From: Vicugna vicugna | Taxonomy: Eukaryota | Length of the DNA: 64,000 nt | Reading direction: 5' to 3' | Assembly: GCA_013265495.1 (NCBI GenBank) | Contig: MU057880.1 | Span: 650,527 to 714,526, forward strand | Shown: piece by piece, positions 1 through 64,000 of the stretch | How positions within the stretch are numbered: the stretch's first letter is position 1 | Layout of the letters: the number at the start of each line of letters is the position of its first letter | Notes under the pieces: model-generated | Database searches by the model: none | Seen by the model: the letters and a program-made list of their open reading frames with translations, nothing else | What the model was told of the DNA's origin: nothing | Position numbers and translations under genes: made by a program

Positions 1-2258
1 TGCTATTAGCCAAATACTAAAAGGATCTTAGTCCATCATCTCTAAACATGACTCACAATTCCTACTGGCACTAATACGTTTGCTGTGTCAGTGATCATCA
101 TGTCACACTAGCGTAGACTTCCCCATCTGTGAAGTACTTTCTCATATCTTATGCTCATTTAAGCCATAACAAACACCCTGGAAAACAGGAAAGGTACAAC
201 AGTGTGCTCTGTTTCACAAACCAGAAAAATGAAGCACAGTGAAAGCTGCCAAGGTCGCTCAAAGAGTAAGGAGTGTAGCAGCAGTGTCCCCCTCCCAGTG
301 ACTCTTCCTCATGAGAATTACAGACCCCAAAATGAGCGACAGCAGCAGAGCAACTTCAATGCCAAGGGACTTACGGCATTACCAGTCTCAATTTTTTTCT
401 CTTAGATCTTCCAAGAGATCAGATATACAATTTAACATATTGTTAATCTAACTTAAGGAAGGTTACAAGATAGACGTGTAAAACAAAAAGTTCAGAATCC
501 TGTAAAAGCAAATGTACACATACCCAAATAAAATCCAAGGCAACAAACTGAAGTCCAGGGCTTTGGAGTTCACAGTGTCATGCGTGGAATTCAGGTTTTT
601 ACTTCTGACTTGCTTCTGTGGCCTACCAAAGTCATGGTGACTGAGTAATATTTGGATCACTATGGCCTAACCACACAATTCTAGGAATCACTTGTGGCTC
701 AGTCTTAAAATAATCACGAGCCAAAGTCACATTATGCTCAAATAGTAAAAAAATAATTTCTTAAGAGTTAAATTTTAAAATTGTAACCAATTGGATCAGG
801 TCCCAACAGTATTACGTATTGAATAACCATGAGACTGGCTGACACACTTTATACATTTAAATATTTATGGAATGATACAGAATTACAAAACACCACAGAA
901 ACACAAATGCCAATAAGACAGTTTCACCTTCAAGGAATTTTAGAGTTTAAAATAGGAAATAAAGCACATTAAAAACTCTAAGACACTGATGAAAGAAATT
1001 GAAGAAGACACAAATAAAGTTGAGAGACAGTCCACGCTCATGGATTGGAAGAATACTGTGAAAATGACCACACTAAGCAAAGCAATCCACAAATTCAATG
1101 TAATCCCTATCAAAATTCCAATGACATTTTCCACAGAACTACAACAAGTAATTCTAAAATTTGTATGGGAACACAAAAAGACCCTGACTAGCCAAAACAA
1201 TCTTGAGAAAGAACAGAAAAGCTGGAGGCATCACATTCCCTGGTTTCAGAGCATATTTCAAAGCTACAATCATCAAAACAATATGGCATTGGTATAAATA
1301 CAGACACACAGATCAATGGAACAGCATAAAAGACCAGAAATAAACCCACACATACAGGGCAATTAATTTACAACAAAGGAGCCAAAAACATACAATGAAG
1401 AAAAGACAGCCTTCAACAAATGGTGCAGGGAAAACTGGACAACCACATGCGAAAGACTGAAACAAGACTATTATCTTTCACTATACACAAAAATTAACTA
1501 AACACAGACTAAAGACTTGAATGTAAGAACTGAAAACCATAAATTCCTAGAAGAAAACATAGGCAGTAACCTCCCTGGCACTGGTCTTGGTGATATTTTC
1601 AGATCTGACTCCAAAGGCATGGGAAACAAAAACAAAAATAAACAAGTGGGAATACATCAAACTAAAAAACTTCTGCCGTGAAGGAAGCCATCAACAAAAT
1701 GAAAAGGCACCCTACTGAATGGGAGAAGGTATCTACAAATTGTATATCTGATAAGGAGTTAATACCCAAAATACAAAAAGAATTCACACAACTCAACGTC
1801 AAAGAAACAAATGGGTAGAGGACTGAACAGACACTTTTCCAAGAAGATATCCAGATGGCCAACAACACATGAAAAGATGCTCAACATCACTAATCACCAG
1901 GGAAATGCAAATCAAAACCACACAGCTCTTAGGATTACTATTATCAAGAAGACAACAAATAACAAGTGTTGGCAAGGACGTGGAGAGAAGGGAACCCTCA
2001 TGTCCTGTTGGTGGGAACGTAAGTTGGTGTAGCTGCTGTGGAAGAAAGTATGGAGGTTCCTGGAAAAATTAAGAACAGAACTACCACATGACATAGCTAT
2101 TCCAATTCTGAGTTATTTATGCAAAGAATATGAAAACAATTTGAAAAAGATTTGAAAAGATATCTGCTCCCCTATGTTCACTGCAGCATTATTTATAACA
2201 GCCAAGATGTGAAAAACAACAGAATTGTCCATCAGTGGATGAATGGATAAAGAAGATG

Positions 2259-2259
<1 letters not shown>

Positions 2260-2296
<37 letters not shown>
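2260..2296. repeat. (CA)n microsatellite inside an L1
   Basis: Directly visible. Confidence 0.98.
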
Positions 2297-2301
<5 letters not shown>

Positions 2302-2479
2302 AATATTACTCAGTAAAAAAGAATGAAATCTTGCTATTTGCAACAACATGGATGAACCTTGAGGGAATTATGCTAACTGAAATAAGTCAGATGGAGGAAA
2401 GACAAATATTATATGATTTCACTTACACATAGAATCTAAAAAAACAAATGCACAAGCCAAACAAAACAAAAACAAACTG

Positions 2480-2628
2480 GCGGGAGGGTACAGCTCAGTG
2501 GTAGAGTGCATGCTTAGTATGCAGGAGGTAGGGTTCAGGCCCCAGTACCTCCATTACAAAAAATAAATGAATAAATAAACTTAATTACCTCCCTCCCATA
2601 TAAATAAATAAACAAATTAAAAAAAAAA
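2480..2628 (+). mobile_element. tRNA-Ala-derived SINE (camelid Vic-1 type) nested in an L1 3' UTR
   Basis: gggagggtacagctcagtggtagagtgcatgcttag... head, aaacttaattacctccc motif and A-tail. Confidence 0.9.
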
Positions 2629-2842
2629 CTGAGAGATACAGGGAACAGACTGGTAGTCTCAGGGTGGAAGGGAACTGGGGAGTGGAGAGCAAAATGGGTG
2701 AAGGGGGTCAACTGTGCAGTGATGAACTAAAACAAGACATAGAGTGGTGGTCACTATGCAGGGCACACAAGTATCAATGACTTTGTACACCTGAAATGTC
2801 CACAATGTCATGTCCAATTTTACCTCAATAAAAAAATAAAAT

Positions 2843-2930
2843 AATATGCATATAAATGCATGACTGAGACATTATGCTGTGCACCAGAAACTGACACACT
2901 GTGACTGACAGTACTTCAATTTTTAAAATA
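2843..2930 (+). mobile_element. Short L1 extreme 3' end in the A-tail of the preceding L1
   Basis: atgctgtgcaccagaaactgacacact...tacttcaat matches the 3' termini of the L1 copies at about 49100 and 53380. Confidence 0.7.
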
Positions 2931-3862
2931 TAAATAAATAAATAAAACAGGAGGTAAGATGTGTATACCTAATAATTATGAAACAATTACCAGAGGATAA
3001 ATGGCTTGCAGAGATGCGCAAGTTTAAAACCAGTAAAAAGCCCATAAAGAACAATTCAACCTTGGGCTCGAGTGACCAGAAGAAAGCTTCGTGGAGAAGG
3101 AAACATTTAAGCCAGTCCCTTAAAAGTGACGGGGGTAGGTGTGAGGGAGGGAGGGAGACCAGCACTGAATGGAGTCACCAGAAAGGGTAAAAATGGGAGG
3201 CGTCAGACCTGGCCAGTGGGACACTGACAGAGGCCTGAGGAGGACGGAACTTAGAAGGGAAAGAAGAGCTACCGAGGACAACAAAGGAATGTCCCCCTTC
3301 CCAAACTCCGTGGTTAGCTTCTTACAAAATCAGTTCCAACAGAGCAGCAGTTTGCCCAGAAGATCATGCAAGACGATTGTTCTCTGTGGTTACAAGGCTC
3401 ATTCTTGAAAATTACCATCCACATGAGCGGGGCCCTACTTGACAATGAGAAATGAGGCCTTGGGCTCCCCTCTGAAACACCACCCAAAGTAAGCAGGTCC
3501 ACACAGCACTGCTCTCCTTGTGCTCTCCGTCTTGCAATCAACAGAGAAAAGGAAAAACGAAGGGAAACATAAATCAGGACCTAGCCCAGAGGCAGCGCGG
3601 ACGGGGTCATTTTGAAGGTGCTCCTTTTCACAGTCAGAGGGGGGAGTGTTTATCTAGGAAATTCAGAAGAAAATGTGGAGAAATTCTTAGAATCTTCTCA
3701 AAGAGATGATAGAGATTAGCCACTTTTTTTTAAAGCCTTGGACAAGAACAAGTAAATGACATTTCACAGTAAGTCATTTCACTTATTTCATATATAAAGA
3801 AAACTGCAAGATATACAGAAGGCCAGATCTTAAGCGAAGGGTGGGATTTTTCTTATGTCTCC

Positions 3863-3913
3863 TAAAACAAAAACAAAAACAAAAACAAAAAACAAAACAA
3901 AACAAAACAAAAA
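3863..3913. repeat. (AAAAAC/AAAAC)n repeat
   Basis: Directly visible. Confidence 0.95.
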
Positions 3914-4941
3914 TGGCACCCAGCTTGACAAGTATGGCTTGCTTTCTGCCAGACTTGCAAAGATTTCTAGGAGATACTACTTTCTTTTCTCTTTCCCTCA
4001 TACTGTTCTGTCTTTTCTTTTGACCAATTTGAATATTGTTTTCCTAAAAATTGATTCAATATGTTTAATATCTACTCCCTTCCTTAAAAAAAAATCACAA
4101 ACAGAAGTGTTCAAAATACTGTACAATGCCTAAAGTTTAAATTAAATAGTTCTCGATCCTTTCCAGAGGACATTAACTGACTGTTTTCATGGATAACTTT
4201 AGAGGTAACGTCTGAAAGAATGAACACTGATTACCCTCTAAGGATAATGTACTGAAGGACAATGAACACCAGGAACATTTCTTTTGGGGAGTGAGGAGTT
4301 CTGATACTATATACATGGTAATAAGGTTTTTATCAGCATCCTCTACAAAGTTTCACTCAACGCTGGCAAAGACACTGTTGCAATTCTGGAGTAGTCAGCG
4401 TCTCCCTCCTGAACTCTGATGAAAGCAAATCCTTTCACCTGAGTAATTTTACTTCTAACTCCAAAAGTCCCATGGAATAGTCTGTTTTCTTTACTCACAC
4501 TGATACAATTCATTACCACAGATGTACAAGTTATACTCTGTCAACTGTTTAAATTCTGTCTGCGATTGCCAAGAAGTAACAGCTACTCCACAGCACCCTG
4601 CAGGAGGAAAGACTACCAACCCATGTGAGTTTCTGTTTGGATGCAAGATAAAGAAAGATAAGTAACTTAATAAAAGGTAAAGGGTTTTATCTCTGAGTCC
4701 AATTTAAAGGTTTAGATAATACGCCTACCACCATTTCTTTAAAAGATAAAGTAGCAGGCAAATAATTCTTGATTGTAAACTTAATGGAAATTAGGGTATT
4801 TCTGAGTACAGGAAGTTGATTGATTACGCAGAGCACCCAGCATGTGCCAGGGACTGGGGCCTGGTACAGCGGGTGGGCTTAAACAACTCAGTTTTGTTTT
4901 GTTTCAATAACAGAAACCTAATGTAAGAAGAGGATTTTCTT

Positions 4942-5824
4942 TTTTTTTTTTTAACATTTTTTATTGATTTATAATCATTTTACAATGTTGTGTCAAATTC
5001 CAGTGTAGAGCACAATTTTTCAGTTATACATGAACACATTTATATTCATTGTCACATTTTTTTCTCTGTGAACTACCATAAGATCTTGTGTATATTTCCC
5101 TGTGCTATACAGGATAATCTTGTTTATCTATTCTACAATTTTGAAATCCGTCTATCTCTTCCCACCCTCCGCTCCCTTGGCAACCACAAGTTTGTATTCT
5201 ATGTCTATGAGTCTATTTCTGTTTTGTATTTATGCTGTTTGTTTGTTTGTTTTTTAGGTTCCACACATGAGCAATCTCATATGGTATTTTTCTTTCTCTT
5301 TCTGGCTTACTTCACTCAGAATGACATTCTCCAGGAGCATCATGTTGCTGCAGATGGCATTATGTTGTCGGTTTTTATGCCTGAGTAGTATTCCATTGTA
5401 TAAATATACCACAGCTTCTTTATCCAGTCATCTGTTGATGGACATTTAGGCTGTTTCCATGTCTTGGCTATTGTAAATAGTGTTGCTATGAACATTGGGG
5501 TGCAGGTGTCATTTCGAAGTAGGGTTCCTTCTGGATATATGCCCAGGAGCAGGATTCCTGGGTCATATGGTAAGTCTATTCCCAGTCTTTTGAGGAATCT
5601 CCATACTGTTTTCCACAGTGGCGGCACCAAATTGCATTCCCACCAGCAGTGTAGGAGGGTTCCCCTTTCTCCGCAGCCTCTCCAGCATTTGCCATTTGTG
5701 GATTTTTGAATGATGGCCATTCTGAACGGTGTGAAGTGATACCTCATTGTAGTTTTGATTTGCATTTCTCTGATAATTAGTGATATTGAGCATTTTTTCA
5801 TGTGCCTATTGATCATTTGTATGT
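4942..5824 (-). mobile_element. Relatively young 5'-truncated L1 with target-site duplication
   Basis: A 158-aa open ORF2 C-terminal segment (5340-5816, Cys-rich domain: [19 protein letters not shown]), a poly(T) tail, and flanks atgtaagaagaggattttct (4921-4940) / atgtaggaagaggattttct (5821-5840). Confidence 0.96.
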
Positions 5825-6429
5825 AGGAAGAGGATTTTCTTAAAACTTCTCATCTAACTCTAGATTTCTTGAAAACCTAAAAAAAGGCCACAGACTCACA
5901 GAAAACCTCGAAAAAGGCCACAGTTACAAAAAAAAAAAAAAAAAGTCAGGCTGGAAAATGTATGACAACAACCTATACAAAAATACGTCCTTCCTAGGAG
6001 CAAAACTGTATGACACAGAAAAACCCTGTTGGGTGAACTTTAACAGGTGAACAATAATAAATTATACACATTATACTCAGTGTCTTTAGGACTTTCTATG
6101 AAGAGTCAATAATGCTACTGAGGAACAGAATTTCTTTTCTCCTTTCCGAGTGTATTTGTGAAGAGCACCAGGAGATACTATATTAGGATGACTAAAAGTC
6201 CAGGTCCTCTTTGGCTATACCCAGAAAGAACAAAACAATTGAAATGGGACAAGAGAGCTTTGCTTTTGCTGTGTTTAAGTAACAATGAGACTAGGCTGGG
6301 GTGTCTCTCTTCCACCTCATTTCCCTTTGGGTAAAGCTACCTCCTTAGGAAAATGATCAGACTTACAATTATAACAGACCTGTGAGATCCTTGAGCCCTG
6401 GAATCAGTTGGAAGTTCTCAGAAACGAGA

Positions 6430-6610
6430 GTCCAAGGCAAAGGACAAACCTGTTCTGTAAAGAGCCAGACAGTAAATGCTTCGGGCTCTGCAGGCCAGAC
6501 TCGGGCTCTGGCATGAAGGCAGCCTCAGACAACATGGAAAGACTGAGCCCAGCTGTGTCCCAACAAAACTTTATACAAAACAGGCTACGGGCTGAATGTG
6601 GCCCAGGGGG
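6430..6610. mobile_element. MER58A-like hAT-Charlie DNA transposon relic
   Basis: caaacc...tctgtaaagagccagacagtaaatg...gctgtgtcccaacaaaactttat...aaaacaggc matches the MER58A pattern from memory. Confidence 0.7.
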
Positions 6611-8527
6611 ATCTAGGGGGTTAAATTTTCAGCAGTTTGATGGCTCTGTCCCTGTCACATGGGGACATTCACCCAACTACTCTGGGTATTTATTTCCTCT
6701 ACTCAGAAGTCCAAACTGGACACGGGGTTTCAACATTTTTAGTGGTAAGTCTCCTCTTTCTAATAAAAATGAAGGGTGGAGGCTAAGCTAGATTTCTAGG
6801 ACCCCCCAGAGGCCCCGAGAAGCCTCCAGGTCTGTGAGACACTGAGGAAACCACTGGTCAGCTGATCCCGAAGGTTCCACTCAATGCCAAGAACCAGTGT
6901 TGGCCTCAACATCACCTCAGGCACCATCAGAAGGTGAGGGAAGCAACCTGCGGATCCTAGGCCGTTCAGATTCCTGAGAAATCACACGATCTCCTCCCAC
7001 AAAGAAGAGCAGCCTCATGACAATGTTAAAAATGACCAAAAGTACAGGCGAAAAGCAGAAGACAATGAAGTTAAAGCTAAATTCTAATCTATACGTGTAT
7101 ATAATTAAGATGTCTTTTGCTACGAATTTGCAAAAATTTTACCCAGAACAAGTTTTATGACAGGTTACTTTTTTCTAAAGTTCTATATATAATCAATAAG
7201 CAAGGTTTCAGTGCAGCATATTTAATCTGTTTCTGAAATCACCTGTTAAGAAGTTAATACATTGGCTTATAAACCATTCTACAATTTAAACATGGTCGTC
7301 ATATCTATTAAAATGGGTCAAGGCTAGGATCTCTACTCAGTAACAGTCTGCAAGTTAGTTCCAAATATTAGAGTTTAGTTTTACAAGTCTACCATTAATT
7401 TTGTTGTCCCTGATGCTAATCAAAATCTCAAATCAACAAAATTAAAAAAAAACAGATACTGCATAATATAACAAAGGTGTCACAGGATATCAGAGGAAGA
7501 ATTTACACGTATGTCTGTTAAATAACAGTCAAGCACGTAAATCACAGTCCAAAATCCCAGCACAGAAGTGATTAAACTTACAGGCAGGGGACTGCCTGAT
7601 ACTCCATAAAAACAACTTTGTTCCACAAAAGTACACATTTCTATAAGGAGGACTTGAACCAAAAGTTGCTGCCCCTTTCAGCTTTCACCCAATTCACTAC
7701 TAATATAGAAGCATACAATTACCTTTTCCCCTGTACCTCAAATTCTCAGGAAAAACAAAGACCAAGCCATGAAACATCTGCTGGCTCCGGTTCTGTGCTG
7801 CAGAGCACACCAAGTCCTGGGCTCAGACACGACTGGAAGCCCCAGGCCAGCAGGCTCTCTAGTGAGGCTGGTGGACACAGAGCAAGTCAGTCCATTTTAA
7901 GTGAAACCAAGGCTCCAGCTTGGACTCCAAATTCAGGCATATACTACCTCCCAGCCCCCTACACACACACACACCCAAAACAATTAACTTATAGTAAAAA
8001 AAAAAGACTATTTTAAATTAAATCCCACTCTTTCCAAAAACATTTCTAGCCATTAGCTGCTGACAGCAAACTGCTTAAATGACCTAACAACACATTAAGA
8101 GCAATTTATCTACATAAATCTGGAATGCGATCATAAAAAGCCCATAAACAAACACCACGGTTGCCCTAAGGCAGGGCATGGTGCGTACTTATCTAATATC
8201 AAAGCTAGTCTTGTACAATAGCCAACAAGATTGCACTGTGTAGCGCAGGGAAATATATACAAGATGAAACCACCCTTCTTAAAGACAGAAGTTTGTAAGT
8301 ATGAATCAACAAGTTATAGAAAACTCTATTCAAACAGCTATTTGTTACCAACATTTTATACACAAACGTATATTTAGCTCTAAAAAGTGATGATTTAGCT
8401 TTTAGGAGGAATGACAAATTGAAAACTTCAAAGTCCCAGAAAAATGACAAAATATTACTACACATAGAAATTTCAGATCACAAAATTGGAGCACATTAAA
8501 AAGTTCTCAAAAAATAAGAGTAAATTT

Positions 8528-8672
8528 TTTTGTGTGTGGGGAGAGGGTAAATTAGGTTTGCTTGTTTATTTGTTTGTTTGTTTGTTTGTTTTTAGAGGAG
8601 GTACTGGGGATTGAACCCAGGACCTCATGCATTCTAGGCACGTGCTCTACCACTTGAGCTACACCCTCCCCC
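8528..8672 (-). mobile_element. tRNA-Ala-derived SINE
   Basis: A and B boxes on the minus strand, with TSD agagtaaattt at 8517-8527 and 8678-8688. Confidence 0.92.
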
Positions 8673-10571
8673 ACAACAGAGTAAATTTGAAACAAAAAGA
8701 ATTGACTTAGAACATATAAATCTACGTCTTACTTGAAATCAATACTTAAATCAATAGTCATCATGTAGAAATAATTATACTTAAAAAGTTACATTCAGTG
8801 TTTTATTTATATCTATATATAAAATTCACCCACTGGTATTTTAACCTCTATTTTCAAAGAAGAGACTGTGCTTCAGAAAATTACTAATCATACATCTAAT
8901 AAGCAAGCCAAGAAGTTGAATATGTTTATACATTATATATCTGTATTCATTTCTCCCTAACTGCGGCTAAAGGAATACAGCTGTGTAATACATTAAGACT
9001 TTCAAAGAGGTCTCCCGAGAATCACTGCATAAAATTAGGAAAACAATATCTCCTATGCAAAGTAAGTTGGACAAATACTATCAACCAACAGCACTCATCC
9101 ATCTTCATCTCCTTCTTTCCGGCCCTTCTGTAATATAGAGGCGGAAAAGGAAAATACTCAAACTGTCAAGTCTCCTAGCAACTAGGAGGAGCCACGGACA
9201 CAGCTCCAGCCAGTTGCAAGTACCTGGAGAGGGTGTTCCTTCAAAATGAAAGGCAAACTCTTTCCAAGAAAAGCATTTTCCACCTCCTCCCTTCTCTCTT
9301 CTCCCCTGCTTGGTGGTGCAGCCATCACCTTGGGACTTGGAAAACTAAAATCACTTGCCAAGTAGAGTGAGCTGGTTTTCTTAGTGACAACCTGACCATC
9401 TGCATTAACCCTGCACTGCCTAACTTTAGAGTTCTTACTGTGTGTGGAAAATAAGCCCACAGTTAAGCCTCTGTGTGTGCAGTTTCTGATAACCTGCAGA
9501 CTAATGCAAGTCTAACTCAATCCAAGCCAGGAACCAAGTCTATCAAATGGATGTATATTATAAATCACTTTGGTGAATCATAAGACATGACTGATGAAAA
9601 ATCATCTAAGGGAAAAATAAATACCAACTATTGAAAATAATACTACTAATAAAAAACGGTAAACACTCCAAAGACTGTTGAAGAACTTTAATGCACACAA
9701 ACATGTTTAATCTTCACAACCATGGGAGGCTGATATTACCACACTCACCCATGGTAAAATTTTAGCAACCCTTGACAAAAACAGAACAATATGGTGAAGG
9801 AAAGGTAAATTTACTTATTCTGAAATTATGACCTTTCTATCTTTGCAACATTAAAATGTCCTTTCTTTTATGAAATGGGGTTAGTGGGGAACAAGTTTAC
9901 ATTCATCTTTAACATGCTCACTTGGCAAAATCAACAGGTGGCAAACCAACATCAGCTCCCCAAAGTTCTGCGAAGCTTTAACAGCCCAGGAAATGCAAGG
10001 GTCTGAGCCCCACTAGCGTTAAGTGACCTGCCCAGGACCACAAAGCAGTTTGTGGTCTGGACATCAGGGTCCAGGCTCATAACCGCTATGTTAGATGAAG
10101 GAAACACACTAAATAAACTCACAATGACTACTGCATGAATACAATCAAAGACACAAATGTGTAGCTACGAAGGAAAACAGCCACCCCACCACATGCAAAG
10201 TGGGAACAAGGACTTTCAAAGGGAAATGATTCTACCATGTTGCCTCCCACAGAGTTTCCTCGAAGGGATGGAGATTTAAACCACACCAAGGAAAACGGAA
10301 TCAAGACAGGAATTCTCAGCCATTACGAGGTAGGTCTCAGATGAGCTTAGGTTCAGAGAGTCGCATCTGGGAATACAGAACTTGGGGGTTTCTGCATACC
10401 CGGTCTGCCTCTGGAAGAAGTCTGTGATTCCCCAGTGGAAGGAGCAGGGAGGTCCTCAACAATGTTCCCCCTACAGCCAGCTCCTCGGTTTACTCCGGCT
10501 CTACCAAAGCCAGGGGTCCAACATGAACAAAGCCCAGAAAAGAACTGAAATGCACTCAAATTCTTCTTTAC

Positions 10572-10586
10572 CTCAATTCTTGGCAT
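10572..10586 (-). CDS. RAPGEF2: Candidate coding tip (MPRIE) of an alternative RAPGEF2 first exon
   Basis: cctaagATG CCA AGA ATT GAG|GTAAAG has A at -3 and a phase-0 donor, the same phase as the main exon 1. It ends a stretch with no recognisable transposon that starts at a TATA/Inr pair. Confidence 0.55.
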
Positions 10587-11303
10587 CTTAGGCGACTGTA
10601 TTTCAATTTTTTTTTTAACTCATGCGTTTTTCAAACTCATCTCTGGTTGTTTGGAAATGTAGCAATTTGATCAAGCATTTTCTTAATCCAACAACTAAAT
10701 CATGTAACTTGGATGGCCAAACATTTCTCACAACTCGATCAAGAATTTTCTAACAAATACGAGTGTGCTTAAAAGAAAGCAGAGTTTGTAAGACTGCATA
10801 ATGTAGCTTAGAGAAGAAATCAGAAACCTACTGCCTTGAAGGATTCCAACAGTTACATACAGAACAACTGGACGCATGTTAAACAGGGTTGGCCAACACC
10901 TACACACTTTCACAGGTTTTATTTTATAAGATTGGAGTTGCTTCAAAGTCGGGCCAGCTGTTTCCTTTTTCACAGGCGCCCTCAGATGCAAATTGTTATC
11001 AAAAACATCAAACAGAAAAAATCTTATTAAAATATAGAAAATAAATGGTTTTATCTTTACAATTGAAAATAGTAAGGATCTTCCAGCTTTAACTTATCTG
11101 TAGTTATCTGAAACATCAGGGCCCATATTTTTCAATCCAATCTTCCGGCACCAACTTCAGTAACGGGAAAAATTTTAAAAGTACACAGTATACAAAAACA
11201 GCATGCATCCTCCAGGATTTACCACACACAAAAAGAAAGGTAGGTGGCTAACGTGAGGGGGTGAGGGTTGGGGGAGACTGGCATTGTAACTGAAATGCAA
11301 CAG

Positions 11304-11384
11304 TGTATATATATATATACATATATATATGTATATATATATATATATATACACACATACACACACACACATACACATATATAT
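11304..11384. repeat. Compound (TA)n/(CA)n microsatellite
   Basis: Directly visible. It lies inside the candidate alternative first exon. Confidence 0.97.
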
Positions 11385-11534
11385 AAAAATATAAAATCAG
11401 TTCAAGGTAGAAATCTCTCTACAAATCTTTTTTTATATATATAAATTTTTTTTAATTCTTTTTTTTTCCTTTTTAGAGCCTGGTAGGACAAGTGCAGAGG
11501 AAAGAACTGCACACACGGCCAGAAGGTGCCATCC

Positions 11535-11620
11535 TCAGATGCAGCAGAGCCTCTGACCAGCCCTCTTAAATACGCCCTTGCCACTCCCTTGTCTCCCTCC
11601 CACCCCCTCACTCCTACCAA
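11535..11620 (-). promoter_or_regulatory. Candidate intronic TATA/Inr core promoter
   Basis: Minus-strand GGGCG-TATTTAAG (11572-11565), with a CA initiator (A at 11540) 32 nt downstream of the first T. A GGGGGTGGG (CACCC/KLF-type) box lies just upstream. Confidence 0.5.
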
Positions 11621-12239
11621 AAGTAACGATTTGAAGAATTTTTAAGTTCACAGGAAAGGAAAAGGAGGAGGGGGAACCTGTGGACTTGATTTCGCCTAGA
11701 CTGACCGCCTTCCACCACAACCACAATTTCCTTTCTGCGGTGCTTAATGTGCATGTTGTATTTTACCTCCTACACACTTTTTCTTACAGCAAAAACTCTA
11801 ATTTACTTATACTCAGGATCATGAAACATTCACAACTGGTAAAATACACTGCATCTTGTGAATATCTACAAAATTCAGATGGGAATAAGGGTTAAATAGT
11901 TAAAAGTTACTGTTTCAGCTCTTCTTGTCCATTGTTTAGAAGCTTGTGTGTATATGTATTTTAAATTTCCTCTAATATATTGCTTTAACCATGTCACTAA
12001 TGGTCCAAGGCATACAAATATTTAGCTAAAAGGCACTGAGCTCTTCATTAAGATTAAAGATTAAATCATTAATCAGGAAAAAGGTTTTTTTTAATATCTT
12101 AATTTGGTAGCCCCTCTTCAGTCACAATAAAACCCTAAAAGCTATGTGGTTTTTTACTTTTAATTCTAAAAGTACTTTAGACTAAAAAAGTTATTTAAAA
12201 AAATAGTTCAGAGATCCTATATATGCTTTATGCAGCTGC

Positions 12240-12900
12240 CCATAATTTATTATCTAAAACAAACACAGTAAAATTACCTATTCAAATTTCACCAGTTTTC
12301 CTAACAATTTGTTTTTGTTTTTTCTGGTCCAGGACTGAATCTAGGACCCACATCTCATCTGGTTATCCTGCATCCTTAGGCTCCTCCGATCTGGGACAAC
12401 CTGGGCACTTCTGAGTACTGGCCATTTTGTAGACTGTCCTAAAATGTGAGTCTGTCTGGTGTTTCCTGCACTCAGACTGAAGGGTGTTGATGTGTCTGTC
12501 CATATAACTTCAATCACCTAGCAATCTGCTGTCTGCTGGTTTCTTTACTATCAAATTATTGATTTCCCCTTTATAACTAATTGATTAATCTCGTGGGGGA
12601 AGACACTTGGAGCCGATGTAAATATTCTGATGGATGCTATTTCTCATCAGACTCTCCCCCACTCATTTTGGCATCTACTGATCCTTGCTTGCAACAATTA
12701 TGACTGGGATGTGTGCCTCCTGGTGATTTTCCATTTCCATCAGGCCTTCTACATTTTTTATTGGAATTCTACTGCAACAAAGAGCTGTCTCTTCTCCTCC
12801 GTTTATTTATTTATTCGATGGTTTACTTACATTGGCATGAGCTCACGGATATTCTTCCCCTAGAGGTTATAATCCTTCTTTATTTTGTCGTTCAAATTGT
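12240..12900 (-). mobile_element. Ancient L1MC-type 3' UTR fragment
   Basis: ttcaaatttcaccagttttcctaac...tccaggactgaatctaggacccacat resembles antisense L1MC sequence. Confidence 0.6.
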
Positions 12901-13269
12901 CCCCTGGGAGACCTTCATAAATACAGTCATTAAACTTCCTTCTGAATTGTAATACTCCACTTCAGTTGGGGACGATCAAGTAAATTCTTCGAATGAGGGG
13001 TCACTGATGGTAAGTCTGGCTTTACCACTTACATTGTGACCAAAAAACACTTTTCTATGGGGAAAAAAAAAACTGTATATATTGAAATATATCAAATGTG
13101 CTGTACCCTCACAACTCTTGCTCATCCAAGACCTTTACTCTTTATTATATATGTTATTATTGAATTTTCTAATCACTGTCACTAAGTCCACCTTACCCTG
13201 TACTGTGCCCATCCCCAAATATTTTTGGTATTTCAAGAACGCAGCACAAACCACTTAGAGACAATCGGA

Positions 13270-13660
13270 GAAATTCATTTTAGCCAAAAGGTAATGAGCC
13301 TTAATTACACTGAGTGAAAAAAAAAAAAAGCCGATCCAAAAGGTCAAACACTGTGATTGCATTTATACAACATTCTTGAAATGACAAAAGTATAGCAACG
13401 GAGAACAGATGCGTCCTTGCCAGAGGGAGGGTTGGGGAGTGAGTGTGGTTATAAAAGGTAACAAGAGGCATTCCTGCGGTGGTGGAATCCTGCATGTAGG
13501 TAGGCCATAGTATCACCGCCAGCATCCCGGTTGTGACACGACACTCCAGTTTTACAAGGTACCCATAATGGGGAAAAGGGGGTAAGGGGTACACAGGAGC
13601 TCTGCGTTAGTAATTACAACTGCATGTGAATCTACAATTGTCTCAAACAAAAAAAAAATT
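13270..13660 (+). mobile_element. Old L1 (L1MD/L1MC-type) 3' end
   Basis: attacactgagtgaaaaaa...cattcttgaaatgacaaaag...caactgcatgtgaatctacaatt followed by an A-tail. Confidence 0.8.
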
Positions 13661-14278
13661 TTTTTTAAAGATAATGAGTTTCAACTCTAGACTGAATATT
13701 CCGCAGGATAAGATAATCAGCACTGTGCCCCAGCCCCTCAGACCCATTGGCTGCTAGTTGGCTGCTGGGGAAGTTACTATCAGGCCTTCCGGGAGCAACT
13801 GGCTTACGGCTAACCTTTAGGGTCTCTCCTTCCCTGGTTAGCTTTTCTGTTGCGGAGGAACAAATACTGCAGGCCAGGGAAGGACAGAAGGGGCCACGGG
13901 CCAATAAGGGTGGGCTGGTCAACTGAGCCACCAGCAGTGAACAGCATCCCAGTGTCAGTTCTCATCTCGAGTTATTTGGCTCATATTAAACAGCTGAGAA
14001 GTTCTAAACCTTCACAATCTACAACTTCCAATTCATAGAAGGCAAGCCATGAGAACTGTAGTGGGAGGAAAGGGGGCTTTAGTTCCAATGACGAAACAAG
14101 GTTCTCGTTCAAGTCACACCAACTCCTTCAAAACACTTTTTATTGCTTAATGGGCATGAAAGCATACAAATGGTGCCAAGAGAATTTAAAATGCAAGGAC
14201 TAAACCTCTCGCTCCACAAAAGCTAACCCCCCACCATCACACCAATTGACTGAAGAAGTAAATACCTGAACACAGCAA

Positions 14279-14279
<1 letters not shown>

Positions 14280-14316
<37 letters not shown>
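14280..14316. repeat. (CA)n microsatellite
   Basis: Directly visible. Confidence 0.98.
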
Positions 14317-14320
<4 letters not shown>

Positions 14321-16004
14321 GAAACGGCACAGCAGTTCAGCAAGTGCTGGTTAATTAGCATGTGAGACCAGAGATGATGGTTGTTGGTTTTTTTTCCTGA
14401 AAAGATAAAAATCCTAACAGTGAATATAACATGGCCGTCAGCGCACTTCCCCCCACCCAGGCTGATATCACCGATAATGTGTTTTTACTCACTATATATA
14501 TTCGAGCCTGACAAAGCTGCGCAAGACCAATTATGTCTACTAAAAATTGCTTCTCCTTCCTAATTTCAACGTTAATTCATCTATCTAACCAAAAAATGGT
14601 GTGGGGGGGTAGTAAGGAACGGTCCCCACAGACTTGCTACAGTTGTCACCTTGGGCCAACTCAAGTCAACTGTAACCTTAAACTCAGGTGTTTCTCAACT
14701 CTTCCGAAGGATGGAACGTCTAGAAATCACATTATCATTACAGACATACAAAAATACTAATGTGTTTAGCAGAATGATATGATAAATTAGACACTGCATA
14801 TTAGATTCCAGAATGTACATGTAGAAGACATCAAAGTTTAAGGGAAAATAATGTGATTTTTAAAAAAATCTTAAAAATCAAGACAATTACATTTGACCGC
14901 TTGGGTTTTCTTCCTGTGAGCTGAGTGTCCGTCATTGTCATGTGCCACGAGCAGGCTGCACTGGCGTACTCGTGTGCCCAGTGTGATACACGAGCAGCTG
15001 GTGGACACGTGCACACAGCGGACTCTACCGTGTCACTGGGGCTCCCAACCACCCAGCCCTGAAGGCCAGACCTCTATACACTCTCCTCAGACCACAAGCG
15101 TCTACACCACATGCAGTCATCTTCCATCCACCTCTCATCCCTTGGGCTCCAGGTACCCTGAACAAAGGCCCACCTGTGTTTCCTCACAACCACATGTGCT
15201 ACCCAACATGACAATGGGTTTGTCTGGACTATCCTTCATTTCCTCCTGTCCTCCGGCAGCGTGAGTTCCTGCTCCCCTAAGGTGCAACACACACTCATGC
15301 CCTAAGACTTAACACGCCTCTCTTCAGTGCTGGCACGGGACAGCTGTCACAGCACTAATGAATCACATCCCACTCAAGGACACAATAGACTGGGGAGTGG
15401 CTTGAGGGACCGACGTCTCATTTCATCCATGAATTCCCAAGCCCTGCTAAGTAACAGGCACTGCATTAGAACGCGATACCGTAAGAGCTAACGTTAGGTG
15501 CTGCACTCAGCGGTAAACGGACTTCCTTCCACTCAATCCACAAGATAACCTCAGAAAGCTATAATCTACATTTTACAGATGAGAAAAGCTGTTACCAAAA
15601 ATGGGTGAGGGGAGGGCACAGCCCCTAAAATACAGATTATCAAGGAACTAACACCTGCGTCCACATTTCCATACCTCTTTACGCTCATCTCAATCACAGT
15701 TGAGGTCATTCCAACTCCCTTTCGCTCCCTATAAAACTTACAAAATAAGTAACAAAGCTAAAAGAAAGAGTAAGTTTTCAAATGAGTCAAGAAAACATAG
15801 TCCACCTTTTTAAAAGGTTATTATATCTGTATTTCAAATAGTTAATTTATGTCTAGGTATATACTCCTATTTATTTATATAATATTACTATATTTGTGTG
15901 ATTTGAATTTCAAACATCACCGAAGGCAGACTTTACTGTGATCGTTTAACTCCCCCCAGAATCCACCTGGATAAACTTTTTTCAGGCCAGCTGTAATTTT
16001 TTTA

Positions 16005-16107
16005 GGAGGGTGGGTACAGCTCAGTGGTAGAGCATATACTTAGAATGCATGAGGTCCTGGGTTCAATCCCCAGTACCTCCATTTAAAAAAAAGAAAGAAA
16101 AGAAAAA
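16005..16107 (+). mobile_element. tRNA-Ala-derived SINE (short form)
   Basis: gggtacagctcagtggtagagc...gaggtcctgggttcaatccccagtacctcca followed by an A-tail. Confidence 0.92.
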
Positions 16108-19100
16108 CTCATTCACACATAGTAATTTTTTTTTAAGAAAGAAACATTGTGAGTTTTCTTACAAAGCTATGAAGCAAAGAATTTCCGATTCCAAGAACAG
16201 AGCTTTGGGGTGATAGTGTATTGTCCACACCCCACCCCTTCTTTTTAAATACTGAGACACAATAAATAAAATAAAGTGATAGGAGGTTACAGATAGTTTT
16301 GTTTTTATTTTATGTCCTACTCGAGAGGAAAAAACTGCAATGAGTTGGCAACCAGGTAGTCCTCTTCCTTTTTTTAATTTTTTGAGTGTTCTGTGAAATC
16401 TGAAGGGCTGTGTTAAGCCAGCCTCCACACAGCACTGCAGCTGGAGAGATTCACTCTGAACCTCGGCCAAGCTATGCAAAGCTAATTATGGAACTGTTAA
16501 TTAATAAATGTTTAAAAGGTTATCTGAAGGCAACTAAGTTTCCACCAACATTGCAAAGGAGTGTTAATAATTTTTATCATAAATTTAAGTCCTCACATGT
16601 TCAAAGCCTCATGCTAATAGAGTTTGAAAAAAAATTTTTTCAGTAATAAGTGTGCATTTGTTTAACCTACAAATTCAGATTATCATTGTTATGAAACCTA
16701 AATGCTTGTAGCCAAACAGGCATTACTCTGGAAAGACACGCTTTCCAAAACTGCACCCAGATTATTCAGTTGTGTTTTATGAACAAAAACTACTTAAGAA
16801 ACAAATATTTATTACTAGAGCCCCAAAATGAGCCAAAGTACAAAGTATAAACTGTCAAAATATGAAACTGCTCATAAATAATGATAAAAAAGAAATGGAA
16901 AATTTTACTGTAATAGACACAATTCTTCCATTAGATTTGAAAGTTAAATTTTCACCAGAGTTACTCTTTTGTGCAGATTCTCATAATTTAAAGTTCTCTG
17001 GGCTAAAGGTACTTTTTCAGCCCTCTGGTTATGATTCAAGATGTACTGTACTGAGTGACTTGCAAATTAAGTCTTATGCTGTTATGAGCTCTCCCATGAC
17101 AAATTCACGAATTAGTGACTAAATCAAAAGGTGTAATAGCCAAAAAAAAAAAAAAAAAAAGTTTTCCAACAGTGAAAAACAAAGTTAACAAATTATTAAC
17201 TAGGAAGGGACGAGGTGGGAGGTGTTTTACACAAGCCATTTTAAAAAGTAACTTTTACAACTAGCTAAAAACACATCATGTTAGATCTTAAAAGTAGAAG
17301 AAACAATTCTGCAATAGATGTTTCACCTGAAAAACTAAAAACGGGCGATTAAACACTCTACATTAGCAATCTGAAAGGGTTTGAACTCAAGAAGTTAATA
17401 AAATGGTTTAGACAAATCATTTTATTGTTTAAAGCCTTGGGGGAGAAGCTGTTTATAATTTATTTACGTCTTTTACTTCACTAAATTGCGTAGGTGACCA
17501 AGCTTCCCATTTAAGTGATTAAAGACAAACCCAAATAGTTTATTTAATAAAGCAATTACTTAAGAGTCCTGTTTTTCAACAGAGGTGCACTGAAATACAT
17601 CAATAGAACATTTAGTGTTCCTTATTTTCCAGGAGGTTTGTTATCAGGAATACAGTGCCCCACTGACTAGAACTTAGCCACTTTTCAGACACACCATATG
17701 GGACACACATTGGATCAAAGACGGCTTTCTTCCTCCTCTCTGAGGATCAGGTGAGTGACAGCCCCTTAAAGCTGAGTATGTGAGATCTGCCTAAAACTTC
17801 GGGTGACAATTTTTGTTGTTGTTTCTCCTTACTATTCCCTGTCTAGTGACATACCTAAATAAATGGGAAAATGGGTTCCCACTGGGCATGAAAAGCTCCC
17901 TAATTTTATAATAATTTTCTAAGTCCCTGTGTTTACAGAGTCTCTCCTCACACCCAGATTCTCTTCCAGCTAACTCCTTAGGTTACAATAGCGACATCAC
18001 GAATACTTCTAGACAGTTGACTGACCTAGTACAAAAGTATGTCTTCACAGTTTGGGAGAGAAACTGGGTTGGTGGGGTTTAAAAAAAAAAAGAAAAAGAA
18101 TTCAACAGCAACACCACAAAAATCAATTTTCCTCTCTTTTTTTAAAGTACCTTTCTTCTGCCTGTCGTGAGAATCACACAAACACCTCTACCAAGGCTAT
18201 TCTGAGAAATAGAAGCACGACAGCAAAACTTTCCTAATTCATATCCTTCTGTTCGTATCAAGTTTATATAATAAGTTTGCTTTTCTATTACAAAATCCTA
18301 ACTCGAGCACCCATGAGAAATCATAGTACAGAAAAACTTCCAACTCTTGCCTTCACAAAGCACTCAGTATCAAAAGCACCTTGTACCAAAACATTTTTTA
18401 CTTTTGAGCAAATTTCAAACTTTTAGAAGATTAACAAGCCAGTAAAGATGGAAAACACATTTCAACTACATTTCACATTTCCAACTACTTTCTCTCTCTA
18501 AAATAATAATAAGTAATCACCAAGTGAGCGTCAAAGTTAGCAGTATGGACACTTAACGAATGTTCAAAACGTTTGGTAAGTTTCCCTGCGTTTACTTTTT
18601 CTATGAAGGTGTGGTGGGGGGAACATATTGCTTTCAGATGGTCCCTGAAGCTTTCACGTTGTGGGGTTAGTAGTCACTGGCCAAGCTCTATGCTGGGCCG
18701 GTTTTTACTCCATTCTCCACAACTGGCACGGGAACAGGAAAGTTTAACAGTTCACTTCTCGGGCACAATCCACTCGCTGTCACAGTGGAGGTTTTGTCTC
18801 TTCCAGTTTTGTTTGGTGACCCCCCCCTTTCCACCCACTTGATAGTAGGTTTCACGTCACTGCTATTCTAATCAGCCAGCCAAAGACACCATTTCGCCTC
18901 TCTCTAATTTCCACGAAAGGCCTCTGACATCATTTTCTGACCAGCCTGGCTAGGTTCTAATATTCTCAGCATGTATGATTTCACTTGGCACTTCAAACAC
19001 TGGAAGGTATTGAAATATTTCGCTGAAATTTGCTTTTCCACCACACTGTGACCGGGAACGTGCATTTTCAGATACACAAGACTGATTCCACTGACAAGTG

Positions 19101-20438
19101 TAAAACAAACAGCAGATGAAGAAGGCACAGCAGAGGCAGGGCAACAAGGTCAAAACAGGACATTCTTTGTTTTTGACAAAACAATACTGCAGAAAAGGAA
19201 TTTTCTGGAGTCACTGTGAAATGAATTTTCTTGTAAAACTATCACCCATCTTCCACACGTTTGGTAAATATGTGCAATCTACCCATCATCCCCAGATGTG
19301 ATGGCTCTGCCAGAAAAAAAAATCAAGAATCAAAAACGGTACCAGGTGCCACTCCTGGGCCTTGTCCAAAGACAGACAGTGGAAGATGCTATGTTATTCT
19401 GTTCTCCCTGCATTAAATAATAACAATCAACGTCAGAGAAGCAGAGCATTTGGATGTGAACAGATGGCATCTAACACCTAACAAGCAAAGCAACTCTTTC
19501 AAGCACTAGATCCTAAATGTCTGATGGTCCCAAGGATCAGGAGGGCTTATTTGTCTTAAGACGGTTGGCAGCGGGATGCCCTGGAGTCACTATCCCCACG
19601 CTTAGGAACGTGCGTCATTATCCAGCCAGCCACTAAAAGCAAAAAAGTAAAATAAAATAAAACCACCACATTTTTGTAAAATTTCCCCCTTCAAGTCCAA
19701 CTTCAGACGATCAAATCCAAAACCATCAGCAATTCCTCCACTTCAAGCAAGGGAAAAAATAAGCCTGAAGGTAAACGAACGCATAAAATTAACAAACTTA
19801 TCTAATTTTGACGGGGTTGTGCAACAGCGAAAGAATCCGCAGGGTGCCCTTCCCGGGGGTGTATCTGAATCTGTCTGCTCTGCAGTTGCCTGCGATTGAA
19901 ACTAAACCCAAGAACCGAGCGGTTCAACTTTTCCCCCTCTTCGTTAGAAAGCATCAGCCCTTTCTCCAAAAAGCAAAATAGCAAATATACCAACATCTCA
20001 ACGCTGTATGCCGAAGGCCACCACGGATCTGTCTTTGGTAGAAGCCCTGCAAGTTTCCTCCTCTACCTCTGCGGACACCAGGGAACTCTGGAAGGTGGAC
20101 GGGGCCGCAAGCACTGGGTAGGGAGCCTGCGACCAGGCTGGCAGGAGGGGCCGGCCAGGGGAGGTGACCACCCTCTCCCCACCAGAGGCTCACAGGCCCG
20201 ACGCTTGGCTAGAATTGGGGATGCTCGAAGGAGACTTTTCTCCTCCGCGGTGGGAAGGTCAGCTGCGGCGAAAAGAAGATCTCGGAGAGGGGACCGTAAG
20301 GCCAGGATGGACAGGGGAGAAGACGCCGCGATGGGATGCCATAGGAAGTTGGGCTCCTGATGAGGAGCGGGCGCGCGGGGCGCACCGCGCGGCGGGGCGG
20401 GGGGGGCGCGGGGAGGGCGCGGCCGGCGCGGGGCTCAC

Positions 20439-20507
20439 CTGGGGGGTGCTCTCGGCCGGGTTCTTCATCACCGCCTGGCGGAAGCTGTTATCCACGTAGG
20501 ACGCCAT
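20439..20507 (-). CDS. RAPGEF2: First coding exon of the long isoform of Rap guanine nucleotide exchange factor 2 (PDZ-GEF1)
   Basis: The minus strand reads gagATGgcg... and encodes MASYVDNSFRQAVMKNPAESTPQ (69 nt, 23 codons), followed directly by a CAG|GTGAGC phase-0 donor. This matches the N-terminus I recall for long RAPGEF2 isoforms (MASYVDNSFRQAVMKNPPERTPQ|DLEIVYSY...). It lies in a CpG island with good Kozak context. Confidence 0.92.
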
Positions 20508-21049
20508 CTCCCCCCGCGGCCCGGGCCGGGGCCGCTTCGCGCCCTCGGCCGCCTCACGAGGGTCCCAGCGGCGCCCGACGCTCCCCGCTTCCTCTGCGCC
20601 GCTCAGCCGGGCAAGCGCCCTCCGGGCTCGGGTCGACACGCCTCCCCGGCTCCCCTCGGGGCAGGCGGCGGCTCCTCCCGGCCCCGGCGGGCCTGAGCTA
20701 TTTTTAGGGAGCTTCGAGTGACGGGGAGGGGGAGGCTGCGGGCGCTCTGGCCTCCTTGCCCTCTTCTCGGGGCTCCGGGCGGCACTCGGGCGCCGCGGCC
20801 GCCGTCGGAGGACGCTCAGGTCCGGGCGCTGCCCAGCCGCGGGGCCTCGGCCGCCGTCCGCGCCGCGCCGGAAACTTTGTTCCCGGTCTGCGCGGGGCGT
20901 GGGAGGGAAGGGGCCGCGGGCGGCCGGCTCCGGACTCCCAGCAGCGGGCGTCGCGCACAGCCCCCCGGAGAGTGTTTGGGAAGCGGCGACTCCCCTCCTC
21001 TTCCCCGCCTCTTCCTCCTCCTGCGCCTCGGCGGCCGCCCCGCCGCTCC

Positions 21050-21097
21050 TCAGGGAGGAAGCGGCCTCCGGGGCCGGTCGCTTTGTGCTGCAACCAT
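21050..21097 (-). CDS. Candidate 15-aa uORF (MVAAQSDRPRRPLPP) in the RAPGEF2 leader
   Basis: ACCATGG optimal Kozak context, 16 codons to TGA. It is a uORF only if the transcription start lies upstream of 21097. Confidence 0.35.
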   Translation of the reverse strand: MVAAQSDRPRRPLPP

Positions 21098-21195
21098 GGT
21101 GAAGGGTGAGTGACAGGCCGGCGGCCAGTCGGCGCGCGCCGCGTCGGCGGGGGCGGGGCGTCCCGGGGCCGGTCCCCGCCCCCGGCGCCCCCCCG

Positions 21196-21227
21196 NNNNN
21201 NNNNNNNNNNNNNNNNNNNNNNNNNNN
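21196..21227. other. Assembly gap (32 N)
   Basis: Run of N inside the GC-richest part of the CpG island. Confidence 1.
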
Positions 21228-22569
21228 CGCCCGCCGGCCGCGCCCCGGGCACCGGGGCCGCACCTTCCGCGGCGGCGCCCAGGTGAGCCGCGAGCCAGGG
21301 CCGTCGAGGAGGGTTGCAGCGCCCCCGGCCGGAGCGGCTGGGGCCCCGCACCGCCTGGCCTGGAGGAGGCGGCATCCTGGCGCCCGGGCGGAAGGCGCAG
21401 GGCTCTCCGCTCCCCGCTCCCCGCTCCCCACCCCTTCCCCAGCGCGCGCCGCGCCCCCTGCCCACAGCCCACGCCGGGCCCCGGGGGACCCTGCAGCGTC
21501 GCGTCGCCTCGCCTCGCCAGACTCCTCCTGGCGCCAGGCCTCGGCCGCCGGGGCTGCAAGTTGACCCGGAACAGAGGTCCGGCCCGCAGCTTGAGCCGCA
21601 CTGGGCATTCTTTTGGAACCCAGGGTGGGTCCCAAGATGCTTCAGAAGCGAGAAATCCTCTAAGGATGAATTTTGCCTATTTGTAACTTGCCGCAGGGAA
21701 AACATTCCTCTCCTGCGTTCCGTGCACATCCGGCACCTCCAGACACTTAAATGAGCACGAAACGAAGGAGATGGAAATGTGCCAGTTTCAACACTAGACC
21801 AAATACCACCCTTGGACAGGCAGATAGTCCAGATTTAAAGGTGGTCGGTCTTCTGCGCGAGACCTGGACAGCAAGTTCTGTGACATCATCAGAAACACAG
21901 GCAGATGTGGTTTCGCGTTGGGCATAACAAACCTCCAGACCCCACATCCAAGCTGGACTCACGTGGTGCGGGGAACGCTAGGACGTAGCCCTTTAAAATG
22001 TCACCGCTCCTCCCCCTCCCTCTCTGAGCCGGGTCGAGGTGTGTAAGGACAGCCAAGCAGCGGGAACCGCTCTGGTGTTCTGGTCCTAGGGGCTTACTTT
22101 TATCTGCTTCCCCTTGCCCCGTCTCCAACAAGTTCATGTTTGTTGTCTGTATCCAGCCATACTTAGGGGAGGATTGTTACTTGTATGACCTACTACGTGG
22201 AACTTTTTTCAGATTTCCGAACGTACTTTTTCAACATCTAGTTTGGTTTAAACACTTGGGATAGGTTATGAACAATGATTTTAGAGTCTGCAAATCACCT
22301 GTATTAAACAGAGTGTGTGGCTTCCACAAGACAGGACTGTCCCTGCCCAAATTTATGAAACTGAATCTGAGTTACAAATTGTATCTCTAGACCCTTTCTA
22401 TTACCCTTGCTCATACTGCTTCCCAGTATTTCTCTTGCACCCTTTAGCTGAGGCCCAGCATCAAATTCTTGATGGCGTAGACCATCACCTTGAAAACAAA
22501 GGAGCATGGGTATCATTACAACTCTGCGTAGAGAGAGAAGGAAAATCAAATCCAACGAAGTGAGAAAAT

Positions 22570-23515
22570 ATACCTGACATCTCCGTCTGGTGTCTGGTAA
22601 ACATCTCAGAATTAACATGTGCAGACCAGGCTCCAGATCTCCTGCCCCAAACGTGTGCCACACACAGCCTTCCCCATTCAAATTAATGTCATCTACACCT
22701 CATCACCCCTTGCCCAAGTGAAAAACCTTGGCATCTTTTCTTGGCTCTTTCTTGTCTCTTACACCCCACAAGTTTTCAGTAAATTTGTCAGCTCAACCTT
22801 CAAAGTACCATAGCTGGAATCTAACCTCTGACCACCACCTCTACTGCCATGACCCTGGTCCAAGTGGGCATCCTCTTTTGCTTGCACTTTGCAATAACCA
22901 CCTCCCTGGCCTCCCTCTTCCTACCCTTGACGCCAGTGGTCTACTTGGAACACAGCAGCCACAGTGAGTCTTTTCTCTCCAGCTGAAGTTACTCCTGTGC
23001 TTTAAAAAAAAAAAAAAATCCATTTGCTCTCCCATTTCATTGAAGGTAAAAGCCCAGGTCTTGATCATGGCCTAGAAGACCTATAGACCTGGTCCTCCCC
23101 GCACACCCCACCTCTTGATCGTTCTGACCTCATCTTCTCCTTCTCTACTCCCTACTCATTTTCTGGGCCACATTGGCCTCCTTGCTGCTTCTGGAATAAG
23201 GAAGTAAACCCCAGTCTCATGGCCTTTCCCTCTGCAGTTCCTCTGCCAGCCCACCAAAAACCAAACCAAATCAAAAGCCAGAATGTTGTTCCCTCCCCTC
23301 CTTCTATCTTGATTCAAACATCACTTTCCCTGTGACTCCACTCACCCTGGTTCTCCTTGTTTTCCTCATCACCATCTAACATAATAAAATAAATTTTTTA
23401 CTTATTTATTTCTTGTTTGTTTCCCTTCACTATAATGTGAGCTTCTGAAGTCGTTAGTCTTTGTTCCTTTTGTTCATTGCTACATCCCCCAAGGTGCTGT
23501 AAATGAATGGATGAC
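22570..23515 (+). mobile_element. L2 3' fragment
   Basis: catctcagaattaacatgtg...aaaaccttggcatc...ggtaaaagcccaggtcttgatcatggcct...aatgaatggatg, the typical L2 body and tail. Confidence 0.8.
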
Positions 23516-23597
23516 TCCAGCATTCCCTTGTGTGTGCATGAGACTGTTACGTCTTCTTACTTGTGCCCCTGATGGGGGAGGGGAGGCGAGGAGATAA

Positions 23598-23860
23598 ACA
23601 ACCTCTCCGAGCCTGTTTTCTGTTCTTTAAAAAGCAGAGAAAAATTGCATGCCCTGAAGATGTGTGAGGATCAGATACAGTGTGCACAAAGTGTCTTGCA
23701 CAGTGCTGGAACCATAGTGTGTGCTCAGCAAATGGGAGTTATTTTTAAGATCGTTCTCATCATCCCAACCCTTTGAGGTTAATGGAACAGTTACTATCAT
23801 CCTGTTTACAGATGCGGAGACTTGAGACTAAAATAGGCTACCTTACTTGCCCTAGTTCCA
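23598..23860. mobile_element. Two adjacent MIR fragments in opposite orientation
   Basis: aacctctccgagcctgttttc...tgtgaggat...cacagtgctggaaccatag (+), then tttacagatgcggagacttgag (-). Confidence 0.65.
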
Positions 23861-25069
23861 AGCCTGCCTTGCAGTTTGGAAGGGTCTGGGGCAAGCTGTC
23901 ATAGAACCAATCATAAATTATTGAAGCCAGAAATGAACTAGAACACGGTGCTGTAGGAGGAACTGCTGGCTTCTGGTGTGAAACTCACACCCAATTTTCT
24001 TCCCATCTCCAATCCAATCCTTACCAGAAAAAGGCTCCCACATTTGAGGACACCCTAGCCCGAGCATCCAAACTACATCATACCCCTCACAAGAGCCGTC
24101 CCCTGCTGATTCCTCCAACCATGTTCCAGCTTTGGATGGTCAGGCCTGGAAGTGGCAAGGCAGTAAGTTCCAGGGTCCAGGGTGTTCAGAGAGCATGGAA
24201 CTCCTTGTCCCAAGGGGAGGGTGAAGCCAGAGCTGGGCCCTCCAGAGCCTGGGCAGCAGGCAGGCACTCCTCACCCAGACCTCCCAGCCAGAACATTGTG
24301 AAATGCACATGCAAACCCAGCTCTTTTTTTTTTCTTTTTTTTTTTTCTGAATGCCCTCCTGTGATACTAAATCGCACCAGTGACCTCAGGAGGAGGGGTA
24401 ATAACAATGTCTTATCCGCCAACAGAATGACTCACTCCCTGTCAATTGCTAAGCTATCATTTAATTTCAATTAAAGTCAATTTTGCCACTATTTATAATC
24501 TACTTATCTAAGTATGTCAGTAATGCTTATCGCCATTGAGTATCTAGGACACCTGATACCTGGCACGCATTGCTGTTTTATTAACATTTGACCATGAACA
24601 TTTTGCTGTGTGTACCATGGACGACGGAATTAGACACAGATCTGCCAGCTTGCTGATTCGTCTAAACCAAACTGTGTGCATCAACCATAATCAAAGGAAG
24701 CCATCTATTGTGCTGCCTTATAAAGACAGGTATGAAAATGAGAGTTTCCTTGCACCGAATTATCTAGAAAATCATTAGGGGGTAGAAGGAGAGACAGAAC
24801 ACTGGGTGTTAACTTTAGAAATTCATTTCAAGTTCTGCCCTTAATACCATCCTACCTGTAACTTTAAAAAGCCTTGATGATTCCAACAGTAAAATCGAAT
24901 ACATCCCTAAATATATTATGGAGGCTAGGTGTTTAAGGTCATCTTTTAAAGTGAGTAAAATAACTTTTAAAAATTCTTAGGGATCCAGCTATGGCACAAG
25001 GTTAGCGAGTGATACCTCTATATCTATTTATAGAAAGTCACTTTGTTCAAAAAAACACATGAACGTCTA

Positions 25070-25190
25070 CTGTTCAATCAGAATAAATATTTATTGGGCG
25101 CTCTGTGCCAGGTACTGATCTCTGTGCTTTGAGTACCAATGATGGCTAAGACAAACGTGGTCCCTTTCCCAGCCTCGTGGGAGCTTGCTC
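25070..25190 (-). mobile_element. L2 3' end
   Basis: aataaatatttattgggcgctctgtgccaggtactg...gtggtccctttcccagcctcgtgggagctt. Confidence 0.65.
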
Positions 25191-28100
25191 TGTGTGCCAG
25201 GCCCTTGCCTAATTTACTCACCTCACCTAGGAGAATGCCCAGATCCAGGAAGCTGCCCACTTCTGCTAAGACAAGGACTCCTCTGGTTACCATTTTCTCC
25301 AGTTGTTATAACCATCTGAAGGCAAGGTTTAGAGCTGAGAGAGGTTGAATTCTATTAAAGATATTCCACATAAACACCTGCCTCCCCCACACCCAGCAAA
25401 CAATTTTTGTTTACATTGTCTGGCAGTTACTTAAATCTCAGGAGTCTGGAGATTGTAGCTTCAACACTGTATCAGTTTCACTGAGCTCACTCCACTAGGA
25501 AACATTGTATCTACCTGCAAATAGCATTCCGGAGAGTCCCCGGTGGAGACTACAGTTACAGAGTCCAGGGAGAAATACAGTGAGTTCATAGGAGAGAGCT
25601 CACGAAACAAGTTAGAGAGAAACTGTACCAAAAGCACAATTAGACTCAGACTGTTATGTCTGATTGGATAGGAATCACCATGAGTTCAGAGTTGAGGATG
25701 GTATCACATGAGTAAGAACGACCCTACTGGTGATGTCATGTAGATGTTCAGATATTTTGGAACTGATTCTATAAGAAGAAACCATTTTTTGCCCTAATTT
25801 ATCATATTATGACCTTGGTTCTGCCTTGGACACAGAATTAAATAAAAATATAAATAGAAGATATTCAAGCTCACAAATAAAACTGTTCTCCTCACTTACA
25901 GGATTGTGTTCCTCACATTGACATAACTACTTTCTTCCGTTGGTTTGTCTGCATTTGAAATATTCGGCTAGTGGGAGAGCACAGCCTTCTTTATTTCCAG
26001 CTTGTGAGAAAGCTGATGCTGGCGTCTCTGAAAGGAAATGCGTTGTTAAACTTTTGATCCACCGTCAATTCCTTCTATTGTTGCCCAGTGTTTGGCATTT
26101 ATCTTTATGAATTGCCCTAAGGAACTGTAGTCCAAAATCAGTCTGTCAATTTTAAGGAGACCTCTAAAAGGGTTTACATAAAATATACAGATAAGGGGTT
26201 TTCTTTACGCCGAAAAATAGGTAAAATGAAGGACTTTATTTCAAAACCTAGCACTGTCAATGCAACCACACCCTCAATGAGTACTTAATGCAGGGATTTT
26301 AAAAGCCCATACTGGATATCTTGAATGCTTAAATTAAACATGCCAAGAGAGGAGGGGAAAAAAAAAAAACAAACAACCTTCCATTGCAAACATGCAAAGT
26401 TAACCCAGTGAGATAATTTTGTCATAAGGGAACATTGTGTAAAGTTGTATCTGGGCTTCTCCAGTTATGTTAAGGTGATTACATACAACTGAAATTACAT
26501 CTACTAGCAAACTGGTACCCAGTGCAGAATTTGTAAATGTATTCCAGTGAAGAAGAGCCGTTCCAATCATTGCTAGCTCTGATCCCCAAGTGATATTCAA
26601 GGGTAAAGTAAGTGTGCTATTACACAGCTGTCTGTAGAGGAAGGTCAACATCAGACAAGGTCATCAGAGCAAAAAAAAAAAAAAAAAAAAAAAAAAAGCA
26701 GTATTCTTGACCAGCTGTGACTTTTTAAATGCCAATACTAATAATCATTCAGAAGTCATGATTATTTAATATTCGTTAAACCCAAGCCTAGTGCTAGGCA
26801 TTGTGTGTACATAAACGAAGTGACTGTGCGCTGAGCTGACAAAACTAAATTGAGCAAAGGAAGTGAAGGGCAAACAAGGGCGTGGGAAACAGGCACTGAG
26901 GGCCTGTTTATAAAGGGAGGCTATCTCGTTGTATCGTGTATTATTTTGCAACACAAAAATCTAAAGCAGAGCAGTCAGGGAGAAAGACACACTGCCTTTT
27001 GGGGGTTGAAGGAGGAAACCTTCAATAGGAAATGGCAGATGGGCACATCAGAGACCTGAGAGGAAAGCACAAGTAAATGGTGAAAAGAGAGAACCTCTGG
27101 ATGTCGGCTGAGATCTGATGTGGGAACCAGGTAAAGATGATACAGGAGACGTGACTCAGAACCTTCCGAGCCCTTGGGAGACACACCACAGAGGTCCTGG
27201 CCATCTTCAGCAGTGCTCTTCTTATGCGAATATTGTACTCATCACATAAGATACCCAGGACCAGTGGTAAGTGCTGGTAAGACATTTAAAACAGAGGTCA
27301 GTCCCACCTTATGCTTACCTCATCTACAAGGAATGAACCTGTGGCATCATAGCTGTCTGTAAGAATCCAGAGATAATTAAATCAGGAAAAAGACCAGCAT
27401 AAACCCACAGAACTCCACTCCAACCTGGTCAGATGCTTCAGAGACAGATCTGTTGACACAGGAGACGGCACAGAAATAATTAGACTAAGAATTTTATCGT
27501 GTCGCTGAAGGGGGAAAAACGTCGTTTTTTTCCCCCAGTGGAGTCAATAAACAAATAAACAAAGCTTTATAAGGGTACAGTGGAATATATAAGTAATACA
27601 GTGGGAAAACCTTGGAATCTAATATCATACAACTTTGAATTTGAAAGCCTTTTCTGATAGACGTGAGCTTTGTGACCTGGAAGAAAGCTCTTAACCTCTC
27701 TGAGCTTTAGTTTCTACCTTTGTAAAATGTAGTGAGAAATAGCTTCCTTGCTAGCTTACTATGACAATGACTCAAAATGGGATTTATAAAAGAAAATAAT
27801 CTTACTCATCTCACCCCTCCCTTAAAAGGAATAGCCTTAGTCAAAGAATATATGGCCCTTCCAATTTCTAGGAAAGAATGATGTTAGTTTAAAAATAAAT
27901 TGACCTGCCTGATTGACTTTATATACAGAACTTTGACCTTAGAGAGGGTTCTTTTACTTAGTTTATGTCAGTAAATAAACTTTAATTACTTATTGTAAGT
28001 AGCCCAGAGCCTTAAAAGTAAATAAGGTTTTATCTGGGCCAGTGGCTCCTAGCTGGGGATGATCAGCATTTGCTCAAGGCTAAGAGTGTGACAGAGCTAG

Positions 28101-28409
28101 ATGGGGTGGGTCTTCGCCACAAAGCCTCCGGGGCTCCACAGGGCAGAACCAGAGCTGTGTGTCAGGGGTAGGAAGGCAAGATATGGTGTTCCTGACCACT
28201 TCTCTTGCTTTGCTTCAGAAAGAAATTGTGAGTCCCTGGTGATATGTACTCATAACTGTCATACTTCATTTGGGGAATGCTTGAAACACGTATCGAAAAT
28301 CGTAAGCAGACATGGTTTCTCAACAAAGAGCTTTTAGCAGGAAATGTCAGATGTTATATATTCTTTCTTCTGTGCAGTTCATCTTCTTTTTTGTCCTTAT
28401 ATATTTTTA

Positions 28410-28945
28410 AATTTATTTTATTTTATTTAGATTCCAAATATAAGCAATATCATATGGGATTTTCCTTTCTCTTTCCAGCCCACTTCACTTAGAATGATGA
28501 TCTCCAGGTCCATCCACGTTTCTGCAAATGGCATTATTATATTCTTTTTTATTGCTGAGTAGTATTCCATTGTATATATGTACTACATCTGCTTTATCTA
28601 GTCATCTGTTGATGGACATTTGGGTTGTTTCCATGTCTTGGCTATTGTAAATAGTGCTGAACATTGAGGTGCATGTGTGTTTTTGAATTTTATTTTTCTC
28701 CAGGTATATGCCCAGGAATGGGATTGCTGGATCACAAGGTAAGTCTCTTTTTAGTTTTTTAAGGAACTGTCCTCCATACTGTCCTCCACAGTGGCTACAC
28801 CAATGTACACTCCCACCAACAGTGTAGGAGGGCTCCCTTTTCTCCACAGCCTCTCCAGCATTTATCATTTGTGGACTTTTGAATGATGGCCATTCTGGCT
28901 GGTGTGGGTGATACCTCACTGTAGTTTTGATCTGCATTTCTCTTG
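28410..28945 (-). mobile_element. L1 fragment (ORF2 C-terminus and start of 3' UTR)
   Basis: The ORF at 28602-29024 contains [12 protein letters not shown]...LPCDPAIPFLGIY, and the region is colinear with the L1 at 4942-5824. Confidence 0.93.
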
Positions 28946-29639
28946 TGCAGTTTATCTTTGGGAGGGGTACCAAGTCCCAGGTATATATGGTGCCAGAAAA
29001 ATGATCACAGGCAGTGAATCCCATCTTTTCTTATGAAGACCAATAGGCATTATCTAACAATGCCAGGATTCTCAAAAACCAGCTTTTTCCCAAGGCATTC
29101 CCCAAACAGGGTCCTGGCAATTCATTTATGTAACTCATAGCAATAGCCAACAGGTATTTGGGTGCTCACCACGCCAAGGACTGTTCCACATCCTCTGGAT
29201 GCACCATGCTAATTAATCTTCCAACAACCCTAGGAGGTGGGTTCTGTTACCATACACATTTTATAATTAGGGGAAACTGAGACTCAGTAAGTCCCAGAGC
29301 CAGGATCTAAACACATGCTCTCTGGTGACAAAGTCTACGTGTCTAGCCTTCACTGTGGGTTTCTCAGGTCTTCCTTGGCTTATTTCTTAAACCCAGAACA
29401 AGTGCCAGAATTAACCACTTGATATAAGTAATTAAGTTGGCTCAATCCTTAGCCCTGTTTTCTTCTCTATCTTCTGTCCCTGAGAAATGTGACATTCATG
29501 AAACATGTGATTATACTAAACCTGAATTCCAGCTCGGACAATACCCTAGACCTCCGGCTTGCCCCCAGGACATCTGCACATAGATGTATATAGATGCCTC
29601 AAAATTGACAAGTCCAACAGAAATAAAGGGCTTAGGGAT

Positions 29640-30120
29640 ACACACCAGAGCGGCATGCAGAAAACTACAAAAACTCCAATACAAGGAATCAAAAATGTCT
29701 AAAGTGGGGAGGAATACCATGTTCATAAATAAGAAAACTCAGTATTAAGATGGCAATGTTTCAAAATATATTTTATTGAATCACTGCAATCCCAATTAAA
29801 ATCTCAGCCAGCTTTTTTGTAGGTATTGACAATCTGATTCCAAAGTTTATATAGAAAAGCAAAACATTTCTGATTAAAAAAAAAAGACCAAAGTTGAAGG
29901 GCTTACATTATCCAATTTCAAGACTTACTATAAAGCCACATTCATCAAGACAGTGTGATATCAGCAGAGGATTAAAACACAGACCCACAGAACAGAATAC
30001 AAAGGCCAGAAATAGACCCACAAAAAAATCAACTGATTTTTGACAAAGGGGAAAAGATAATTCAGTGAAGAAAGGAGTCTTTTCAACAAATGGTGCTGGA
30101 ACAATTTGACATCTGTGTGC
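29640..30120 (+). mobile_element. Old L1 ORF2 internal fragment inserted into an L2
   Basis: caatcccaattaaaatctcagccagc...gacttactataaagccaca...ttttcaacaaatggtgctggaacaa, with L2 sequence on both sides. Confidence 0.85.
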
Positions 30121-31000
30121 AAAATCGACATGTTCAAATTTGAGCTCCACATCTTTCTTCCAAAATCTCTCTCGAAGTACGCCCTTGTCTTGGAGAACGA
30201 TGCTACCATTCACCTAGTTGCTCAGGCAAAACCAGGAGTCATCTTTGACTCACTCTCAGTCCCTGAGTTCAATTTTTAAAATTACGTTGAATCACAAGCC
30301 AGTCCTCCCTTCCACCTCTGCTGCTCTTGACCTAGTCCAGGCACTCATTCCCTTGAAACTTATTCCCTGTCTCCCATCCCATCCCCACCAAAAAATACCT
30401 CCAAAGGAGCAGCATGGGAGTTTCAGAGTATTCCCATGGAGGCAGCAGAGGAAACCACTGCTTCCCTGGCACCATTTGCAAAAGTGGTACCTACTCAAAA
30501 TATTTTAAGAGAACATGTTGGCATGATGGTTTATGATGATAATGAAAAGATACGACACTTAGTAATGTTGAAAGAAGTTGCATAGAGAGCACAGGCGAGG
30601 TTATAACCTCTTTATCCAGCCAGCTGCCCCCCAGTCAAAGTCCAGGCTCCACCTTCTGGTGGGTCCCTGGCTAGAGCCTGGCTCTCACCCCTGGCTGGCT
30701 GCCCTCCTCTTAGAAGCTGCCTGGGCCTCTACACAGCATGATCTGTTAAAAAGGCAAATCTCTCATATAATCCCAAAGCTGAGGGCGCTTCAGTGACTTT
30801 CCAACACTTATCCCTTGTACCTTATACAAAAGCCCTGTTTTCTGGCTCAAGTATGCCTGTCTAGCTTTCTCTTCCACCACTTTCCACCCACATAACTTCA
30901 GCTCCCATCATTCCTAAAATTGGATCTATGAGGATTTGCCAAACTCTCTCATTTCCTTAACATCTTGCAGATTCACCTCCTGCCCAGAAGTGTCTTTTCT
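30121..31000 (+). mobile_element. L2 fragments (continuation of the L2 that starts at about 29520)
   Basis: acatgttcaaatttgagctcc...cctagttgctcaggcaaaaccaggagtcatctttgactc. Confidence 0.65.
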
Positions 31001-32149
31001 GCAAGGGTCACCAGTGAAACCCCCACTCCCTGCTTCAGGACCTCCCTGAGCAAAGGTCTGTGGGCAGGTGATGTTATGTAACGAGATGGAACGCAAGTCC
31101 ACGACGCATGCGTCCTAACCTAGATTCTGTCTTGCTACATACCAGCTGCTTGTCCAGAGGCCACACCCATGCCTCCTGGGAGTCTCGAGACCTATTTTAA
31201 ATGGAGGCAGTGTTATCTCGGTAACACAGGGAGGCACCTGGGGAGGGAGTTCATGGCAACAGCAAAAATGTTTTAGCCAGACACACTTCTCAAAATGTTT
31301 ACCCAGGATTTGTAGTGAAATGTCCAGGCACGTTCCCTGAGGCTAATCTGTGTTGACTCCTGCCAGGTCCACCCTCCTCAACCCCTCTGTGAGTTTTGTG
31401 TTTAGAACATGCCTGGTGTAGGACCACAATTATTGTCCTTGTTGTTGCTTCCATTATTGTTTTTATTGTAGCGTTACCCCTCTCTCCCCTACCAGGTAGC
31501 TTAGGGTTCCTTCCTCCATGCTCCCAAAGCAGTTAATACATACCCTTATTCCAAGACTTTTTATATTATTCCCTGATCGTGTGTCCAGTGTCTGCCTCCC
31601 CAGGCGACCCCGAACTCCTTGAGGACATGGCCCATGGATTTCGTGTGTGTTCTGAGCCTAACACGGGGCCTGGCACGGTGTAGGCGGTCACTAAGTTTTT
31701 TGTGACTGGATGAATAAAGGAAGAAACTGTATTTTATTGATTGGGAGAGTGTAAGAAACACTGCTTTATTGATTCGTAGCACTTTCTGAGCTCCTAGAAA
31801 GCAGATGTTGTAAAAGAAATTCATCAAAAGGAACCAGTGAAGCTGGCTTTTAAAGGATGGACTTTCTCGGAAAGCGGTAGGCATTTGGCCAGTGACTTCT
31901 AGGGATGATTAAACTCAGATTTTCGCGTGCTTGTGTATGTGTGTGTGCAGGCCTAAATCCACTTACCTACGCTGTGTGACTGAAAATGGTCTTTAAAACG
32001 TAGATTTCTTTGATGAATCTAATGAATCAAAGGTGTAGCCCTCCAACTTTCCTACAGGCTGCAGAAAAAACCCAAAATATTAGCTTCATGTAAGACCAAC
32101 TATGTTTCTTTTGCTACTTGGCATTCTAATTTTAATGATTATGTGGGTT

Positions 32150-32545
32150 TTTTGCCCCTACAGAAAAGTTGAAAAGACAGTATATATTTATTTTGCCACA
32201 TTTTGATCACATTTTGCATTCTATTTCTGTTCTTCTGTCTCTCTCCCTCTGTCAATCTCTGTCTCTCTCTCTATATATATATATATACACACACACATAA
32301 CATGCACATTTTTTGCTGAACAACTTGCAAGTTACACGCAACATGACAGTGAACCCCTAAATATTTCAGCCCGCACTTCCTACTGATGAGAACATTTCCT
32401 ATGTAATCACAATACCAGTATAATTCCTGAGAAATGTAATTCAATAATATCTAAAATTCAGTCTATATTCGAAGTCACTCAGTTGCCGCTAAAATACCTT
32501 TTCATTGTTGCCAGTGACTCCAGTCAGGGTTGCACATTTCCTCTG
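32150..32545 (-). mobile_element. Ancient L1MC-type 3' UTR fragment with an internal (CT)(TA)(CA) microsatellite
   Basis: acagaaaagttgaaaagacagta...acccctaaatatttcagc...taatcacaatacca. Confidence 0.6.
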
Positions 32546-34487
32546 GTTTCTCTCCACCGTTGAAGGAAAGACGAAGGGGTGGCAGTGGACTCGTTGCGTT
32601 GAATGGAGTGAGCAGATAAGTTTAGGCGTGTTGTGGGGATTCGAACCAGAGATGTTTTGTGGGGGCTCCGTCCAACTGGGGACATCTGGAGGTGTGTCCA
32701 TTGGTAGGGGGTGTTGAGTAACTGAACAGACTGATGAAACAAGTACATGTTTAGGGCAGCAGCATAGCAAAGGTTTTTTGTTTTTAAGTTTTTTGAAAGG
32801 ATTCAAGAGAAAGAAAGGAGAAAAATAAAAAGGAAGCGAAGGAGGGAGAAAGGAGGGAAGAAATTGAAAAAGGAAAAAGCGTCTAAAAGAAAACCAGAAT
32901 TTGTTGGACCCTGCCTTACAAATCAGTGTTGTTTTTATTTAGAATCGCACATTGGGATGCGATTGTTTTTCCTCACTGTTTAGGATTTCTAAGAGTCTGT
33001 GGCAGGAGGCTATGGAAAGACAGACCTGCCTGATTTGGGGGCGCCTGATCACAACCATGTGCTGTGACTGCAGCATGAGTCATCTTTTCTTCCTCAAGGA
33101 CCACAATGGGAAGGTGACATCAGCCAAAAAAGTGCCTACATTAAAGTGTGTGCTTTTTGAAAAAAACCTAAATATAATTTCTTATATAACAGGATGAGTG
33201 CTGGATTGTCTCAGAGTTGATGCAGGGTGAGTGCAGCCCTGTTTAACACTCAGGCATCAGGCATCACTCTGGTTTCTCTGCGGAAGTTTTGTAACACAAA
33301 ATGCACTCGATAGCTTTGCCCTACGTATATCCAAGCTGTATGACTCCTCCATGTTCTGTAGAAATAGTCCACTAACTTCTGCAACTGAATCTCTCATTAT
33401 ATAATCTCAGCATTATAATTTCACACGAAAAGAGGATTCATCCTCATTTGTAATCTTAAATTTGTAGATGGCTAACAAGTTCTTAAAAACACAATGTATA
33501 GACAAGACTTAATCCTCAGTTTTTCAACCAAGCAGCTTTGAGTAACTTCAACCAGTCCTTTAAATCAAAATACCAGACTCACATTGACTACACGTACTTG
33601 TACGTAACTATGTAGTTAAACGGGGAAAGGTTGTCCCCTGTGGTTCCAGAAGCACTTTAAAAGTAATGGAAATTACAGTGCACTCTGGAGAGATTTATGA
33701 GAATGTTAATTAAAGTCAACTTGTCCTAGTTTTTAAGTTTTCTCCAGAATTGAGAAGGGTGATGACTACAGCAAACTGACATGTTTTCAAAAACATGTCT
33801 GCTCCTCAGAGCTATGGTTTTAAACGAAGTCTGATGCCTCTTCAGAAATGACAGTTTCTGGTAGAACACAGCGTTTTTACCTCAACAATTACACAATCAT
33901 TTATACTTAGGGTGCAGGAGGTTCTCAGATGAATTAATGAAATATGAGGGAAAGAAGGCGATTTCTGTGTCTCTGACATGTGCAGCATTGTGTCTTCCAA
34001 GGCGTGGCCAGTCATAGTTCCATGGTGCTGTGTGCACATAATATGTATTAACACTGACAAGAGTTAAGCACACAATTGAAAGGAGAAAATTGTGCCATTT
34101 TGAATCTATCTCCCAGATGAGTGAAAAAAACAAAAACATTTAAATAGATACATAAATATAACTTAATATACTGAGCCAGGAAATTCAGCTCTGATTAAGC
34201 TGTCAGATACTGAAACAAACTGAAGGGGGGAGGGTCAGGGAGATTCCCAAGTATAATTTCATACCCCAGGAAGCACGTAAGCTGTTGAATTGAATCACTT
34301 ATTTTCCTGGAAATTCAGAGCCAGAATTGTTCTGGAAACCTCGTTTTCTGATTATGGTCATGATTAATTTCATTTATAAAAATATAATTGACCATTTTTT
34401 TTTTACTGAAATTGTACATGATTTATTTGAAGATGATTTTTCAGCACTTCACCAAATTCTGTTCTTAACTTCCCACTTCCAATCTTT

Positions 34488-34610
34488 TTCTTTTTTTTGT
34501 GGAGGAAAGATAATTAGGCTTATATATATATATATAATGGAGGTGCTGGGGATTTAACCCAGAACCTCGTGCATGCCAAGCATGCCCTCTACCACTGAGT
34601 TATACCCCCC
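34488..34610 (-). mobile_element. tRNA-Ala-derived SINE
   Basis: tggaggtgctggggatttaacccagaacctcgtgcatgcc...accactgagttataccccc, with flanks cccacttccaatctt / cccactcccagtctt. Confidence 0.9.
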
Positions 34611-36874
34611 CACTCCCAGTCTTGAGCCCCTTCAACTTTTCTGAGCTCACACACACACACACACACAGAGAAAAGGTTAATCGTCTGATTCCTTCCATTT
34701 TATCTTTTTCTTTAGCATTTTTCCTCCTCCATCAGAGTCGAAACACAATTTTTAAGGCATGCTCATGTAAGCAGGTGCATTCAATGCCCGTGTCTTGTCT
34801 CAGCAGGGACTGGACAAGAGAAGACAGGAAAATCAAGATTCTAACATTTTATACACTTAGGATCCCAGGTTCCTCTTGACTCATCATTTCATTTCCAGAA
34901 ACTGATCATAAGGAAATAATCAAGAGTTATTTGTGGCACTGCATATGATAATTAAAAAAAGTGATAACACTCTAAATATTCCACAATAGATGGCTTATTA
35001 AATAAATCCTGCTAAAGCAACACAATAGAATACTGTGCAGCTATTAAAATCATATTTTCAAGATTATTGAGTAACATGAGTATATACTGACATTATATTT
35101 AGTGAGAATAAAAAAATTGACTCTAATCCTAAATTTACAGCGATCTCCTAAGTTTTTTAAAGTATAGATAGGTAGATATAAATGTAGGAATAGAAACCAG
35201 CGCCACATTTACTTATACAGAACACCAAATTCAAACAGAACCTAAAACGGAATTCAGTATCCCAAAAACTGTGCACAGTAGAGCTCTGGCTGATAAAACC
35301 AGTCAACTTACTGACCAAACAGCAACCACGAAAATCCCAAGTCTTCTTGAATACAAATCAGTACGTTTCAATGTGTCCAGTTGGATTTCAGATGACAAAT
35401 TTGTTTCTCAATTGGAAATACTGATCTAGGAGCGAGGTCACGTTTGAGTTGTGTTTTGCCAGGCTCTGTCCCCACAGGGAAAGTGAGACATTTGTCATTT
35501 GACTGCCAGTCTTTCCTGTGGAGTCCTGCTCATGCATTTCTCAAGCTTTCTTCTTCTTCCCCTCATCTGTTCTCTGCTTAAAAAAAAAAAAACAGATTTA
35601 GAAAGAAAAGGCTTTCAAAAATTCATTCATCCTAGGATCAGGTGCTAATCAGCTTAATGAGTACTTCTGCCGGGTATTTGCGTTTAAGGGAATGAGCCGT
35701 GAAGCCCAATATTTCCCTGCTGGGGCACTGCTTGCATTTGGGTCGGGGCGCTAGGGGCCAGTGGGAACTCCCCAATCCCATCACCTTGAAAATCACAAAG
35801 TTCCTGTAGAACTTACACCTCCTCTGGTGAATGGACTAGAATGTAGAAGTGCCACCTGCTTGCCACCACAATAGCTTTGCCTATGTAGGTTTCAGTGGTG
35901 CATTTCAGAGAGTGATGCTTTGTTCCATTACATTGGAGCCTCCGGGTTTCTTTTTCCTCCCAGATATTAATAACCACCACTCCAGGTACTTAAGAGGTTT
36001 TGTCTAGGTAATTAAAGATCTCTTCATATCATGTCTGAATCTAAAGTCCTGAGTGAGCCACGCGGTGAATGTGGATCTTCTGAGTATAATGAGGTCTGTT
36101 TTAATGAAGGAAATTAGTTTTTGATACATTTTAAAACTGTAAAAGAAAAATACTATCATATACTCCTAATACAGCCAGATTAAATTAGCATTTAAGCTTA
36201 TTAAATAGTGAGAATATTTATAAAAACTATTAAGAACTTCAAACTTTGGGTTAAAAGACAAAGAAGCAACCCTCTAGAAACTCTCCTAAGAGAAAAACTC
36301 ATTAAAAGAAAAGTAACGTAAAGTATTTATTATTGTTCATATGCTATCTTTTTAAAAAATGGACATCTGGATTTCACTCCTTTTTTGTTTAAGTAGTGAG
36401 ATGTATTTGTCTTTTTGATGAAAATAATGTTTATTTTAAAGGGAACTTTTTCCCCTTCATGTATGGATTGTTCCTCTAATATTCTAGCAATGAGACATGA
36501 TATGTGTATGTCAATTAATAGAAATAAGAACAGTTACAAAAATAATCAGAAAGAATTGTGAAATCAATTATAGCTTGCTGTAAGCTGTATAATGATAATA
36601 TAAATATATTCACTCAGAATTAAAATAGGTCAGAAAAGCAATCTACTGGGAGTTAAGATTCTATAATCATCAGGACAAGGATTGCAACCAAGCAGACCAG
36701 AATTTGAAAGTTAGTTTTAACACTTATTAGAAGTGTAACCTTCCTTTAATAACACTTTCTGAGCTGCAGGTTATTCATCTGTGAAATGCGGACAATGGTA
36801 CCCAAGTCATTAATTAAGTTTTAGACTTAATAATACATGTTACATGCAAGTACATGCTATCCCACAAATGCTAG

Positions 36875-37185
36875 CATCACCACCACGATCGTCACCTTCA
36901 TCACCACGATCGTCACCTTCATCACCATCATCACCTCATCACCACCACTGCCATCACCACCATCATCATCATCACCATCACCATCGTCACCTCATCACCA
37001 TCATCACCTCATCACCACCACCACCATCACCACCATCATCATCACCACCATCATCATCTTCATCATTGTCAACTTCATCACCATCATCACCTCATCACCA
37101 CCACCACCATCATCATCATCACCTTCATCACCGTCATCAACACCATTGCCACCACCACTGTCTTCATCATCCCCATCATCCCACT
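36875..37185. repeat. Imperfect (CAT/CAC)n low-complexity tandem repeat, about 310 bp
   Basis: Directly visible. It includes an exact 21-bp doublet caccacgatcgtcaccttcat (36881-36922) and abuts the 3' end of a MIR (~36690-36873). Confidence 0.97.
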
Positions 37186-37804
37186 GCCATGAAAGAAACT
37201 AGAAGCCAACTGTTGGTTTAAAGACCTAGTTAGTGACAAAAACTCCTTGACTGTATGAAAAAAATTTAGTTCCATTCACCAGGGTTTTTTTCCCCTGCTA
37301 TCAATAGTTAAGCAGAATTTTTAGCATTATCCAATGCTCATGAATATTCATAACTGCAAACCCGAAGCACTCGCTACAAAATGCCACATTGCTTTCTGAG
37401 CTTAAAAAAAAACGAGTTAAATTATATTCTGCTAAATAGTCATGATATCACTAGTGTAATTGGGTCTAATCTTTTGAATGTTGATGTTCTACATAGTGTG
37501 GAAGTTGCAGAATATGGGTCTGTGCTTCATCCAGCCTGCAGATGTAATTGCTTTGGCCTTCTCAAGATGGGCATTTGCGACAGTGAGGTGACCAAGATTA
37601 CAGCCCAGGGTTCAAGTCCAAGTCAGCCTGCCTCCAAAAGCTTTCACTATGCCACACTGTCTCTTTGAATTTCTTCCAGGCAATATACGTTTTATGTAAT
37701 ATCCAATAATATTTACTGGATATTCAATTGCATGGTTGTTTCTATCATATGAAATCTGTGTATGTGTGTCTGTCTGTCTAGGTATCTCTTTGTATGTATA
37801 TAAG

Positions 37805-38030
37805 ACTGTGTTGAAAATTTTCTGCTTGTCTTTCCAGATTGTCAGCAGTTCCTACGCTGGTCTCTGCACTGGTAGGCCGACCTGTACCAGCTACGTTAAT
37901 GAATCTCTCTGTTGATTTCTAGTTAGGTTCAGCCAACAGGATATATCAGCAGATGGGAGAGAGGCGCCAGCAAGAGCTGAGAGTATTTATTCTCCATACC
38001 CCTCCCCAGTGTGGTCCCTGTGACATGCAG
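37805..38030. mobile_element. LTR33-like ERVL LTR fragment
   Basis: tagttaggttcagccaacagg...gggagagagg...gagtatttattctcc resembles LTR33 from memory. Confidence 0.5.
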
Positions 38031-38031
38031 T

Positions 38032-38563
38032 GGGACCTTGCTGTTTATCTATTTTATCTATGGTAGTATGTATCTGTAAATCTCAAACTCCTGGTTTCTC
38101 CCTCCTCCAACTTGTTTCCCCCTGGTAACCATAAGTTTTCTTTCTATGTCTGGGAGTCTGTTTCTGCTTTGTAAATAAGTTTATTTGTATCAATTTTTTT
38201 TAGATTCCACATATAAGTGATATCACATGATATTTATCTTTCTCTGTCTGAGTTACTTCACTTAGTGCCCATCCATGTTACTGCAAATGACATTATTTCA
38301 CTCTTTTTATGGCTGAGTAGTATTCCATTGTGTAAATATATCTTACCTTCTTTATCCAATCATCTGTCAATGGACATTTAGGTTGTTTCCATGTCTTGGC
38401 TATAGTCAATAGTGCTGCTATGAACATTGGAGTGCATATGTCATTTCAAATGAGAATTTCCTCCAGATATATGCCCAGGAGTGGGATTACTGGACCATAG
38501 GGTGAGTCTATTTTTAGTGTTTTTAGGGTTCTCCATATGGTTCTCTGTAGTGGCTACACCAAA
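38032..38563 (-). mobile_element. L1 3' fragment
   Basis: Colinear with the other antisense L1 3' ends (tagattccacatataagtga...ggacatttaggttgtttccatgtcttggcta). Confidence 0.92.
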
Positions 38564-38585
38564 ACGAATTCTTATTAGAAATGAT

Positions 38586-39142
38586 GTAATGGACTATGTA
38601 GTTAATATCATCGCCTCCCAGCTTTAACATCCTCTTTCTTCTGGTCAACTTCCTTTTCCTGTTGGTATATAAAATATGCACCCATTCCACACTGCCTCAG
38701 TGCAACAACCATCCAGGACCACAGCAGGCCAACTCTATTACTACCCTGCTCCTCTCAGAGTGATCATTAGTTCCCCAGGTGAAGCTAGACTCTAAGCCAG
38801 ACAATAGGGCTTCTCCCAACAGAATCCCCCATATTAGAGGTAAAGATTGCCCACTTCTCGAACCTAGAACCAGCGAATGCAAACTTGGGGTTCTCTGTGG
38901 CCACCTTCCCTAGTCTCGGGTAGAGCCTTCTGTGGAATGGGACCCAGCAGAGACAACTAGGAATGAGAGAACGATGACAGTCAGGGAGGCTCCGGGGTCA
39001 CTGTGTCCCCCTGAGCACCTGGGCCTGCATCTCTTCCACAATTGCCTTCACCAGTATGTGAACTAAAACTTCGTATTTTCATTTTGCTTGAACTAGTTGG
39101 AGTACCTGGCACATGTAATTTTTTTAAAGTACTAATTAAAAC
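38586..39142 (+). mobile_element. Old MaLR LTR (MLT1J/K-like)
   Basis: TG...CA ends, cccagctttaacatcctctttcttctgg near the 5' end, and tactaattaaaaca at the 3' end. Confidence 0.45.
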
Positions 39143-41728
39143 AATGGCAAAACTTTGCAAGCTGATATGTTTCTAATATTTGAACCCAGTTGTTTTGAAG
39201 AATTCAGTGATGCTGGCGAGACGTACACTAGAAAAGTTCTGATCCATCCATCTGCATCAGAATCAATGGAACTTTTTATTACCAAGAGCCTTCAGAAAGC
39301 CTCTACTGAAATTCAATATGTCTTAAGACGTGTTTTGGACATGTTCCTAGTCCAGATTATTTCCCACGGGGGAAAAATGATTGGATTGAGAGAGAGGGCA
39401 TGGCAAGGGGGTGTACAAAGAGGGGAGAGCTTTCATTTCTTCTCATTTTAAAATTAGCAAGTATGGTTAGGTACCAATGACTAATAGTGATGTTCTGGTT
39501 TTAATGCTCATTGTGGAATTTTACTTATTTATTTCTGTGGTTGAGAAAGCCTGAATGAATGCTAAGTTGACTGATAGAAGAAAATTTATTTTTCCAAAGC
39601 ATAGTGCCTTCCCTCTGTAGGTGTGATGTTGCGTGGAGTGAAGTACAAATTCAGCACCGGAGACAAATGGGGTGTGTGCCCCCATCGCAAGAATTTGCCT
39701 GTATTAACAGTCATTGTCGCTCACTTCCCTGCAGCATTCTGTGAGCTCACCCACGAAGCCCTTGAAAAGACAGGAAATGGTGCGTAGATATTAGTAATAG
39801 TTTATCTTCCTATTTAGGAGTAAGCCAACGCAACTCAGCACTTTTTGTTGTGCTTATGAAAGTGCAACTTTTCACTAAAATCTCAAGTTTGGTTTTAGAG
39901 CATTTACGCCAGTACTGGTGAAGGGGTTCTCTGAAGCACTTGGGACACCGAAGTAAGAGTTTATAAGATGAACCAGGAGCATTATTAAAACACCATCACC
40001 GAAAAGACGGGATCCAACACAGGAGGGTTGGGGAACGTTGGGAAAATGTCCCTCAGAGGGAGGACGGGCAAGGGAGATAACCAAGTCCAAGTGCTCCTCA
40101 GTCTGCCGACTGCTGTTTTTACTCTCCAAATGGATATTTGTGAATTCACTTGGAACTCAGAAGAAAATATTGCCGTTAAATTCCCGACATTAAAAATGGT
40201 GGTTAGGTCTCTAGCAGGCCTTGCAGAATTACCAACCCCCACGTAGCTGCACCAAGAGCTCCAGTTGCCTGTTGTTCCTCAGACTGAACAGTGACAGCCC
40301 ACCTCGCCGCCAGGATGCTGGAGTTTCTCCGTTTCCCAAACTGCCAGCCACCATGACCCCACGGTCTGGAGAGTCATTTCCTCCAGTATCCTCTCCTCCT
40401 GGGCCAACAAAGAAAAAATTCTTTCCCTCATGATGACGAAAGAAGAAAGAATCCTCAGGTAGCCCGTGTTAACAGGGAGGGGCAGTGACTAACATTATTG
40501 CGATGCTCGTAAGGTCGTTTTCAGGGCTTGGGACTTGCTTCAGTTTCTTTCACAATGTGTGGTATTGCTGCCCTATGTTTGGTTGAGTTTAATAGAAATG
40601 GCTGGGTTGCTTTTCGAGCATGAGGGGTGGCTGGTGTTTTGAATCTTCCGTCTTGTGGGAGCATGATATAAACCCCAGGCTACTCTCCTTCCTTTGCCCT
40701 TTGTCCCCCTAAGAGACCCAAGGGGGCAGGTCACGCTGGGGGACTTGAATTGAGGTGCCAGAAACCACCCACGGATCCCACCAGCCGACTCAGAAGATTC
40801 TCTGATGACACAACCTAGACACACTCTCCTTTACAGTCTGCTGAGGACAGCTAAAGCCAGAAATAACTCTGACATACATTAAAAAAAGTTAAGCCTCCAA
40901 AGGTTTTCCTTTTTGCCCCTCCAAAAACATTAGCATGCAAATGAGTTAGCTAGTAGTCACTAACAACTTTTTTCCCTGCAAAATGATTGGCTAATTTCAC
41001 CAGCGATCACATTCTCAGCCTATCAGACGAGGCTCTGATCACCCAGAGACAAAAATGTTTCTTGGAAGTGCTCCACAGGGCAACAAAGGAAGTCTGCTTG
41101 GATTGTTCTTTCTTGCCAGTCATGCTGATGATCAGCGCGGACCGCGGAGGCCTGGCCTCGGTCCATGGTCCACAGTGAATGTTGCAGCCCGCCATCCTGA
41201 ATTCTTAGGGGGTGAGGCCTCGCTTGGCAACCCTCCTTTCTGAAACATTCATAAAAACTGGTAATTGCCACATAAACGTGGACTCTCTGGCACAGAGAAT
41301 TATGGCTCTTATCTCTCAGGATCCTGGAGCTTCGTATGGTATGCACACTCATCAATCCTATAAAGCCCACCTCCAGTTCAGAGCATCCTTCTCTTCACGC
41401 TGTATCACCTTACACACAGCCGTGGTGTGCACCACCCAATCAGATTTATGTGTGAGGACACTAAGACATCCCTAGAAAGTTAGCAAAATGGTCACATGGC
41501 AATCATTTGGTTGATATTAATAATTTAACCTTCTTACAAAGCATATGTGTATCTTCACATTTGAAGATGCCCAGGGGAGCATCTGATTCAAACTTAGTCC
41601 CCATTCAGAGAAGTTTCCTCCATGTAGGTCAAAGCTTAACGAACTACTAAAGCAACCTAAATTTAGAGTGGAATTGTCAAGATTACATCAGACAATATGA
41701 TGCAACTGTTAGACTGAATCTTAAGAGT

Positions 41729-41860
41729 GGGGGGGTGTATAGCTCAGTGGTAGAGCCCATATCTAGCATGCACAAGGTCCTGGTTTCAATTCCCGGTACC
41801 GCCATTAAACAAACAAACCTAATTACCACCCCCACCCCTCCTCAAAACACACAAAACAAA
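41729..41860 (+). mobile_element. tRNA-Ala-derived SINE
   Basis: Head plus aaacctaattacc motif, with TSD gttagactgaatcttaa (41708-41724) / gttagagtgactcttaa (41861-41877). Confidence 0.92.
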
Positions 41861-43231
41861 GTTAGAGTGACTCTTAAAAAATAACTTACAACATACCTAC
41901 ATGTTATCATTTGCCAGTGTTACTTCTGAATCAATTAAATACTTGATGACTACTGATGCATATTATGCCCTAAGTTTTTCTGATTCCACTGTATTCAGCG
42001 TATCACACGTGTCCTCCTCATTACAGTGTGGTTTTAAACCATTTGCTCACACAACATATTGTAGATTTTTATCCCTGGTGGTTCTTTCCTCTCACAGTTT
42101 TGGTACAAATGTTCTATTTACGGTAGGGCATGGTAATTCAGGTTAGGGACAGGTTGTAACAAGAACCATCTGTCCTTTCCCCCCCATCTGAGTCCTTCTG
42201 TCATGATTAATTGTTGTTACCGAAAAAAAAAAATACCACCTCTTGCTGGAGTTTTGCAAGAGGCAGCGGCTGTTGTCTCTCTTTAGAGCAATGAGGCTTG
42301 AAATATGACATGCTTTGTTCCCCGTGGCATTAAACACACAGTCTCTGCTCTTGTGGTTCCCAAGTCTTCAGGAGGTTGTGAGAGACGGGTGCAAATTGCT
42401 CTTGTAATGTCAGAAGAGCAACGTGGAGACAAAATTGAAACTATGCGTCAAGAATGTCCCACTTTGTTTTAAGCATTTCCGGTGTCTGACTCTTGGGGAA
42501 TAAAACACAACTGAAGAAAGTGATATAAATATCATGTTTACACTGATGAAAAAGAGCTTCTAAGGAGTATGAGAAACTGCCGATACTACATCAAGATATA
42601 AAAAGGTTTGATAGAAATTAGGTTAAAAACCCACATTCACATTTCCTAAAAACCCTCTGCCATTGCATGATTTCAAAATCATCTCGAGAGAGAGAGAAAA
42701 GGGCCAGAGCAAGGATTTAATTTTTTATTAGAAGGAAGTGCATTGTAGGAGGGACCACCGCGGGAGGGCACCAAGGAGGGGAAAGGTCTGCTCAGAGGTC
42801 TGCATCATCAGCCCCGAAGAGGTGATCCCAAGGGACCCACTGCCGCTCGAGTGGGAGATTCACCGACTTGTGTTACAGATACTTGGAAATGCTGCCTGTT
42901 TCCTTGTTCAACCAGCATTTATTAAACACCTTCCATGTTTCCAGGATTGGATAAAGATGCAAAAGGGATGGAGGACACTGTTAACTTCTGTTTTTAAATA
43001 TCAAGGAATTTTAATCTAGATGGGAAACTGAGACATGAAACCCATCTCATTCTCTAGTGATGAGATCTGAGGGTCCACAAAGGCTTCCTCTTTCCCAGAC
43101 TAGCCCTTCCGTTAGTCTGACAATGTTTCTGAAGTCCTCCTCCCTGTCAGAGCCATCCTCCTGGACAGGGTCAATTTTTATATCAGTTTTTCAGCTTACA
43201 GATAACTTGGTCCAGGCAGATGGGACAGCTC

Positions 43232-43400
43232 ATTCAGCAAACCACCATCTGTTTTTGTAAGTCAAGTTTTATTGAAACGCGCACATGTCCACTTGTTTAC
43301 GTGTGGTCGGCAGTAGCTTCCCCCCTCCCACGGTGGAGTTGAGCTGCAGGAGAGTGCATGGCCCACGAGCTGATAATTTACTACTGGCCCTTTTATAAAT
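43232..43400. mobile_element. MER58B-like DNA transposon relic
   Basis: tgtttttgtaagtcaagttttattgaaac...tggcccacgagctgataatttactactggccctttta. Confidence 0.65.
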
Positions 43401-43764
43401 TCAAATCCTAAACCAGATTAAGAGCTGGTAGAAGGTTAAGGAGTCTCAGGAGAGAGACTAACTTTTCCGCTCAGAGTCCAAGCTGACAAGTTTCTTGGTT
43501 TGTTCCATGCGCTAGCTGGGAGGTGGATCTGTTTTCGTTTTTATAGGACATACTCTTATTAAGGACATTGTTATTTGTGGGTCCTGAAGTCATGCAGATT
43601 TATTGATTCTAACTCTATCTTGCATGAGTCCAGAGCCTAAGACCTCATAGCCTGGCCATTAAATCCAAATTCCTAGACCTGGGAAAGCACGTTTTCCTGC
43701 CACACCCACATCCCCTCCACAGCCACGCCCCACCCACATCTCCTATCCTAACTGCTCACATTTT

Positions 43765-44036
43765 GTTTTTACAGGAGGAGGTAATTAGTTTTATTTATTT
43801 ACTTATTTTTTAAGTGGAGGTACTAGGAATTGAACCCAGGACCTTGTGCTGCTAGACAGGCACTCTTTCACTGAGCTACACCCTTCCTTGTCTAACTGTT
43901 CACTTAAAACAATTCTTTTTTAATTTTTGAGGGGTGGTGATCAGGTTATTTATTTATTTTAATAGAGGGACTGGGGATTGAGCCCAGGACCTCATGCATG
44001 CTAAGCGCACACTCTACCACTGAGCTACACCCTCCT
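43765..44036 (-). mobile_element. Two tandem tRNA-Ala-derived SINEs (~43765-43887 and ~43915-44036)
   Basis: Two complete antisense heads, each with the ggtaattag/ggtgatcag tail motif. Confidence 0.92.
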
Positions 44037-44468
44037 TTCTCCCAATTGCTCACTTTTGACTCTGACTCCTGCAGGTATCACTTATAGATCAGCTCTGAAT
44101 TAGGGTTTTTTTTTTTCAGCAATTATAGGTGTTTTATGGCAAAATATTTCTTACATTATGTAATTTGTCATATCACTGGGAGTTAAAAGTTGTATAAAGT
44201 AGAACTGGAACCTTGCAGGACTAAAAATTAAAAACTTCCCTAAAAAAATTAGGATTTTGAATAAGATTATTTATGTAGAATCATAAATGTGAAAGCCATG
44301 TAGGAAAATTGAGACAGAAGTGGGCAATGTTGGAAGTAAAGATACATATGTTGCCACTAATTATTGAGGGCCACATGGCAGAGAGGACCCCAATATCAGA
44401 CAACCCAATTTAAATCCTACCTAGTTGACACTTAGAAAAGTTATTTAACTTCTCATAACCTCCATTTC

Positions 44469-44617
44469 TTTTTTTAAACAACATTATTGTGGTATGGTTC
44501 CTGTATAGTAAACTACACGTATTTCAGATGTACAATTTGATGAATTTTGATAGAGGTATACACCCATGAAACCACCACCACAATCAAGATAGCTAACATT
44601 TCCATCACTGCCCCAGA
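44469..44617 (-). mobile_element. Short L1 3' end inserted into a MIR
   Basis: tgtacaatttgatgaattttga...cacccatgaaaccaccaccacaatcaagata, with flanks cctccatttc / cctcaatttc and MIR sequence on both sides. Confidence 0.8.
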
Positions 44618-45477
44618 CCCTCAATTTCGTTCTTTGTAAAATCGGAACAGTAAAGTCTAACACAGAGCCAATCTCAGCGAATGACCCTTGCAATTAACAT
44701 GAACGTATTACAATGTCAAGAATGAGTCACTTTTCAGAACACCCCTCTCCTGCCTGGAGGGAAGGAGAGAATCATATCTAACATGTGGCATATGTAACAG
44801 CAAATATTTCCGGCTGAATTTAGCCATTGTCATCATTTCCATGGCAACTACCTTACTCCGAGAAGAGGGACAAAACACATAAAGATGCTGTAGAAGATTT
44901 ATAGTCACTTATTCGGGATGATCTTCATAAGTCTCGGGGCTGTGAGGTGAGGTGTTATTTCAAACACATGGTAATAAAAACTTCAATTTGTTATCAAGTC
45001 TTTCCCTAGGGAAACCGGTGATTTCTAACTATTTACGAATCTGGCCTCTGTAATCACGCCTACACGACTGTCTTAGAAGGTTCTCAGATGGGTATAAGTA
45101 ATCTGCCTGAGCCTGCTCGTCAGGTGGATGACAGGAGGGGGAAACTTAGCCAGAAAACACGGTGTGAGGACAAAGGAGATGTCTGGGTTTGGGGAAAGGA
45201 AGGCAGGATGTTGGTTCTGGCCATGAGGGCTGGGAGAGGGGGATCAGCCCAGAAAAAGCAACATACCTGGGGAGAGGGTGGAGAGGAGACCGTTTTTCAT
45301 GTACGTGGTGCAGCTGAATGCTATTCTGATCATAAAAGGAAGGGGTGCACAGCCAGTGTGGATGCACTGTTTGCATCTTATTTATTCAGATGCAGCATTT
45401 TTTTTTCCCCTGAAAGAGAGCAATGACTCCTTTCTCCAATAAATCCTTTAGATCAACTTTCTTTTCAAATCTAGTGG

Positions 45478-45617
45478 TTTTTTATTTCCTCCTTGGAGCG
45501 GTAGCTAATTAGGTCTGTTTGTTTACTTATTTATTTATTTAATGGAGCTACTGTTATTGAACCCAGGACCTCCTGCAAGCTAAGCATGTGCTCTACCACT
45601 GAGCTACACTCTACCCC
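45478..45617 (-). mobile_element. tRNA-Ala-derived SINE
   Basis: aatggagctactgttattgaacccaggacc...ctctaccactgagctacac. Confidence 0.9.
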
Positions 45618-46224
45618 ACCCCCACCCCCCTGACGCCAGCAGTCTTTTCCGATACAATCTTTCATTGTTTGATGGAAGACAACACAAATCTTTTTCCCAA
45701 GTGCCTTTTCTCTGCCTTACAGTATTTTAATCAATCCACAGTTTTATTTTTGAAAACTTCAACCTGTTTTTCAATTAGAACTTATTCAATTATATTAAAT
45801 ATAAGGATGTAAATCCCCTTTGGTTATATATTTTGAAGGATTTCTAAGCACATAATTAGCATTGTATAATTTCACTTCCAACCACGTCAAGAGAAAAAGG
45901 AAAGCGATACAATGCTTGAATGCTTTCAGTCTCTAAAACCCAGATACCCTCCATCATTACAAAGCTTACATTCTGTAGAGGAAAATGCCTTTCCAAAAAT
46001 TGACTTAATGAATAATTTAGTTAAAAATTATCCATTTTATTTACTATAAAGAGATATTCATCTCATGGTAGGAAACTTAGGTCATGATGAATTTATCTAG
46101 AGCTATCCAAGACATCTACTCGAACGTAGAGTGAATTCCACCCACCTGACCCCTCTTTTTCAAATAGATGTTAAAGCTGACTCTTGACTCATTGCCAAAT
46201 ACTCCAAGTCGGCTGCCAGCTAGC

Positions 46225-46579
46225 TGAAGACGGCACGTTTGTCCGCCCCCACCCCAATTCCTGTGTTGAAACCCAGCCCCCAATGTGAGGGCCTCAGGAG
46301 GTGGGGCCTTAGGGAAGTGATTGGGTCTTGAGGGCAGCAGGCCTCTTAAGAACGGGACTACTGCCCTCATAAGAGAGGCCCCAGAGGACTCTGGCCCCTT
46401 TTACCACGTGAGGACACAGTGGGAAGACGGGCATCTGTGAACCGGAAAACAGGCCCCCAACAGAAACCAGTCTGCTGCTGGCCTTCCGGGCCTCCAGAAC
46501 TGTGCGTGGTAACTGTCTATTGTTCATAAGCCATGTCGTCCATGGTGTTTTGTTATAATGGCCTGAAAGGACTAAGACA
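46225..46579 (+). mobile_element. MLT1A-type MaLR solo LTR
   Basis: About 355 bp with TG...gactaagaCA ends, ggaggtggggccttagggaagtgattgggtcttgaggg, and cctccagaactgtg. Confidence 0.88.
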
Positions 46580-48482
46580 GAATTCTAAAAGACAATCTGC
46601 CTAGTGAGGAACTAGCAAGACACCTGTGTTCGGGAGTCTTCTGGAATAAAAGTGCAGCGTGCTCAGTGCTGTGCACTGGTGAGCAGCTAAGTGCAGGGTG
46701 GCCTTGAGTTTATGCCAGCAGGTGTACCTGGAAACACTCTGGAAGGTCCCCTGACCAAATACATCTTCCCAAGAGTATACAGTTCTTTTTGAAAATAACG
46801 GCATGTAGTATTCATGCAAAGATATAGAACCAAATAGAAAACACAACGTTGTGTTATGTTCATGTCATTGGAGAGCTAATCAATGCTTCCTTTTATCTCC
46901 TGGGTATGCATGTGTAACCCTTCCACGTGTAGAACTTGATCTGAAAAATCGGTACGACTTCACAGGTGATGAGAGTTCTCTCAATGGAATCAGACCAAGA
47001 CATTTTAATGAAAAGGGCTCTAAAGCAATAGACATGTCTAAACGTTCTGAATATTTGTCTATGTATGTACTGAGAACTTTTAACATTTAATGTAGTTTTC
47101 ATACATCGGGAAGTACTTAATTTTTTTCAATATGATTAAAATCACAGAATTTCGGGGAGGAATCCCTAAACATTACGAATGTTCAAGCAATACTTAACGT
47201 GAAAAACCAATGATGCTTTTGAAAACAATCCTGGAACCATTTTTGAGTGAGAGAAGAGGAAAATATTATTTGTCTGTATTTCTTTCAAACGAGAAACAAG
47301 GAAGAGCTACAGGAAGATCACTGACACCAGAAACGTCCTTTTTCTTGGTATAATTATTCTCTAGCTCACACAACGTCGCTTTTCAAATTAAAATAGAAGA
47401 CGTGGGGGAATTTCTTTTAAACACTAAACTGAGCACTGAGGTAGAATAGCAGTGAAACTCCTATAGATCACTTTGGTTTTCAGATGAGTTTCTGTTTTTT
47501 GAATTTCTGTTTCGATTTTAGAGACAATTTATTTGAAATGTTTTACAATTTTCAAATACATTTTTCTGTTTCCACACAATCCTTTCGCCTCGGTAAAATT
47601 TGAAGTATGTAAACCTCTGCCACACGAAGCATTAATCATTCTCTTGCAACCACTTTCTCAAACCAATTTTGTTGATTTGAAAATATTCATTGTTCATCTT
47701 GCTATTCATTATTTATTCATCCACTCTTATTAATAATACATGGGCAGAAATGACAAGCATCCAAGTTAACATTCTTAGGACTGTCTTTTGACATTATCCC
47801 GGCAAGGACTTTAGTAAACACATAAAAGCTAAAGCTTAAGGAATAAACTTCAGTGAAAAAGGGCAAGGAAAATGCCACCCTCCTGAAGATAAGTTTACTT
47901 ATTTTTAGAGCACAAGGCAGTTAAATAACTACTGAGTCAGCCTGGCTTTCAGGCTGTAAACCTCCTATTTTCGCTCCGTATCTTCCCTTCTGTTGAGCTT
48001 TAAAACAAAAGCCTTGAAATTTAGCTTTACAAAGCCACCCTCACATCTTGTCCTGCAATTGTCTTTGTGGGGTTGAGTCCTAAATAGATAAACTTAAACC
48101 AAATGGTAATTCCCTCATACATTTTTATCGACTTTTTGAGGTACAGACCATTTAAAATGCAATTAGTCCAAAGGAACTGAACATAAACGGATAGCAGTGT
48201 AGACTGTGACTCGGTTTTCAAGTGAGTAGTTTCCAAGGCTAGTCAAGATAGTCAGGTGAGGCACATTTTACACAGGAAAAGGAAGAGGAAATGCTGGGGG
48301 AATTGTGGGGAAAACCTGGGTTTGGGAACAAGGCACCAGGCCTGAGCTTGAGTCTCAGTTCACCTGAGTGTCAGTTTCTTCGCCTAAAGAAGGGGATAGT
48401 TAAATCTTTTTTGTATGTGTAAATACACTATTCTATCATAATGACTAGCATGGAATAGGTATTTTAAAATAGTAGCTGATAC

Positions 48483-49156
48483 ACTATGGAAAACAGTATG
48501 AAGCTTCCTTAAAACATTAAAAATAGATTTACCATATGATCCAGCAATCCCACTCCTGGGCATGTATCTGGAGGAAACTCTAATCTGAAAAAAATACATG
48601 CACCCCAATGTTCACAGCAGCACTATTTACAATAGCCAAGGCATGGAAGCAACTGAAATGTCCATCAACAGAGGACTGGATAAAGAAGCTGTGACATATA
48701 TATATATATATATATATATAAATGGAATAAATACTCTCAGCCATAAAAAAGAAATAAATATTGCCATTTGCAGCAACATGGATGGATCTAGAGATTATCA
48801 TACTAAATCAGTCAGAGAGAGACAAATATCACACGATATCACTTACGTGTGGAATTTAATAAATGATACAAATGAACTTATTTACAGAACAGAAACAGAC
48901 TCATAGACATAGAAAACGTGTGGTTACCAAAGGGGAAAGGTTGGGGGAGGGATAAATTCGGAGTTTGGGATTAGCAGGTACAAACAAAAGATACATATAA
49001 AATAGATAAACAACAAGGATTTACTGTATAACACGGGAAACTATATTCAATATCTTGTATAATGGAAAAGAATCAGAAAAATAGTATGTGTATAACTGAA
49101 TCACGTTGCTGTGCACATGAAACTAACACAATATTGTAAATCAACTTCAGTTTAAA
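48483..49156 (+). mobile_element. 5'-truncated L1 with TSD
   Basis: cactatggaaaacagtatg...ccatatgatccagcaatcccactcctgggc..., with flanks aaaatagtagctgatac (48466-48482) / aaaatagtgactgatac (49157-49173). Confidence 0.95.
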
Positions 49157-49259
49157 AAAATAGTGACTGATACCACTAAGAAGGAAAAACAGAGCAACTT
49201 AAATTGCTTTTGCAGCGAAAGCAGTTGTCTTAGTTTCAAATCCATGTTACCAATGCTTT

Positions 49260-50053
49260 CTAGGCCGCAGCAGCCGGGCAGGGACCAGTCGAGGCATGAC
49301 TACTTGGAAGCAGTAAAAATCGCGTCTTGTGTGCGTTCCTCGCGTTGGAATCGCCGAGCCCGTTTCTCTGCCCCGGCGGGGCAGCGGGCGGCCGGGGTCC
49401 TCCCGGCGCCTGCGGGCGAGCGCGGTGCTTCCCCGCCGCTGCTGCTGGCTTCCCCGGTGGCGCCCGCCTCGCCGGTCCTGGGAGCCGGTGTTGGGCCCTC
49501 GCTCCCCGCAGCGCCGTGCTCCCCGTCGGCGCTAAGACATCCGCCTTTCCCAGAGGGAAGACCTCGGTTTCCGTGGCGCCCCTGGTGTTTCATTTCTGTC
49601 TTTTATGTACCCAGTTCTGACAAGCCCGTCATTTGGTTCAAAGGATTCATGGGGGACCCTGCTCCACACCTCTCCCCCCTTTGCGAACAAGTGTCTTGGG
49701 ATACAACCAAGGGCTAGCCGTGTCCCCGGTCTCGGGGTGGGGGTGGGGGATAGGCAAGTGTCTGTATCGCGGGGAAGGGGGGCTGAAGTGTCCGGGTGTG
49801 GGGGCTGAGGGTCCCCAGGGGACAGGGGACAGAGGCGTGGGCCTGGGGCCGCAGCCAGGGCCTTGTGCTGCGGGGGGCTCGCCCAGCAGAGGCCAGACTC
49901 CAGGGCCCTGCCTTTCATCTGTGGTTTTCTGGCTGTATTTCTTTCCCCCAACTTGTCCCGCATAGTGGTCTATTCAGATATATTGCGTGCACTTAATCCT
50001 ACTCCGCCGGGGGGGAGGGGTTGCACAGGGTGGAAGCATTGCACAGGTGAGTT
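49260..50053 (+). promoter_or_regulatory. Orphan CpG-rich region, possibly a promoter or first exon
   Basis: High CpG density at 49260-49570, G-tracts at 49734-49783, and a consensus donor CAG|GTGAGT at 50047. Confidence 0.45.
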
Positions 50054-51111
50054 TGTGTTAGTCGGTTTGCTCTGCACGGGATTGAACCCCAGCATGCACT
50101 ATGCACTTTGCACCTCCCTGGTCCCCCACAGTCCCTTGGGTTTGTCAGGGTCAACAGCCCGGACCAGATGTAACCGTGCAGAACATGCTTATCTTTCCGG
50201 TCTATACCGTCTCACCCACTGTTCCTTTTTCAAGCCGCCTGTGTTATTTAGTCTCTTCCAGTGTCTGGGGGTAGCGGTCTTCCCTGCTGGGGACCCAACT
50301 CCAAACCCTGGGCTTCTGGTTCCGGGCCCTCGGACAGTGGGTCACATCCGCACGGGTGCTGGGCTGTCGACGCTGTTCCAGGATCCTTTTCAATCCCTGA
50401 CTTGGCAGCCTTCAAAGATCCTCAGGTCCACCTTGTCTGGATCTCCTTGGACTGACCGGGGAGCCCTGCCCTGCTGCCCCCATGAGGCCTTTGTCCCTCT
50501 TTGTCCCATCCTGTTGTTGAACCCCTTGCTAAAGTCCATCTTCTCTCTCTGGCCTGGCTGGTGAAGTTGGAAATCTGTCTTGGTTCTTTATATGGCAAGT
50601 GCAGAACAGACTCGATTCCTCCTGGAAATTAACATGGCCCACCCAGTGCTGGGGCGCTATGCTCAGTGATCAGGCCCTGCAGGAGTCTCTGAGTCCCCAG
50701 GTGTATTGGGATTCTCTGGCCGGTGCTCTGTGCACCTGGGGGACCCCTGAGCCTCACCTGGACCTCCGTGGACCTCAGAATGACTGGAGAGGATGCCCTC
50801 GTGCTTCTCTCATCCCAAAGACCCTCTGAGGTCAGCCCCACAGACAAGCACGTGGCATTTGTACCCCTCTCCTGGGGAGGGAAGGACAGCACCTGCTGCC
50901 CCCAACCCATCTGCTGGAAGCCAGTCCCCCACGTCTCCTCAGTGAGCGGCTGCGGGGTCTCCCCTCCCAGCACCAAGGTTACCTCCCCACAGGGTCCCAG
51001 GTGTGCTCTCACAAAACTCATCTGTGTTTTAAAGTCGACTCTTAGCAACTTCCACAGCATGTTGAACATATTTGACCCCATATTTGATCACTCCTAGACT
51101 CACACTGGTTC

Positions 51112-51231
51112 TTTTTTGGGGGCGGGTTAATTCGTTTTGTCCATTTGTTTATGTATTATGGAGGTACTGAGGATTGAACCCAGGACCTTGTGCATGCTAA
51201 TCACGCGCTCTAGCACTGAGCTACACCCTCC
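51112..51231 (-). mobile_element. tRNA-Ala-derived SINE
   Basis: tggaggtactgaggattgaacccaggaccttgtgcatgctaa...ctgagctacaccctcc. Confidence 0.9.
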
Positions 51232-52080
51232 TAGCTCACGTTCATTCTTTAGGATACAGAGCCTCAGGAAAACTTGCTCTCCGGGGTCTTTGGCAAAGAA
51301 TAGACGGCCCCCAGCCTCCTATAGAATTCCAGTGCTCAGGGACATGTCACCATGTCCAGACTCACAGGTGTCTGTCTGCTGGCTGCTCTCAGCCCCGCTG
51401 TTGTCTTTGCTTTCCTTGCTCTCCTGGACAGAGCCATCCCGGGGTATGCGTCTGCACTTGTGCCATCCCTCTCAGAACTCATCTCTCACAGGTGAGGTCT
51501 ATGTGCACGATGCATCAGTCCGGTGCGTTCCTAGTACGATGACATTCGCACATAGATTTTCTTAAACTCCTGTATTTTCATCATAATCATTATCCTAAAG
51601 TGAAAGTGGGAAGGCAAATTAAAGGTCGTTAAGGTCATTAGCCATTCAGTGTTTTGCTTTATGTAAAGCTATAAAGATAATGGATGCGAAAGTGCTTCAT
51701 AACATACCATTCGAGTTACCATTTCAGTTACTCCTATATTATTGCTTTTTCATAAATGTGCCAGGTAAAATTAAAAAGTATGCTGTCCTCAGGATTCTAA
51801 TTATGCTTTTAACTAGAAATAAGCTTAGCCAGGCCTCCATTATTTCCTTTATAGCTACTTATTTTCTTTATCCTGTAATAGCTGTGGGTTTGTAGGGCGA
51901 TAGGGCACTGAACACCGAGAAGAGACTTTAAAACTCTTACCCACTTCTCTGACCTTAGGCAGAGCTGCCCTCAAACTATTCAGAAAGATGAAGACACACA
52001 CAAATGGGAAAAAAAAAGTAGAGTCAATGTTTTCCTGTTTATAAATGCAAGGCGTACATCTTTAAAAAGAAGTTCAAATA

Positions 52081-52300
52081 AAAGCAGACATAGAGAACAA
52101 ACTTATGGTTACCAGGAGGTAAAAGGGGGTGGGAGGGATAAATTGGGAACTGGAAATTTGCACCTCTTGGGAAGAGATGGAAATAGTTATCTTGATTGTA
52201 GTGGTGGTTTCATGGGTGTAGACATCTATCAAAATTCATCAAATTGTACATCTGGAGTATGTGTGGTTTACTGGAACCATATCACAATAAAGGTGCTAAA
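52081..52300 (+). mobile_element. Short L1 3' UTR insertion with an apparently chimeric 3' end
   Basis: cagacatagagaacaaacttatggttacca... is joined to a tail homologous to 44469-44617. Flanks are aaaagaagttcaaata / aaaaaaagttccatat. Confidence 0.8.
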
Positions 52301-52573
52301 AAAAAAAGTTCCATATTGTCCCTTCATTCAATATCAGATATTTCTAGTTTAACAATATAAATAACGATCAAAGGTAAAACAAGACAAATAAAAATGGTAT
52401 TTCTTTTGCTAGTGCTTAGTGTAAAAAGCGTAGATTGTGGTTTGATATTACTGTTCCTAGCGATGGGTTTTCCATCCCCTTTCGCCCTAGTTGCTTCTGC
52501 CTGCAACCATGATGTTTAGAAAAAACACCACTGGAAAATGTTCAAAACAACAAAACAAGAAATTGCAAAGAGT

Positions 52574-52700
52574 GGGGAGGGTGGAGCGCAGTGGTGGAGT
52601 GCATGCTTAGCATGCATGAGGTCCTGGGTTCAATCCCCAGTGCGTCCATTAAATAATAAATAAGTAAACCTAATTACTTCCTCCTCCAAAAAAGAAAAAC
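52574..52700 (+). mobile_element. tRNA-Ala-derived SINE with a long TSD
   Basis: Head, aaacctaattac motif, and a 33-34 bp flanking direct repeat. Confidence 0.92.
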
Positions 52701-53269
52701 ATGTTCAAAACAACAAAACAAGAATTATAAAGAAAAAAAGCCCAAGCCAATACAGTGACAAAATGTTTTCCATAATATTCTCCTCTAGGTACTAATTCAT
52801 ATACTGATATCTTAAAAATTGTAATGAAATACTCAGCATTCTTCACAAAACATTACATCATAAAGATTTCCATATTTTGACATGCTGCTGGTATCTTTCA
52901 TTTTAATAAATTCATAATATACTATTCAGCAAATGTACTATTATTGTTTACTTTCTATTATTATATAATAAGACAATAAATATGTTTGGTTACACAGTTT
53001 GCTTCAACTGACGTAGTATCTTACTCAAAATTTCTAGAAAGCAATATTTTCAGGACTAGATTTAAAATTTCAAATGACTTTTCTCAATGATTCTCCTAGT
53101 TTCTCTACCATCAGGCAGGCATGAGTGTTCTGGCACTAAATGTTTCAGCGATCCGAATTTGTGCGAAGTTTGGAATAGGTGTCTCTGATGTAACTAATCT
53201 TTTGGGAATCAAATAAAAGGGGGAAAAAGGTCACCTCAGCTGCTTTTCACATCAGATTATTTAAAAACT

Positions 53270-53449
53270 TAGATCGATAAACAACAAGGTCCTACTGTAT
53301 AACATAGGGAACTATCTTCAATAACCTGTAATAACCTATAACGGAAAAGAATCTGAAAAAGAATATATACGAATCACTTTCTTGTACACCAGAAACTAAC
53401 ACAACATTGAATGTTGTAAATCAACTATACTTCAATTTAAAAAAATAAA
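53270..53449 (+). mobile_element. L1 extreme 3' end with TSD
   Basis: gataaacaacaaggtcctactgtataacataggga...tcaactatacttcaat, with TSD acatcagattat at 53249-53260 and 53450-53461. Confidence 0.92.
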
Positions 53450-54278
53450 ACATCAGATTATCTTCAGATTATTTGAGAATGACCTAAAGTATTCTGTAAG
53501 ACGATCAGTTATCAGATTTAGTAAAAGGGCAGTCAGGAGTTGAGAACACTACTCCTTGATGGCTGACTGCCCCGTCAGGACCCCTGCTCTGGAAGCCCAC
53601 GGATAAAGGTAGGAAAGGAACTCTCTTTTCTGATCTGACTGATGAAAAAATCATCGTGGCTCCAATTATTGACCATAGATAAATTCCCAGTCCTGAGTCC
53701 TGGCTCTGAGGCAGCAGAATGTGGGAGGTGCACGGGCCACAGACTCTGAGGACCTGGGTTCAAGTCCCTCCCCTGTGCTAATGTTTGACCTTGGAACCTG
53801 CTTATCCGCATGGTGAGAAAAGCAGGCTCTGTCTGCCAAGGCTCTGCAGACGATGCGAAGAGAATTCACTCCAAAGGGTAATGAAGGGCCTCCTTGATGT
53901 GAATCCCTCTTTCTTTCCTCTCCAATCTGGGCTCCACCTTTTTCGCCCCACCCACCATGGACTCCCTAGCCCACCGGCTGTTTTTCTGTTTCTGGATCTC
54001 TGCTTTTTCTAGTTTGTCCATCCCATGCTTGTTCCTCAAATCTCTACGTTCCTACTGAAGACCCGGGTAGGAGGCCCTTCCAGATTGCTTGCCCCGACGG
54101 AAACCAACTTCTCTCCCCAGCCACCATCTGCCTCCCGGACTCGCCGTATGTGAGGCTGCATCCAGGCATCACCGGTCCCTTATGCTTCATCACCTCCCAC
54201 GATGTAAGTGCGTTTGTATCATTGGTTTTATTTAATTCTATCCTGTTAGACTGTGTGCTTTGTTCTCCTGCTCTTCCT

Positions 54279-54378
54279 TTATTTTTAAAATTTTTTATTA
54301 TTTATTATTATTATTTTTAATGGAGGTGCTGGGGATTGAACCCAGGACCTCGTGCATGCTGAGCTACACCCTCCCCCC
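54279..54378 (-). mobile_element. tRNA-Ala-derived SINE with an internal deletion
   Basis: tggaggtgctggggattgaacccaggacctcgtgcatgct^gagctacaccctcccc lacks about 19 nt (anticodon 5' strand and most of the A box). Confidence 0.9.
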
Positions 54379-55887
54379 TTCTGCCTCTATTCCTTCTGTT
54401 TTATATGCCGTGACACTACACTGAGCGTATCCACCGACAACAGAATTGGAAGACTGTAGACTTCCCCCTAACTTCCAAACTGGCACACAGAAATCTCAAA
54501 AAACAAACGCAATGAATGAGTTTTAAGAAAGGGAGGGGGGTAAAAAAACACCTAACTTGCGCCTAAACCTGTCTGTTTTGGGATGGAAGCCAAACACAGG
54601 GGGTCCAGGACTCTTTCAGCATTCCATCTATTATTTATGTAGTGTGCATTGCTGTAGTCTCTAAGCCCTTGGCAATGAAATACAACATACCTCTGGGAGT
54701 GAAAAAGGAAATGAGGAAGGGGAGCGGGGGGAGGTGCTGGAACGTCGGTTATCTCTGTGAGCCGGAGAGACCTCGGCTGACCCACACGGCCCCTCCCTGC
54801 CTGACACAGGTGTGACCAGCGTATTGGTCACCGTCAGTGGTGTAAATTCACATCGGGAGCTGGAAGCCAACCTTTGCAGAAAAAGTTTTCTTTTTCCTTT
54901 GCTTGAAAATCGGTACAGTGCTCAGGAAGGAAGGGACTGCTGCTTCTCGGGTACCCACCCTGAAATTCAGAATCTGATCAGGAGGTAACTGGTACTGATG
55001 CTCAGTGTAGAAACCTCACCAGTCAACATTTCTGTTATTGTCTTTCCTTGTGGCAACAGAGACTCCAGATGCTAAAGCTTTTGGGTGCGGAATTCCTTCA
55101 TCTGGTTCAGTTTCCTGTGGCCTTGGAAGTTCCCAAAAGGGAGAAGGAAAGGATAGAGTCAGGTGTCATCCAAGCAGCATGGACAGCCCGTGTCCTGCCA
55201 CGCGTCCCACTGGCAGCCCCACAGACACACGTGCATTGAGGCTCAACATGCTTGTCTTCTAACTGAATCCTTCATCATTCCTGATCGCACGCCCTTCCTC
55301 GAGGAGGTCTAAGGAACCCTCAGGGCTGCTCCTGAAACAGAAAAGCATTCAAACACCTGGACCCAGACCTCCACATATCTGATGGCTTTAAATGTGGTCC
55401 TTGGGCAAAGGCAAACTTTATGGAGTGAGGCAGGGGGCTTTGATAAACCTCTTCAGTCCTGTAGACTTTCTTGTGGAAGCCTTAGACCGGCGGAATAAGT
55501 TAAATAGAGATGCCGCAGCCTGGGGTGTCCAGTATTCCCCTGTATGATTAAAAATGCTGACTCCAGTGAAAGCAGAGCACACGCTGTAAAGATTATCACC
55601 GTTTGGAGCGTCTTCTGGGTGATGAGGGTAGGATGGGAGGGGCTAGGGAACAAGATCACGAAAGATGTCAGTTCCTCCAGAGAGGCTGGATTCAGCAACT
55701 CAGCCAGAGAAGGACAGGTGGGCAAGAGAGGGGCTGAGCAGCTGAGCTTCAACAAAGATTTTAGAACCCAAGTGGAAATTCCATTCTGTCTGTCATGTCC
55801 CTGGGAAATGGCTTACCTTTCAATGAGCATGTGCCCTATACCCACTGCACCCCTAAGTCCACATCACCATAGCTTTAGTTGTCATGG

Positions 55888-55982
55888 TTTATTTATGTTT
55901 TATTTAATGGAGGTACTGGGGATTGAACCTGGGACCTCGTGCATGCTAAGCACGCGCTCTACCACTCAGCCATACTCTCACC
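55888..55982 (-). mobile_element. tRNA-Ala-derived SINE
   Basis: tggaggtactggggattgaacctgggacctcgtgcatgctaagcacgcgctctaccactcagccatac. Confidence 0.92.
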
Positions 55983-58712
55983 GGCGGCAGTTTCCTGTTC
56001 GCAGCCGCCTTGAGGAAGGTTAGGGAAGCAGGTGTGTGTGTTTTGGGGGGTGGATGGGAGAGAGCGGAGTTAGCATACAAGGAAAAGGCTGAGTGAGGTC
56101 TGGAGGAGGAGACAGGGGCAGTCAGAAGGGGCTTGTGGCGCACGCAGTCTCTGCCCTCTGACTCGGTGGGAGCTGGGGCTGTGTTTCCGCACCCATGTGA
56201 GATGGGGTAGGGATGGAACAGCAGGGAATGTCATTATTACATGGATTTTAGAGAAAGAGTTGAGCTGGCATGATCGTAAGCTGGGATAAGAACTGCTATA
56301 GTATGGATCTGTTTCTAATCAAAGACAAGCAAGAAAAAAGGAAGTGAGGGAAAAAGGAAAGAAAATCCCTGCTGGTCTGTTCCTTGCCACTCACAGCTCC
56401 AGTCTGCTGAGAACGATCATGGTCAGGGGGAGCGTGGTCCACGACTCCCAGGAATGGCCCTCAGTGATGGGGAGTGCAGAGGAATCAGAAACAAAACACC
56501 CTTGGAGCTTTCAGGAGCCACGTCAGCTCCCAGGAGGAGCTGTGGGTCAGGTGGACCCCAGGATGTGAAGTCCTGGGTCCTGGGTCCCGGCCATCCTAGT
56601 GTCCTCCTGGGTGTCCTTACAGACTCGGAAATCAATCTATCACCCATCCGTGTCTGTCTGTATTTTACAAGAGGGCACGTAGAGTAGATAACACTTAACA
56701 CAAAAGAATGACCAACAAAAACTTGCAGCCATGTGATTCACTGTGTACTCTCTCTCCAATCATTAAAAAAAAAAACAACACTGGGAGGACAGAGCGTGGC
56801 ATCACCACCCCATCTGCAGAAATGAAGGTGGAGGCTAACATCTACAAGGTCACACAGTTAGAAAGTGGAGAAGCCAGGTGCTAAGCCCAAAACTTTCCAG
56901 CATTTCCAGTCTCCTTTACCCTGCACAACTGGGCAGTTGAAGTCTGTGGCATCTGGGTAGATAAACCTTTTATTATGCTTGTGTGTACACGTGTGTGTGT
57001 GTGTGTTCAGGATCTCCTGAAATCAGGGGATATGGAAAGCTCTGCTCAGTGATGGCTGATTATTACCCTGCAGGAATGTGAGCCCCAAAGAAATCAGAAC
57101 CTTGCACAAATGGACCCCCCTGGCTACCTCTGGGAAGCTCCCGCCTTTGATCGGCGTCCTTGGCTCCTTCCCAGTTGCTCCCCGAGATGTACTGGTAACT
57201 CTACCAAGTCTGCACTCTCTTCCTACACCTTTCTCTCCAACAGACTCGCCTGGTCTGAACGTCTGCCCTGGGTTCCTCATCTCCTCTGCCAGTTTCCCTC
57301 CATCTAAGTCATTTCCAGTCTTTGGGGGTTGGGGGATGGGACACTAGGAAAGTGGTAGCAAGGGAGGTTTGTGCTGTTTGCTGGTTTTAGCATCCTGACC
57401 TGGGGTGAACTGGGCAGGAGACAGCTGGAAGGGGTGCGGCAGGGAAGGAAGAGCACAGGCGCTGCCCTTGCAGACAGGAAATGAAAGGATGGAGCTGATG
57501 CATTCTCAGTAAATATTAAACAGCAATGAACTAGAGAGTGATAGTTCACAAGGACACAGAGACATAAGCACGTGGTGGTTGGCTGTGTTCTGGCACACAC
57601 CTGGGTCCTAGAGCTTTTTAACACATCTCTATTGACACTGCAGACAGTTTCACTTGGCCAAGAGAAAACCCTGAGTGATGAACCCAAGGCAAATGTTCCT
57701 GCTAATACAGAAACAAATAAATGGTGGAGGAAGGGTGACAAGAAAAGAAAGAGACTCATTTCCATCCTTCTGAGTAGATGTTACATCTTGTGGCAGATAA
57801 GATGTCATTAATTAGCAGCGAGAGATTTGGGAACTAGCCACGGTGTAAATGGTCTCTGCTCTACGTTCGGTAATGAAAGTGCTTTAGTGATGCTTCAGTA
57901 ATTCAGGCAACAGGGTTTTGCAGCTTGTTTTGTGTGCACGGTGGGGGGAGGCAAGGAAACAGTAGATGCAATCTTTTCTTCTGAGTGGTTTACAGTCTAG
58001 TCGTATCAGATTTGCAAAAGGACAAAGAACCCCCCAGAAGACCACAACAAATCTTAAACAGTTTCAAGCAATAAAACAAATAAAAATCTCTGAACCAGAC
58101 ACCTCTCCCAGAAAACATAGCACTTTGCATTCAACTGAACATAATTCAAACCACGTTTACTAAAACTATTCCCCTGTTATACAGCCTGTGTGTTTTTATG
58201 TTTCTGCAAGGAAATGCAAGAATAGCGTTTTCTTGGAAGCGTCGTTCAGATTTTACACACTAAATTTATACTTCTCTAATCTTAAGGCTGAGTCCAGGCT
58301 AGAGGTTTCCATGACTATATACAGCGATCCTTTCTACTAACTCACAAATCTTTTTCCACCGTCTTCATTTTAAGGACTATAATCACGCTACCCTGATTTT
58401 CATACATATTTTACGTGTTAAAAATGCTACCCCTTTTCTCTCCCATTCAGTTCAGCAGGCCAGCACTTAAGTTAGGTCATCGCACCTTTCTTCCCACTTC
58501 TCAAGCCTACTGGGGTCATCAGTGAGCACAAACAGTCAAAAAAGAAAACAGAACCGAGGTCTCACCACCCAGAAAGAAGAATGAAATCCAGATGCTGTCA
58601 AATTAAGAGAAGTTTGATTAATGTCACTGTTAACTTTATTTTCACTGCTTCCCCAGCTGGGTCAAAAAAAAGCAGTCTGGGCCAGAGTAATAAGCTGACA
58701 CTGAGGGGCGTC

Positions 58713-59445
58713 TTTTGGTTTGTTTGTTTTTTATTGATGTGTAATTGATTTACAATGTTAGTTTCAGGTGTACAGCAAAATGATTCTATTATACATATAC
58801 ATCCATATATATATTTTTCTGATTCTTTCCCATTATATGTTATTATAAGATATTGAATATAGTTCCCTGTGCTATACAGTAGGTCCTTGTTGTTTATCTA
58901 TTCTATATACAGTAATGTGTATCTGTTAATCCTCAACTCCTAATTTATCACTCCCTTACTCCTTCCCCTTTGGTAAACATAGCTTGTTTTCTATGTCTGA
59001 GTCCATTTGGGGTTTGTAAATAAGATTTTTTTTGGTGTTTTTTTTTTCTTTTTAGATTCCACATATAAGCAACATCAGATGATATTTGTCTTTCTCTGTC
59101 TCACTTACTTCACTCAGTATAATATCTCTGGGTCATCCACGTTGCTGCAAGTGGCAATATTTTATTCTATTTTGTGGCTGAGCAGTGTTCCATTGTATAA
59201 ATATACCACAGCTGCTTTATCCAGTCATCTATTGTGGGACATTTAGGTTGTTTCCATGTCCTGACTATCGTAAACAGTGCTGCTATGAACACTGGGGTGC
59301 ATGTGTGTTTTCAAATTAGAGTTTTCTCCAAATATGTGCTAGCGGGATTGCTGGATCATATGGTAAGTCTATTTTTAGTTTTTTAAGGAACCTCCATACT
59401 GTCCTCCATAGTGGCTGCACGAATTCCTGCAGGAATTTACATTCC
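58713..59445 (-). mobile_element. 5'-truncated L1 3' end
   Basis: ttttattgatgtgtaattgatttacaatgttagtttcaggtgtacagc...ggaacctccatactgtcctccatagtggctgcac. Confidence 0.94.
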
Positions 59446-60035
59446 TGAGGGAAATTTTTTGGCAAGGCACAATTAAAATAATGTCCATGTTACTTGATGT
59501 GTTATCAAAAAATTACCTTCTATGTTTATCTACCGAGGAGTAGGTAGATAAAGGAGGCTCCTTTAAGTCTGGGAGTCCAAAGTAACCTTTACCTCAATGC
59601 CCCCTTCCTAGCAAGATTTCTCCAATATTAAATTTGCTTTTGTTTCTTTGGTAACAGCTAAAATACCAGGGCTGTAATGCAGTGTATATTTGGGATCTAC
59701 AGGACATCTGTGGAAGTCAAACCCTATTTTCCAGGCAGACACAAAATTCATGTGGCTTTTAACTCATTTTTAAGTAGATCCCGACCTAATATAAAAAATT
59801 GAGACCAGGTGGCCAATATTTCCAAAGAATCATAAAAATTCAGAACATTCTAAAGAATAAATATCTTCATGAAAAGTTGACTGAACATCCTAAGTTGGGA
59901 TCAAACAGTGACTTTTTAAAATCACTTGGTCTGTATCCCATATTCTTTAAACAGTCTCTGTGAATCTTGATATTTATGTATACATTTCACGCTTTCTTAT
60001 ATCTTCTCAACAATTTTCAGAGCTATTTGTTGCAT

Positions 60036-60212
60036 GGGCGGGGGGAGCTCAGCGGGAGAGCAGGTGCTTAGCATGCATGAGGTCCTGGGTTCAATCCCCA
60101 GTCCCTCCATTAAAAATTTTTTTTTAAATAAATACAACCTGATTATCCCCCCAAATAAATAAATGAAAAATAAAACTCATCTCAAAAAAGAATACCCCCC
60201 CCAAATTTTTTT
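60036..60212 (+). mobile_element. tRNA-Ala-derived SINE with an extended tail
   Basis: agctcagcgggagagcaggtgcttagcatgcatgaggtcctgggttcaatccccagtccctcca, with flanks agagctatttgttgca / aaagctacttatttca. Confidence 0.9.
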
Positions 60213-60629
60213 AAAGCTACTTATTTCAGAGCATTCAGGAAATCAGTAAAGATGTCTGAGACTTTTGTGTGTAGTGAACGAACATAAAAACAAAAAGCTT
60301 AACTGGTCCAGCTGTGCCTTCTTTTTTTTTTTAAATTAAAAAAAAAAGCTAATCTATGTTAGATGTGAAATCCATTGAGTTGTGATATGTCAATGTTCCT
60401 TTTTCTTGACAGTGATTTTTTTCAGAACTCCCTCTCATTTAAAAGAAATTTACAATAGTCAGAAGACTCTTGTATTTTCTTTCTGTGAAAATCAGTGATA
60501 GGTTTTTATAAGTATAATGAATGTTTGCGATAAATCTTTGGCATCTGCAGTTTAAGTAATTCCTAAAAGCTTATGTTTTATACTTTGATGTTGAATGATT
60601 TCTTGAACTCTGATAAATTATCTCAGTTT

Positions 60630-61170
60630 TTGAAAACAACGGTTAGTTGTCTTTGCAGACAAACTTCTTTGATCGCACCTTCACAAGCAAACCGTAGGCG
60701 TTTTCAGTGACGGTCCTTTCGCAGGTGGAACGTGGGGGGAGTTTTCGGGGGCGGCCCCGCCCATTCCCCACGTGCACGTGGCTCGGCACCAACAGAAGTG
60801 CCTGCAGGAGGGAAGCAGGCTCTGAGCTCTGCGAGACCACAAAACAAAGCCCATGGCTGTGGGTCTCCTCTGGGACCCTTTCCAGGGATGAGCAGCGTGG
60901 GAAGCTCGCGCTGGGACCGCACACGACGGGCGACCGCGCTGCGCTTGCAGACCGGACCGCAGCCGGCCGGCCGCGCGCACACCTGGCGAGCACGACGCCC
61001 GTCTGGGACAGAGGCGGGTCTGTTCCCCGCCACCACGCGCTGGCGGAGGTAAGAGGATGTCCCAGGGTGCCTGAGCTAGCTCAGGGGCCCCGGAGAAGGC
61101 AAAGCAGTTCCTCTGCGGACCACAGACATCGCTGCAAGGAGCAAGCATCTCTGCACGCCAGCAGGTAAGC
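60630..61170 (+). promoter_or_regulatory. CpG-rich promoter and candidate non-coding first exon of a plus-strand gene (possibly SPMIP2/C4orf45 by synteny)
   Basis: MYB site CAACGGTTA (60637), back-to-back GC boxes (60747-60762), tandem E-box palindrome (60768-60781), and donors GAG|GTAAGA (61049) and CAG|GTAAGC (61165). Gene identity is inference only. Confidence 0.55.
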
Positions 61171-62220
61171 GTCGTCTTTTCCACGTGCTGGGAGTTAGAG
61201 CCCTTGTCACTTTTCTTCTTTGTCCATTTGTCTATTAAGTGCTACCATATCATGGTTCTCACGTGTGACCCCCCCCCCCCGTACGTTTGAACTTATTTCA
61301 GACCGTGCAGAACCTCAAGAAACGGAGGACAAAAATCACAGAACATCCCGTAGCAGGGCAGACACACTGTGGCTTCCACGGGGGCTCCAGCCTGGTTTTT
61401 AACTGCAGGGCTTGTCTGGTGGGTGCAGGGACTCTCGCTCACGGGGAGTTTTAGTTATCAAGGAGTATCTTGGTATTTTTCAGATTACCAACAGTCTGTT
61501 GTAACCTGACTCAGAGACATGACAGATAAAGAGACCAAGACAGAGCGCTGTCCCAGGCGGCGATTTCTAGGAGTGGATGATAAGCACCGGCAGATAAAAA
61601 TGCAATCAGTCAAGCCCTGGAACCTAGCAGGAATGAGAAGAATGCTTTTTCAATTTTAAAGTCTAGTGTGAATTTTGCTCTTAACAAAAATCAGAGAAAA
61701 TCAGAGGGGATTTTAAAAATACACAATAAAGGAAGAAAAGTATTACATCTATAGATGAGTAAATGCTCTTAGACAAAAATAAATGTATTTATGTATCTAT
61801 ATATTTGGGGGAGGGGCGTTTCCTTTCCTGTTAGGATTAGGTAACTTGTAGAGTAAGTTTATTTAGGAGTTGATTATTTAGTTTGTCAACAATAACAACC
61901 TATTTTTATAGCTTTTTAAACAAAACCTTTAAAATATACAAGAGTTGACGTTTGCTTTAGAAAAACGTGAATAATATTTTTAGCTTTTCTGAAGGCTGGG
62001 TTCCAGAATACTAGTGGTTTAACAGAACTGATAGGATCCTGGTCATGAAATAGGAATGCGCCAAAAGGCTCCAGAAAATACAGGAATGAAAGAGTGAGAC
62101 AACCAAATATCAGAGTCTGGGTAACTTCCAACCCTCCACCCACACCCCATCACCCACCCCACTTCTTTAAGTGATGAATCAGTCACCCAGCCCTTGATGG
62201 ATGGCACAAGAGCTGGTATT

Positions 62221-62733
62221 GTTTATTTATTTTTTAATTGAAGTAAGTCGGTTTACAATGTGTTAGTTTCTGGTGTATAGCATAGTGGTTCAGTTACACA
62301 TTTTATATATATTCTTTACCAATATAGATTACTACAAGATATTGAATGTAGTTCCTTATGCTGTACAGTAGGATCTTGTTGTTTATCTATTTTGTATATA
62401 GTAGTTTGTATCTGCTAATCCCAAATTCCCAATTTATCCCTTCTCACTCCCTTTCCCCTTTGGTAACTGTAAGTTTATTTTCTATGTTTGTGGGTCTGTC
62501 TCTGTTTTGTAAATAAGTTCATCTGTGTTTTTTTTTTAGATTCCACATATAAGTGATATCATATGATATTTATCTTTCTCTGTCTGACTTACTTTACTTA
62601 GTGTGATCATCTCCAGGTCCATCCATGTTGCTGCAAATGGCATTATGTTATTCTTTTTTATGGCTGGGTAGTATTCCATTGTATAAATAGACCACAACTT
62701 CTTTATCCAGTTGTCTGTCAGTGGACATTTAGG
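62221..62733 (-). mobile_element. 5'-truncated L1 3' end with TSD
   Basis: Colinear with 58713-59445, with flanks aagagctggtatt (62208-62220) / aagagttggtttt (62734-62746). Confidence 0.94.
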
Positions 62734-62856
62734 AAGAGTTGGTTTTGATGTTTAAGAGCTGAAGTAGCTCTACAAAAAACTGAAAGTTCCATAGCAAACA
62801 TCTCTGCTCTTAAAATCCCCACCACCACCACCACTGTGGATTTTTCCCTGACTGTC

Positions 62857-62968
62857 TGTGACAGACAGCTTCTAAATGGCCCCAGTGATTCCTACCCCTG
62901 ACAGTTGTGTCCTGTGGAATGCCCTACTCTTCAGCATGGGCTAGGTTTAGTGACTGTTCTCACTCAAT
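62857..62968 (+). mobile_element. MLT1E/F-like MaLR LTR 5' fragment
   Basis: tgtgacagacagcttctaaatggccccagtgattcc...tgggctaggtttagtgact. Confidence 0.6.
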
Positions 62969-62970
62969 GT

Positions 62971-63197
62971 GGGGAGGGTATAGCTCAGTGGTAAAGCATG
63001 TGCTTAGCATGCATTAGCATGCTTAGCATGCCTCCATTAAAAAAAAAAAATCGAATTAATCCTTCAAAAAATTAAAGAAAAACTAATCCTAGTCATTGCA
63101 TTTTCTTTTTAGAAATTTGTGAATTACTGGTTTTTTTTAACCGAGGGCCTCGTGCACAGTAGGCACGTGCTCTACCAGTGAGCTATACCCACCTCCC
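62971..63197. mobile_element. Inverted (tail-to-tail) pair of damaged tRNA-Ala SINEs: + at 62971-63050, - at ~63105-63197
   Basis: Both retain the A-box half but have lost all or part of the T-arm/B-box region. Confidence 0.85.
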
Positions 63198-64000
63198 TGT
63201 TCATAGCCATTTTAAATAACACTTTCAAATGTTACATTCAAGTTTAATAAAAAGATTAAGTTTAAAAATCCTAATAAAATATATAAGAAGGGAAGTTATT
63301 TTCCCATTGAAGTTTTGCTGAATGGTCTAAAAAGTGAATTTTTTCAAAGAAGTAGATTTTTTTTTTTTCTTGAGACTAAATGCCCATACTCTAAACCAGC
63401 ATATAATCTATTTCAAGTGGAAGGTAACAGCTATTTTTAGATGGTTTGTGGCTCTTTGAGGGTCACTCTCCACACATTTCAGTGATCATTCTACATCACA
63501 ACTGATGATTGGCAAACACTGAGAAGTTATATCTAGTCTTTCAACATCAAAGGTCAGACACTGTGACCAAACCTGGGTTGTAGAGCTGCTGTAATTATGC
63601 CCAGTTTCAGGAAGCTGGATGAAAACGTATCAGTCAGCTTCAGACCTTGGTTCTAAAGTTCCCAGGAGAAACTTTAGAAGAATCTGTGGAAGTACATATA
63701 CCATTCTAGACGACATTTAATTGCTTTTCCCCCTAATAAGTGTAAATATTTATATTCCATTATGAAAATACACTTCCTTGGAAAGGTAAGGAGTGTTGGC
63801 TCCTGGCTGTGCTCTGGGGAGACATTCACCCTCTGCTGCTCTCCAGGTAACTCCCTGCTTCCAGGGTTTTCAAAGGGAGCTGGGAGTTTCTCAGGAAAAG
63901 AGCTCAAAGCAAGTCAGGTGAACTGGATAAGGAATATGAAAAAGGGAGCTGGCTGGAGAGAGGATGTGGATAGAGAAAACTCCGCAGGTGGATTTTTCCA

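Follow-up and report, generated by a model that had tools for sequence, protein, structure and literature searches.

A candidate regulatory element and a likely chance ATG-donor match in intron 1 of Vicugna vicugna RAPGEF2

Introduction

Several first exons are known for RAPGEF2, and the mouse Rapgef2 leaders given in the accessible text of Jiang et al. 2017 (PMC5611689) are MAS, MIVV, MAF, MKP and MLP, with no MPR form named among them there. The same text leaves open the reason why transcripts of the 5′ exon cluster yield little protein. In the available portion of the human RAMPAGE data of Moore et al. 2022 (PMC8805725; 2 of 12 rows), ZH38T0038241 is an intronic, unannotated and splice-verified RAPGEF2 start to which 5,556 read pairs linked to exons and a further 398 local pairs are assigned. 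It stands two IDs after a verified annotated start, and its row gives no coordinates. The mouse FANTOM5 peaks in the accessible part of Table EV5 of PMC5448164 comprise a main cluster at chr3:79,286,695-79,287,346 and a narrow minus-strand peak at 79,269,757-766, ca. 17 kb into the gene. Two RAPGEF2 promoters (chr4:159,103,172 and 159,227,670) are present in the accessible rows of a human muscle CAGE promoter table (PMC9308330), 11 RAPGEF2 start rows in the available bovine RAMPAGE data (PMC8015843), and only downstream RAPGEF2 promoters in 2 of 4 rows of the PMC3017616 supplement, as far as accessible. A first-exon row from macrophages (PMC8260223, available part) was rejected as a candidate, with hg19 positions 160,162,353 versus 160,188,889, not in intron 1. 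Among the papers listed in the literature search there was no report of a RAPGEF2 intron-1 promoter, and the supplement of PMC5611689, which covers all human and mouse first exons, may bear on novelty. The matches listed in a literature search for "MPRIE" were unrelated.

The window analysed here is a 64,000-nt stretch of contig MU057880.1 of Vicugna vicugna, and positions refer to this window unless the contig is named. For a site within RAPGEF2 intron 1, the original prediction, made from the sequence, had proposed a TATA promoter and a first exon ending in a donor at 10571, which would be spliced to exon 2, so that translation from the last ATG of the new exon exchanges the 23-residue N-terminus for MPRIE.

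Gene structure of RAPGEF2

The DNA compared comprised the window and 200 kb beyond it (264 kb). The gene was identified as RAPGEF2 on the basis of the exon series, which tblastn placed in order on the contig, and of a late exon with 99% identity to a Camelus dromedarius record. Exon 1 is located on the minus strand within a CpG island (20001-22000), which has a 32-N gap (21196-21227) upstream of the exon. Other CpG-rich or GC-rich stretches upstream of RAPGEF2 are found at 49001-51000 and 60501-61500. Intron 1 covers 64,078 nt, and is followed by a 71-nt exon 2 (contig position 606886), which starts with DLEIVYSY after a normal acceptor and includes an in-frame ATG (MEALS) with G at -3 and +4. 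The distance from the candidate donor to exon 2 is 54,211 nt. According to the exon phases, the donor is of phase 0, like that of the CpG-island exon 1, and compatible with exon 2, as had been predicted.

The segment at the end of exon 1, cited in the original prediction as KNPPERTPQ, reads KNPAESTPQ in this genome. At codon 20 of the exon (20448-20450, minus strand), R is found in the Camelus bactrianus record and in almost every other vertebrate record, and the difference is either an allele or a sequencing error in the GC-rich stretch. Five tRNA-like calls (8595-8668, 43963-44035, 52579-52648, 55907-55980 and 60037-60109) are likely tRNA-derived SINE heads rather than tRNA genes, because an A-rich repeat tail is located after the call at 8595-8668. 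An Rfam search with positions 1-11590 produced a single match, which was tRNA-like.

Table 1. Positions of features at the candidate site and of RAPGEF2 exon 1 in the 64,000-nt window.
Feature	Position	Strand	Basis or remark
RUNX-type words, two (11725, 11719), and ETS-type words, three (11732, 11662, 11657)	11653-11732	-	word count
CACCC (KLF/SP-type) box GGGGTGGG	11599-11606	-	sequence
GGGCG, directly 5′ of the TATA-like word	11573-11577	-	sequence
TATA-like word TATTTAAG	11565-11572	-	top flank GC among 81 TATWWAWR words
CA initiator-like dinucleotide, proposed start	11540-11541	-	sequence; weak alone
First upstream ORF (19 codons long), its start codon flanked by A at -3 and G at +4	11473-11532	-	8 nt past the proposed start; strong context
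TA/TG microsatellite inside the proposed first exon	11300-11440		sequence and genome search
Second TATA word, TATAAAA	10922-10928	-	357 nt 5′ of the donor; one of 13 TATAAA(A/G) words in intron 1
MPRIE codons (ATG and four more), in a phase-0 frame open as far as the donor	10572-10586	-	likely chance match
Donor-like GTAAAG	10566-10571	-	score 6.6; candidate only
RAPGEF2 exon 1, coding part	20439-20507	-	23 codons, 69 coding nt; phase-0 donor at 20438; CpG island

Promoter-type motif cluster

The CACCC box, GGGCG, TATA-like word and CA initiator predicted on the minus strand were all confirmed to the nucleotide (Table 1). Core promoter motifs are present at workable spacing upstream of the candidate exon. 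Just upstream of the CACCC and TATA motifs is a cluster of RUNX-type and ETS-type words, which was absent from the original prediction.

Intron 1 contains 81 TATWWAWR words, from which 36 have CA at the initiator spacing, so that the CA dinucleotide is weak on its own; six have a GC or CACCC box, and two have both. The TATA-like word at 11572 belongs to these two, with a flank GC of 0.59. When intron 1 was divided into 400 tiles of 160 nt, the tile at 11798-11638 was the only one with at least two RUNX and at least three ETS words. The motif criteria and the tile window were chosen post hoc, and thus rank the cluster first without yielding a valid P value. With this post hoc choice, a local cluster of transcription-factor words is present at the candidate intronic enhancer or promoter. 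A second tile rich in RUNX (three) and ETS (two) words is located at 10038-10198, ca. 400 nt beyond the candidate donor.

Comparison of 10400-11585 with the 264 kb revealed no dispersed repeat and gave one self-hit only, and a genome-wide search with the same region, in which very common words were skipped, returned matches to the microsatellite only. Thus, the predicted stretch of about 970 nt without a transposon stands in respect of dispersed repeats, and leaves unmentioned the TA/TG microsatellite and 19 upstream ATGs.

Candidate MPRIE exon and its chance level

The 3′-end of the proposed first exon is exactly as predicted, with aagATG at 10586, the five codons MPRIE extending to 10572, and GTAAAG from 10571. 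The exon is 969 nt long, and nine of its 19 upstream ATGs have a purine at -3. There is no depletion of ATG within it (19 in 954 nt, against a tile mean of 14.9). Of the 20 ATGs, that of MPRIE alone is open to the donor; it carries A at -3 and matches the phase of exon 2. In scoring with a splice matrix, no other site up to 1.24 kb from the proposed start reaches the score of the donor at 10571. As many as 121 intron-1 sites score as high, however, and 18 of these are preceded by an ATG with a purine at -3 that is open in phase 0 over at most 30 codons (at most 10 codons in 10 cases). With this many pairs in 64,078 nt, the candidate ATG-donor pair does not exceed chance level. One further site in intron 1 carries the full set of TATA word, initiator, GC box and ATG-donor pair.

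The donor is in the middle of the range of 13 scored RAPGEF2 exon ends (4.1-11.1), and scores higher than that of the real MKP exon (5.5). Seven ATGs precede the start of the MKP exon over 450 nt, and a TATA-like word is absent over 600 nt, so upstream ATGs cannot exclude a first exon, and a TATA word is not the mark of real RAPGEF2 starts. Two objections to an MPRIE exon were accordingly dropped as disproofs, a weak donor, since the MKP donor is no better, and an excess of upstream ATGs, since the MKP exon is little better.

Protein records and the domain affected

The protein comparison comprised 509 distinct RAPGEF2-type records, 367 of them with exon 2, collected as the best 120 of 513, the best 120 of 667, and 8/8 matches together with cluster members. 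An MPRIE form, which the original prediction had supposed might already exist among predicted isoforms, was the start of none of the 509 among the matches listed; the large mammal clusters were sampled at 15/890 and 15/984 members, from which a rare or lineage-specific model could escape. Internal starts in these records were MKP (26), MAF (19), MIVV (18), MKTS-type (11), MEALS (6) and MLP (3), and the MKTS-type count indicates that leaders of few residues do get annotated. Other short leaders before exon 2 were seen in shark, fish, baboon and cat, one record each, with none matching the window. When unusual leaders of other mammals were mapped to the 264 kb, none of the matches listed at E<1 fell in the candidate region.

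In solved structures of Epac2, each of the two cyclic-nucleotide-binding domains opens with a segment to which the last part of exon 1 can be aligned, and this part of exon 1 is nearly invariant from sharks to mammals in the protein records. MPRIE would therefore replace part of a domain, and not a free leader. Pfam gives a sub-threshold cNMP match in the N-terminal region of RAPGEF2. The swap might harm folding of the first cyclic-nucleotide-binding-like (CNB-like) domain.

Transcripts and substitutions in a close relative

RNA-labelled contig sets from a close relative of ca. 97.5% identity, in 4 of 24 listed runs, were compared with 9500-11585; their word sharing with 10450-11250 was only 0.24-0.28. 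In the three contig sets (3/3) that cover the donor there was neither a junction nor a loose end at 10572, and position 10571 was crossed unspliced, by contigs that are strandless and possibly represent DNA, or unspliced RNA, and tissues in which the site is unused. The fourth set had no cover at 10571, and this was not counted as evidence.

Among the rows listed, the exon side (10572-11131) differed from the relative by 16 substitutions in 560 nt and the intron side by 24 in 1072 nt (P=0.5), over a range that ends short of the motif cluster and with little power at 2.5% divergence. No change was listed at the ATG or the donor, an outcome expected 59% of the time.

Metagenome scans with a degenerate TATA-region pattern gave 0 matches. 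Scans with exon 2 reduced 91 candidate stretches to 2 loci, which were genomic, with 78-83% identity confined to exon 2 and without a junction. No mammalian ortholog of the candidate region was obtained from the metagenome scans.

Alternative explanations

Of the original description, the identity of the gene, the reasoning on phase and the promoter-like appearance of the site were upheld. The MPRIE isoform was supported by none of the tests able to reveal it, although none of them is decisive. The site is a mere candidate for an alternative first coding exon, and would at best act like an internal promoter in a gene already known for several.

Tentatively, and with somewhat less than even confidence, we favour the reading that the region of about 11740-11530 may be an intronic regulatory element of RAPGEF2, either an enhancer or a weak TATA-type promoter, and that the MPRIE codons and donor are an unused chance match. 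The regulatory element is suggested by the first rank of the motif cluster in intron 1 and the lack of a dispersed repeat; the chance match by the 121 equal donors, the 18 ATG-donor pairs and the one other full motif set. On the other side stand the post hoc choice of the motif criteria, the fact that motif words do not in themselves prove function, the locally best donor and the intronic start in the human RAMPAGE data. RUNX, ETS and KLF/SP factors would bind the motif cluster and support RAPGEF2 expression in some cell type, and RNA from any initiation at the site would be for the most part short or inefficiently translated. The pairing of RUNX with ETS points to blood or immune cells, which are our best guess for the cell type.

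That the whole site is ordinary intron, and the motif cluster a chance peak picked by eye, is rather unlikely but the most serious alternative. It agrees with the presence of another complete motif set in the same intron, and with the published start-site data as far as available: both RAPGEF2 rows (2/2) of the human muscle table are elsewhere than at the candidate place (PMC9308330), and no mouse FANTOM5 peak is found between 79,269,766 and 79,286,695, which includes the proportionally expected place at ca. 10 kb (PMC5448164). The lack of constraint against the close relative in 10572-11131 points the same way, although that test did not span the motif cluster and had low power. Against ordinary intron, two separate measures, GC-flanked TATA and RUNX/ETS density, rank the site first in 64 kb.

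A real tissue-restricted promoter with an effectively non-coding first exon, spliced from 10571 or from an earlier donor (11222 or 10907) to exon 2, is an unlikely explanation. Translation would then be low, or would begin at MEALS in exon 2 and produce a protein that lacks the beginning of the first CNB-like domain. Such a promoter is consistent with the promoter-like rank of the site in intron 1 and with the sequence context of the exon 2 ATG, and six of the 509 records begin with MEALS, although these can come from gaps over exon 1. The read pairs of ZH38T0038241 that reach an annotated exon (PMC8805725, available rows) are compatible with a real intron promoter; this peak may, however, equal the known intron-4 start at chr4:159,227,670, and its 92% of spliced pairs, under a 1-kb fragment limit, would imply a short first exon and not one of 969 nt. 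Similarly, the narrow mouse peak on the minus strand speaks for an internal start, but at ca. 17 kb it is further into the gene than proportional scaling suggests (PMC5448164, accessible part). One 151-nt contig of the relative ends at 11541, which is very weak evidence of a start and was not relied upon.

It is decidedly doubtful that an intron-1 promoter driven by RUNX/ETS and TATA would act in one blood or immune cell type, producing a long form without the opening helix of the first CNB-like domain, whether through MPRIE or MEALS.

The isoform of the original prediction, in which the TATA promoter, the 969-nt exon and the splice at 10571 give MPRIE, is improbable, as its sole open and in-phase ATG, its locally best donor, their unchanged state in the relative (expected more often than not by itself) and the several first exons already used by RAPGEF2 (PMC5611689, accessible text) are set against its absence from the protein records among the matches listed, the lack of a junction in relative contigs that are possibly DNA, the upstream ATGs, the high chance rate and the cut into a conserved domain segment.

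Significance and comparison with known systems

At present, the finding chiefly illustrates how frequently an ATG and an in-phase donor coincide by chance in a long intron. One more RAPGEF2 promoter would be ordinary, because several first exons are known. If true, the intron-1 form would fall between the ubiquitous long form, for which little protein is reported, and the short form of neurons, and would allow a test of whether the long protein is suppressed by a signal in exon 1. If real, an isoform with a change in the first 23 residues only would bear on the little-protein question in the accessible text of Jiang et al. (PMC5611689) by testing whether these residues are the cause, with modest importance.

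The exon 1′ cluster of NCS-Rapgef2 (MAF, MKP and MLP; PMC5611689, available text) resembles the candidate in being part of the same gene and in having short coding leaders and phase-0 donors, with donor scores of 7.8 (MAF) and 5.5 (MKP) on either side of that of the candidate. This genome has both the MAF and the MKP exon in intact form, at contig positions 537188 and 536274 on the minus strand, 914 nt apart. They are situated ca. 124 kb further into the gene, when the candidate is in intron 1, before exon 2. According to the same text, the cluster exons are spliced to the LPAD exon and leave out the first CNB-like domain, whereas the candidate would join exon 2. The MAF and MKP exons are conserved, and their leaders are frequent in the protein records, where the MPRIE leader was not found among the matches listed. 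The candidate thus falls outside the exon 1′ cluster, being in intron 1 rather than downstream of the exons that encode the first CNB-like domain, and would not be joined to LPAD.

The MKTS-type and MIVV models (MIVV also in the accessible text of PMC5611689) are similar to the candidate as internal 5′ starts with a tiny or no coding leader, and show that leaders of 3-4 residues are annotated. These models start at exon 5 and are recorded in many mammals, unlike the candidate, which would join exon 2. The verified, unannotated intronic starts of the RAMPAGE data (PMC8805725, available rows), with at least one in human RAPGEF2, form the class which the candidate would join if it fires.
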